From assembly GCA_964057225.1 (NCBI GenBank), contig OZ059897.1:8556001-8620000 (forward strand): a DNA stretch of 64,000 bases, in the 5' to 3' direction. A program made the position numbers and the translations under genes. The DNA comes from Auanema rhodensis. Its lineage: Eukaryota; Animalia; Nematoda. This document shows positions 1 through 64,000 of this stretch, one piece after another (the first letter of the stretch is position 1; each line of letters starts with the position of its first letter). The notes beneath the pieces are model-generated. The model saw nothing but the letters and a program-made list of their open reading frames with translations. It searched no databases and was not told where the DNA came from.

Positions 1-1380
1 CAACAACTGCGTTGAGAAGTTGTTAAGCATAAAATGGACGTCTGCCCAAAATGTCTTGAAAAATAATGAAGAAAGACACTGAGCCATGTAAAGCTAAGTT
101 ATCTCGCTCGAGTTATGAACTTGGACATTCTTGTTGTTGTAGAAAATGCTTATCCAGTCGATGTGATTTCGAAAAAAAAAGAAGGAAAAATGTAAGGATG
201 AGCAGAGATTGGATATAGAATAACATAAAGTTATAAATAAATAAATACTATGTATATCTCGTATATATATATATATTATATATTATATATATATATATAT
301 ATAAATAATATAAAAAAAGAAATATATAGATAGATATATGTATATTTACATTATATATTATACATACATGCATATGTAGATATGTGAAGAAAGAAATTAG
401 CAATCAGATGGATGAATGTGATAATAATCAATATTTTGCAGTTTGGCTTTTATTTTTATTTTTCAAATATGATAAAGCATAAGCTTGTCCTTTAGAAATC
501 AAATAAAAATACAGTTAGTCCAACAAAAAAAAGAAAAAAAGAAGAAACGATAGATAATTACTATATGAATATTGTAAAATATGCGTCGTCAATGAAATAT
601 ATAGTATTTGTGTAATATAATACACATTTATATACATATGTATATTAACTATATTATGAAAATTGGTACGATCTAATCATTATAATAAAATATTTTAAAA
701 AAAAAATTTTTTTTAATTTTTAAAAATACCTTAGAGAGACGAAATGCAGTGAACACCGAGTTGAGATTGAGGGTGCATAAGCTTTGAGACAGAAAAATAT
801 GTTGCAAACCAGCCAAGAACATAATGATCTTTATTCAATATTGCGATGTTTGAAGCATTGAGATTGAAAATGAAGCATGTAGTCATGCCCATGTTAGCTT
901 ATTACACGTGTGGCGTGGTCATCTATTATTGGCTTGCGTAATTCAAAAAATTAGAATGCGTGGATATGCTAATGAGCAAGAAGAAGCTTCTTATAGTATG
1001 ATTACAGTCTATATAAAGGTTAACAATGCATATATAGTATATATATAATGCTATATATATAGAGAGAAAAATAAAAATTTCATGAATATCTCTATAACAT
1101 ATAGAAAATGCTACGTCATAAATCCCCCTAGTTCGCACAGCTTGAAGTCAGTACATGCATCATGTAGATATATCATCTTTCAATGACGTCATAAACAACA
1201 GTCTATGAAACATATTTTCTTATAAACTATTAGACATATTATAAATTAAAATTAAACAAAAGTATTGATATATTAACATTACTAACTATATTAACTATAA
1301 TATGAAGTAGAAGAAATGTATATAAATGTATATGAATCGTCGATATATACATATACATATGAAAGTTATCACATAAAAAT

Positions 1381-1414
<34 letters not shown>

Positions 1415-1821
1415 AAGATATATATATATGTCAAGAAAAATGAATGTAAATACAAAATAATACAAAAATTATAAAGATTTTCAAAATATTTATATACATA
1501 TATTATCTAGACTAGTTAATACATATACATATAGTATGTATATTATAAGAATGATCATTTCTTTGCTTCAGATTATAAATAAAAAATAAAACGAAAACGA
1601 CTTCTCATGAATAAGATGCTGTCGATGAATACTCTTTTGATAATTAAGGAAGAAAATAATAGGGCATATTACATAATGATATAGTTAAGATAGGTATACT
1701 GTTGCAAATTAACATCTCAATATTTCAAGAAATACATTTAAAAAATATTGCAGAGCAGTCATACAGAGCAATATAATGAATGTTTGAAATAGAAAAAAAT
1801 GAAAAGAATTTGTTAAGAGAG

Positions 1822-1827
<6 letters not shown>

Positions 1828-1873
<46 letters not shown>
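1828..1873. repeat. (AG)n microsatellite
   Basis: Pure GA dinucleotide run read directly; it explains the ERERER/SLSLSL ORFs. Confidence 0.95.
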
Positions 1874-1877
<4 letters not shown>

Positions 1878-4800
1878 AGAGGGAGAGGTAGAGAAAAAAA
1901 ACAAAATAGCTCTACCAAGTTGTTATAATTTCACTAAATACTCTGAAGTTTCAAACAAAAGCTTAAAGATGTATTAGTCGTGAGAAAGTAGAGAGTAGGA
2001 TGGAATAACTCCAGCGAGACATCACGATTCGAAAATTTGAAAAATATAACTAAAACATGAGGTAACAGGTGAGGTTTGCTCGATGCTTGCAAAGATGATG
2101 ATGGATTATATCATGTAATAAATATAATAATTAGTATAATATCATATAATAATAATAATAATAATACTATCATGTAATAGTAATAATAAGATTATTAGTT
2201 AATAAATTTTAAAATTGAACGTTTAAAGCGTAAAGAATGAAAAAACCAAAAGGCTCAATTTCTAATTGATTGTAGAAAAAAAAATAAAAAGAATTATATG
2301 ATTTATAATTAAATATAATATGTATATACATATAATAATATAGATAAATCAATAAAATTTGTAAACTACATATATACATATATAGTTTGAACATTGGAAG
2401 ACAAATAATGCAAAAAGATGAAGAAAAATAATAATATCTTAATATATGATTGGAAAAAAAAAAGAATTTAGGCTAAGCATACTATACTATGTTTATATAT
2501 ATATTTTTTTTTTAAATAAACAATAATATATACATATATGTATATTATGTACATGTATGTATAAGGAGAGTAGTGGGTAGGCGGGTACATCCATACTATG
2601 TATGTATTTGAAACAAAAACAAAAGAATAAATAGAAATATAGAAATTAATTTGTTGGTCATTAGTTGTTGATATAAATATTCAAGTTATAAATATTATAT
2701 TATATAAATTTTGATTAAAATAATTTAAAAAGAAAAAATAAAATAAAATTTATATCAACGATTTTTGAACTTACAAATTATTTTGTATTATTTATTAAAT
2801 AAAATAAAAAAATATAAATATACAAATGAAACTTACATATACTTGTAATAATAATATTTAAACTATATGAAATAAAAGATAATTTTCATGAGAACAACCG
2901 CATTATAGTGAAACTGAAATGAAAAATGAAAATTTTGGAATAAAACGAATATTAATGTTAAGATATAGAGCAATAAAGAAGAAATTTTACGACAAACTAC
3001 TTTTTTTTTCTTTTTCTTTTTTTTTGTTTAGAACATAGTTATGTTTTTAATTAATTTTGAAAAAAAATATTTTTTAACTGTAACAATGAGATATTTAAAT
3101 GAATTTTCAAATGAAAATGTGATGAAGAAGAAATAAAATAAATGAAAATATAATTGAATCTAAATGTTGTTAAAATGGAAAATATTTGCACTTTATATGA
3201 AAAAAATAATTTTTAAAAAACTTGTCCATTACTTTTCAATAGTCATCTTCTTCCTAGTTTAAACGAAGGCTACTTATCTATCTCTCTATTCTTCTGTTAA
3301 ATCAAAATTTTCGGAATCTGCAAACATCTTCAAATTGTTAGTTGTAAACTAATTTCTGTTATTATATGTGTATGTTTTAAAGGTCTTCATAGTTCAAATT
3401 TCAACATTTATTTAATATTTCTAATTAAATAACTAAAATAATAAAAAATAATAATAATTTCTTTATATTTTTAAATATAAAAAATATATTTGCTTATTCT
3501 ATAATGTAATATACACTCTCAACTCTGTAGAGAGTGTACCGTTAAACGTATGATGATATACATGTTTAAAGAATTCAAATGATTCCAAAAAAAAAGAGGA
3601 ATTGCTCAATATTATTCACACAAATTCTTCCACTAATCGTGATATTTAACAGTTTTGAAATACTATTTTTGAATTGATGATAAGTATTGAAACTGAAATA
3701 CAATGAATGATCATTCAAATGAAATAGTTGGATGTATATGTGTGTGTGTGTGTGGGTCTGCAGGTAAGAAATCTGATTTGCATAGCTGATGTCGTCGTAA
3801 TGACAAAATAGTTTCGAAAATAGAATATTAGAGTGATATAATCGTAAGTTCTTTGTAACATTTTACATTTTGTTGTAGTATAATAATTATAATAATAATA
3901 ATATTATATAGACATAGATATGTTAACTATTCTATTTCAAACTACATATAGTATACAGTGTGTATGTCATAGAGAAAAGTTTTATATACTATACATCATA
4001 TGTATATGTATTTCTGGTTTAACGACAGTTTTCTAAGATTATGTTTTTGTTTTTATTGTTAATTTAAATATAATAATATTATTATATATTAATATATATA
4101 TTATATATAATATTTACACATAGTATATTATGTATTAAAGTATATTTTAATCAATAAAATCTCCTTTTTTTTTAATGAAAAATGTTTCAAAATAAGAATA
4201 ACAGTCATAATTTATAAAAATAAAATTGAAATTGTTAAAACTTGTTGGTTAGATTTAAAAAAGTACAGATTGAATGAAGCACACAAATGTATTCCAACAT
4301 GTGTAGTAGAATCAATTATTCGAATTTCTTTAAATATATAGTAATATAATAAATTAAATATAAAAATAAAGAAAATATATCTATATCTATATATATATCT
4401 GGATTTTCAAATAATATATTAACCATAATTTATATTTTCCTGCATAGTTAGTTACAGGTTTATGATTATTGAACAGGATTATTCTCAATTTCAGCAAATA
4501 TGTTAACAGTAAAGAATTGGAATAACTTGAAGCTTATGAAGATGAGGAAATACTATAAGCTTGAATGATAGTTCTGATTAGATGAGATATGAAATTATAA
4601 TAAATATCATAAAGAAGTTAGAAAGTTTGTTTAACAGATATCAGTAACATGCTTACATACATCTTAATCACATTATAATTTATATTTTATCTTAACTTCA
4701 ATCTTTAATTATATTAAACTTCATAAAACTAAGAATATCTATTGCAAATAAGAGATTTAAGGTTTTTTCTGTTGTATTTGATAACATAATCGGATCATGC

Positions 4801-5046
4801 TCTTTGAACAAGCCTTAGCAAAAAAGTTTTTTTTGAATAATTTAATAACTTTTTTTCATTTTTTTTTTGAAAAAAAGATATAATATGTATATTATGGTAA
4901 TAATAGCTGTAACCATATTATATTAAGAATAAATTGAATGTTTTTCATTATATAGGAATAAGAGAATAAAATCATTAATTTAAAACTTTATTATATAAAT
5001 ATCTTTTTGCAACTGTATATATCATTATTCTTAACTTTATTCCCTT

Positions 5047-5142
5047 CCCTCTCTCTCTCTCACTCCCTCTCTCTCTCTCACTCCCTCTCTCTCACTCCTT
5101 CTCTCACTCCCTCTCTCTCTCTTTTTCTCTCTCTCTCTCTCT
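5047..5142. repeat. Interrupted (CT)n microsatellite
   Basis: CT runs with repeated CACTCC interruptions. Confidence 0.9.
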
Positions 5143-6929
5143 ATCAAATTATAGTTTAACCTTTCTCTTTTTGTTCTTTCCATCACCATTAAAGAAAAGC
5201 ATTTTGTCTCTTTCTTCGTTTTCTTTTTCATTTGATAGTAAAGGTCAATTGGAACTTCCGGTCCTGACGGAACGAACAAATGATAAAATTGGCAAAAAAA
5301 GTGATTTCCACATCATGTGCAGAAATTATATGTAATCGTTGACCTTTTTTCTCGAATATCATCAATCATATCAATCTAAGCAAACATATTTTTTCATAAA
5401 AATCTACGAATATTAATTTAAATAATCTCATAGTTACGAATAAGTTGTCATCAAACTAATTAGTTATAATTTGAAAAAAATAGAACAAAAATCAAAAAAT
5501 AACTATATATGTATAGTTAAATGAATTATTTGTAGTTTAAATGTTACTTTTTACGAATAGAATGATCTTCACTTATTCTTTTTAAGTTAAATTAACTATA
5601 CATATAAGTTTTAAATTTAATTTTACAAATACTCTGAATATTTTTGTTTTACTAGCATTTAAAAGAAAACAAAAAAAGTGAACCAATTGAATTTTTAAGA
5701 CCATTTAGGGAAAAAGGAAGACCAGTAAGAAGATACAGAGAGGGGGAATCAAAACTAAAGATCTTCTATGCTTAGATATACGAAAAATTGCTGTTTAGTA
5801 CTGTTGAAGTTAAGTTTTTTTTGTTGTCTGAATCAATTTTTTTGCTAATATTCTGTGATAGAATTATTTGAACAGAAGATGAAAGCATATGGGAACTATT
5901 CGCTTTGTCTCGTAAAAAACTCTTATTTATTAAAAATATTTTTTTGAAAAAGGAGGGCTAAATTGCCAATTGTTTTAACACTCAACACATAAAATATTTG
6001 TCGTTTGATGAGCTTTTTTTTTCAAATTCTCTGACGAAATTGATAGAATAAATACTGAATTTGGAGTATTTTCAATCGAAATAAGTCACTGGACAGCCAT
6101 CATTCAGAAAATGTACCTTAACTAAAATATATTTTCATCAAAAAAAAAAGGATTTGGGATTGATATCGGGGAGACAAAAGAAATTTCAATGGTTTCAGTT
6201 ATTTATGGTCAAGTATAGAGCAGAAATACTTTTAGTCGCCCTGGTCAGCTACCAACACACACACACATCCAATTTGCTCCTCAATTTTTCCACCTGACAG
6301 GTTTCCCTTATCTAACAACTCTCTTTTCATATTTCCGTCTCCAACATTTTTTTTTACTTCCCAAGAATGAAAGAAAAATAATTTTGGTCCAAATTAACTT
6401 AATAAAGAGATATTTTGAAGTAAAAAACACATCAGAAACGTACTCAATGTTTTGTTGAGTGAAGAAGAGGAAAAGAAGGCAGGCAGGGTGGGTGAGGGGT
6501 AACGAGAAAAACTAATAAGCTATTCTATTATTGTTATTCAAGAAAACTAATATCTAAAAATGCATGTGAAAAAAAATAAAGAGCATTTTCTTTATTTTGT
6601 TTTAAAACAAATAAATCGAATTAAAAAAACTAAAGCTTATGCTGCATAATGTTGGTGACAATATGATGTCATCTGATTTTACTAGTGACCCCCAATCTCA
6701 TAATCCTTTCCTTCTTTTACTTCTTCTCATTCAAGTAATGTCATGGTCGTGATCTAGACAACAACAAATATTTTTCATGAATATTCACTTTATCCAACTT
6801 AAAACATTTTATTTGAATGATAGTTTATGGGAATTGAAGTCACCTTACTTTTTTGCAAAGACCCTATAGATGAAAAGGAGAAAGGGAGTAGTTGAAGGAT
6901 AAGAGATATGGTGAGAAAGTGGTAATGAG

Positions 6930-6941
6930 GAGAGAGAGAGA

Positions 6942-6983
<42 letters not shown>
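6930..6983. repeat. (AG)n microsatellite
   Basis: AG run read directly. Confidence 0.95.
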
Positions 6984-6987
<4 letters not shown>

Positions 6988-7659
6988 TATCACAATCTAG
7001 TTATCTAAATCTATTTATGTATATTTAAGCAATTAACAATATAATTTATAAAAAAATAAGATTTTTATTGAAGTAATATATCAATCTATGTAAATATTCA
7101 CATTTTTAATTATATGCATATAAATTAATTTATATTTATACTGTGTATACATCTATACATAGTTCAATAAGATATAATTGAAAGTATACATATCCTTTAA
7201 CAATAAAAAGAGAAAACTGCAGAAATAAAAAAAAAATTTAAGATCAAAACTAAGGTTACGTAACGAGATTTGTGGAAATTGTATAATTGAAACCGATTAT
7301 GTCTTATTGAATATGTAAAAAGCACCAAAAGTATTAAATGTCAGAGAAAATAAACAAAATTCAATTGATTTATGAATTGTGAAAGATTTAAATATTTTTT
7401 TAAACAAAAAAAAAATAAAAAAAAAGGTAATTATAATATTTTTGTTTATACATATACACATGTATGTTATAAGCAATCAGATATGTTGTTAATGATGCTC
7501 TAATACTGATAGAAACTTCTTTTATTTTATTTTTTTCAAGAAAAGCAGACAAAACGTAGAAAATGGAAACGTTTTTCTGCCCAATTTGCATCAGTTTTGC
7601 TCATTTTTTTTCTGGTTTTCCGTCATTTACAACGGATTGTTAGTAATTGATCTAAAAAT

Positions 7660-8290
7660 ATGAAATGAACGGAAAGAAAATCGAAAAAACTTTGTGGACA
7701 AAGTTTGATGCGGATCCTGTTGTATTGGGAGCAGAGTTCGCAAATTATGGATACTTGACAAACTATGTGAATCGGAGGAAGAGCAAGATTCAGAATAGCC
7801 AATAGCTCAAGCTGTGTCCTTAGGCCATCAGGCTTCCAAACAATCACACGATGAAAAAGGAAACGATAAAGATGAAGAAGGTTGAAGAAGAAAGCGAAAA
7901 TGGACGGAGCTTTTTGCTGTTTCCTTTTTACGCATCTGATGACAATTGGTTTGCCATGTGCAGCACGAAAAGATCTTGAAGCATGCACACGTCAGACAAA
8001 GTTGCTGAACCGAGATGTTGCAATAAACGTTCACATCATGAGATATTCCACATCATCTCAGCTATTGCTACTCGTATTCTTGGAAACTATTGGTTATGAA
8101 GGACGACAACAGGTTCATATTTGCAAAGCATAGGATATTCAAGAGCAATACGTATCCGAATATGTTGCTGCTACGAAAAGAGCATTTTCAGTGCGTTCAA
8201 AGTTTTAAAAGCAAACAATTTGACATAAAAATCGCTGATACAAATGAGACAATGAATGAAATTCAAAGTTTTAATTCGAAATGATGATGA
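7660..8290 (+). pseudogene. Intronless decayed coding-like island (possible transposase or retrogene relic)
   Basis: GC and complexity well above the flanks. Protein-like segments in shifting frames are broken by stops (LCESEEEQDSE*, PCAARKDLEACTRQTKLLNRDVAINVH, QLLLLVFLET). No terminal repeats found. Confidence 0.3.
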
Positions 8291-11200
8291 TACTGAAGAA
8301 GCTTAAGTTACAATATATCACTCATGCATAGCTATGAAAGATTGTGATCTAGCCTAAAGAGTCGAAGTATAAATAGAAGATAAATATAATATATACTATA
8401 TATATATACTTGAACGTTTAATAAAAAATCTGAAATAGAAAAATCAAAGTCTGGCAAAGTTACGAATGAGGTCTATATAAGATGGGATGGACACCTAAGC
8501 TCAGAAAACGAGAAGCCAACATCGAACGCGAGAGAGCAAAATCGAAAACTGGAAAACAAGCTTAGCTTCCATTTAAAAGTATCACTTATAGTTATAAGAA
8601 TATGTTTGGTAGGATCTTCTATTCTACGATACTACATGAATTTAATGTTCGTACGTGCCAGCCATTGTTGTTCTCATTCTGATCCAGAGGTATCGCTGAC
8701 GTCAACCTCATCTGCTATTTCTCTCCTTCTCTAAACGACCTCCGAATAGTTTAGAGACCAAACATTGATGTAGACAATTGAAAAGAAAGCATCAGAATCA
8801 AGTAACTTGATTTCAGTTATTCTCATAATTTGTAAATTTTTCTTTATAGATCTTAGAGACAAACTCAAATAATTGGCGTTCAATGAAAAAAAAGAAGAAT
8901 CATGTAATACAAGAAAATTTTGAAAGGAGAATAAAACCAATGAGGCTTAAGTGTGTCAGGAGACTTGTTGGGATTGGGTGACAACTCAAAGATGTCTCTT
9001 ATCTGTCCTCTTTTCTTTTTGGTTAGTTTCCAATCGAATGTCCGTGCTGGTACATATACCGACAGAATTCTAAAGAAAAATGACTAAATTCGTGCCGGGA
9101 CTTGTTTGAAAATTCATGAATTTCTGTGCTATTTTTCGCCGATCCCTATAACATCCAGAATAATTATTTAAGCTGCTAAACATTACACGCTTTGTATGAC
9201 AGAAGCCTTAGTTAGTGAGATTAAAGACATCATCACAAGTAGAAATCAAAAATGACTATTATAAGGTGATAAAATAGCAATAAATGTATATGTAAGTAGG
9301 CATTGTTCTATATCAAATGACAAATTGAGGGAGGGGGAGGAGAAGCTTCAGGCACATGTGATCGTCCTCAGATGTCAGGAAACTCATCTTTAGGGAAAAA
9401 TCAGATGCAGTTTCGTAAGGCAACAACAGATGTAGAAAAGCTAAACTTGTTCTTTGATTCATAAATATCGTTCTTATGGAAGTTTAAGCGATATACATAC
9501 ATGTATGTATGTATATACAGAAAACAGCAGAAACGGGAGCATTCTGGAGAACTCATGTTAGAATTGAGTACAAACAAGAGCGATGCGAGTTAGACTTTAC
9601 TATGCGAAGAAGTGTTGAGTGGAAGTAGTATGGCCGTGGAGAAGAGATGTCATCGTCTGAACTAAAAAGGATTTCGTTCACTAAGCTAAAGTAGAATGTC
9701 AGCCATGTAAGGTCGTCTTTCTAGACAACAAAACGATCTTCATGATAACAGGCAACGAAATCCGGGCGCAGCTGTGAAAACAAATTTGTCTTTAACCTCC
9801 TGTCCTCGAGGGGCACATAGAAAATGGACAAACGAGAAAAGAAGAGCAGAAAGAAGCGGAAACCATAAAATGTTCATATTCTACCCTCTATAAAGCATTC
9901 AAACTGTCAAAGAGTATGAAATTATGTGAAGATGGTCATAAATAATGTTGTAGTTTGTCAGAAAAATGCTGCTTACCAAAAATGAAGTTGTAATTTGAAC
10001 AAAAACATTTTTGTAAGCAGATAGGTCGTCAGTAGTAAGAAGTCACACTCAAGGTAGAAGCATTACTTCGGCAAAACTCATCGCAAAAAGAAATTAAGAA
10101 TTAAGAATCTTAAGAATATTAAAAGATAAAAACAAAATAAACGCCTTCCAACAGAAATATGAGTGAAAAACTGATTTAGAGCAGTATTTCAGCCAAGTTG
10201 CTTAACTTGTGCAAGAAAAAAACAATAAATATGTGCAAAGAGCATTCAATGCACCCTGTGAAACTTCAGCTTTTCCAGTTAATTCTTTAGTTCATTTTTC
10301 AATAAAAAAATAAAATAATAGAGAATTGCAGATGAAGATGGATAGAATAACGAAAAACGGAAATTCATGAAATACATACACATCCGGCACAAAAGCAGAA
10401 TCATATATCTAAATAAGGCAAAATACAAGAAAACACTTGTTGAGCAGCGTTCCTTTTCTTCCAGCAAAATGTTGAAATGAAAATGCCAAGACAACTAGTA
10501 AAACTGCTGTCGAGACTATGAAAACTGAAGAAAACATACATCCTAACACACACACACACACACATGCTTCCAATACACTCAACTTTTGGTATTTTCATTT
10601 CAGTTTCCCTTTTTTGTGACTTTGCTTTGATATTTCATAGAATTCTGATAATAATATATGTGCTATATACGCTTAGATTAGAAAAATATCTCACCCAACA
10701 TCTGAATATGTGGACATTGATTAGAAATATCAGTCACATATGGAATGTACATGTGAATGTGTGTAAGTGGTCAAAATAATAAAAAATTTTGAAAAGTGAT
10801 AGGAAAAAGCGAAAATTCTGCTACAAACTCACATAAAGAGAGAAGATGTCTGGGGTCTGGTTAAGAGCTATATAAGAATGAGAAAAAGAGAAAAAAAGAG
10901 AGAGAGAAAGAGAAAGAGTCAAGGGGGGGGGGGTTGGGTAAACGTTAGAGAGGTAAGAGCCAATTCGTCTTGCTGCTTTGTACTAGACTAAGAATTGCAA
11001 AAAAAAACAATAGACTTATAAGGCATCTATACATTCAAGAACATATATCTATCCAAAATTCAGAAAGTTTCAAGATTTATGACAGAATGACGACATTCTC
11101 GAGAAACTGAGGAAACAAGATGTAATTCTATTTGACTTTACACTTTTCAATGTTTTTCAAATCAGAGAGTTTTCACGTTATTTTTGGATTCTCAGAAAAA

Positions 11201-12022
11201 TTACTCAAGAATTGTCAAAATATGTTAGAAGTATTATATATACTTATGTGATTTGAATGAAAATTTTGAGGAATTGATTCAAATCATTCACTCCTAATCG
11301 TTCAATCTGTTGAGTAAAACTTATACTGTGAAACTAATAATTCGAATCATCTACGAAAAGGAAAAAGAATCAAAGTGACAAAGTGACAAAGACGTTTAAA
11401 AGGGGATGATGGATGCGTCTGAATTTCCTTCTAGATGCTCAGCGGAAATGAGAATCTAAAGACTTCACGTTCACAGTCCTTGTAAGCTGAATTCCGTTTC
11501 AATGTCAGATAACTAAAAGTGCTCACCGTTGTTCTTTCAAAAAAACAACAAGAAAATTAAAACTGAAAGAACTTTAAGAAAACTTGAAATTGTAATGATT
11601 GACGCCAATTTACATAACTAAATAAGGAGCATCTTGTAAACACTTTCAACCTTGAAACATTGTGTGTGAAATACGTGAATAGAATTCAATTTTAATAATA
11701 TATAACTTATGAAAAATCGAGGGTAGTATAGAAGTTTATCAATCAATATCTGGTAATTGAATATTATAGTTATTATAATTGGCAAATTCTTTATTTGAAA
11801 TAATAATTTCTTTAAATTATAATATTTTTCAATATAAATTTGAAATGTAAATTGTAAAGTGAAAAGGTGATGATGACAAAATTCAAAACAATTATCAATA
11901 TTTAGCTAAAAGTATTCAAATCTAAGAAAATTTAACAATTCAACAACACATTCATCAATTTTTCAAACCTTTCATCAAAACAAAAGAGAAAAATTTATGA
12001 AAAATAGATATCTATTAAGTTC

Positions 12023-15000
12023 TTATGACCATACATCTTCAATGTAGCGATCATTCTTCTTCAAATCCATTAGAAAAGCCTTGGCCTCAGATTCAGGTAA
12101 TTCTGCAAAAAATTGAAAAATGACCGATAGACAGATGAAAAATATTTCTTCATTTCTCCTCCCGCTAGCTTTAATCGTTAGATGGGATTATAAACGTCAC
12201 ATAAGAGGGCCATTAAAATGTCGAAAATGTAGAAAAACCAACTGTGGCTCGATTGGGGAGGGCAAGAAAGAAAATTGATCTTATGTATACTATGGTACAT
12301 ATTCAGAATTTGCGCATACCTTTAGATTGTTGAATGATTGCTTGGAATGTAGCCATTACATCTTTGGACATTCCTTTGGCATCCCCACAAATGAAAATGC
12401 GGGATGGGTGATCCCCTTCCAGTCCAATGAAATCAGATACCTATGAATAAAAATGTAATTTCCATCTGCGAGTTTGTAGTTGAATATACTTCTTTAACGC
12501 GAGATTTTAAAGCATCTTGAACGTATATTGGACGAGAAGGATCAGATGATCCTTGGCTTTCACAGACAATCAATTCAGTGAGAATTCCTTCACGTACATA
12601 AGCTTCCAACTCGTCTCTAAATATGATCAAGTTAGTCTTGAAATCACAATAAATCAAACCTATAAATAAAATCTTTGTTTAGATGACGACATCCAAAATA
12701 GAGATATCGAGGCACATTAGGGAAATTCTCAGGATCAGCTAATTTCAATTTTCTAAATAAGAAATACTTTCATAAAAAGTCTTCTTCAGTGATCTCTCTC
12801 ACAGCAGATGCTGGCAGAATCCCAAGAATACAGAAACACCGGTACCAGGGCCAATCATCATGAGAGGCATATGAGCCACAGAGGCAGAGTCAAGCGGTGG
12901 AGGTGGTAAACGGAATCTTGCAGCCTCTTTAGCCATAATCTTAATTTGTTTTTTAATTTGAAAAGATTATTTAAATTATTCTTCTGATAGTTAAATATTG
13001 TATATTTTGGGTGAATTTTATATATTGTATATATATACCTTGTACACATACTGTATATATCATACTCGAGCCTTTTGCTTAATCGGAAACCCCGAAAAAG
13101 CTGTTCCAAAAGTTTAGATTTCTCGACGCAACTTTCGTTAGTCGAAGCCCTAACGTACCTTGAGATACTGGGTTAAAACCGAATTGGTAGCCGCGATGGC
13201 GTCCCTTGTGCAAAACGTTCATCGTATATAATATGGGTGCTATGTTATTTTTGATAGACAACGCGACAGACAATCATAGAAAATTGGCATTTGGGCACGT
13301 TAACCTTTTTTTTTGTTAATGCATATGAGAATGGTATTTTGGTGAAAGTTTTTTGTTTTAACTGTAAATTAAAAAACTTACTTGAATTTTATCTCCAACT
13401 TTTATTGTATTCAACCATTCAGTGGCTACTCCTTGTCGCTCATATCTTAAATTCATTTTGTTTTGTGACAAAGTTATAGGATTTACCTCCTTCCTTCTTC
13501 TCCACTGAATGACATGATGGAATAAACAAAGCGGACTCTTCTATTTTTGGCGGAAGCAACACTATATGGTCGTGGCATCAACCGTGGGAGAAGCTCTAAA
13601 ATGAATACCTTCATACTATTTCATTTTTTTCAAAAAATACCTATGAGTCTATCGACATTGGGCTTCACACTTGGGAAAGCTAATAATACATCAGCAATTG
13701 ATAGTCCAGCCTTATACCATTCATATTAATTTAATTCTAGTCAAATAGCCATTACCTGTCTAACATACACCGTAAAGTCATTCATACCTTGGGCACTGCA
13801 CAACTCTAAAAGACGACGTTTTTCCCCTTCATTGCTTGCAGAGTCGGCTAAAATTCTCAAAAGTGGCTGAAAAATCAGAAATTGTATTGCTTGCTATCAC
13901 ATTTGCTCAACTCTTCCTGGAGCTCTTCTGATGTCTAAACAATACATGAAGAGATGTCGCAATGTAGTATTAGTAGGCACATGGGGTGGAACAACAGCTT
14001 TCAGTTTCTTAGTTGAAGGATCAACAGCAACTTTGAATTCGTTGTCTGCTAATGGTAATAAGCCCAATCTGAAAACAAATATTAATTAAACTAAGGTGAA
14101 GCGTTTACCTGTCCAGAATAAATTCGACTTCGGCTTCATTATTTGGGGCAATGAAGTAAAATGCATCTCCAGGTTCGTAAGGTAATGCTTGTTCATGCTC
14201 TATAATAACTTTTGTTTTACTTGATATGGTTTCAAAACTCTGAATAATGTTATATGGGGGTTTCTCTCATTCAAAAATAGTTTATATAAATACACGTGAA
14301 ATCACGTGGATCGTTCATTACTAATGAGTACATACAATGGAACGGTCATTCTGCTGATTTATGAAAATGGAAACTATTCCTATCATAAAACTAACCTCCC
14401 AAATCAATAACAATTTCTCTTTTAGGTTTTTCAACATCTGCATCCGTTAATAAGGCAGTTCCGACCACAGAGACAGTGAATGGTGCACTGACTAATAAAA
14501 AACTTTATGTTCAAGTATTAATTTTAAAAAAACGTACCAACTCCCATCATTTTAGCGCTATTTTGCCAAACAGATTTATCAACTTCAGGCTTGATATGTC
14601 CAAAAGAAGACGATAAAAAATCCTGTGGAGCAATAGGAACCCGCAGATTGTTATCCGTAGCTACTTTTTCTTCACCTAGAATATGAAAGGCATTAGTATT
14701 AAAGTTAGATTGAATTACCTTTAATAAGAGAAGGAACTGGGTATTCATAAGGGAGAACATGCAATTTGTCAGAAATGCTTATTTGCTGTTGTTGTGAGAT
14801 AGCCAATTCTTCTTTCTCCTCTTTTGTTTTAATAGCATTGAATTTAATTTTTGTTTCGAATAGAGATGCAAGTCTAGAAATTACAATATTATATATTTTA
14901 TTTCGGCACAACTTACCTTTCTTCGTCTATAGAAAAATGCTTTGCCAGTACATTAAAGAGATTCTCAATCCATGGCTCCACAACAAGCTCGAGTCTAGAA

Positions 15001-15528
15001 GTGGGTTCTCATAGTCGCATTAGGCTACTACTTACCCTACTTGATCATCGGCTTCACCTCTTTCCAAAATTTTTTCTGCTCCTAGATACTGTAATTGTTT
15101 TTCAATTTTTATTGGAACTCCTTGATATGTCGAATAGTTAGAATCGCCCAACCCTAAACGTGAAATTGCATAAATTTTCTAATCAACTTCAATGTTACCT
15201 AAGATTGCATATTGTACTGACTTTAGGTGCCCAGGCTCCAAAGTTCGTCGTGATATTTTCCGAACAAAACGATCACAATTTTCAGGAGGATCCCCATCAC
15301 CCGTGGACGAAACAACGATAACAACCAACTTTTCCTTTTCCAAGAAAAACTAACGAAATTCGCATAAAATAAAAATTTACCGGTGTATATAAATACCTTA
15401 GACTCATGACTATTCAAGACATGAAATGACGGTGTTAATCCTAATCGCTCAGCTTTTTCTTTGATTTGTCCCGCAATAGCTTCAGCTTGACCTGTTTGGG
15501 AGCCATAAGCGATAAGGAAACTTGTCAT
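12023..15528 (-). CDS. mtrr-1: Methionine synthase reductase (diflavin reductase), multi-exon
   Basis: N-terminal flavodoxin MTSFLIAYGSQTGQAEAIA, VSSTGDGDPPENC, LGLGDSNYSTYQG; FAD-binding LMPRPYSVAS; NADPH-binding MIGPGTGVSVF, LYFGCR, YVQD, FICGDAKGMSKDV; C-terminus RYIEDVWS*. Confidence 0.93.
13076..13180 (-). ncRNA. SL2-type spliced-leader RNA gene, nested in mtrr-1 intron 12940-13381
   Basis: 22-nt leader GGTTTTAACCCAGTATCTCAAG (13180-13159), then donor GTACGT, stem II TCGAC-TAAC-GAAA-GTTG-C-GTCGA, Sm site AACTTTTGG (13114-13106) and 3' stem-loop GCTT..TCGG-GGTTT-CCGA..AAGC. About 105 nt, the canonical SL2 RNA layout. Confidence 0.93.
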
Positions 15529-15632
15529 TACTACAAATTACAAATATACAATGATATTTATGGAAAAATAAGATATATATAAGAATGAATAAAAACAAAG
15601 TAATAATGCAAAAATATATTTCAAATGATTTA

Positions 15633-17162
15633 TTATTTTCTGGCGATAGGATCACCACGACAAATATAAGGCCATTTATCTACAGCACTTCCAACAGTCC
15701 AATATCCAAGTTTGCTTTCTCTGGTGTCAGGCGCAAGTTTTGTATTCAAAAGAGCAACATAGTTCCATTTGCCGATAAATTCAACTTCGTCTCCAACTAG
15801 ATAAAATGTTTGTCGAACATAAAATCTGAACTGATTCATACCTCCAGCAAGGCCGTACCAACGGTAGTAATCAGCCTCATCCTCAGTTTCATATGACCAA
15901 TCAGTACTATTGAACTTCAAGCCAAACATAAGTGGGTTTGTGGATAAGGGTCCAGATTTTGCTAAATTATGTTTCATAACCTTAGAAGCCAAATCTGTAA
16001 ATATTTCAAGGTGAAAATGAGCCCAAAACGAGTGAACAACGTTGAATAGCCGAATTCGTTAGATCATCGTGTATGGCAGCCAAGTTGACTTCACTCATAT
16101 GTGGATTCACAATCTCTTCACATTTTTGTTTTGCATTAAAATAGGTGACGGCATTGGTGAAGATCTTCAAAAAGAATTAAAAGTAAAAGAATTTCGATAA
16201 TGAATACTTACTCTATAGCAGTGATCTCCAATCAACGTCCATGCAACAGGGCAAGATATGATAGGTTCTGGAAAACGCAAAAAAAGACTTTCTGATCAGT
16301 CTAATAAAAGAAAACCATATTGACACATCACATGCATTTCTTGAGCGGTTGGATTCACATCATTCAGACCATAACCCATGCCAGATTCGCCACTACAAAG
16401 AACTATCATGTTTATCTCAAAGAACGATCAGAAATTACTTTTCGAAGGCAAGTACGTTTTCTGGCGGGGATCCTTCGTTATCAGGTTGATATGCCAGGAA
16501 TAGAGAAGGATCTACCGGTTGCTGTATAACACCAATAGATATTATCATCTGAGTCAGTCAACTTACTGCTTGCTGTCCATTTTTGTAATAATAATACCAA
16601 TGATTTTTATGATCAGGATTATTGGTTCCATCTGTCCAAGTTTCATTTGGACGTCTTCTACCTCCAATAAAAGCTGATATTGTCTTCTATAAGAGAATAT
16701 CAACAATGTATCTTTAATTTTAGACCCCAACATCAACAAATCCTGATTCTACCATTCGATACATTTGTTCATTTGTCCATATAAAAGCCATATGACCACG
16801 AAAGCCACCAATTTTATCACAATGACTGTTCAAATCCTGAACTCTGGTTACCTTTCAATCTGATAAGCCAAAATTTTACCCTCCACTGCGATTCGGGAAC
16901 TTTGAATTTTTGTTTAGTTAGAGTATAGCAACTATCGCCTAAATACTGAGCACGCAATAATTCGTTCTCCTCACGATGCGCTTGTAAAGTCTGGCATTTC
17001 CGTTCTAGTGCCGTATGATCTAAAGACTTTCTAAATTACCACCAGGAAATCAAAATATGCAGTAAACTGACATGTTCTCGGAAATTGAGCTGAGTACAAA
17101 TCATCTGCTGAACCATGCAGGACAGTAACTATAGACAAGAATACGGTAGCTGTAAGCAGCAT
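15633..17162 (-). CDS. Secreted C-type lectin domain protein (two CTLDs)
   Basis: Signal peptide MLLTATVFLSIVTVLHG; CPVAWTLIGDHCYRIF, AKQKC, LAAIHD, GGRRPNETWTDG, terminal PYICR; short GT-AG introns. Confidence 0.75.
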
Positions 17163-17504
17163 AACCACACAAGAATGGAGCAATCACAATATGATAAACG
17201 ATTTGACCAATCGTCTCACACGATATACAGAAGATGATGGATATTTTATTAGCCATTCAGATCGTTCCCATATTAAATCATTATAACATAGGGAAAATGA
17301 TACACGAACTAGAATTCCGTAAAACAAACAGTACATGTTCTCAAAAAAAATCAGAATAAATCATTATCCGTATTAATAATAATAAGGATAGATGAATTAA
17401 ATTTTAATATTGGGAATAACAATTATAGAAATTTGGAAAAAATCAACAATAAATTCAACAAAAATACAAGTATAAAATTCAACAATTATAAAATATATTT
17501 AAAA

Positions 17505-19242
17505 TTACTTGACAGTCCACTGATTTTCATCCTGTAACTCAAAGGAATCATCAACATGAGACTTAGTGAATACCTAAAACCATTAATTTGAATAGTCAAA
17601 ATTATAAATTGAAACCATAATGACAGGCATGCCTTGCCGAATTTGATAGCCAGGAGTAGAAAATATTGTTTGAAAAGACATCCATTCATGAACTTCCATG
17701 AGATACTCATCAAATTCGGAGCCAATAAAGAATCTGACATTATCAAATCTGGAAAAAATAAAATAACATTGTTATAGTATTTTCGGCACCTGAATTCATT
17801 TTTGGTGTCCCATTCAGCAGGCGATTCCAAAACAGCACTGAGGAGTGCACCTAATTCAGTTTTCTCGTTAACCTCAGTTAATACATCAACTTGTCCAGAC
17901 TAAAACACAAAAAAAATTATAAAAGCAAAATGTTCGTACTTGAGGGTATTGAAGTAATACAGGCCATTGTAACTCTCCATTCTCATCGAAAGAGACAATT
18001 TTATGCTAAAATCAATATGATTGATATGATATAACAGTGAACATTGGAACCTCATCCAATTGATTAAGACTAGCAGTAAGAAGAGACCAATCCATCAATT
18101 CTGGCTTGCCATACGGTAAACGGGGTCTCAAATTTAATTTTCGTTCACTTAAAGCGTTAAGAAGCTTTGTTTTTTCTTCTACTTCTTTCTTCTCCTGAAT
18201 CACAAAAATATAGTACGAAGATAAAACTGTTTGGTTATAAGACAAACTTTAAGTCTAAGTTTTCTGGCATTTCTATCTTCAATAGCGCTAATATCCTTTG
18301 CCTTAACGTTTAATTCTTCTAATTGGTCTAACAGCTTCTCCTCCGCTTCTGTCACTACTCCTAATAAATAAAAAATTAAATAAGGGCATTATCATTCGAA
18401 TATACCTTCTTCTTCTAACTCCTTTTGCACAGCGAACATCTTTTTACTAGTATCTATCCATTCAATGGCTTGCTTACCGTAACCTAACTCTAAGAGGCAT
18501 TCTGCTCCACGAACTATTCCCTAAATTATGATTTGCTGATTGCATTTTTCACACTTAATTACTTTAAGATTTGTAGCATCGAATTTTCGTCCAAATGAAC
18601 AATCACGAATCGCTGATCTCATATTTCCAAGATATTTATTTGCAGCAGCTCGATTGCAATATAAAATACCGTTTAATTTTCTATCCAAACATTTAGCTTT
18701 TATTCCTAAAGCGGAAATTTATTAAAGCGTTTCTAACGAGTCGATTGAGAAATATAATTCAATAAAAAAATACCATTTGTGTAACAGTCGATAGCCCATC
18801 GATATTTTTTAAAACCAAAATGCTTGTTGCCTTCTTTTTTATTCTTTTCCGCTTGAGCTAGGAGATCCTCAATTTCGTCCTCACTGTATTTGATAGCCTA
18901 TACATTTAATATCAATGTCTGTTACAATTCTATCACTTACTTGTAAAGCTCTGAGAGTATCTCCATATTTTCCGTCCAAAGCTTTATTAATATCCGATTT
19001 ATCGGTCATAAAGCATGGATGTTGTTCGATCTCTTTGCACCATTCATCAAAGTCAAAGGGTTTTTTTTCCACATTTTCTCCCTTCTAAACAAAAGAAACA
19101 ACTGCTAGTGTCATATTGATCAAACCCTTCGTTCTGCCATTTCTTCCATAAATTGATCCAATTCGTCATCCATTTTCTTCATCATCTCAAGTCGTTCCTC
19201 ATCGTTTAATTTTTTTTTCGGCAATTGTGGTTTCAAATCCAT
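17505..19242 (-). CDS. TTC4/Cns1-like TPR co-chaperone
   Basis: LDQFMEEM, HPCFMT, LRALQ..KY, KKEGNKHFGFKKYRWAIDCYT, LYCNRAAANKYLGNMRSAIRDC, RGAECLLEL, PVLLQYP..GQVD; ends QWTVK*. Confidence 0.88.
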
Positions 19243-19424
19243 AATTACTATAAAAAATTAATTATTTTCACTAACACACATATTATAAAAAGCTATAAAA
19301 ATTTTTTTTAATGTTTTAATAATAATTTTAATATTATAAACGATAAAAATTAAGAAAATGACGGTTTTTGTTAGTTGCGCTCTAACTGCAATCGAGATGA
19401 CCCAAAGATAACGTTTAAATTTTT

Positions 19425-19444
19425 TACTTTTCGCGCGAAAAGTA
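19425..19444. promoter_or_regulatory. Palindromic E2F/DRM-type site in the TTC4 / cdc-14 bidirectional promoter
   Basis: Perfect 20-bp palindrome TACTTTTCGCGCGAAAAGTA in the ~440-bp gap between divergent ATGs; second TTTTCGCG about 25 bp downstream. Confidence 0.65.
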
Positions 19445-19685
19445 CTGTATGTTTGGCATCTTGCCATATTTTCGCGTGATTTTAATAAAGAACTTTGTTA
19501 TGCTATAACATTGTTTTTTGTTCTGTTTTTTCTCTTAAAATTTTGATGTTTTCCTGATCTTCATGAAGCTTTGATCTCTTTTTTCTCGATCAGAAATTTT
19601 CATAAGCAATTTCAAGTTGTTAATATCTTTTTTACAGGTCATGGATTTTTAATTGTAAAAATAGACTAAATTCGACAATATCAAT

Positions 19686-22600
19686 ATGGTTGCTTCTTCT
19701 ATGATCAACACTACTTATGCACATGGAAATCTTGTCGAACTTATTTGTGAACAGCTTTATTTCGTTTCCTTTTCGGAGAAACCAAAATCTGATGCCAATG
19801 TGAGGTACATCAACCTCGAAGAACATGTAAGCAATATTAAAATACTTGATGAGAACATTTTTTTTCAGGTTCATTATGAACCTTTTTACACCGACTTTGG
19901 ACCTTTAAATCTCTCTGTGCTCTATAGGTTTTCAGAGGACCTTCATAGTATTTTAGAGGTTTGTTTACTTAGATATCATTATATTGCAGTGAAACCATTT
20001 AGGCCAATAAAAAAAGAAAAGTTGTTGTTCACACCAACGACGATGAAGAAAATCGTGTGAATGGAGCTTATATTCTAGGAGCATATCTCGTAAATACTAT
20101 TTATTTGTTGGTATTGTTTTTATTGATTTTATAGATAATTTACCATGGTATCACTGCGGACGCTGCTTATCTCAAGCTAGAAGGCGCTCAACCACCCAAG
20201 TTTGTTGGGTTTAGGGACGCTGCGATGGGTGAACCTACTTATCTTTTACATCTACATGACGTTCTTCGTTCAGTGGAAAAAGTATGTATTCGAACGTCTA
20301 TTAACAATATATATATAAACATTGATAGGCTTTACAATACAAATGGCTTGATTTTGATAAATTTGATGCACACGAGTATGAATTTTATGAAAGAGTAGAA
20401 AACGGAGATCTTAATTGGATAATCCCAGGAAAAATTTTATCATTTTGTGGACCGCATAATCAGAGCACAGTGGAAGATGGTAAGTTCAAGGTTTTTTTTC
20501 AAACTAAGTCCTTTATATTTAAGGCTATCCTTATCATGCGCCTGAAATATATTTCGATTACTTCCGGAAAAAAAATGTTTCAACTATAGTTAGGCTGAAT
20601 ATGCATATGTATGATCCTAGGAAGTTCGTTTTTTTCTCATTTTCCATTTGTTTATTTCTTGTTTAGGTTTACCAATGCTGGATTTAATCACGTTGACTTA
20701 TTTTTCATTGATGGTAGTACACCTTCTGATGATATAGTACGATCATTTATTGATGTTGTTGATAATTCTAAAGGAGCTGTTGCTGTTCACTGCAAAGCAG
20801 GTAGCTTGTGTTTTCATTCATCTGCATTCAAGTTTGATTGTGTTATAGGATTGGGAAGAACTGGGACGCTCATAGCTTGTTGGATGATGAAAGAATTTGG
20901 AATGACGGCTGCTGAATGTATGGCTTGGCTGAGAGTTTGCCGTCCAGGTTCTGTTATTGGCCCGCAACAACAATGGCTTGTTGAAAAACAGAGGTTCTGT
21001 TGGTCTATGTCAAGTCGAAAAACTGTACATGTTCCTCGTAAGCATAGAGATAGTGGTTCGGAAACTAATTTCAAGTCTTTAGTCAATCAGGTGTGTCAAT
21101 TCAAGATTATGTATACCATAGTTTTCTGTTTTTAGGTTGATGACATTAAACTATCACATTCAAGAGTATCTCATAGAAATATAGAACAAAATAGAACAAG
21201 ACCTGCAATATTGCCGATACGGCGCTCAAAACGAGGTGACACAAATGGTAACCCCGTATGTGTTGACGAGGTAAGGTTGCACATTGAGTTCTGAACTTAT
21301 GCTAGTTGTTACAGACTGCTATTGATAGTAAAGGACGTTCACAAGGTGATCGACTGTTAGCAATGAAAGCGAGAAGCCAACATCATCAGTTACCATCGAA
21401 TAATAATAATAATAGTAATAATAATATTGGTGCCTATGAGGCTAAATATGATGTTATAAGTGGAAAAACACGCCAGCATAAGATGAATAATTTATTTCCT
21501 CAGGTAATAATCCTCAATTAAAACTTATACTTGTTATATTTAGACTCCTACAACTCCCAAACCTGTCGTGGCCAGATCTTCCGCAATGGCTCATGTAACT
21601 CGCTTTTCTTCGCCAACAACTCCAATAAAGCCAATGTCGCCTTCATCACCGGCTGTTGTTCGAGCACGAGTTCCTCAACGAACATTGGGCTCGCCTTTCG
21701 TACCTCCGCCGGTATGTTTCTCTCAGTATTAAAATGCGGTTTTCGTTTGTATTCAATGCACAGCATGCTGTTTTTTTATTATTATCTCTGATTTAAAATC
21801 GTATAAGTTGTTGTATCGCAGCCGAGTTAGATTTGAGTGCCTTGCATGCTCTCCACTTTTAGCTGATGAATTTGTCTCCTGTTTCTGACTTCTTCGATAC
21901 TTCAACTATGGATTTTGATCGATCCCGGAGGCGAGGAATTGATTGGCCCCGGAATCGCCTTTAAGGTCAGGTCTTGAATATTTTGATCTTCTATTCTGTT
22001 GCTGGTGTTTGTATTTCCCTATGACCATTAGTTGTTCCTAATGTAGTTTCTCACTGGGCTGTATTTTTAGTTTACGTGTATATCGTTTCACTTGCCACAT
22101 ACACATCATTATTGAATTGTTTTCTTTGGACGAATACTTGTGTAACATGCTTAAGGTAATATGAACCCCTTGACACTCTAAATTAATTTTGTTTTGGACC
22201 ATATTAGTTCTTATTTGTTCATAAGAAATTACATTTTTCATATTACAACATTTGAAATTTTAAATAATCCTGTAATAATCCCATGCATTTACTGTGGTTT
22301 AATAGTTTTTGTTTTTTAGTTGTGAGCATGCGCATGCTTTCCGCTTTTTACTCTATTAGATAAACAGTGGTGTTCTCTTTTACGCATATCCTTACATAAC
22401 ACTCGAATCATGCCCTACACTTTTAATCCTCTCACAAACATGAAAACCGTAGTACCTCTAGAATGCAGGCTCATACTCGCTTTCAGATTGCGAAAGTCAT
22501 TGTAGAAGGTGGAAAATCTGCATCGAAGATCTTCACGAACAAACCAAGCTCTCAAAGAAAATTAACGTTAAAGTAAATTTAATTGGGTGATCATTGAAAA

Positions 22601-22849
22601 TGGAATGATTAATTTTCAGTAGTGTTCGAACTAGACCGTATCCATCTCAAGGAACTAGAGTTGAATTGGCTGCTACCGGGACTACATATGATTTAAGGTC
22701 GCGTATACCTCAGCGGAATCATGATTTACCCGAATCTGCGCTGCGCTTGCCTCCCAACACTGATGCTTTATTGGTAATATTGTGCTTAATTAAAATCGGA
22801 AAATTTATTAACTTATTAACAGATTCGTCGAAAAAAGCGCTCTACGTGA
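19686..22849 (+). CDS. cdc-14: Cdc14 dual-specificity phosphatase, multi-exon
   Basis: [45 protein letters not shown], catalytic [26 protein letters not shown]; basic C-terminus IRRKKRST*. Confidence 0.95.
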
Positions 22850-23959
22850 TTTATTGCCTGGTTACCACCATTCAGTGTGGTACATACTTACAAGCTTAGT
22901 CAGAGACAGTGAATTTTTAAAATTATTTAATCGCTGGCGATATGACCGCTTAATTGCTACTAACCGCTAGATCTGCATTGAGTTTTAAGAGCATTTATTC
23001 TCCAAGTTTTTAGTTTGAAATTGTTTGCCCTAGGCTGAATGTATAAAAACTGCCCACCTTGCATTACTATATTTATAATGATTTTTTTCAAACGTCATAA
23101 TTTGTATAATAGCGTAGTGGCTAATATCACATAATATTTGTATATACGCAATTTTACTAATAATAAATTTTTTACTTACAGGTTTTCAAATTTGTTGTGA
23201 AATACGATCCTGGTGTTATGTGCTATTTCTATTGTTAAGCTGTACATTCGTTCCACGATCCTAGTAATACAACTAAAATAATTTAAAAACATTCCCGTTT
23301 CTGATATTGTGAAAAAGAATACTAATGCCGAATGAAGCGTACTTATTAAGAACAACCGTTTTGGTTGATAATGAATGCTAAAATGACGTTTGGAACTGCA
23401 TGTGGGTTCATACACGTGCTTTATGCTAAATTGTTAACGTCAACATGGGTGTGGCTGACATTATTTATGATTTCATATTATAAGAAGGAATTCGGAACCA
23501 TCTTTCATTTTTAAGAAAATCTTCTGGAACATAATCTGAAATTCAAATTATATTATTTTTCAGTAAAGTATATGAAATCGAAAACCCCTTTCTTAATCTT
23601 TATAGCAGATTTTGGTTGTTTTAATATTCGAGTAGGATTCATAGAGAAGTTATGATCAAACTATTGAAATGTCTGTTTGTTAGCATATTTTGAACTGAAT
23701 TAGGGTAGATGGTGTCAAACAAAATGAGAAATGAAGTCAGCCGCCGTTTATCTTTTCTGCAATTGATTTACTGCTCATTGTCCTAATATGAAAATGCCTA
23801 TATTAGGACTTGAATTGAAATATCAGTTTAATAAAATCAAATCGCTATATAGTAATAGATTAGTTAGCTTATGTAAGCAAATAGTTCTAATAGCAAGTAA
23901 ATATATAACTACTCTAGTTTTTCCTACTTATAACTATATTTGAGTTGAACTTTGAGCTA

Positions 23960-26900
23960 ATATTGAATCATTTGCTGATTAGGTATCCATTGTGATGTGC
24001 TGAGAGAGCTCATATACAGAACAGAACAGAATTCTTGCATGTGATGATATTGGCAGAAACTTTGATTTGCTTCCATGATGTGCTTTATCAAAGAGATACA
24101 TCTAATCAAGCCACCATCTATGTTTTTAAAGAAAAACAAAAAAGAAATGAACCTTTTCTTACATGAGTCGCTGTCGGGTATAGAGAAGATGTCATTCAAT
24201 CTCATCTATGGTATATTTTTTTAGTGCGAATTGAATAGTTACAACACAATCTGTCTTTTTTTCAGAAAATAAAAAAAGTAACCAAATAAGGAGCTGAAGA
24301 GAATCTATTTTCATGCATTCTGTTGACTTCTGTTCGACAAATTTGTGACATTTTTATTTGAAAAGATATTAAGAAAATATAGTTAGATAACAATTTCATC
24401 ATTTTAAATTCATAAAATATCTTATATATTAAATGTTTTTTCTGTAACATCCTCGTCATCATCATCAACAACAACAACAATATCAGGATAAGCAGTATAT
24501 ACTCTATTCACAACTTCATCATCTTCTTGTGCTTCTTGAATACACAATTGCATAGGGATTTACATTGTGAGATATGAACATACTAAGAATGTAATTCTGT
24601 GTCTTCTCGATAAGGTTGTTTGAGCTGAACTAATGTGTCGACATGTTAAATCTCTCCCTTGAGATACATTAAAACATCAATAAATGTCTTAAACAATAAC
24701 ACTAGTCATCTCGTTTATTCTTTTTATGGTCAAAAAGCACACAAAAGCTTTTGACTGGTCGTATAGTTAGCCAATAAGCTACACGACAACGCACTTTGAA
24801 CAAACTGTTTTGTTCACCAATAAAGCTGCTGAAATATGTTGCACCAAGTGGTGCCATGAACCCAAGTATCATTAATCTTTCTTTTTTGGAAGTTTATGTC
24901 AGAACTAAAATCCTAAATTTAGCCGACTGGCATATTTTTCTATGTATAAATCTTCCTATTGGATGGCGGAAACAATCCTTGATGAGCAGAAAAACTATAG
25001 GAGATGAGACCTAAAAATCCTCATGATGGTTTTTTTTTCTAAAAGGGCATTCAAAGGTATTGGTTGGACATTGCGATGAGATTCGAACAGATGTATTCAT
25101 TGACGGTTCCTCTTCATGTGCTTCGATTTTCTTTTTGCCCTGAAAAGGAGATTGTCATATGTGAGACAAGAGGAGAAGATGATGATACTCACGCATCTGC
25201 CTGTGTCGTCTGAAAGTATTTCTTTATTTCTAAAAATATTTTCATTAGACCTATAATGAAATCTATTCTGATTCATACACTTACGATGTGTTTTTAATTA
25301 ATTTATGATACTAATTCATAATGATCACTAAAACAGTTGGGTCACCTGTCTTCTTCATGTCTTTTAAACTATTTTATGATCTTTTTATCATTTCATGTAA
25401 GCATTGTAAATTTAGCAAAACGTCTGAAATATTAGGATTAAAGACCAAAAGACGGTAATAGCTCCATATATTATAAAAATAAGAATATATATATATATAT
25501 ATATATAAAATAATAGTTTTCCTAAAATAATAATATTTTTATTCAAAAAAAAAGTATGATGATGATGGAACGTTTTAAATAAATTTTGCTTTCCTTCCGT
25601 CTTTGGTTCATCAACAACTTGTTCCGCTTCTGTTGTGTTTATTTCCTTCTCGTGTAAGTAGAATACTTTCCTTATCAGAAAAATGCATGCATTTTCATTT
25701 TACTACTAATTGAATTGAATTTAATTACCAGATATCATTCCATGAATTCTTATGGCCCTTTTCTTCCTTCTCTCGAATGATGTTGGGCGACCCTCCCACG
25801 TCTTACCTGATGTAAGCATCACGAATTCGGTTCCTTCTTTTCGATGTTTCCTTCTTTTTTTCCAAATATAAACATCACAATCTAGTTCAGATCGTTATGA
25901 TTGAGAAATTTTATCCACCTACACTATTTTAGAAATAGTTTAAATATTGATACGCTTGCGTATACGATGTGCATCCGAACATAAGGGGCGGATTCTACTG
26001 ACGTTGCTTCATATCTTGGTGCTTGCTGACTCACATTGTCTCCTTATGTTCTACAATATTTCACACATTTTTAGCTTAAATGTCGTCAAATTGAGAAATA
26101 TTTATAGCTTTAATCTATTTTTGTTTCAATGTCTGATAGATAAGTCATTCTTGTCATCAGATATAAAGCCTCAGATTCATGAACTTGGTTCTGGTCCTGT
26201 TCTGAAGCACCAAGGTGTATCCAATTTCCTAACCTTCATCATACTTTTCGAAACGTTAAAGATAATCTTCAGCATTTTCTCTCCACAATTTGCACTTCTA
26301 TTCAGTATGTTACCTCGTGACATACTGAAGACTTTTATCCTGAATTTCATACAAGCTATCATGTGCTGACGATCTGGTATTAAATTTAGTTCACTGATAA
26401 GCTTTAAGTGAAAAGCTTTGAACTTGAACCTTATAAACATTCATAGTTCCTTATCTTCAGTCATTATGTCGAAGTTATTCATCATCTTCTATTGCTTGAG
26501 AAATATTTCAATTATCCCTATTTTAAGTGCCTTAATCATAGTTATAACTGAACCAAGTTCAAGATTAATTTCCATACCGTATGACTTCTCAATTACGACC
26601 CCGCCTACTGCTCGCTCCTTTCCTTTGTCAATATTTTTCTTCATATTTTTTCTGGGAATTGCGTTCTTCACTCGTGTTATTACATTTCTTGCAATTGTTC
26701 AAAAACCTTACCCTTAACAGTACGAAATAATGTCCGAACATTACATAATCTTTCGATTGATTATAGTATTTTAGCCTTTTTCTTACTAATCCGTTACAAT
26801 TGGCGCCGACTTGTCCTGAGTTTTTCGTATCCAAAAGGAGCTCATCAGCCAAAACTGTCAAAAACGACGTTAATTCTCCCAATATCTATATACAATTTGT

Positions 26901-27370
26901 CGTATTCATTTACTCTTCATCAGTTGTACTCTGTTGAGTTGTGAAGTTTGAGCCTTTGGTCCGGGTTCACATTCAACGTTTTGTGAAGCATTTCTTCTTT
27001 CAGAACTACATTTAAATCTTGATACTTCAGAAGAACAGTAGAGTTCAAACGTATTGCTTTCATTTTCGCAAAACCTTTCATATTTTCTTAACAATCTCTT
27101 AAACAGGCGGTTCTGTCTTTCATCATTAACTTTCTTCCTGAAATAAAGCCGATTAGTGCCTTTTCGACCTGCTTCATCGTCATATGGCTGGATATGTTTG
27201 GCTTGTAATCGATTCAGAAAGTCTTATCTGAATTTTCTCAATCAGTTCCGGCTGATTCTTGAATTGAAGACTCCCTCATTTCGAGCAAAAAGCAGACCTT
27301 TTCGTTGCAATTTTGTTTTTTCTTCTAATCTATCGATGCACCTTCGACAGAAAACAATATCGTTTATCAT
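23960..27370 (-). pseudogene. Degenerate or fast-evolving multi-exon coding-like region, unidentified
   Basis: Charged protein-like blocks bounded by GT/AG sites (MINDIVFCRRCIDRLEEK, RQNRLFKRLLRKYERFCE, KEINTTEAEQVVDEPK, KKIEAHEEEPS). I could not join them into a stop-free model. Confidence 0.3.
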
Positions 27371-28395
27371 TTTCCCATGTATATATGTTTATATTTCTTT
27401 CTAATTTTCATCTTTCACAAAAAAATATACACTATATAACAAAAATCTTTCTTATAATCTTCTACAAAATATTCGAGAACGACGGAAAACGAAATTCGGT
27501 GTACTGATCTCAAAACGAAAATCTCCGCCTTCTATCCGTTTTCCGTCCCGAGATGAAGAGACCAAGCTTCAGAAGCTTCAAAGAACAGCATGACAAAGGA
27601 TCAGCTTCATCTCAAGTTGCTACTAAGCTTGTACCTGCCCCATTTCCAATTTGTAAAGAAAGTTGCTCAGACTGCTTATCATTTTCTGTCCTAACGTGCC
27701 TTCCTTGAATCTACTTTTCAATTTTTCTTTTTTAACTTTTTAGAATAGAATAAACATTCTATTATCTAAATCAGCTTTGAAGTAGTTAACTATACTTTTC
27801 CTTTCACTAACAATTTTCCAATAATCTTTCAGACTTTCCAACAAAAAAAACTCTTATGAGATACCATGTTGTCTGGGACAATCTGAAAGGGGTACCCCTA
27901 TACCTTGTTTTTCAACCAAATTCAGCCTATTCTATAATGAACCTTCAATATTTCTTTTTTCTTTTTATCATTAAACTACATTCCTTTCGCTCTTTCGCTC
28001 ATTTATGATATGCTTGTCTCTTTCTGATTATTCAGTAGCTTTTTGCCTTTTTATTTCGCAGATTTCCAATTTGATAACATCTCTAATTAGTTTTACATCA
28101 ATTTTCGACAGCACTGGGTTGTACCTCACAAATAGCTGGATCTTCCCGAATTTTTCAAATTTTTGTCATTCCAAATACGAAATAAAATGCGTCATTCAGT
28201 GTATAAGGATGCTATTCTTTATCAGTAGCCGCCCTAGAGATTATCATCTAACCTTAAAGCAGATCACATTCATGACCTATCTAGAACTTAGTGTGCTTGT
28301 ACTTCCATTTCACTCTTGTATTTCTCTAAAAAAAACTCATTTTATCGCCTTTAATTTTTTGTTTGCAATTTTACAATCTCACGATTTTCAGAGAT

Positions 28396-30638
28396 ATGAG
28401 ACTTCTGTGCATTTTTGCTATTCTTGCGCTGATATGCCTTTTGATCGAAGCTGCGCCAGGTCCTGTCACTCAACGACATCATCACGGTCGTCGGCATCAC
28501 AGACGAACATCTCCACATAGGACCGTCGTGCAGAGAAGAGTGAGTTTGGAAAACATTTTTTCTTCCACATGGCTAGATTTGGCATTGACGTTGAGCAATA
28601 TTGAATGTCTGTCATGTTGGGTTTGATGCCTATGATTTAGCAATTCATTAAAACGTTTGAGTTATAACTTCCGAAACTCTTCAGAATTGCTTTAGAAAAA
28701 AGGAAATTTATTCTTTTGAGCTTTTTCTCTTTTCAAACATTTCTCTAATCATTAGAACTACGTTTTTAACTTAATTGTGCACCATTATCAATGATGTAAA
28801 AGATACAGCCCTAATGGCTCATTAGAACTTTTTTTTAAATAAAAAGAATTCATCACCTGTTTATGAAAACAATATTATTCCCTTATTCAAAGGTTTTGTT
28901 CTTATAATTGTGAAATTGATCAAAACATTAATAAGGAATTACAATGATTCATAATACTTCATTTGCAGCTTTATATAAGGAGTTAGAAAAATATTTTCTC
29001 TTTTACAACTTTATCAGGATATTTCGCACTTTCTTTTTCTTCAAAGTCATCAAAAGATTCATGAGGTGTTGAAATACTATATAATGCTTGTTTGATAACA
29101 GCATATGTATCATGCCTTCGCCAAAGCATCTAGAACATTTTAAATTTTATTTATCTTATAAAAGATAATAAAACCTAAAAATGTATAAAGTCGTTTGAGA
29201 AATTAAAACATAATGAGCATATGTGTTCAACAAATTCTTTTTGTTAAAGAAATTTTTATTGTCTTTTGGGCGTAAAAACTATGCACATGTGTTAGATGAT
29301 ACAGAAGTTACTATTTTATAATTTATTATTTTTAAATAAATGATTGACCATAAAAAAGTTTCAAATATCAAAATCTTCCTCAAAAATAAAATAAATAAAA
29401 TGTTTTTCTAATTTTCAATAAAGTTTTGAAGCGTCAAGATGTACATTGTTCTCCAATTCTAAGCTTCAATAGCTCACTTTTGAGAAAACAATGAAGAGTT
29501 GGAGGACTAGCCTAATATTTGACAGACTGAATATTTTGCTTTTCAATTTTAATATCCAATAACAACTAAATTAAAAATTAAATATTTACTATAGGTTGTT
29601 CTTCAATTTATAATAAAATTCGAAATTTCTACCATACAATGACTTTTTTTCTAATATACATACTTTTCTATTCTTAACAAATACTTTACAAAAAAAGGGA
29701 TTGTCTTATCAATTAATCTTCTTGTGAACCCTTTGCAATGCCTATTTTTTTGGAATTTCACCTTAGATAAAGAGAATTTTTGCTTAATTCACTCAATTTT
29801 CATGGAAAAATTTCAGCATCGTCATCCAAGATATCCATATCCTCCACGTGATGAGGAAAATGCCGATTCTTGTACCAAGGAAGAAATTCATGTCATTTGT
29901 GGGCAAGAGAGACATTGTGATTTAACATGTGACAACATGTACAGGTATAACATTTTTCTCGAAGTTTCGAAACTGAATACTTTACTTCAGTCCTCCACAC
30001 TGTCTTCACAACACAAACATCCCCAAATGCTACTTCCCACGTTGTCAATGTCGTACTGGCTATGTTAGAAGTCACGACGGCAAATGCATTGCACCACACG
30101 AGTGTCCAAATCGGTACATGGAGCCTCAAGAAGAAGTAAGTTATCTTTCACCCATTTTTTCTTGTCATTGCCACGAATATTTTTAACATTGAAACTATTC
30201 TTCTCTACTTCTCCGCTTTATGCTACTGAGACTACATGTCTCGGCTACATTTATTAGATAGAACTGCTCGCTGTTGCTCCACAGATAACAGAAATATAGT
30301 TTGAAATTATATTTAGAGTTTTCTATCACTTTAATTTAACTGCGGAATAGCATCAGTAAAAAATTGAGAGTTCATTTAGTCACAAGATAATGGTGACTAG
30401 TTGGCTGTGTGATATTGAATGATAAACTAAGTCAATACATATAGATAACTGACAGATTCTAGTTTTATCAAAAAGAGATTAATCTAAAAACTAAGTATGC
30501 TTATTGTTTCCTTTTCAGAATAGCGATATCACTGTAGTTTTCAAGACAATGCTCCCCAAGCCCGTAGGAAAGATTCATTCATTCCGCACTAAAAACAAGC
30601 AAACAAGAAAAGTTGCCAGAAAAGTTCCTCACGTTTGA
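28396..30638 (+). CDS. Secreted TIL (trypsin-inhibitor-like) domain protein, 178 aa
   Basis: Exons 28396-28539, 29817-29944, 29991-30135, 30519-30638 join in frame. Signal peptide; 10-Cys TIL pattern (C..CGQERHCDLTC..C..C..CQCRTGYVR..GKCI..EC). TTTTCAG acceptor just before the ATG. Confidence 0.85.
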
Positions 30639-31297
30639 AGCATGTATGATATGTTAATTGGATAGTTAAATTTTTCTCTGAATTATATCCTGTGCTACTC
30701 GTATCCACTATTGGGTTCGATAATTTAATTCTCATTCTCATTCTCTTCTCATAGAAGATCCTTGAACAAGTATTAGAACGTTCATAATATTTTCTCATAT
30801 AGTTATTGTTTTGAAAAATAAAAACATTTGTAATTAAAAAAAATCACTAGCATAAAGCTAGTTACAGTAATTTGAATTTTGTAAACGATGTGCATTTATG
30901 CTACCCTTGCTCTGTCGAATAATATTAATAATAAGAACTGTATTTATGTTTTACTTTGTATAATGTTGACGTTTCACTTCAATATCGATGAATATGATAA
31001 CAAAATATTTCACTGTTAAATAATCCAACGACTGCATTCTTTCAACAAACAGAGTATTTTATATACATACTGAATTTTTAAATACAGGTATAGAAACATC
31101 ATTAAATAAAAAAGGTTTTTTGAATCTACGTACGCAAACGTCAAGTCACGTATAAGCCGTTCAAAAATTTACAACAACACAAGTGGGTACTGTTTTTTTT
31201 GAAAAATGCTCAATCTCGACATACATTCATTTTTAATCAACTTCTATTTTTTTTCTTTTTTTTTTTTCAAATATTAGTTTTGATTAAGAATACAATT

Positions 31298-33047
31298 ATG
31301 TTCAATGGAAGTGGTGATTCTGAGAAATCTTACTTACCTCCTATCTGGAATGATGATGCAGCTATGATGGGTTATATGGCCATGATTAAGGTTTGTTTTT
31401 GTTATTAGTTGTTATACTTTTGTTTTAATTTATAGGCGCGGCATGTAAACGCAATTGATCACGATCGGAAAGTTAAATTTTGGGAGGAAGTTATTGATAC
31501 ATACTGTATTAGTCAGAAAAACGCTATTATCACTTTGGACACGTTAAAGCGTGCTTTCCGTAGAGGGGATCAAATTCCAGCTTCCTTGCAAACTGTTTTG
31601 GAACACTCAAAAAAGCAAGATGTTTTACTGGATTTATTAGTCTAATCAATTACTTTAGTTCTGGTAACCTTTTCACTCTTAACGATTGGCGAGAGAAGCA
31701 CTCATCTTGGGTAAACTGGGGAGTTTCGCAAATTGCCAAAACTTCTTCATGGTTTTTTGGTTCTTCTAATAACGTTCAAACGTCCAAATTTATTCATTTA
31801 CCTACTATTCGAGTTAGTTTAGTTAGAATCTTACATGAATACACACTGTAAATATAGAAACAAGCTGAAGATGTTATGAACTTATTTATTGATCAATTCA
31901 AAGCAGAATGTGATGGGACTGGAGAGGTTATTGCTTATTCTGATTTTTATGAGAAGGCTCGTCACATTTTCCGAACCAAAGTAAGTTTTCTTAAATGAAC
32001 TACAAGCTATAGTATTTTTTTCAGGAGAACTTTGATATTATTTTGGATTATATGAGTGATACTGGAGATGTTACTGTTGGTCAGTCAAACAAAGGAGAGA
32101 AAATTCTTAAATTTAGGGTTAGAAAACTAAGTTTTTATTACTTTAATACTTTTTTTCTTTTTAGGATATTGGGAGTAATGATCCAGTAAAGTTTACTGAA
32201 GCAGATGCTTCTGTGCATGACATTAGACGCGCAATGAACAAAGTTGAAAAGGAAATTGCCGTTTTAGAAGAAAAAGCTAAGAAGTAAGCAAAACAATATT
32301 GGAGTTCAGTGTAATTCTTGTTCTAGGTTTGATGATGAATGCAGGAAATGCGTTCGTGCTGGAGAAAAGAGCAGGGCTGCTTCCTATCTGCGACAAAAGA
32401 AAAGGTAATGGCATATTTACTGTTTGAAATATAATATTTCTGCAGAGTTGAAAAAGATATTCATGACAAGGATGGTCAATTGCAAGGATTATTAAATATG
32501 CTTCATCAGTTAGCTTCAACTAAGGTAAGTACGCAGCCGTTTCTTTTATTTTTTGGATTTCATTTTCATAAACTGTTTCACTCATATTATACAAAATGTT
32601 ACTTTTAGTCCAACAAAGAAGTTTTCGATGCTTATAAAATTGGATCTCAGGCCTTCAAGGCTAACCTTGCCAGACATGGATTGTCTGCTGACCAGGTTAT
32701 TCCAGTTATATATTTTTCAAACTGATAATATATTACAGGTTGACAAAACTATGGATGATATATCTAGCACTATTGAAGACTATAAGGAGCTTGAGGATGC
32801 CATGAGTCAAGGTTTTGGTTTCAAATCTACTGATAAGGTATAACAAATTCATTAAATGAAGCTTACTTTACTATATTAGGATGATGATTTGCAAAAGGAG
32901 TTGGAAGAACTCATTGCTGAAGAGAAGAAAGCAGACGAGCCTGTCGCCTTACCTGAAGTTCCAAGTGGAAGATTTGGATTCCGAGATGATGAACAAGAGT
33001 TCTCTTTGGAACAACGCTTACAGAAATTACGCGAACAAGCAGTTTAG
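31298..33047 (+). CDS. chmp-7: CHMP7 (ESCRT-II/III hybrid)
   Basis: LPPIWNDDAAM, DRKVKFWEEVI, LKRAFRRGDQIPASL, Snf7-like AASYLRQKKRVEK, QVDKTMDDI, DDLQKELEEL, LPEVPSG, terminal LEQRLQKLRE. Confidence 0.9.
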
Positions 33048-33600
33048 AAATATTTGTCAATGTCTTCGTTTATTACGGTTAAATCTGATTTGTTAATGAA
33101 ACATGTTAAATTCGCTCAGAAAATCTCTTCTTTTCTACTAATTTCAAACTCACCCACTATTACATTTACCATTCTTGTTCGCAAGGAACTTTTTAATGTT
33201 TGCTGAAACTTTAATCATCATTTGTACATGTATAATTTTTGAAAATCTCTTTTAATTTTAAGTGTCTACCAATGTTTCATAATTTTTCACTTTGTAGATT
33301 CAAATAAACCTTGCGCGTTCAAAAGATGATTTGCTTACAAAAAAAGTGTATGCCTGTTTTTCAAAACATTGGGAACTTGCTAAGGCAAAATGCGTAATCA
33401 CTAATTTCACCTGACTATATGAAAAACTCGGCGTTTTGGAAGTCTCTATGGATGAAACAACTTTTCCAACTTTTTTATTCAGTTTTAGGATCTGGCCTGG
33501 CTATCTAATAGACTTCGTATAAATATGGCATCACTCTTCCAATATATATTCTTTTCCTTATTTTCATTGCTTCATTGTATTCATACAAAATATTTTTCAG

Positions 33601-34759
33601 ATGTCGTGGATTTTGCACGCTGCTGCCATCATATCTTCAGTTACTATTGCTGTAGCTCTTTTCATATCTGGTTCTATCTATTTGGATATCTCCGATTTTC
33701 ATCAGGCTGTAAAGGATGATATGAAAGAATTCCAAGTAGGAGAACCTTCTGTTGTAATATACAATTTCTGGTTCTTTATAGAACACTTATGATGACTCTT
33801 GGTCTGTAATGATTAGCTCATTGCCTTTGGAGGGTTCCGCTGGTGTTAGAGATGTCTTTGGACGTGCAAAGAGGGCTACTGGCCATTGCAACTGTGCCGC
33901 TCAAAGAAAAGACTGCCCTGATGGCCCACCAGGACCACCAGGACCAAATGGAGAGGATGGAGTACCAGGAAACCCTGGAGAGCCTGGAACCGACGGAAAC
34001 GTACAATTCGACAAATACCCAGGAAGCCCCGGTAACTGCATCGTTTGTGAAGCTGGACCACCAGGGCCTGCTGGGGAAGCCGGACCACCAGGACCACAAG
34101 GAATTGATGGAGAACCTGGACAACCCGGTGCTCCAGGAAAGGATGGAGAAGATGGACAAATGGGTGAGCCAGGAGAACCAGGTGCTGATGGAGAACCAGG
34201 ACCAGTTGGACAGCCTGGAGAAAATGGAAAGGACGGAGAGAAGGGCAAGGTGGGTAGTGATTAAAAAACAACTTTAAAATGTTTAATATCTTAGGGGAAA
34301 CCAGGAACTGCTGGAAACCCAGGACAAGAAGGACCAGCTGGAAATCCAGGGCAAGATGGGAAGCCAGGAGACGACGGAATGGATGGACAAGAAGGACCAG
34401 CCGGAAATCCTGGAACTCCAGGAATTAGCGGCCCACCCGGACAACCAGGACAACCAGGAGAATTGGGACTTCCAGGAGCAGACGCCGCCTATTGCCCCTG
34501 CCCAGATCGTACTGAACTTGGATTCAACAAGGGGTGAGAATTTCACACTAATAATCAATTTCACCCAATGAACCCGTTTAGAAGTAGCAAACCAAGTACC
34601 CATAACGGAGGCCCAGCAACACAGCCAACAGACAACGATGAAATCAAACATTCTAACCAAGATGAACCAGGCTTCTCTGATGACAAATCACCAAGCGAAG
34701 GACAATCTCAATCTTACCGTCGTAGAAGAGTTCTCAGAGTTAAGGTGCATGCCAACTGA
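33601..34759 (+). CDS. Nematode cuticle collagen
   Basis: Hydrophobic N-terminus, RAKR processing site, CNC..C, Gly-X-Y blocks, CPCP, basic C-terminal tail RRRRVLRVK. Confidence 0.93.
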
Positions 34760-34981
34760 GAAATTAAAAATAAATTCTTATCAAGAGAACAATAAAGTTT
34801 CATTAACTTTCTTTCTTTTTCACGTATTTTCACAACAGTAATTATGACACGAATCGATAAAAAATTTTCACCTTCAAAGACAAGAAAGTTCGAGTTCAAA
34901 CACATCACATCACACCCCCCTACATAACAAGCCAGTTTCGTTCTCAGTCTATCTATAGAGCAGTCTTCTATTTCAATTTTC

Positions 34982-35480
34982 ATGATGTCAACCTTCCGTT
35001 TTTTTCTTGTAATCATCTTAGTAGCAGGTATAGAAAGTAAGTTTTCGTTAATTTCCAGTCTGATTTTTAGTTTAAGGAGTTAATTCAACAAGTTTGAAAG
35101 ATAGCTTCAAACACTTGAGCGAAAAATATGATACTATCCGTAATGACAACTTGAACAGCTTGATAATAAGGAATGTCCCTTACGTGAGCGTTTTCCTAAC
35201 TCATTATTAATGAACCAACTTTTAGGGAACTCCTAAGCCTCAACCAGCTTTAGCAGAATATTTCACTTTTAAAGAAAGAGACTCGGTAGGTCTTGAACTT
35301 GAACTACTTCGATAACCGTATTCGTTAAGGCAAAGATTATAACTGGACCCAACGGACAGAAGATTTTCAGAGAATTTAGAAGATTATCAATAGCTGATGT
35401 ATGTGGCATAATGATAACTGTATTTTTGTGTATTATCCGTTTAGGTACTAAACAGACCACACAGTGGAATCCCAGGTTGA
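34982..35480 (+). CDS. Small secreted protein / candidate neuropeptide precursor (105-108 aa), five exons
   Basis: Exons 34982-35027 (or -35036), 35077-35183, 35226-35285, 35330-35398, 35445-35480 join in frame across four 40-49 nt GT-AG introns: MMSTFRFFLVIILVAG...KIFREFRR-LSIADVLNRPHSGIPG*. AATAAA at 35488. Confidence 0.75.
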
Positions 35481-35527
35481 TAAAGCAAATAAAGATTTTA
35501 TAACAATTCATTTGAATAACCAACAAT

Positions 35528-36027
35528 TTACTCGCTCTCCTCAGTACGGATACGAGCGTGTCCGTTTGTGAGCTTGATGTTCAATTGGGCGGCTCTCTCA
35601 ACAATAAGTTTACGGGTCTTGGCGGAGGTAGCGTGGGCAACTTCTCCGATGTACTTGTAAGATTGCATAAGGAGCATGTCGAGATCCTTAAGAGAAGAAA
35701 AATAAGAAGCCATATAAATTATAACAAATACCTTAACGTTTCTGACAACAACCTTCTTCATTCCACTTGGGAGAACGAACTTGGTGCGCTTATCGGATCC
35801 GTAACCGATGGTTGGCATAGCACGCATACCACGGAAGCGTCTACGAACACGGTTATCAATACCCTTAGGCTTACGCCAGTTAGGCTTCAGACGGTGGTAT
35901 CTAAATAAATAACAAATAAATAAATTAACATAAAAATAATTAAAATATACCTGTCGGACTCATGGCGCTTGAACTTGGTAAGCTTCTTTTTCACAACACG
36001 TACCTTGGTTCCAGAAACAATAACCAT
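35528..36027 (-). CDS. rpl-32: 60S ribosomal protein L32 (eL32)
   Basis: [45 protein letters not shown]; two short introns. Confidence 0.98.
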
Positions 36028-38299
36028 TTTACCCTCTGAACATTGAAAAATTAATATAAATGTTTAAAAAAAAGACTCCAGTCTTTTTAACAAAGAAAAA
36101 CACGAATAACTTGGTTTGAGAAGTACAACGACTTATATAAAACACTCAATTCATAACTAATAATATCTGAAGATTTAAAGATACACAAAAAAATCCCAAA
36201 ATATTAGAAAATTTATATATGTTGAATAGAAAACAAAGTAGGAAACTCCACAGAAGAAAAATACCGAATTTCACATTTCGCTGCTGGAGTAGATATTGAC
36301 TGAGTATTTGATGTAGACAAGAGGTGTCATTAGAGCGCGCTTCAGGCCAACTATTTTTAAACATCACAGTTTTGGGTTGACGGCGTGCATTTCGATAATA
36401 TGGCCAAAATTTGCAGGTGAATCATGTCACCAAGTTCTTTGTCTGTGACACAAATGATAGATTAACTTTCGTTATTATTTCTTCTTGGTTTTAAAAATTT
36501 TCGCTTTTCAAGAAACAGCTAAATAGAAAATTGCTTCAAAAAAATAAAATAGTAGGGATATATTCCATTATGTCATATTTTCTGAAATTCAAAAAAAAAT
36601 GTATTAACCCGTTTCAATAAGTATGTATAAGTCTCGGAGGATTACTGTTAGTTGAAGTCTTCGGTTACTGTCCAGCAACTGTTTAGTTAGCAGGACGCGT
36701 TATACGGTAATGGTGCACTAGACATATGGTAGAATGAGCAATAAGTATCGTTTCCGTCGTCTTTAAATACAGCTTTTCCGGCAATTGCTAAAGTTCAGAT
36801 GTTGCCAATGTTTATCTTATTTTTTTCTTTTAATTAAATGTTTCATATTTCTGTCTCATGTGTATTGGTTCTAGGGAGAAATATATTTATTTGAAAAAAA
36901 TTAATTCCGTTTGTGATTCTCCTGATGTAATCAGGAAAATTCTTATATTTAGTTGTTGGCTTTGAAAATTAAATGATTAGCTGCATGGTACAAATGATGT
37001 ATATGAGAGGCCAAAGTATTTTATCTATATTTGTGTGGAAAAAAAATCGTTTAATTTCCTTCGAATATGGAACGATCGCCGGATGTATTGTACTCTGTAA
37101 TCCAATATGCTATTACAAAACATCAAAAATGTAAGAAGCGATAAGATAAGATGAAGTTGTAATTAGCTTTTCTCTTTTCACTCTTTTATAATATCTTCTT
37201 TTTTAGTGATACTAATTTTTTAAATTTAGTTGTTATACCTAAATACTAATACAATAAGCTAATTTTGGGCATAAACCTAATTTTCGTATAATTTCTTCCT
37301 TTCATTGATAGGCTTCTATAATTTCATCTGTTATCTCTTGAACGTTTCATTGATGCTACTATTTCTCATTATGCATCATAAAAAAAGTATAAGATAGAAG
37401 ACAAGAACAATGATATATTTTTGACCATTCCTAACGAAGTTTCTGAGAAAGAAAATTTATTTGAAACAATCTTGTTCAAATTCACTACTAATATTAGTTG
37501 ACAAATGAAATGTCTTCATTATTCGCGCAGCAAAACAATATAAATTTTTATATGTTTAGACCATTTATGGAACATTACATCTTCTATCCAGGATAATTGC
37601 TCTTACCAGGTGACCTAAGCAGTTCTTACAAAACAAAGAATGTGATATGACCCCTTTTTTCTTTAACAACAGTTACTTGTGGCATCCATCTGCTACTATA
37701 CTTTCAATGTTGCTCATATGTCGGTATAATCTGAGTACTTTAAAACGGCCAATATATAACACACAGTTCGAAAACTAAAAAACATAATTGCAAGAGCAAT
37801 TTGATTTCCGCTTTGAATCTTAGTCTTTTCCCAATTCTTATCAGAAAGAACAAGTCACCAAATAGATTCTGCTAGTAGTTTCCGCCTATATAACTAAATA
37901 TAAGAAACATTTGTCAATAACAACCCTGGTCAACGATATCTAAAAACTGTTCTCACTGTTATTCACAACTTATCTATCAAGATCTATAGGTAAGTAAATA
38001 ATCATCGCGTAACACGTGCTTGGTGTATCTGACCTCTTAGCAACGTTTGGATAATTTTTTTTGATTTTCGCGCTCAATGACCTAAGTAAGCCCTTACCGC
38101 AAAACAACCTATTGTTCAAAAGGCATATGCCATTTTTATTCCTCTTCCCTATCTTTCTTATTCATTCAAGCCTTTCCCTAGGACACAGTCGGTTCTGCTG
38201 TATTTTTACGTTTGCTTACACTCATTTTCCCCTCCTTTCAGCAACATTATGGTTGATTTTTATTCCAACTTTTTCTCGAATGTGGCTGTTGCTTATTGT

Positions 38300-39330
38300 T
38301 TTTGTTGACCCAAGTGCGCGATTTCGTAGCGCGTTTGCTTTTGCGCGAAGACATCGTTTCCTGAAACACGTCAAAATGCGATTATTGGTTTCATCGTTTG
38401 AAGAAAGTTAGTTTGTCTTTCTGGCCTGGTCAATCTCAGAATTTATTCTGGTTGACCCTAAATAGTGCCAGTTTCCAATAGAGATTTTATATTAACTCAA
38501 GAAATTTGTTTGCAAAATGGGATCTTTAACGCCTCGCGCTCTACCGAATTAATGGTCACTCACGATGTTAACACTAGCGTGCGACGATGGTCGCCGCGAT
38601 TTTTCCTTTTCGGGGCGTTGCTGTCCTGTTTTAGAGCTGTCGCTGCCAAAGTCTGGGCGCATATAATGATATGAATCCCTTTTTTTATCTCTAATCTTGC
38701 TTCTGCTTCTTTATAAAGGTTATTTTTCAAATTTTCATTGCTAAGGAGACGCGGAGCTAGAGAGCAGACAGACGAGAGTAGAGGCAAGAGATACAGAGTA
38801 ATCCAATGGCTCCGCCTCCCAAGCGCCCCGAATGGGGGGAGCGTCGACCTCCCACTTTTACTCCATCATAAGCTTCATTTACTATATAGTATGGTTGTAG
38901 CATGTTGTATATCCTTGAGTCAACTATGTCTTGTCTTTCTAATCTCTCACCGCAAGCAGTGCACGTTTTTTCCCGAAAAAACGCGCCCGCGGGCTGCCTG
39001 CGAGGCTGTTGTTTTAGAAAATTTTAGGCCCAAATTGACTTGGAAAATGAAATTTTTTTGAAATCTCAATTCTACTATTTTTTAAGTTGTTTTTAATTAT
39101 TTAATGTTTTTTTTTCATAAAAATTCGTATATTTGACAAAATCGTTCGAATTTCGCGCGCGCAAATAAATCGTTGGCCGTTTGCCAAGTGGCTGTTGGAC
39201 GCCCGCCAGGCGCGTTGATGTTCTGCGTACTCTCTCTTTCTCAGAATGTTTGGGTCTTCGCGCTCTTACAGTCTCGATATATGGTCATTTGTGTCCTCAC
39301 TTAATTTTTTTATGCCTATCTCGTACTCTC
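38300..39330. promoter_or_regulatory. CpG/CGCG-rich promoter region upstream of the acidic-protein gene
   Basis: Many CGCG motifs (e.g. TTTCGCGCGCGCAAA near 39151), CCAAT, CTCCGCCTCCC and GAGA/GCAGAC motifs in otherwise AT-rich DNA. Confidence 0.55.
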
Positions 39331-39379
39331 GCTCATTCATCAAACTTTTTTATAACTAAGTTGTGCATTTTTCAGAATC

Positions 39380-40312
39380 ATGAGCGCTGTCGAAGAGAGA
39401 ACCGCTGAGAAGAGACATCTCGACAAAGATGATGAAAATGAAGTTGCTGCTAAAGAGCCAAGGCTGGACAACGGAAAAACTGAGGTTGGTTTTATTTTAT
39501 TTTGGTCAATGGTTAGACTTTGTGTCGCACCCTTTCCAAAATCGGAAATCGATAGCACTAATGGATTTTTTCTTTCAGGAGGAGCTCGTCAAGGAAAAGC
39601 CCGTGAAAGGTAAATCTGCTGGCCTAGTAAAATTTGTGACATCTATACCTTCTCAAAGTGATTGTGTGATGGGCTTGAGTCCTGGGTTCTTTACGTGGTT
39701 ATGTGCATTATGCAGTAGGGTCGATGGGGGGAAGGGGGTTGGCAGCCGCCCGGCGGAGTGAGAGAGTACGCGACTGAGGGAGCTTGCAGACTGGGCTGCA
39801 AGACCCAGAGAAAAAGGGGAAATGTGATGGACGTAGGTTCTTTGACAAAATGGACGCCGCGATAACGAGAGGGAGAGAGGGGGGTGGTGAAGCGAGCGTA
39901 GCGCTCCCTCAGCATAGCCAGCTAGTGACAAAAAGCGCCTCATTGATCGCTCATCGATTTGAGAAAGCGTATAATGAGGCTTATGTTGGTTGCTAAAACG
40001 AGTGATTGACATACATGAGCATAGAGGATTGAGAAGAAATAGGAATACGTTCGAGAATTTGAGTGAACTCGGAAGTTTTCAGAAGCTGAAGAGGAAGATG
40101 CTGAGGGCGAAGAGGAAGACGACGACGAAGATGTTGACGATGAAGATGTAAATGACGAATCTTCTGAAGGAGAAGGAGAAGGATCTGACGGTAATTTATA
40201 GAAATTTCCATAGCTCTCACAAGCCTAATTTACAGGTGAAGGAGATGATGACGGTGCAGACTCTGGTGAAGATGAGGGTGACGATGCTGAAGGAGGAGAA
40301 GAGAGTGACTGA
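39380..40312 (+). CDS. Small highly acidic disordered protein (prothymosin/parathymosin-like), 106 aa
   Basis: Exons 39380-39484, 39579-39609, 40083-40190, 40236-40312 are in frame. KR..KEPR NLS-like N-terminus followed by a D/E/G tract. TTTTCAG just before the ATG. Confidence 0.85.
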
Positions 40313-40619
40313 GCCTTATCCGGATCAACGGCTAATGCCCGGTTTAACCTAACAATCTCTGTTCCCCAACCACTGTGGTTCATATCTCTATCCACTAGTG
40401 GTCTTGTTTGACTCTCATCGTTATTTCACTGTGTATTGTTATTTTCCCTGATTCGCCAATGGCACCCTCAATAAATTATGTTTAACATTGTTTAAAGTTA
40501 CCCTAATTCGACTATATACTATGTACTGACGCTGTTTGTATTTCTTTGAATAAAATAGTGCAAGCAAATTCATCTTTTTCTTGTTTTTTTAATATTTTGA
40601 TATGAGTTTGATCTCTTGT

Positions 40620-41710
40620 CTTAGATGTTTTTTATTCAAGATTAGATCAATAGTCGGACCATATCAAAGACCTTGCGTATATGATGGAATTAGGCGCTTC
40701 CAACTGGCATGGTTTGACCAGGTGTTATATCCTGGATTACACAGATGTGATCCGCTGAGTGATGGATGGCAAAATATTGCTAGTGAAGAGCATCAGTCCC
40801 TTGTATAGAAGTATAAATGCGTTATGTTTAATTGTTGACAAGAAAACAGATCATGATGATGAATATCTGACAAAGCTTGTTTCTCGATAGCAAGCTTCGC
40901 AGTCTGTTACGTAATCGCATTTGGTTAGAAGCCCAGGTTGAATATTTCTTCGTAATTGACATTTTCAAGGCCAAGCCGTTTACAAACTTTATCTGTGCAT
41001 GAAGCTTTAGGACAAAAATTTAGGCAATGAAGGTGATTCTGTTGTTTTCCTCTTTTCTCTCATTGCCTTTCAATCTTTACCCGACGGGTCTTGGCATTAA
41101 GCATGGCAGAGAAGACTCATAAGATCGTGTTTTTCTAATTTTGGAATTCTCTACGTCATCAAGGTAAGGTGTATGAAGAAGTGAGAGCTGTGTTTCTAAT
41201 TTGTATTTCTTTATTAATTTCTAATTTATTGCGATAAAAACAATTAAACGAAGGAAATATAAATTGACTCGTTTTCTTTGTGTTACTTTCAATCTGACCA
41301 TCAAGTCACTGATGAGATATTCTCGATAACACAGCAAACTTTGTGTCTTTCAGTTATCGTGAGGATATACGTGCTTAAACTAGACTTAAGTGCTATCGAC
41401 TATGACACCTGCTGGTTGCTTTTTAGGAAATTGGCCATCTGCCGAGCAGTCCTTGTCGATCTATTCTCATGCTGCGTTGCTAAGTCGTTTGAGTTGGCAT
41501 CCCACAAAAGCCTATGGATCTCCGTCTTCTTCTCTACTTTCGTTCAACAGCCTGGTGCTCTCTCATCTTTTGCCGATATTTCTCTTCCGTTTCATCCTCT
41601 TCTCGTCTTTCTCTTTCTTCTGCTTCCTTGCTTGCTTTCTTCATGCTCTACTATGAGCCACCCTACTCTTCTGGTTCTGGATTGAAGACGGGAATATATT
41701 CGAAGTGAAT
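40620..41710 (-). pseudogene. Decayed intronless coding-like island
   Basis: Elevated GC; charged segments (MKKASKEAEERERREEDETEEKYRQKMREHQ, EIHRLLWDANSNDL) interrupted by stops and frameshifts. Confidence 0.25.
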
Positions 41711-44664
41711 AGAAGATAATTTCTGTTAAACTTGGATTTTGCGAGTAGCAACAAGAAAATCTTAAGACATCTAGATAATATAGAAAAGCATATGTTGTTG
41801 AAGGTCAGTTCAATAAAAGTTCGTCAGCGACAGTTGATGCACAATGTGGTTAAGAGTTGAGGTCCTTTTTTAATGAATCAAACTAACAGAACAGATGTGA
41901 AAATGTTAAAGTCGGGTGAATGACATCCACAAATTCAAAAACTTCTATTGTCTCATATTTAATATAATAAGTCATGTTCGAGTTAAAAAACAAGTAAAAA
42001 GTATTACAACTTTGAAAATTTGTGAAATTATGCATTTGTATGTCCAATGCTCAGACATTTTAGTAGTATCCCTGTTTGCCATATGTCATGAAAATCATGA
42101 TATGACAAGATGGAACAGAAATAGGCAAATGGAATAGCGCTCAGATTCTCGTCACACATTCCATCTTCTTTTACTTCACATTGAAGACACAGGACCATGT
42201 CATGAGACACAAAAAGATATGTATATACATGACTACTGATTGCCATTGTGATGAGTGGTTATGGTTCAAAACTGAACTGGTTGATTACATTTCTTTAATT
42301 AAACTATCAATTGAAAGTGATCACTTCTTGGTTTTAATCTTTTATATACATTATACATAGATATTATGCAAAGAGCAGAGAAAACATCTAATACATACAA
42401 GAAATGAGATATGAGATATGAGCACATATTCGTTATATATATCATGTATATCTGAGAGATAGAAAGCAAGAGGTAGAGTGATTGATTGAAAGAGTGGGAA
42501 AGGGAGGGGTTTGGGAAGCACAACCGTTCACTAGGTCTAAAAAGCAGAAAAATTTAGAATTTAATGAAAACCTCAGTAACCACGTGTACACGTGGTCGTC
42601 TATGCTAATGAGTCGCAGCGCAACACTGTCCTTTGTTTGTGATTTGAGCAAACTATAGAGTTCAAAATATAATATTGTCTTTTACCCCTTGTATATTCCA
42701 CTCTTTCTATGCTAACGCTCAACCCAGCAGGATCATAAATTCATTTTTCAGAAATATTTCATGAAAAATCATCTATATTTGGGATTAGATAGCTATTTGG
42801 AAATAAAGTCTTTTTTTTCATGTACATTCCAGTTTTTTTTCCACTGTTTGGAGTGATAAAGCTAATAGAAACACTAGCCAGGTAGGGCGATACTAGAAGG
42901 AAATAAAGCTGAAGTCTGACCATTATCAAGTAGCATCTGATGTCGGACTGTAAACGTTCCAATGACGGATTGTTGAAACAAACGGCTGCTTGACAACAAT
43001 TTTTTCAACGCCAAAATGCCAGAGACTAAGGGAGAAACTGGTTGATGTTTCGTGCAAAAAAAAAGAAAGAAACTCTCCTTTTACATCTTTTAGGGGATTT
43101 TTTCAACTTTAAAAGTTGAAATCTAAGATTTCTCCATCTTTTTGTCATGTTTCTCAACCTGGTCATCATTCATATTGCTTTATTGTTTGTCTGTAGAAAA
43201 GTTTCACGCCAGTGTTCAATGATTTTAATCTACATCGTAAAAATAAGACAACTTACCTTTTTTGTCGAAAAATCTCTTAATCTTCGAAACCCATGGCTTT
43301 GTTTAGTCATGAAAAAATACCCTCAAAACTCTTGTTTCAAAAAGTTGTGACAAAATATAATTTATGGACGAACATGCTATACAAGAAATTCTTGTCTCAA
43401 GTTTAAATGCAGCATCTTCAACATCGCAACATCTAAATTCTACATATGTATGTGTATATAGATGTAGTTTCGTTTGTTTGAAAATATAAAGGCTTGACCA
43501 GTTTTGTAAAGTTTGCATCTTCAATTGAGGATGGTGATTTATCTTCCAGCTAGAACTCTGCTACCGCGTACATCATGCTTCTTCTCAATGGAATAACAAC
43601 AATCACAAGAAATCCAGAACAAACTTTTGGGTTGAGGCACAAATCCTATTTTTTAACTATAGCATCAATTTAAAAACGATTTTTCAGAAGTTTTAAAACA
43701 AAGTTTAGATGAGAACTGTTTTAATTTTTGAATACGTCTATCTTTTCCTGTAACAGGTGAGCGATGACAAGCCTACATCATCGATAATGCCACCAAAGGT
43801 GTTACGCAATCGGGTTTGCATGAAAAAATCCTGCTAGATGATCGAAAACGATTATCGAGGGCATGCTAGAAGTGTTCAAATTACATTTCAGTACTTACAA
43901 TTAGCAATTAGCTTATGCTTTAGAATTACAAGAGTCGCAAAGCTAATCATCAGTTATATTCCACTCAATGATTTATAGATCTTCGTCAAAGAAATTCCAT
44001 TGCGATTATTTGTAAATCAATGACATGAAGCATGTTCTATTGCTTCCAGAACGATTTGTTATTTCCTATTCTGCATTAATCGGAATGATCCATGTCTGAT
44101 TTCTTTCTCCTGCTTGTTATTTAATCACCTTCATATGTTGATTATAATTACAAGGACAATACATATAATATATATATTTATATATATATGTGATATAGTA
44201 TAGCAAGGCCATTGACGAGCAGTGTTAGAAGTGGATCGGTCTCCGTGTATTACGCAAGAACAGCAAGCTTGATCTTCTTCTTTGTATAGAATATAGAGAA
44301 AGAGAAGAGACTCGTTCAGCTCTCGTGCCACCACCCTGCCCTCCCAATCTGCTTCACACTCTGCTAAACCGTCTTCTCTGTCATGTCTGCAGTCTCATGA
44401 TATTGCATTCTCTTAGATGATCATTGCCTGGGGGGCGGCGCCCCTAGGACTGTATGGTGGCTTCGAATCAGCAGCATCAACCCATACAAGAGCAGACCGA
44501 GATTCAGCTATAACGCCGTGGTTGTGACGAGACCACCGTTAAGTGTAGAAATTATATTCTATTCACCTTTTGGCTTCTAGCCCCACCTACCATCAGATTC
44601 CAAATTTGGCATTTAAAGCGCTTGCGACGGCATATTCTCTCAGACCATAACACTAATACCATCG

Positions 44665-47600
44665 ATGAGGAATTTCTTCCTTATATTCCTTCTCCTATCT
44701 ACAGGTAAATTCTCTTACTTATTCGCCTAATATTTCTAAACTGTCATTTGTTGAGTTATTCAATCGTTCATTTGGTTTATGTTCTCATGTTCATTCTCTG
44801 GTTTATTCTATTGATATAGCAATATTTCATATTTCTTTGATCAGAATCAAATCTTGAATGAATTCATCATCATCATAAGCGTATCATAATAAGGTTGAAG
44901 CTATCCTTCTCTACAGTTCTGTTTGCATCAAATTCAATGTTGTTTCTTCATGCTATTGAACTCATGAAAATATGAGGGGGATAAACCTAAGCTGATCGCT
45001 AGTAAATCTAAAGAAAAGCCATTCTACCGTTCCGCTCCAAATACATTCGTTCAAATCTCAGTTCAACTATCTGTAATGCTGAGTGGACAACAACTATTTT
45101 ACTGAAAAGCTGGTTGAATTGCAGATGAATTTCTGTTAACTTTTGAACGTAAGCTTTTGAGTCAGTTGTATCTCAATTCAATTTTCCTGTTTTGTTATTA
45201 TTATCACAGAAATTTGATATATCAAATAGAAACAGATACAAACACACCAGAAATCTTTCCTAAAGTCGTTAAATGTCTTCTCAACTCTTCTTCATCTTCT
45301 TCTTCGTCTTCTTTCATTTTATTGAATAACTAGTATAAGAAAAACTTTTAGATATATGTACACGTATATACATATATACGATAAATAAAGAAATATATTA
45401 TATAATATAGTAACAATACAAATTAGATCAAGTATTAGACAGGTCTGTCTCTTAAATTCATCATTGTCACCTTCTTTCTCATCATCTTTGTCGTCAGCAT
45501 CAACATCATCATAAGCTGCTTCCTTATAGATGATGTTGCTGCTTTTGAAGTATTTAATGGAGATTGTGTTCAAATTCGTTCTATGCAACCAATCTTTTCG
45601 TTTTCATGTTGACCTGGAGGGATGATAGAATTCCTCAATTTTGAGATTGTCTTCCGTTTTTCAATCATAGTACACGGAAAACAGTCTTTTTCAATTACAG
45701 TTCGTATGGATTTAGAAAACGCTAACTGACGTATTTCTTTGACACTCTCAGCCGCTTTCATTTATTCTTTTCCGGTAAAAGAAATTGAAAATTGAGGTGA
45801 GGATGTGAAATCGAATTGAGAGGCGTTAGTACAGAAGATGTCCAGCTGTAGGACGATTAGCGAACTACCAAAAAAAAGAGAATAGATCTGAAATAAGAAA
45901 GATGTGATAAAATGAGAGTATAAGATGAAACTTAAGAAAAGTCCTTTCTTTCCATTCCAGTCTCGATTTTTTTTTTCAAATTAAGCATTGTTTAAATCTA
46001 ACTAGCTAATCAAGTATTGTGCTTGTTCATGATATGTTTCACCTGTGATATGATTATGACCTCTTAGATGATTAGATTTGATTTAATACTAATGGGAAAG
46101 TGATCAAATCTGTCGTCACATTGTCTAGATGTTCTGAAGAAACTGAATGATTATGAAACAGGCTCGACAATATGGGCAACTGTCAACGAAAGTTCAAGTA
46201 GTTGTAACCATTTCTCAGGAAACAGCAAAAATCATACTGAGACAATAATTCGTTAGAACAAATACGCTTTTTTTCCGATAAGATTCTGATATTCGAGCCA
46301 AATATGTGAAACGTTATTCCACATTTGCCGTCCTCTCTTCTTTTTCACGAAACACAGTTTTACATCGGCCAACTTTTTGAGTAAATGAATTTTCTTGTAT
46401 GAAAGTGATAGTTTGAACATGATATTCAATTATTCATTCCGTTTCCTGTTTAATATTGTTTGTAATGCAAAAGAAAGAGAGAAAATAATTGAATCTCTTT
46501 TCTCAATTCACTTCTAAAATTTCATTCGAGAAAGGATATAAGGAAATTCTTAGTGTTTCTTAAAGTCACATCTTCTGTCCTGTCAACTTTCCCCTCTCGA
46601 ATTCCTGTATTTCTTTTGAAATAAAGCCAGAAATGCTGGGTTAGAGGACAAGGCGCCTGCTGATGTTGCTTAGACTACTGATGATGTATGTGCAGGATAT
46701 CAATAGCTAGTGAAATCGCGGGACTTTAGGGACAAAAGTTGAGAAGGGAATTAGCCTATCTATGGAAACGATAAGAGAGGTTGAACGATGGGCAGTTTGG
46801 GGTAGGGGTTAGTTGGTTAGGAGAAATCCAAAAACGGGTATTCAGCCGTCCGCTTGGGCTCGTCCCATACGCCGGAGAACGAATCATTATGACAGACACA
46901 CCGGCCAATTGCCGAATATCGAGAAGCAGAAGATATATCTCTCCTTGTTTCAATTTATGCACCTTCATTCCTCTGTTCACATCATATGTGGGGAATTTCG
47001 TGGCGGGAATGTTTCGAAAGTGACGCCGTCACAAAGAGATAAAGTGCTATCATATGAACATATAGCGAACGTCATCATAATTGAAACCAGGTATATATTT
47101 CCATGATAAATCTTCAATCTACACAAATCTGAGTTTGGATTTGAATAATGTCTATATCATGGCGAGAAGTAAACAGTGCACGAGACTTCATGAACGGTTT
47201 AAACACGTTTGTATTCAAACGGGTATTATGATGAGATATCTTTGAGATAAATTCCAATTGAAAGATTGTGCCATATTAATTTATTCATTTTCAAAAATCA
47301 AATAAGTAATATTTTAATGATTTTCCTCTTCAGGAACGTTATTATGTCACGCTCAAGATGATAATGAAGTCAGCAATACTGATATAGATACCGAGATCAG
47401 TAATACAGAAACTGAAGTCATCAATACAGAAAATGATGTCATCCATACAGAAACTGGTAAGTTTGAAAGGACAGTTATGAAGCTGAAAGAATAATAATCT
47501 AGAAGAAAAAACATCGTCTGCGGAAATAGGATCGCCAGCTGCTCGTCAATCAAGCTCTGAACAAAGAGAAGCGGAAGCTGAAGAAGAAAAGGTTCGATAG

Positions 47601-50600
47601 GAGATTCCAAAAAACAATATTTCAATAATTTAATTTAAGAAAAAGAAAGAAAAAACAGATGATACTTCGGCCGAAGAACCAGTAGACAAAAAGTAAGAAA
47701 AGCATATGAACTATAATTAGCATACGTAACGCGCTACAACAATTGATTTCATTTTTTGAATATTTTTTGGTGCGACATGGCTGTGTTTCCATAAGCTTCT
47801 TCCTTCTTTAATTTTTAACTTTTTATGTATTTAGTTGTGTTGATTCCCATGATCTCTGCAAATTCTGGTCTTCAATCGGTGAATGTGATTCGAATAAAGA
47901 ATGGATGGAAGATAACTGTCCCGTTTCCTGCGATAAATGCAATGGTATAGAAGATTATCGGTTGAGGATTTAATTTTTGTTAATGTTTTAAGGAACGATG
48001 ACTTGTATTGATCGCCACAGATTGTGTAGCTTCTGGGCTACCATTAAAGAATGTCAAACAAATGCCGTCTGGATGTTTTCAAACTGTGCCAAATCTTGCA
48101 AAGCCTGCAGAGGTAAAGTTGTCTAGACCGATTTGTTTTCTGGGTCGTTTATAAAGCCAAATAGTGAAAAATTGGAAAATAGTATAAAACCTCGTATACA
48201 CTATTGCCTTATATGGATGGTTATCATAAGCTATGTCAAATATGGGTTATATTAGTTTCTTCTTTTTCGACCTTTCTCGAAAACATCGAAACTAGCAGAT
48301 CAAAGGTGAGAAAAACTGGATAAAACTATTAATCTACTCGAGAGGAATGTATTTTCTCGTGCAAGCTGTCCGCTAAGTTCACCGTGTACGAACCCCAATT
48401 AGCTGATAGACTTAGGCAATCTGTCAGTAAACGGGTTGATTCTTTTGATATGTCAAATGAATTATAGCAGTCTAATGAATGAATACATCATAACAAAAAC
48501 AAGCGTATGGGGGAAGTGGCCGTTTTAAACAGCTTTTACTTGATCGGCTTGTTTGAAGCTGGAAATTGTTATCTTTCTAACTTTCTAACAAACGGCTAGC
48601 AATGAAGAAACCTTTAACACATTTTATAATTTAGGACGAACTATTAGCGGAGTTAGTGGATCACGTGCTGATGGAGGATTTCTTGAGGGAGATTGTACAT
48701 TTGTCACTACTCACGAAGGTGAAGAATTAACCTGGTTTCATTTATTGAACTGAATTCTTAGATACCTCAATCAGAAAAACTCTTTCTATCAATGATGTCC
48801 GTAACAGTAATGCCAACTTCCACTGTGCTCCAACTCAACAAGCTCCTAACTGCAATCGTAACTTATGTTATCACTTGAAGTAATATATTCAGCAATATCA
48901 GCCTTCTATTGCTTATATATTTCAGGTTCCGGTCATTTGATGGATCCTGTAACAATCTCGATAACCCCCTCCGAGGTTCTGCATTCAGTTCTCTTATGAG
49001 ATTGAAACAGCCTATCTATGATAATGGATTAAATGCTCCAACATGTACGTTTTAACTTGTTCTTTCCTATGTATGTTATTCTTTAAGCCTCATTTACTCG
49101 CACTCGCCCATCAGCTCGAGATGCTTCCCGTCTGCTTCTTGCCTCATCATCTCAGGTAAACTTTCTCTTTATATATCTTGCTAAAGATCTTGTTCTAGAT
49201 TCCACATCACTCCAATGCACTTCTTATGCAATGGGGTCAATTTATTGCCCATGATCTTTCCAAGACCACAATGTTGAATAACCAGGAATGTGCTGCTTGT
49301 ACTTCCAACGGCGGAAAATGCTTCTCCGTTTTCCTTTCCCGTGCTGATCCAACGTTTGAAACAAAATATTCTACTTATTAACAGAGCTGTCTTTATAGTT
49401 TTGGAAGATTCATGTGTCTCCCTGTTGCTCGATCTACTCCTGTCTGCGGAACTGGAACTAGCTCTCCACGTGAACAGTTCAATGAAAACACTGCATTCAT
49501 TGATGGATCCATGGTATCTTTTAGAAATCAATTGGCTCTTATTTGTTTTTTACTTCAGATCTATGGATCAAGTGATCGTGATCAATTCCTTTTCCGTCAA
49601 GGAGCTTTCCTTAAGACCAAGATGGTAAAAACCCGTGTTTTCCCACCAATTGGTATCTAATCAAGCTATGTTATGTTAGAAATATTCCGCTTTTCAGATA
49701 CCAACATGAATGTTGTTGCTGGAGACGACAGAGCTAACATTTTCGTTGGTTTAGCTGCTCTTCATACATTATTCTTAAGAGAACACAACAGGTATATCAT
49801 TCAAACAACGTCAAGCATACCATATATGTTAAAGAATTGCCTCTACTCTCCAACGTGTAAACCCTCATTGGGATCAAGAGCGCATCTTCCACGAAACCAG
49901 AAAATTACTTGGAGCAATTATTCAAAGAATTACCTACCACGTTAGTAATCTAATCATAACTGTGACTGTGATGGTTTTGCAGGAATATCTTCCAAGAGTT
50001 CTCGGAGAGGACTTTGAGCGTAGAATCGGAAAATATAGAGGATATGATAGCGAAATCGATCCATCTGTTGCTAATGAGTTCACTTCTTGTGCTTTCCGTT
50101 TCGGTCATGGAATGATCCAGGTTAGTCATGTCTGTATCAAATAAATCTTAAATAATTTTTCAAGGAATTCTACCCATTCTTGAACGAAAACTTCCAACAT
50201 ATTGGAGGAATTCCATTCAACGATGGTATGTTCAAGAGTCTTCACATCATTAACAATGGAATCGATCCCCTTATTCGTGGCCTCCTCACTTTACCAGCTA
50301 AGATGCCTCAAAGGTTATTTTTTCTTTATTTATTTCTTGATATTTTGTTTGTTTCTCAGATTAACACCTGCTGTAACTGAAAGAATTTTCGGAAATTCTG
50401 ATCTTGGATCTATCAATATTCAAAGAGGAAGGCATGTTTTTTCAAATTACATTTGTTAATATTCCTATTATTGCTTCTAGAGATCACGGAGTCCCTGGAT
50501 TCACTGCATGGAGAAAATTCTGTGGTCTTTCTGAAATTAAAGACTTCTCTGATCTCAATGCCACTATTTCAAATCCTGTTGTTATTGATAACTTGAAAGT

Positions 50601-51146
50601 TATTTACAAGCATGTCGGTAAGATTTACCTGAATTTCAAATGACTCTAACTCAAATATATATTTTTTCCCAGATGCTATTGATATGTATGTTGGAGCTTT
50701 ATTGGAAGATCCAGTGTCCGACTCTTTAGTTGGACCCACCATTGCCTGCATTATCGGAGAGCAATTCAAGCGTACCCGAGACGGAGACAGGTATCATACT
50801 TATAATTCTTTCAAGATATTCTTACTTTTAATCAAATCTCAATTTTAAAGATATTTTAATTGTTTATTATACTTGTCTTTAAGATTCTTCTACGAAAACA
50901 GCAAGGTTTTCACCCCAAGTCAACTCCGTCAAATCAAGAAGATGACTATTGCTCGCGTCTTATGTGATGCTGGTGAGCACTTTGCTTTCGTACCCAAGAA
51001 TGCTTTCAATGTTTTCAATCCAAAGAAGGATGAGCTCATGAGGTGAGATACTATAACAGCAAACATTATATGAATTTCCTTTTTTCAGATGTGACGAAGT
51101 TCAAGATATCGATTACAACGAGTGGAAAGAAGATTTAGCTGTTTAA
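44665..51146 (+). CDS. Secreted ShKT-domain animal heme peroxidase (SKPO/MLT-7 family, most like skpo-type)
   Basis: Signal peptide [20 protein letters not shown] split by intron 44705-47333; two ShKT domains ([24 protein letters not shown]); [65 protein letters not shown]. Confidence 0.92.
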
Positions 51147-51813
51147 CTTTCTTAGATGGAGAAAAGCTCACTGTTTTAATAATTTTGTAGTCGTTTTTCA
51201 TAGATTTCTTTCAATTCTCTGTTCTCGTCTCGACTCTTTCTCTTCTGCTCTCAATTTCAGTCCAAAGAAGCTCAAACTTTGCTTCATATGCTCATTCTAG
51301 TCACACGTCTGAAACAGATGCATTATAATATTTTTTAAATTAGAAATGCTTAGAATTACATGTGAAATGACTTTGTATTTCACACTTGTCTGTATAATTT
51401 GGCTTCTTTGAATGAATTCTCTTAATCTCATCTATGTATCTTAGTGAGTTCGAGATCATGGCTCTACTGATACAGGTTATCATATTGTAAATCATAGTAT
51501 AAATAAATTTTTAAATTCTGAAGCTTTCTTTGTTTGGAAAACTCGATCATTGGAGAATTATGTCAACACAATTCAATTTATTTGATTTCAAATATAAACC
51601 TAGAGCGGAAACATGAAAACTTAAATTCCATGCGTTCAAAAGTCCTTTAATGGCCTATGAATTTTGATCCTTTTCTTTTCAGTGAGGGAGCACAAAATTT
51701 CTATTTCAGCCCTGGGCTTGCGTTTTCAGAGGATTTTTAACTGTTATCAGCCACATCATTAAGATATAAGAAAGTAAATTTTTAATAATAAATAGTTTAT
51801 TTTATGGTTATGT

Positions 51814-52785
51814 TTACAATCTCTTTCTGTGACCCTTATCAGATCTGTTTGGACATGGACAATAGTTGGCGTCTTCTCCTTGAGTTCCGTCATTTCCTGG
51901 GGCTCCTGGCTGCCCATCTTCTCCTCCCTTTCCTGGGAACCCTGGAGCTCCTGGAGTACCAGTTGGTCCATCTTCGCCATCTTGTCCTGGTTCTCCGTTC
52001 TTTCCAGGCTCTCCCTGTGGGCCTGGCCATCCTGGGGCTCCTGAAGGTCCTTGAGCTCCTGGGGAACCAACGAGACCATCATGTCCTGGCTGTCCTGGGG
52101 TTCCATCAGTTCCTGGCAATCCTTTGTGTCCTTCTTCTCCTGGGACTCCAACAGCTCCAGCTTCACCATCATCTCCAGCTTCTCCGCACTTTCCACGGGA
52201 TCCTTCGAATCCATTTTCTCCGACTGGTCCTGGGGGTCCTGGTGGTCCTGCTGGTCCTGCTGGACATTGAATGCATCCTCCTGGGATGTCATGAGTAACA
52301 CTTAAAATATAGAATTGATGAAACGTTAAAAAAACTAAAACATACACAAGAGAGATTCCAGAGGCTCCTCTCTTTCCAGCAGATCCAGCCAATCCTTGAT
52401 CTCCACGTGGACCTGGTGGTCCTGGTGGTCCTGGGGGTCCTGGTGGGCATCCCTCAGAGTTAGAAGCACAGTTACAAAATCCTCCAGAAGATCTCTTTTC
52501 ACGTGCGAAGAGGGAGGCAAAGCTGGGTGGAGCATCAGACTTCATGCTTGGGTTGGTGTGAAGAACAAAAATGCGATTCCAAGCATCATCACTGATAGTC
52601 TACAAGAAATTCCAAGCTTAGAAAACAAACTTCTACTGAACCCATACCTTCATATCTTGGACTCCGGTGTAAATCTCGGATCGAAGAGTATCAATATCAG
52701 ACATAATAGAATGAATTCCAGCAAGGCATCCTAAAACAGCAAGGAGGGACACAGTGGACCCTATAGCTACACCATACGACGACAT
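51814..52785 (-). CDS. Nematode cuticle collagen (THDIPGGC motif recalls SQT-1-like collagens)
   Basis: Hydrophobic N-terminus, REKR site, [16 protein letters not shown], Gly-X-Y blocks, YCPCP. Confidence 0.93.
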
Positions 52786-53792
52786 CCTTCGTTTGAAAAG
52801 GAATCACTAGCGATTTCTTCATGACTTCTTTATATATGTGTATATGTACCACTTTTTTACTTCAACATCTAGATCGGTGTTTTTTTTTGTTGCAGAATTG
52901 GATCGAATTCTGACCTAATCATTAAAATTTCGAACGGAATACTGGACAAAATAGTAAAACAATGGACTTTATAAAAAAACATTCTTCTAGTTCTCTTCAT
53001 CCTATACTTTTTTTAAAATAACTAATTTGGAATTCACACTTTACCAATATATGAAAATAGTAAACCAAATTTAATAAATTACTAGATAACAGGGCTGTAT
53101 TTTCCTTATTTTCATTATAAGATATGTACTAGTAGTATATAAAAAGTTTATGCGAGAAGGTAATTTTGCCCAATCCTAATTTTTTACACTTTTTAACTAA
53201 ATTCAGGCTTTATTTTTCCAAAAATATGTTTACATCTTTTTTTCATTTACCCATTTTTCCATTTCACAATTTTTGATCTATTTGAAACAAGAAATCAAGC
53301 AATTGAACACTTTTATTTGACTGGTGCAATTGAGGACTTTATAATTTTTATGAATCAACGTCACCACACCACAAGTTCCTTGAGTTTCCTATTAACGACT
53401 ATTATTTTTCCTATTCAATTAATTTTTAAACAGAGAGGTTGTTGTTATCTGCTCCAGTGCCACATGATAGATGCTAAAGGGCTAAATAGGTCTCGCAGCG
53501 GAAAACACAGCAGAACTTCTCGATACCGTAGTCCGTAAACATACCCTTGACTGATTTTACAAGCCGAATCCTAAATTTTTAACTGTTGTTCCGTTGAATT
53601 ACTAAAATTTATTTATGTAGCGGTAGTTTGTGTATATCTATTGTAATTCCTGAGCCTGCCCAATGTTTCAACGAGTCAAATATGTAAGTATTCGATTCGT
53701 TCCTTTGTTGAGTTATTAGGACATTGTTATTCCTTGGAATTTATATGTTATTATATTTGTTTTTCTTTTTATATTTTTTTTTTGTAGGTAAT

Positions 53793-54487
53793 ATGGTCAA
53801 CGTACCTAAGGCCCGTAGAACTTTCTGCGACGGCAAGTGCCGCAAGCACACCAACCACAAGGTAACCCAATACAAGAAGGGAAAGGAATCTAACTTCGCT
53901 CAGGGTTAGTTTTTAAATTTTTTTTGTAATTTGGCCGTCAAACCGTATTGTTTCCAACTAAACTCTGTTGCTTACATAAAAAAGTTGTTCGGCAAAATTA
54001 AATTAAGCTCGGTAAAATCCCCGAATGATGCTTTAATTCACTTGGATTCATGGCTTGGCTACAATAACTGAAATTATATATTTCAGGACGTAGACGTTAC
54101 GACCGTAAACAGTCTGGTTTCGGAGGTCAGTCTAAGCCTATCTTCAGAAAGAAGGCCAAGACCACCAAGAAGATTGTATTGCGTATGGAGTGCACCGAGT
54201 GCAAGCACAAGAAGCAGCTCCCAATCAAGAGGTTTGTTTAGTTTTAATCAAATAGTTAGCAGTTGCCATTTGTTTTGGGCAAGGCAGGACGCATATTTAG
54301 CGTTACTAGTCTAATCGCAGATGGCGAAATTAAAGAGGAGATAATCCCTGCTTTGATTATCAATGTCAATTTAGTTTCATGACTCCTCAACAATTATTCT
54401 AAAACAAACTAACAACTTTTTTACAGATGCAAGCACTTCGAACTTGGAGGACAGAAGAAGGCTCGCGGTCAAGTTATTCAATTCTAA
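53793..54487 (+). CDS. rpl-36.A: 60S ribosomal protein L36a/L44 (eL42), 105 aa
   Basis: [60 protein letters not shown]; exons 53793-53904, 54087-54231, 54427-54487. Confidence 0.98.
53933..54066 (+). ncRNA. Box H/ACA snoRNA in rpl-36.A intron (first)
   Basis: Hairpin GCCG..CGGC, H box AAATTA (53995-54000), second hairpin AGCTCGGT..ATCC/GGAT..GCTTGGCT, ACA at 54061-54063. About 134 nt, in a 182-nt intron where ~45 nt is the norm. Confidence 0.75.
54263..54395 (+). ncRNA. Box H/ACA snoRNA in rpl-36.A intron (second)
   Basis: Hairpin TTGCCATTT..AGATGGCG, H box AAATTA (54327-54332), hairpin GAGGAG..CTCCTC, ACA at 54390-54392; about 133 nt. Confidence 0.8.
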
Positions 54488-54646
54488 GCAGTCTCTACCC
54501 CTAATTGTTATTGTTATGGGTGTCTGCCAAATAAATTGTTTTACATAATAATTTTCGAGTACTTTATTCGTTTTAGCGGTAACATATTTACGAAAGAGCA
54601 TACATAAAAACAGTTAACTGATTTAGTTGTACATAACAGAAATTAA

Positions 54647-56893
54647 ATGATAGTTACAATAGTATCTCAATCCGGTGGTTAGTGATTGAAGTTGAATGTA
54701 ACTCTAACGTTCTACCGTTATAGTTGAGACTCCAATTAATGTTTCCACGGAGGTATCTGTTGGTCGGGATAAGAAGAAGTGTAAGATATGTTTGCCACCA
54801 ACAGCCGAAGGTGTATCTAGACTTCATGCAACATTCTCTCTATCGAGTGAGGTTTGTAGGATGTTGAGATTGAGGATTGAATGTGAAACCTAGGGAGTAC
54901 TAACCCTCTCTGATGTTAGTTCCTTTGGAACCTTGGTAAATGGTCAAAAAGTCAATCAAGCAAAGATAGTTTTATCAAATGGAGATGAAATTATAATAGG
55001 AGGATCATCATATGTCATTCAAATGAAGAAAAATGTTTGTTCTTATGATAGTCATGATAGGCGATGGTTTGTGTTTAGCCTACGTCTCCAGGGCTTCTAG
55101 TCAAACCAGTTAATTTCTCTCAATCAACTAAAAAGACTCCAACGGTGAAATCAAGAAAAGGAGTTTTTGCCAATGAAAGTCAACGAAAGGTATATAAGAA
55201 ACTAGCAATGAAATCAGCCAATGATAATAATTAAGATGTCGGATTTTTTCCGATCATCGCAATCTGTTAAATCTACATGTGTTCTGGCTCCAGAAACTCC
55301 TTATAGGTAGATCTTTTTCTTTGGCTTTATCAGTAATATTAAATGTTGAAGTCAATTATGCAATGTTTCTCCTTCGTTGTCAAAATCTTTTGTACCAGAA
55401 ACAGTTGTAGTTTCCGATTCTATTCCTCAAATTGTTATCGACGACGGTTTGTGAACAATATTGATACGAAACCATTTACTCGTTTTTCAGATGATGATGA
55501 TTTTTGTTTCAAGCCTTCAGTTACAAAACCTAAAGTTTGTGGTATATGAATGCCATATGCTAAACGCCTTTTTTACAGGCTAAGAGCTTACTCTTCCAAA
55601 AAAATGTCTCGTCTCAGAAGTCCAACTCATCACTTTTCCCTCGAAAAACAACACACGATGTTTCGAGTTTAAAGTTCGAATCTACTCAAATTCTGGCTCA
55701 AGATACTCTCGATTTCAAACAATCATTTCCAAACAAAAAGACAAGCAGTTTTCTTAATGGGGCTGATATTGTGGATGATTCTCAGGGTCTTTTAAGCTCT
55801 AAAGAGTACATTTCCTTTTTTATAACAATAGAGTTACATTTGAATTCAGAGTGACATTGGCCCCCGATACTATATGCTTGGAAAACCAAGCTGATAGCAT
55901 GATATTCGAAACGTCGCAGAATGATTCTTTGTCTATTGCACCAAGGTATATTTGAAAGGTTTTTTGATATGTAAAGATGTTTTTTACAGGGCTTCAAAGG
56001 GCAAGAAAAGGTCTATTCTCAATCAAGTTCGTAATGTTTAATCGGAATTTAAATATGATTAACTGTTGTTCAGATTAGGAATGATACAACGAATTTTATA
56101 CCTCCAATGGATCCATCATTCTCTTTCGAGCCTCTTTCTAAACGAAGACCACTTTCCAATCTATCCGCATCTATTATGGAAGAATCCATAATGGAAGAAA
56201 CTAAGTTGTTATCAGATTCAATTACTCCAATATTTTCTATGAAAGACGATAAAGCTCTGAGCCAGAAACCAAAGGTTTCAATCTTTTTCATTATGAAAGG
56301 CATGATCATGTGATTTCAGAGAGGAAGGAAGCCTATTGTACAACCCAAAGAGGAAGACGATTACAAGGATAGCAGTTTTGCGAGCATTGCTCCCAATAGG
56401 GTAAAATGACTATTTGGTCCCATTGTGCTCATAGTTGTTTTGTTCATAGGAGTTGCTCGAAGTTGTATATAGTGGCAAAAAGTATGATGAGGAGGATTTG
56501 GAAGATGATGATGGAAAGTTCAGGCCGAATATGAAGCCACCCAATATAGATAATGTCGTGAAGAAGCTCGTATGTTTTAATTTATTTTCTGTATACTTCT
56601 TATGGATAGGACAAACTGATTCTGTTCATGGATTTGACACGATCTGAGGATTCAATGTACAATTCAAAGATTAGTAGTGCTGCAAATAGCTTTATTCCAA
56701 CTACGTACTCATCCAAAACTGATCAAACTAATTTTAAAAGATTCCGAAAGGTTAACCATCTTTATTATCTTTTTCATCCCACTTTAACATAAACTTATAG
56801 GCTAATCAAGGCAGATTCAATAATTCTAAATCAACGATCTCTACGTTAGGAGGATCCACTGATTTAGTTGATTTCCGAAAATTGCGTTCCTAG
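54647..56893 (+). CDS. nbs-1: Nibrin/NBS1 (compact nematode type)
   Basis: N-terminal FHA domain (VGRD..GVSRLHA..DVSSFGTLVNG..LSNGDEIIIG), low-complexity middle with APETP, C-terminal Mre11-binding motif NFKRFRK. Confidence 0.85.
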
Positions 56894-59490
56894 TCATTCC
56901 GCCATATGCCGCATGTTCACTTTACTTTTGCCAATCTCATATCATTACCTGTGTCCTTTTCATGACTTTATGCCAATGCATGATTATAAAACAATGTTTT
57001 TTTTAAGAAGAAAATAAATTTGTATAGATGAAGTTGCTTGGATGTTTGGGATGCTGGAAAATGGCCGAGAGTTGGAAATTGCTTTTCAACCACCATTAGA
57101 GTTGACGTCTCTTTTTCCTTCAGTCATTATTTACGTTATATTTGTTGAATTACTAGTAAAAACAATTATTTTCATGGAACCTAACTCACGTTCTACTTTT
57201 TATCTCCTATTACTTACATCACAATTATTCTCGCATGAAGACATCATTTGAGGGAAAGAAGTGGATAAAATGTTGGTGGCACCGCCCATACTTTAGACCA
57301 CCCTATTTGTCGTATGTGCTGATTTTATAAGAGAAAGTTTGTTCTTCCTTTCAAAACTTTCATTTTGTACTAAATTCAGAGTATTGATTGTTTGCCTACT
57401 TACGTGAAAGTTCACGTGGTGAATAACTGAATGAGTTTATTTAGTATGTGCAGTCTGATTGAGCGGTTGCATTCCACATTCGTCTTACTCAACTATTCTC
57501 TACTTGTCTTTTTTATTTAATTTTTTCTTTTTGACTTGTATTGTCGTCTGTCAGCACTTAACTGAATTCTGCAGCTAAGCTTCATGTTTAAGATTCAGAC
57601 TATGATTTATAGTTCGCAGTTGTTGGTCACATTATAGCATAATTTTTTGGCAACTCTTGAGCTCGTCAGGGATTTGATTTTATGATGAGAAAAAGACTAA
57701 ACAGTGATATAAGTCTAGAGAGTTGTTTCTGAATGTGGCAGTAAGCATGAGCCCCAAGGGTCGGTCTATTATGCTTTCTGCTATCCATCAAATTTTCCCC
57801 GTTCCAGCATTTCTCATGTCTTCAACTAAAATCTTCTTTCTTTGGTTTGATAGAGACTCCTTCTTTCCTCTCCTTTCTTTCGTTCTTCTTCATTTTTGTT
57901 CTCAAACACGCTCATTATATGGCCGTTTTTGGTATCCCGGCCATTTTCATTTCTCACCAGCCGATATTCTGGATTTAAACAAATGTGATTGACCATCTAT
58001 TCGTTGCCTTCGGTCGTTTCAACTATCGTTCTATAACCTAATTATTCATCTTGTTTTCGCATTTTCCGACTCATCGCATCCAGAAATTTGGAGTCAGAAT
58101 GGTCCGATCAGTTTCTAGCATTATATTGTCACCCAAGACTAACAACATAGTATATACACAACACACGCCAAAGTATTCAACTCAGGCGAGTGATACAAAG
58201 TTATATATGGCACAAATTCATTACTTCGTTCGTGTTTTACTGACTAAACGTCGTCAGACTCCAAATGTCGAAAATTCATTGCCTTTTTTTTCTCGTCCTT
58301 CTATTACTATAAATTGTCATCAAAGAGCTATATTGTGGATGCTTGATTACTAGAAGCTTTTAATTTCATCAGAATGCCACAGGGACCTTAACACAATCTA
58401 ATAGTTTTTCTGACAAAACAACTTAACTTGGTTTGAAGTTTTTATTTTTCTCTCGTGGAATTGGTACTTTCATAATTTTTTTTTAGAGCATTGAACAGAT
58501 AGTTTTAACTTATTTTAAACTCTAAGTAAGCGACTGTTTTCTTTTTCATCTTCTTTTTTGGAGCTTTGCAAAGTGAAATTATGATGAGGTTTTTTGGAAG
58601 ACAAAACAAATTCTTGCAACAGAAATCTTTTCCTCTTCCAAACTGAAGCGCTTATTTGAGTTAAAAATGCTTCTACTTTTGAGTGACTGATGTTGTCTTC
58701 CATTTTCTTGTTTCTCCTTCTTTTAATGAGATTGAAGATGTCTTTTTACTCAAGCGGTTGGCCTTATTCTAGCTCAAACACCAGAAACTTAACTATTTTT
58801 ACTCGCCATCCAGCTTGCTCCTCCTCGTTCTCTCTAACTATACCTCATTCCCTCTCCCTGTGTCTCAATATCTACCTCTCTACTTCGTCTGAACATACTT
58901 TTTAACTCGATTACTTCCGCCAAAAGGAAAAACTGAATGCCATGAAAAAGTATCTGAGACAAAGTTACTACTTTCAACCGCTCATGAATCATTGCAGTTC
59001 ATTAAATCCTGAAAGATTTGTTCATCACCAACATTTTGTCTTTCTAATCCTCTCCATATATACAAATATTTTTTTTCGTCTCTAAAAGAAATATTTTTAA
59101 TTACTCAGTGTCTGACCAGTTGATGAATATGTTTTGCTCCACTGAATATAGAAAGATCCTTTTATTTTTTTACTCAACTGGAACGAGCACGTTTTCGTTT
59201 TGTGTTATCCATTTTTTTCTGACCAAAAGATGTCAGAAAGATGGAAAAATAATTATTTTTCAAGATTTCTCGGGATATATTTGTCGTTTGCTTTGTTCCT
59301 TTATACATGTTTTCACTTTTTCTCATTTTGTCCATTTCCCTCTATATCGCTAAAGTTTGTGCCGTCGTTGTTCCACAACAGATTTTTTGTTTTTTTTTTC
59401 ATAATCAGATGTTGATTTTCTCTTTTCTCTTTACGAATTTCTTTATATTTTTTTTCGTTTTTATTAATTTTCTTAGAGATGGTATGAGTA

Positions 59491-60230
59491 ATGTCAAGTC
59501 TTCTTGTTGCATCCGACGATTCGGATGTTCCAGATTTAGATCTGCCACCAGTGCGTAGACGTCGATTTTTCAATAACAAGTATGTTTTTTGTATCTGAAA
59601 GTGCTTTGTCTTCTTTTCTTACTAACTAAGCTTTAAGAAACTCTAAGTAGATACACACAAAGAGTTATCTTCATTGTACTTCAAAGAGCAGAAGCTCTTG
59701 TGTCATCTGCCCATCTTCTTATTTCTAAACTCTCTCAGTTTTTCGTGCTCTTACTCAACCTCTTAACATTGCCAACCAACCGTTGTCTTCTAACGGCTTT
59801 GTTATCGTCCAGTTTCTGATTGAATTTCCTACGGGCACAAGACAAGCAAAATCAAATCATAACGAATTCACATTTCCTAGCTATTTCTTCATAGAATAGA
59901 AAATTTTTCGAATAAATCAAATTGATTATGAAACGTTCAAGTAGTTTGTACAATTCGCAAGAAAATGCAGTTTAGTTGTTTCCTAGAAAACATTCATTCG
60001 AGCTTCATGTCAAGATTCATCCGGAACGAAAAAAAATCGGTTGCAAGTTGCACGCTGAGAGCTGCAATACTGCACACGATTGTGCAAGTTTTAAGCTCAT
60101 ATTTACACTGATATAATGGTTTATCAACCAAATAAGTACATTCAATTTCAGTATTTGTGGTTAAAATGTATGAAAATACAATCTATATTATCTAAATTAT
60201 AATTAAAAATCTCTCTCTTTCTCTCTATCT

Positions 60231-60289
<59 letters not shown>

Positions 60290-61128
60290 CTTCCTTCTCC
60301 TTTACTCTTTAGTAATTCGGTGTCATTTGCAGATCGAGCTCATCTAATCAAATCTGCTTGAATGTTTCATGGACACATTGTCTTTTCCTCAGCTGCTTAG
60401 GGCTATCTGTCCTTGTTTTAGCTGTGACATCATACAAATTAACAAAGAAGTTTAATCAACTAAATGACAACTTATCCGGTTTGCATTTACTATGTTTATC
60501 TTATAGAAAATTATATTTTCATAGAACTGATTGTTCTGCCATCCAAGTTATCTATCATCGAGAAAGACATCTATCGACTACAAATGGAATTTGATCTAAT
60601 GAGGTTCGTCAACACTTCTTCTTGAACATCTAATGCCAATATTCTTAATTTCATTCGGGCTATTTTCCAATATTCTTCAATCCATATTTTCATTTAGATA
60701 TCTTTCTCTTAAGCTATCTCTCATGTCTATCCAACTTCTTTTGTTCTATTTATTTTAGCCAAGGAATTCTAATTCTAATCCTTATAGGGAAGCTATGAAT
60801 CTGGATTCAGCTAATGCTACTAGGAGATCATCTCAATATATTTATGATATCGTTGATACTCTTCGTGGACAAATAACTGACATGAAGATTAAAGTTGACA
60901 AGGTTTCTATACTTTTCTGTCCGCTAAAGCATGAAAACCAAACTTTTTTTGCAGAGTTGGTTGACTTCAGAAAGCGTATCTCAACGTATCTCAACGGTGG
61001 AAAAGCGCTGCCTGGCTGTGTGCCACACAGATGGCTTTATTCTAAGAGATGGAGAGAAACAACGTCGACGAGAAGCAGAAAAACAAAGAAAAGTCGTTGA
61101 TGAAATAGTTTTCAAAAGAACTCCCTAA
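59491..61128 (+). CDS. Uncharacterised single-pass membrane protein with coiled-coil-like C-terminal part, 200 aa
   Basis: Exons 59491-59579, 60333-60478, 60525-60603, 60788-60902, 60955-61128 join in frame; hydrophobic CLFLSCLGLSVLVLAVTSY follows acidic and basic N-terminal patches. Confidence 0.75.
60210..60282. repeat. (CT)n microsatellite, intronic
   Basis: Read directly. Confidence 0.95.
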
Positions 61129-61448
61129 GTTAATTCTTTTTTTTTTCTTTTTTTCTTGAAAAAAAAATATAAAGCACACATGCGGGTGTGACTTCTCGGT
61201 CAAGCTTTAAGTAATAATATACATTGAATACTTTGTTTGACTATTTAAATTATTTAATTTATTATTTATATTTGTAAACTTATTTATATTAAATTTTATT
61301 TTTTTTGTAAAGAAACTGTAATTTCAATTTATAATCGAAATATAATTTTTTTGTTTTCTTTATATTGTCTAGACAATACACACATTATATTAAAAGAGAA
61401 AGAGAGGGGGGAAAAGGGAAACAATAAAAATGCGAGGGAAACACGAAT

Positions 61449-61452
<4 letters not shown>

Positions 61453-61505
<53 letters not shown>

Positions 61506-61545
61506 AAAAGAGATAAAGAGAGAGAGAGAAAGAGAGAGAGACAGG
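61453..61545. repeat. (AG)n microsatellite with degenerate tail, between convergent genes
   Basis: Read directly. Confidence 0.95.
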
Positions 61546-61668
61546 ATGAGCGAGACAGAGGGTGAGTGACTGAGTTGATATTTCAAAGTTAAAAGGCTGC
61601 TTCATGAGCTTCAAAGGCTAATTTCAGTATTATATCATCTAATTCTTTTTTTCTGGTTCATCTTATTA

Positions 61669-63716
61669 TCAATGCTGGATTACGGTAATTGAGAAATCCA
61701 TCTTATCTTCTGATTGGAAACGTATTCTATGTGACACGGTCAGGGAACGAATCCATGCCTGTAAATGTAGAAAAAAGCTTTTCAGAACAATATAACTTGA
61801 TATGGTTACCGATTCATTTCCCAATTTCATTTTATAAACTCCTGGTCCTGGAGCTTTAATCCTCATATAATCGGTGGTCGGCATTCCTGGATAATCGAAA
61901 TCTGGATACCATTCCATCATTTCATTTAAATCAAAATCAACTGCTGCTTCATTTTCATGATACCAGATACCCATGCCGAATGTTCGATCACAATATCTGA
62001 ATAAAGGAAGATTTTTAAGAATTATAATAAGATTATTACCTATTAACTACAAGATAAATATCTTGATCTTGAGGTGGAACTATATATGTTAGCATCTTAG
62101 CTTTTCCAGCTGGTATAACAGTTGTTATCATATCTTCAACAGCAGGAGTTTCCTTAGATGGTGTCCAATACAGATTAATAGGAATTGGATCAAATGGAAT
62201 ATTCAATCGATCTCTGTAATCATCATTCATAAGACTTTCGAACAAGAGTTAGCTAGTTGTCCTACCTGCACATAGCATCTCCATTAGCATCAACCAATGT
62301 TCCTCCCCAATGCTTAGGAATATTCTGTGGAAGAGCATGCTACAAATAAATTTTAGTATTACAGTAGGCTAAATCTAAAAAATTACCTTCTGTATAACTG
62401 ATTGCCAATCGTTTGAGCCAAAAATTTGGACTTTATTTCTAGTTCTTTCTGGAAGAAGTGGTCCAATAGCCTGTAAAAGAAGGGGAATTCTTTATTTTTT
62501 ATCCAAATAATGTATTATTACCTTCCAGATGATAGTCATAAAGGATGGAGCATTAACAATAAACATTTTATCAATCCATTCAGGATAATTTGTATAAACT
62601 GATGCCCATAATATACGATATGGTCCTGAAATTCCACGATAATCCCTCGTAATTTTTGAGCTTCTAACTCACCGGTCACAATACTTAACAAAGATGGATC
62701 AAATTTGAGACCTTCTAAGTCCAGAATATAAATGACGGCAGCCTTAAATCAATCTCACTTTCAGCATTTTGATGGAAATGATTCACCTGTTTTCCACTTT
62801 TCTTCTCAACTTCATTCATGGCCTTCAACATTTTCTCTTGAAAACGATATCTGAATCATATACATGTCAACTTGTATCATTCAATCTTTGGAAATTAGTA
62901 CCTTTGGATCAAAAAGTCAGACAAATGAACCGATTTCAAGATACCCATTAAGTCAATGCGTCCTGCACATTCTATTACAAGTAAGTTATTGGCAAGTCCA
63001 GTCTCTCCTAGAAAGACATACTTGTAGAATTATCTTGTTCAATCAGATGTTTTTTTCGGAATCTAACAAGGACAATTGAGAGTTAATAAGAAAGTTTCAG
63101 TGTACTTTGTAAAATGACTTACGTTACCATGATATTCACGTGAGCAATTAAGACAGAAAGTGAGATAGATAGATAAAGAAAGAGAGTGAGAGAAGAGAAA
63201 GAAAGAGAGAAGGGTCATTTGAGTTTTTTTGAACATTCAAAGCAGTTTTTACTCACGTATCTAGATGTTTACACAAAGAATAATGAAGTTTCTACTTCCC
63301 ATTCCAAAAAAAAGGAACAAAGTTTAACTTCCGGTCACTAACATGATAAGATAAACTAACCAACTAATCCTATTGGAAAGTATTTCTTCAGGATTTCATG
63401 CTCTTTTATTTTTTCAGCATTATCCAAATCATAAAATCGTCTAAATTTGAGATGGCGTGATATTTCTTCTGTGGCTTCTTCCAAATGGAAGCCATAGCCC
63501 TGAAACATGTTGAAAAGTTAATTATAAACATTTGGAAAAGCTGTATAGTACCTGTGCCCAACGAAGAAGATTAAAATCCGTTCCAAACTGATCTGATAAC
63601 AATTCCTTACACTAAAAACATCAAATTTGAATGAATATTCTTCATCGAAGATTAAATAAAGATTGTTTTACTTCTTTTCTAAGATATGCAACAGCATGTT
63701 TCTCCTCTTCATTCAT
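61669..63716 (-). CDS. SEC14-like CRAL-TRIO + GOLD domain lipid-binding protein (5' end may extend further)
   Basis: TDFNLLRWAQG, KYFPIGLVG, IYILDLEGLKFD, TNYPEWIDKMFIVNAPSF, PLLPERTRNKV, IPKHWGG, GVYKMKLGNEAW. Confidence 0.88.
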
Positions 63717-64000
63717 GATGATTCTTGTCTCGTTGTAAATAGCCGAAAGGGATCTGAAACACAATGCTAGATATTTGAAATATCGTCAAATGGAATAAGC
63801 TAAAACGAATATGATAATACGAAAATGCAAAAAGAATGAAGCAGAAAATTGTCATTTTATCCAAAGCAAATCATACTGGTCATAATACGGGTTTTTGAAG
63901 CTAAATAGTTGTTAGCTATATGTGTATAGTTAGCTATTTATTTACATGTCTCACAGGTTTTTTTCTGTTTTAGATGAAGCGCTATAGCTCTCAACTACTC

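Follow-up and report, generated by a model that had tools for sequence, protein, structure and literature searches.

The mtrr locus

The window analysed is a stretch of 64 kb from the genome of Auanema rhodensis (C5:8556001-8620000), and all positions below are counted within it. Its minus strand carries an orthologue of methionine synthase reductase (MTRR) between positions 12023 and 15528, with the ATG at 15528 and the stop codon at 12025-12023. One intron of this gene (12940..13381, minus strand, 442 nt) houses a complete gene for an SL2 spliced-leader RNA (13074..13180, 107 nt, +1 at 13180) together with its flanking signals. SL2 RNA is a small RNA that caps messages from worm gene clusters. 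Host and guest are both coded on the minus strand, as the first-pass annotation of this DNA had it.

The host has the architecture of a diflavin reductase, with flavodoxin, FAD-binding and NADPH-binding domains. Its exons match the Pfam families Flavodoxin_1 and FAD_binding_1, the GPGTG exon and the carboxyl terminal exons match the NADPH domain of diflavin reductases of solved structure, and its orthologues carry PF00258, PF00667 and PF00175. Assignment to MTRR was made by searches with single exons, the host exons being taken one by one and not as a joined protein, and through P0001, a 534-residue protein from a relative. The alignment to P0001 spans all host exons from 14764 to 12026 and reaches 73% identity over the 45-residue exon that borders the 442-nt intron. 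The exon adjacent to the intron finds its best match in human MTRR, while P0001 scores 237.9 bits (1.7e-69) against human MTRR compared to 147.5 bits (4.5e-42) against the best cytochrome P450 reductase. Both P0001 and the exon matches favour MTRR and therefore justify the name mtrr-1 that had been given to the host.

A second gene on the same strand precedes mtrr. It ends with a stop codon at 15635-15633 that is overlapped by an AATAAA signal (15634-15629), and a U-rich spacer of 104 nt (15529..15632, minus strand) separates it from the host ATG. This spacer also contains an acceptor AG (15532-15531), separated from the host ATG (15528) by 2 nt. Both genes are represented by spliced RNA contigs whose skipped stretches are bordered by GT..AG on the minus strand,; for the upstream gene, the contig stops at 15617 and Pfam gave no match. 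A same-strand neighbour at about 100 nt, a poly(A) signal and an acceptor beside the ATG make up an operon-like layout, in agreement with the earlier suggestion of mtrr-1 as a downstream gene of an operon. From this arrangement it is plausible that the host mRNA is trans-spliced to SL2. The host mRNA contigs showed no SL2 leader and no loose ends, such ends being often dropped from contigs, and the mRNA contig of a relative (L046) has a 5' end without a leader. The literature search found no paper linking mtrr-1 to an operon.

The intronic SL2 RNA gene

The segment running from 13180 to 13074 on the minus strand matches the Rfam SL2 model RF00199 with 75.6 bits, well above the cut-off of 41 (E 3.9e-9 for the whole 64-kb window). 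The alignment is end to end, model positions 1-110 all being matched, which confirms the complete SL2 RNA gene that had been proposed at this place from its letters. It is the sole above-threshold match to the SL2 model within the window and the copy with the highest SL2 score found in the whole assembly (181 Mb in 112 contigs). An Rfam search at E <= 1 across the host gene, including its introns of 217 and 196 nt, gave no further RNA family.

The gene begins with a 22-nt leader, GGTTTTAACCCAGTATCTCAAG (13159..13180), which can be read directly in the sequence and is followed without interruption by the donor GTACGT (13158-13153, with the GT itself at 13158-13157). The SL2 leaders published for Haemonchus contortus and Ancylostoma ceylanicum are identical to it, letter for letter; use of this leader on mRNAs is published for other species only. 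The fold predicted for the RNA alone has stem-loop I, with the leader and the donor inside, stem-loop II, a free Sm site and stem-loop III. The leader, donor and Sm site of the original description were all recovered, but its two stem-loops become three in the fold. The Sm-binding site, ACUUUUGGAA (13104..13113), was placed between stem-loops II and III by the Rfam alignment and the fold, and fits the AC?U{4,6}G pattern applied to the SL RNAs of C. elegans (PMC7986045).

Its Rfam score, its leader of ~22 nt running directly into a GU donor, its three stem-loops and unpaired Sm site, and the proximal sequence element (PSE) at a fixed distance upstream all mark this copy as a member of the SL2 family. 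It shares with the SL2 genes of other rhabditids (RF00199; sls-2 in C. elegans) the 22-nt leader followed by the GU donor, the three stem-loops and the position of the Sm site between the second and the third, as well as a TATA-less PSE, which lies ~40-60 nt upstream in that group, and membership of a small, dispersed, multi-copy family. It differs from them in that the PSE has a sequence proper to the A. rhodensis genome, CACCCRTNNNANRTACGR, and in that the copy lies in sense orientation inside an intron of a coding gene.

Promoter and 3' flanking signals

The 120 nt that precede the gene (13181-13300) have a G+C content of 42.5%, while the rest of the intron has 21-22%. A GC-richer block of about this length had been noticed in the first reading and tentatively taken to hold a snRNA-type promoter. 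Comparison of the upstream regions of the five SL2 copies present in the genome supports that proposal: one block, CACCCrTaTnATrTACGr, recurs in them with its end 38-41 nt ahead of +1, and outside it the sequences do not resemble each other. The pattern CACCCRTNNNANRTACGR is exact in four of the five copies, the fifth (L004) being off at one position. In the intronic copy the PSE reads CACCCATATTATATACGA (13222..13239, minus strand), fits the genome-wide pattern perfectly and stands 41 nt upstream of +1. The spacer of 41 nt between the two (13181..13221) is devoid of a TATA box and is of the RNA polymerase II type according to the upstream-sequence comparison.

The 18-nt pattern occurs at 38 sites genome-wide, compared to a single site for the reversed control. 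Rfam genes found 38-41 nt downstream of PSE sites are four U1, one U4, two U5 and three Y RNA genes, so that the spacing seen in the mtrr intron is common to the U1, U4, U5, Y RNA and SL2 genes. The Y RNA loci combine the PSE with a TATATATA box (TATA), while the SL2, U1, U4 and U5 loci have no such box; a PSE with a TATA box is the arrangement of polymerase III genes of the class to which Y RNA belongs. Since it precedes U1, U4, U5, Y RNA and SL2 genes alike, the PSE is considered the snRNA-type promoter element of the A. rhodensis genome. Mutations in the PSE reduce SL2 transcription in C. elegans (PMC2527325).

On the other side of the gene, the hexamer GAGTAT (13062..13067, minus strand) lies 7-12 nt beyond the mature 3' end. 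Similar words, of the form (A/G)AGTA(T), stand 3-10 nt behind all four U1 genes and three of the other SL2 copies. The resemblance of GAGTAT to AGAGTA, which comes behind each of the four U1 genes, makes it a candidate, and probable, 3' box. PSE, TATA-less spacer, RNA of 107 nt and probable 3' box together would form a cassette of about 180-240 nt.

The SL2 gene family of A. rhodensis

The genome search gave five SL2 copies, the one in mtrr included. The leader GGTTTTAACCCAGTATCTCAAG is present at two further loci, and one more locus differs from it by one base. At least three loci thus encode an identical leader and, for this reason, the idea that mtrr-1 hosts the gene for its own leader donor is not separable from supply by other SL2 genes. 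The DNA of the host intron is 74-78% similar to two other SL2 loci, over the RNA-coding part only; the body of the RNA (about 13150-13080) is specific to this copy and differs from the others by 22-26%. Spacers and flanks do not resemble one another across the five copies; what the copies retain in common is the PSE and the three-stem fold, the latter with differing stem sequences. As only promoter and fold are conserved, the pattern points to selection on the SL2 promoter and RNA, with the mtrr-intron copy included. The Sm site begins with AC in this copy and with AU, GU or UA in the others. The fold of the copies was taken from the Rfam alignment and from single folds; a consensus fold based on a MAFFT alignment of the five copies was dropped because the alignment ignores structure and the resulting structure was poor.

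One of the other SL2 copies, on contig C1, is also intronic and lies antisense within a gene for a receptor guanylyl cyclase. Pfam identified the exons downstream of the copy as those of the kinase-homology and cyclase domains, and the upstream transmembrane/juxtamembrane exon was recognised by eye; Pfam found nothing in the extracellular and transmembrane exons of this gene. With one copy antisense on C1 and one sense in mtrr, the intronic SL2 genes of A. rhodensis lie in either direction relative to their hosts.

A repeated mobile element is not supported as the carrier of the cassette: beyond the RNA-coding part, the intron as a whole has no second copy in the genome, and no target-site duplication is visible.

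Splicing and RNA coverage of the host intron

In four runs of a single study, spliced contigs connect 12939 directly to 13382. Exactly 442 nt, bordered by GT..AG on the minus strand, are left out, which fixes the intron borders where they had been drawn. The contigs are spliced and thus derive from RNA. This intron had been described as the only one of ~440 nt among introns of mostly ~45 nt. It is the longest of the host gene among 15 of 20 junctions, 12 of these 15 skipping 40-50 nt, but two other long introns, of 217 and 196 nt, are found in the same set. The SL2 donor at 13158, whose use in splicing had been singled out for inspection, appears in no junction among the 15 of 20 available, where only the normal removal of 442 nt is seen.

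In these data, which are assembled contigs blind to starts, strand, level, caps and small RNAs, the mRNA contigs have a depth of 136-215 and each of the four runs yields a separate mid-intron contig at a depth of 3-6. The mid-intron contigs (12981-13358, 13010-13335, 13061-13359 and 13013-13269) all cover the SL2 gene without mismatch. The middle of the 442-nt intron is thus covered in 4/4 runs, compared to 1/4 for the 217-nt intron and 0/4 for the 196-nt intron, which is suggestive of extra RNA from the intron that carries SL2. The flanking intergenic bins are empty of contigs, and contaminating genomic DNA is therefore not the source of the mid-intron contigs. These extend past +1 (13180) by as much as 178 nt on the upstream side, so that at least part of them represents unspliced host transcript and not SL2 RNA.

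The homologous intron in related nematodes

The mtrr intron at the same position measures 159 nt in L047 (GCA_036418205.1), 142 nt in L049 (GCA_043882145.1), 136 nt in L051 (GCA_900617985.1), 145 nt in L052 (a Logan DNA contig) and about 60 nt in L050 (GCA_000701005.1), and is absent in L048 (GCA_002742825.1). Rfam at E <= 0.1 detected no SL2 in the homologous mtrr locus of L047-L050, and a search for the leader pattern in the mtrr loci of all six relatives found no SL2 leader. The intronic position of SL2 is thus not conserved in any of the six relatives, which are distant ones (47-73% identity in the neighbouring exon). Absence from the homologous intron of all six identifies the cassette as a lineage-specific arrival.

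Pairing between the intron ends

The two ends of the 442-nt intron are complementary. The 5' arm, GUUUUUUAAUUU (13366..13377, minus strand), starts at intron base 5 and occupies bases 5-16. The 3' arm, AAAUUAAAAAAC (12948..12959, minus strand), occupies bases -20 to -9 and ends 8 nt before the acceptor AG. They pair perfectly over 12 bp (13377-13366 with 12959-12948) in a duplex of -9.5 kcal/mol. In the minimum-energy fold of the complete intron, this duplex joins both intron ends as the closing stem, and the SL2 stem-loops inside it are predicted to stay intact. Pairing of at least 12 bp between the intron ends arose in 3-6 of 2000 shuffles, and none of 6000 pairs of A+T-rich 40-mers taken at the same distance in this window reached 12 bp. 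End-to-end pairing amounts to 5-6 bp in the two other long introns of the host and to 3-8 bp in the homologous introns of four relatives. The acceptor of the 442-nt intron is AAAUUAAG, compared to UUCAG in these four relatives.

The stem covers donor positions +5/+6 and might for that matter hinder host splicing. It could be due to chance, be a relic of the arrival of the cassette, or be an aid that unites the host splice sites past the decoy donor. Introns in this genome are normally ~45 nt long.

Origin and consequences of the nesting

It is probable that a working-type SL2 gene, self-contained as a cassette, came to lie by chance in sense orientation inside the mtrr intron, and that its transcription from its own PSE is independent of the host. 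Directed by this PSE, RNA polymerase II would start at 13180, just as for U1, U4, U5 and the remaining SL2 genes of the genome, and the short capped RNA would bind Sm proteins and donate its 22-nt leader to downstream operon genes. The host pre-mRNA would be transcribed separately through the cassette, and the copy would be lost from it together with the 442-nt intron, which is spliced out whole. Entry of the cassette into the mtrr intron, or its origin there, would have occurred in this lineage only.

The closest precedent is found in C. elegans, where small-RNA loci are often intronic. In 23 such intronic loci with a PSE/UM1 element, small-RNA expression is uncorrelated with that of the host mRNA (r = -0.17), and the small RNAs are far more abundant than the host mRNAs (PMC1474057). 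The mtrr locus shares with these intronic UM1/PSE loci (PMC1474057, PMC2527325) an RNA gene of the Sm class with its own PSE in the intron of a protein-coding gene. It differs from them in species and in PSE sequence, and also in that independence from the host was measured there, while for the mtrr-intron copy we infer it, along with transcription and use of the RNA. Intron-encoded snoRNAs, which are excised from their host introns, are likewise small structured RNAs lying in sense orientation within introns, but they are promoterless and depend on transcription and splicing of the host, whereas the SL2 copy has a full snRNA-type promoter and needs a capped 5' end of its own. The literature search found no paper on sense-intronic placement of an SL2 gene specifically. 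As it stands, SL2 in the mtrr intron is ordinary and no departure from the intronic small-RNA genes of C. elegans; an intronic location is common to many small-RNA genes of nematodes.

The first-pass annotation had raised the possibility that SL2 output is coupled to host transcription or splicing. The copy would then be released from the intron, or guest and host would regulate each other, for example by transcription running over the PSE, by a decoy effect of the SL2 donor and Sm site within the pre-mRNA, or by the end-to-end stem looping the cassette out. The two genes do share a strand, the pre-mRNA contains the SL2 copy and intron contigs pass upstream of +1. The perfect 12-bp stem between intron bases 5-16 and -20 to -9 is unexpected, the acceptor AAAUUAAG is atypical beside the UUCAG of relatives, and the C. 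elegans study considered that intronic PSE loci and their hosts might inhibit each other (PMC1474057). Coupling is nevertheless unlikely given the complete promoter of the copy at the standard spacing, the other intronic SL2 copy lying antisense, a position that is not conserved in the six relatives, and the normal junction being the only one for this intron among 15 of 20 junctions. SL RNAs, moreover, require a capped 5' end of their own, which a fragment released from an intron would not have. The stem, for its part, could be chance or an insertion relic, and its position on +5/+6 may as well impede splicing.

A more elaborate form of this idea is that the host has adapted to the SL2 cassette, the stem looping out the decoy donor and Sm site and so uniting the donor with the weak AAAUUAAG acceptor; alternatively, the stem and read-through over the PSE would tie the supply of SL2 to host activity. 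Either version seems improbable on present evidence.

There is little likelihood, too, that the copy is a silent or decaying pseudogene, intact in looks only: its Sm site variant ACUUUUGG is unlike that of the other copies, its position is lineage-specific and SL gene families do include pseudogenes (PMC7986045), but its Rfam score is higher than that of any other copy, its leader and donor are unchanged, its PSE is exact to the genome-wide pattern at the right distance and its three stems are intact, and the full divergence of spacers and flanks around preserved functional parts would be unexpected of a dead copy.

The chance placement of an independent SL2 gene therefore remains the preferred reading. 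The antisense copy on C1, the absence from six relatives and the C. elegans precedent indicate that the nesting is probably incidental; the arrangement seems to stem from a recent, accidental reshuffling of genes and not to be a linked control circuit.

The main value of the locus is for annotation, as it adds one more SL2 gene and a snRNA promoter motif, CACCCRTNNNANRTACGR, located 38-41 nt upstream of +1. The locus is also a clean natural example of a pre-mRNA that carries a strong splice donor together with an Sm site in sense orientation and is nonetheless spliced normally. If the stem proves functional, it would be a handy model of how a genome with tiny introns handles a large one that holds a decoy splice site. 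The motif itself is a means of finding more small-RNA genes, and several without a name turned up at sites of the PSE pattern.

The mtrr intron and its SL2 gene

The 442-nt intron of mtrr that carries the SL2 RNA gene has its two ends linked by a perfect 12 bp inverted repeat, whose arms lie at window positions 13366-13377 and 12948-12959. The arms start 4 nt past the donor and stop 8 nt ahead of the acceptor, which has the atypical sequence AAAUUAAG. Such a repeat is rare, occurring in 3-6 of 2000 cases by shuffling and in 0 of 6000 of the empirical background.

The minus strand carries the word CACCCAAAATATACAATA at window positions 12996-13013, some 60 nt past the SL2 gene on its downstream side. 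It resembles a decayed copy of the 18-nt snRNA-type promoter element (PSE); the stretch that follows it on this strand is devoid of SL2-like sequence.

Other spliced leader genes

A second SL2 gene with a leader identical to that of the mtrr intron copy is present on the minus strand of contig C1 (G000:C1:13966668-13966771; positions 6668-6771 of locus L045). It lies antisense within a receptor guanylyl cyclase gene, flanked by the transmembrane exon and the kinase-homology exons of that gene.

On contig C3, SL1-like genes form a very large array (G000:C3:6741531-7099372; loci L039-L044) with spacings that are multiples of 252 nt. Their scores of 54-62 bits all fall short of the Rfam SL1 cut-off of 75.

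Genes associated with the PSE

The Y RNA (stem-bulge RNA) genes of loci L030, L031 and L034 (G000:C5:7296377, 7306119 and 11872810) have the same PSE together with a TATATATA box, which is the polymerase III form of the promoter. Two divergent U1-like genes (L027 and L028, G000:C3:17716538 and 17719899) start ~40 nt after a PSE, begin with AUUCAACUUACCUGUCCGGAGG, and score under the Rfam U1 cut-off. They are situated within a tRNA gene array. In a tandem tRNA gene array at G000:C3:17691311-17708460 (L018-L026), the PSE motif is repeated ~64 nt upstream of tRNA genes, an unusual location for an snRNA-type element.

Perfect PSE motifs are also found at positions 1501-1518 of loci L010, L012, L017 and L037/L038. 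No Rfam family reaches its gathering score on the sequences that follow, which are candidates for unnamed small-RNA genes under the snRNA promoter. The one at L010 looks like a C/D-box snoRNA, with a TGATG word and CTGA further on.
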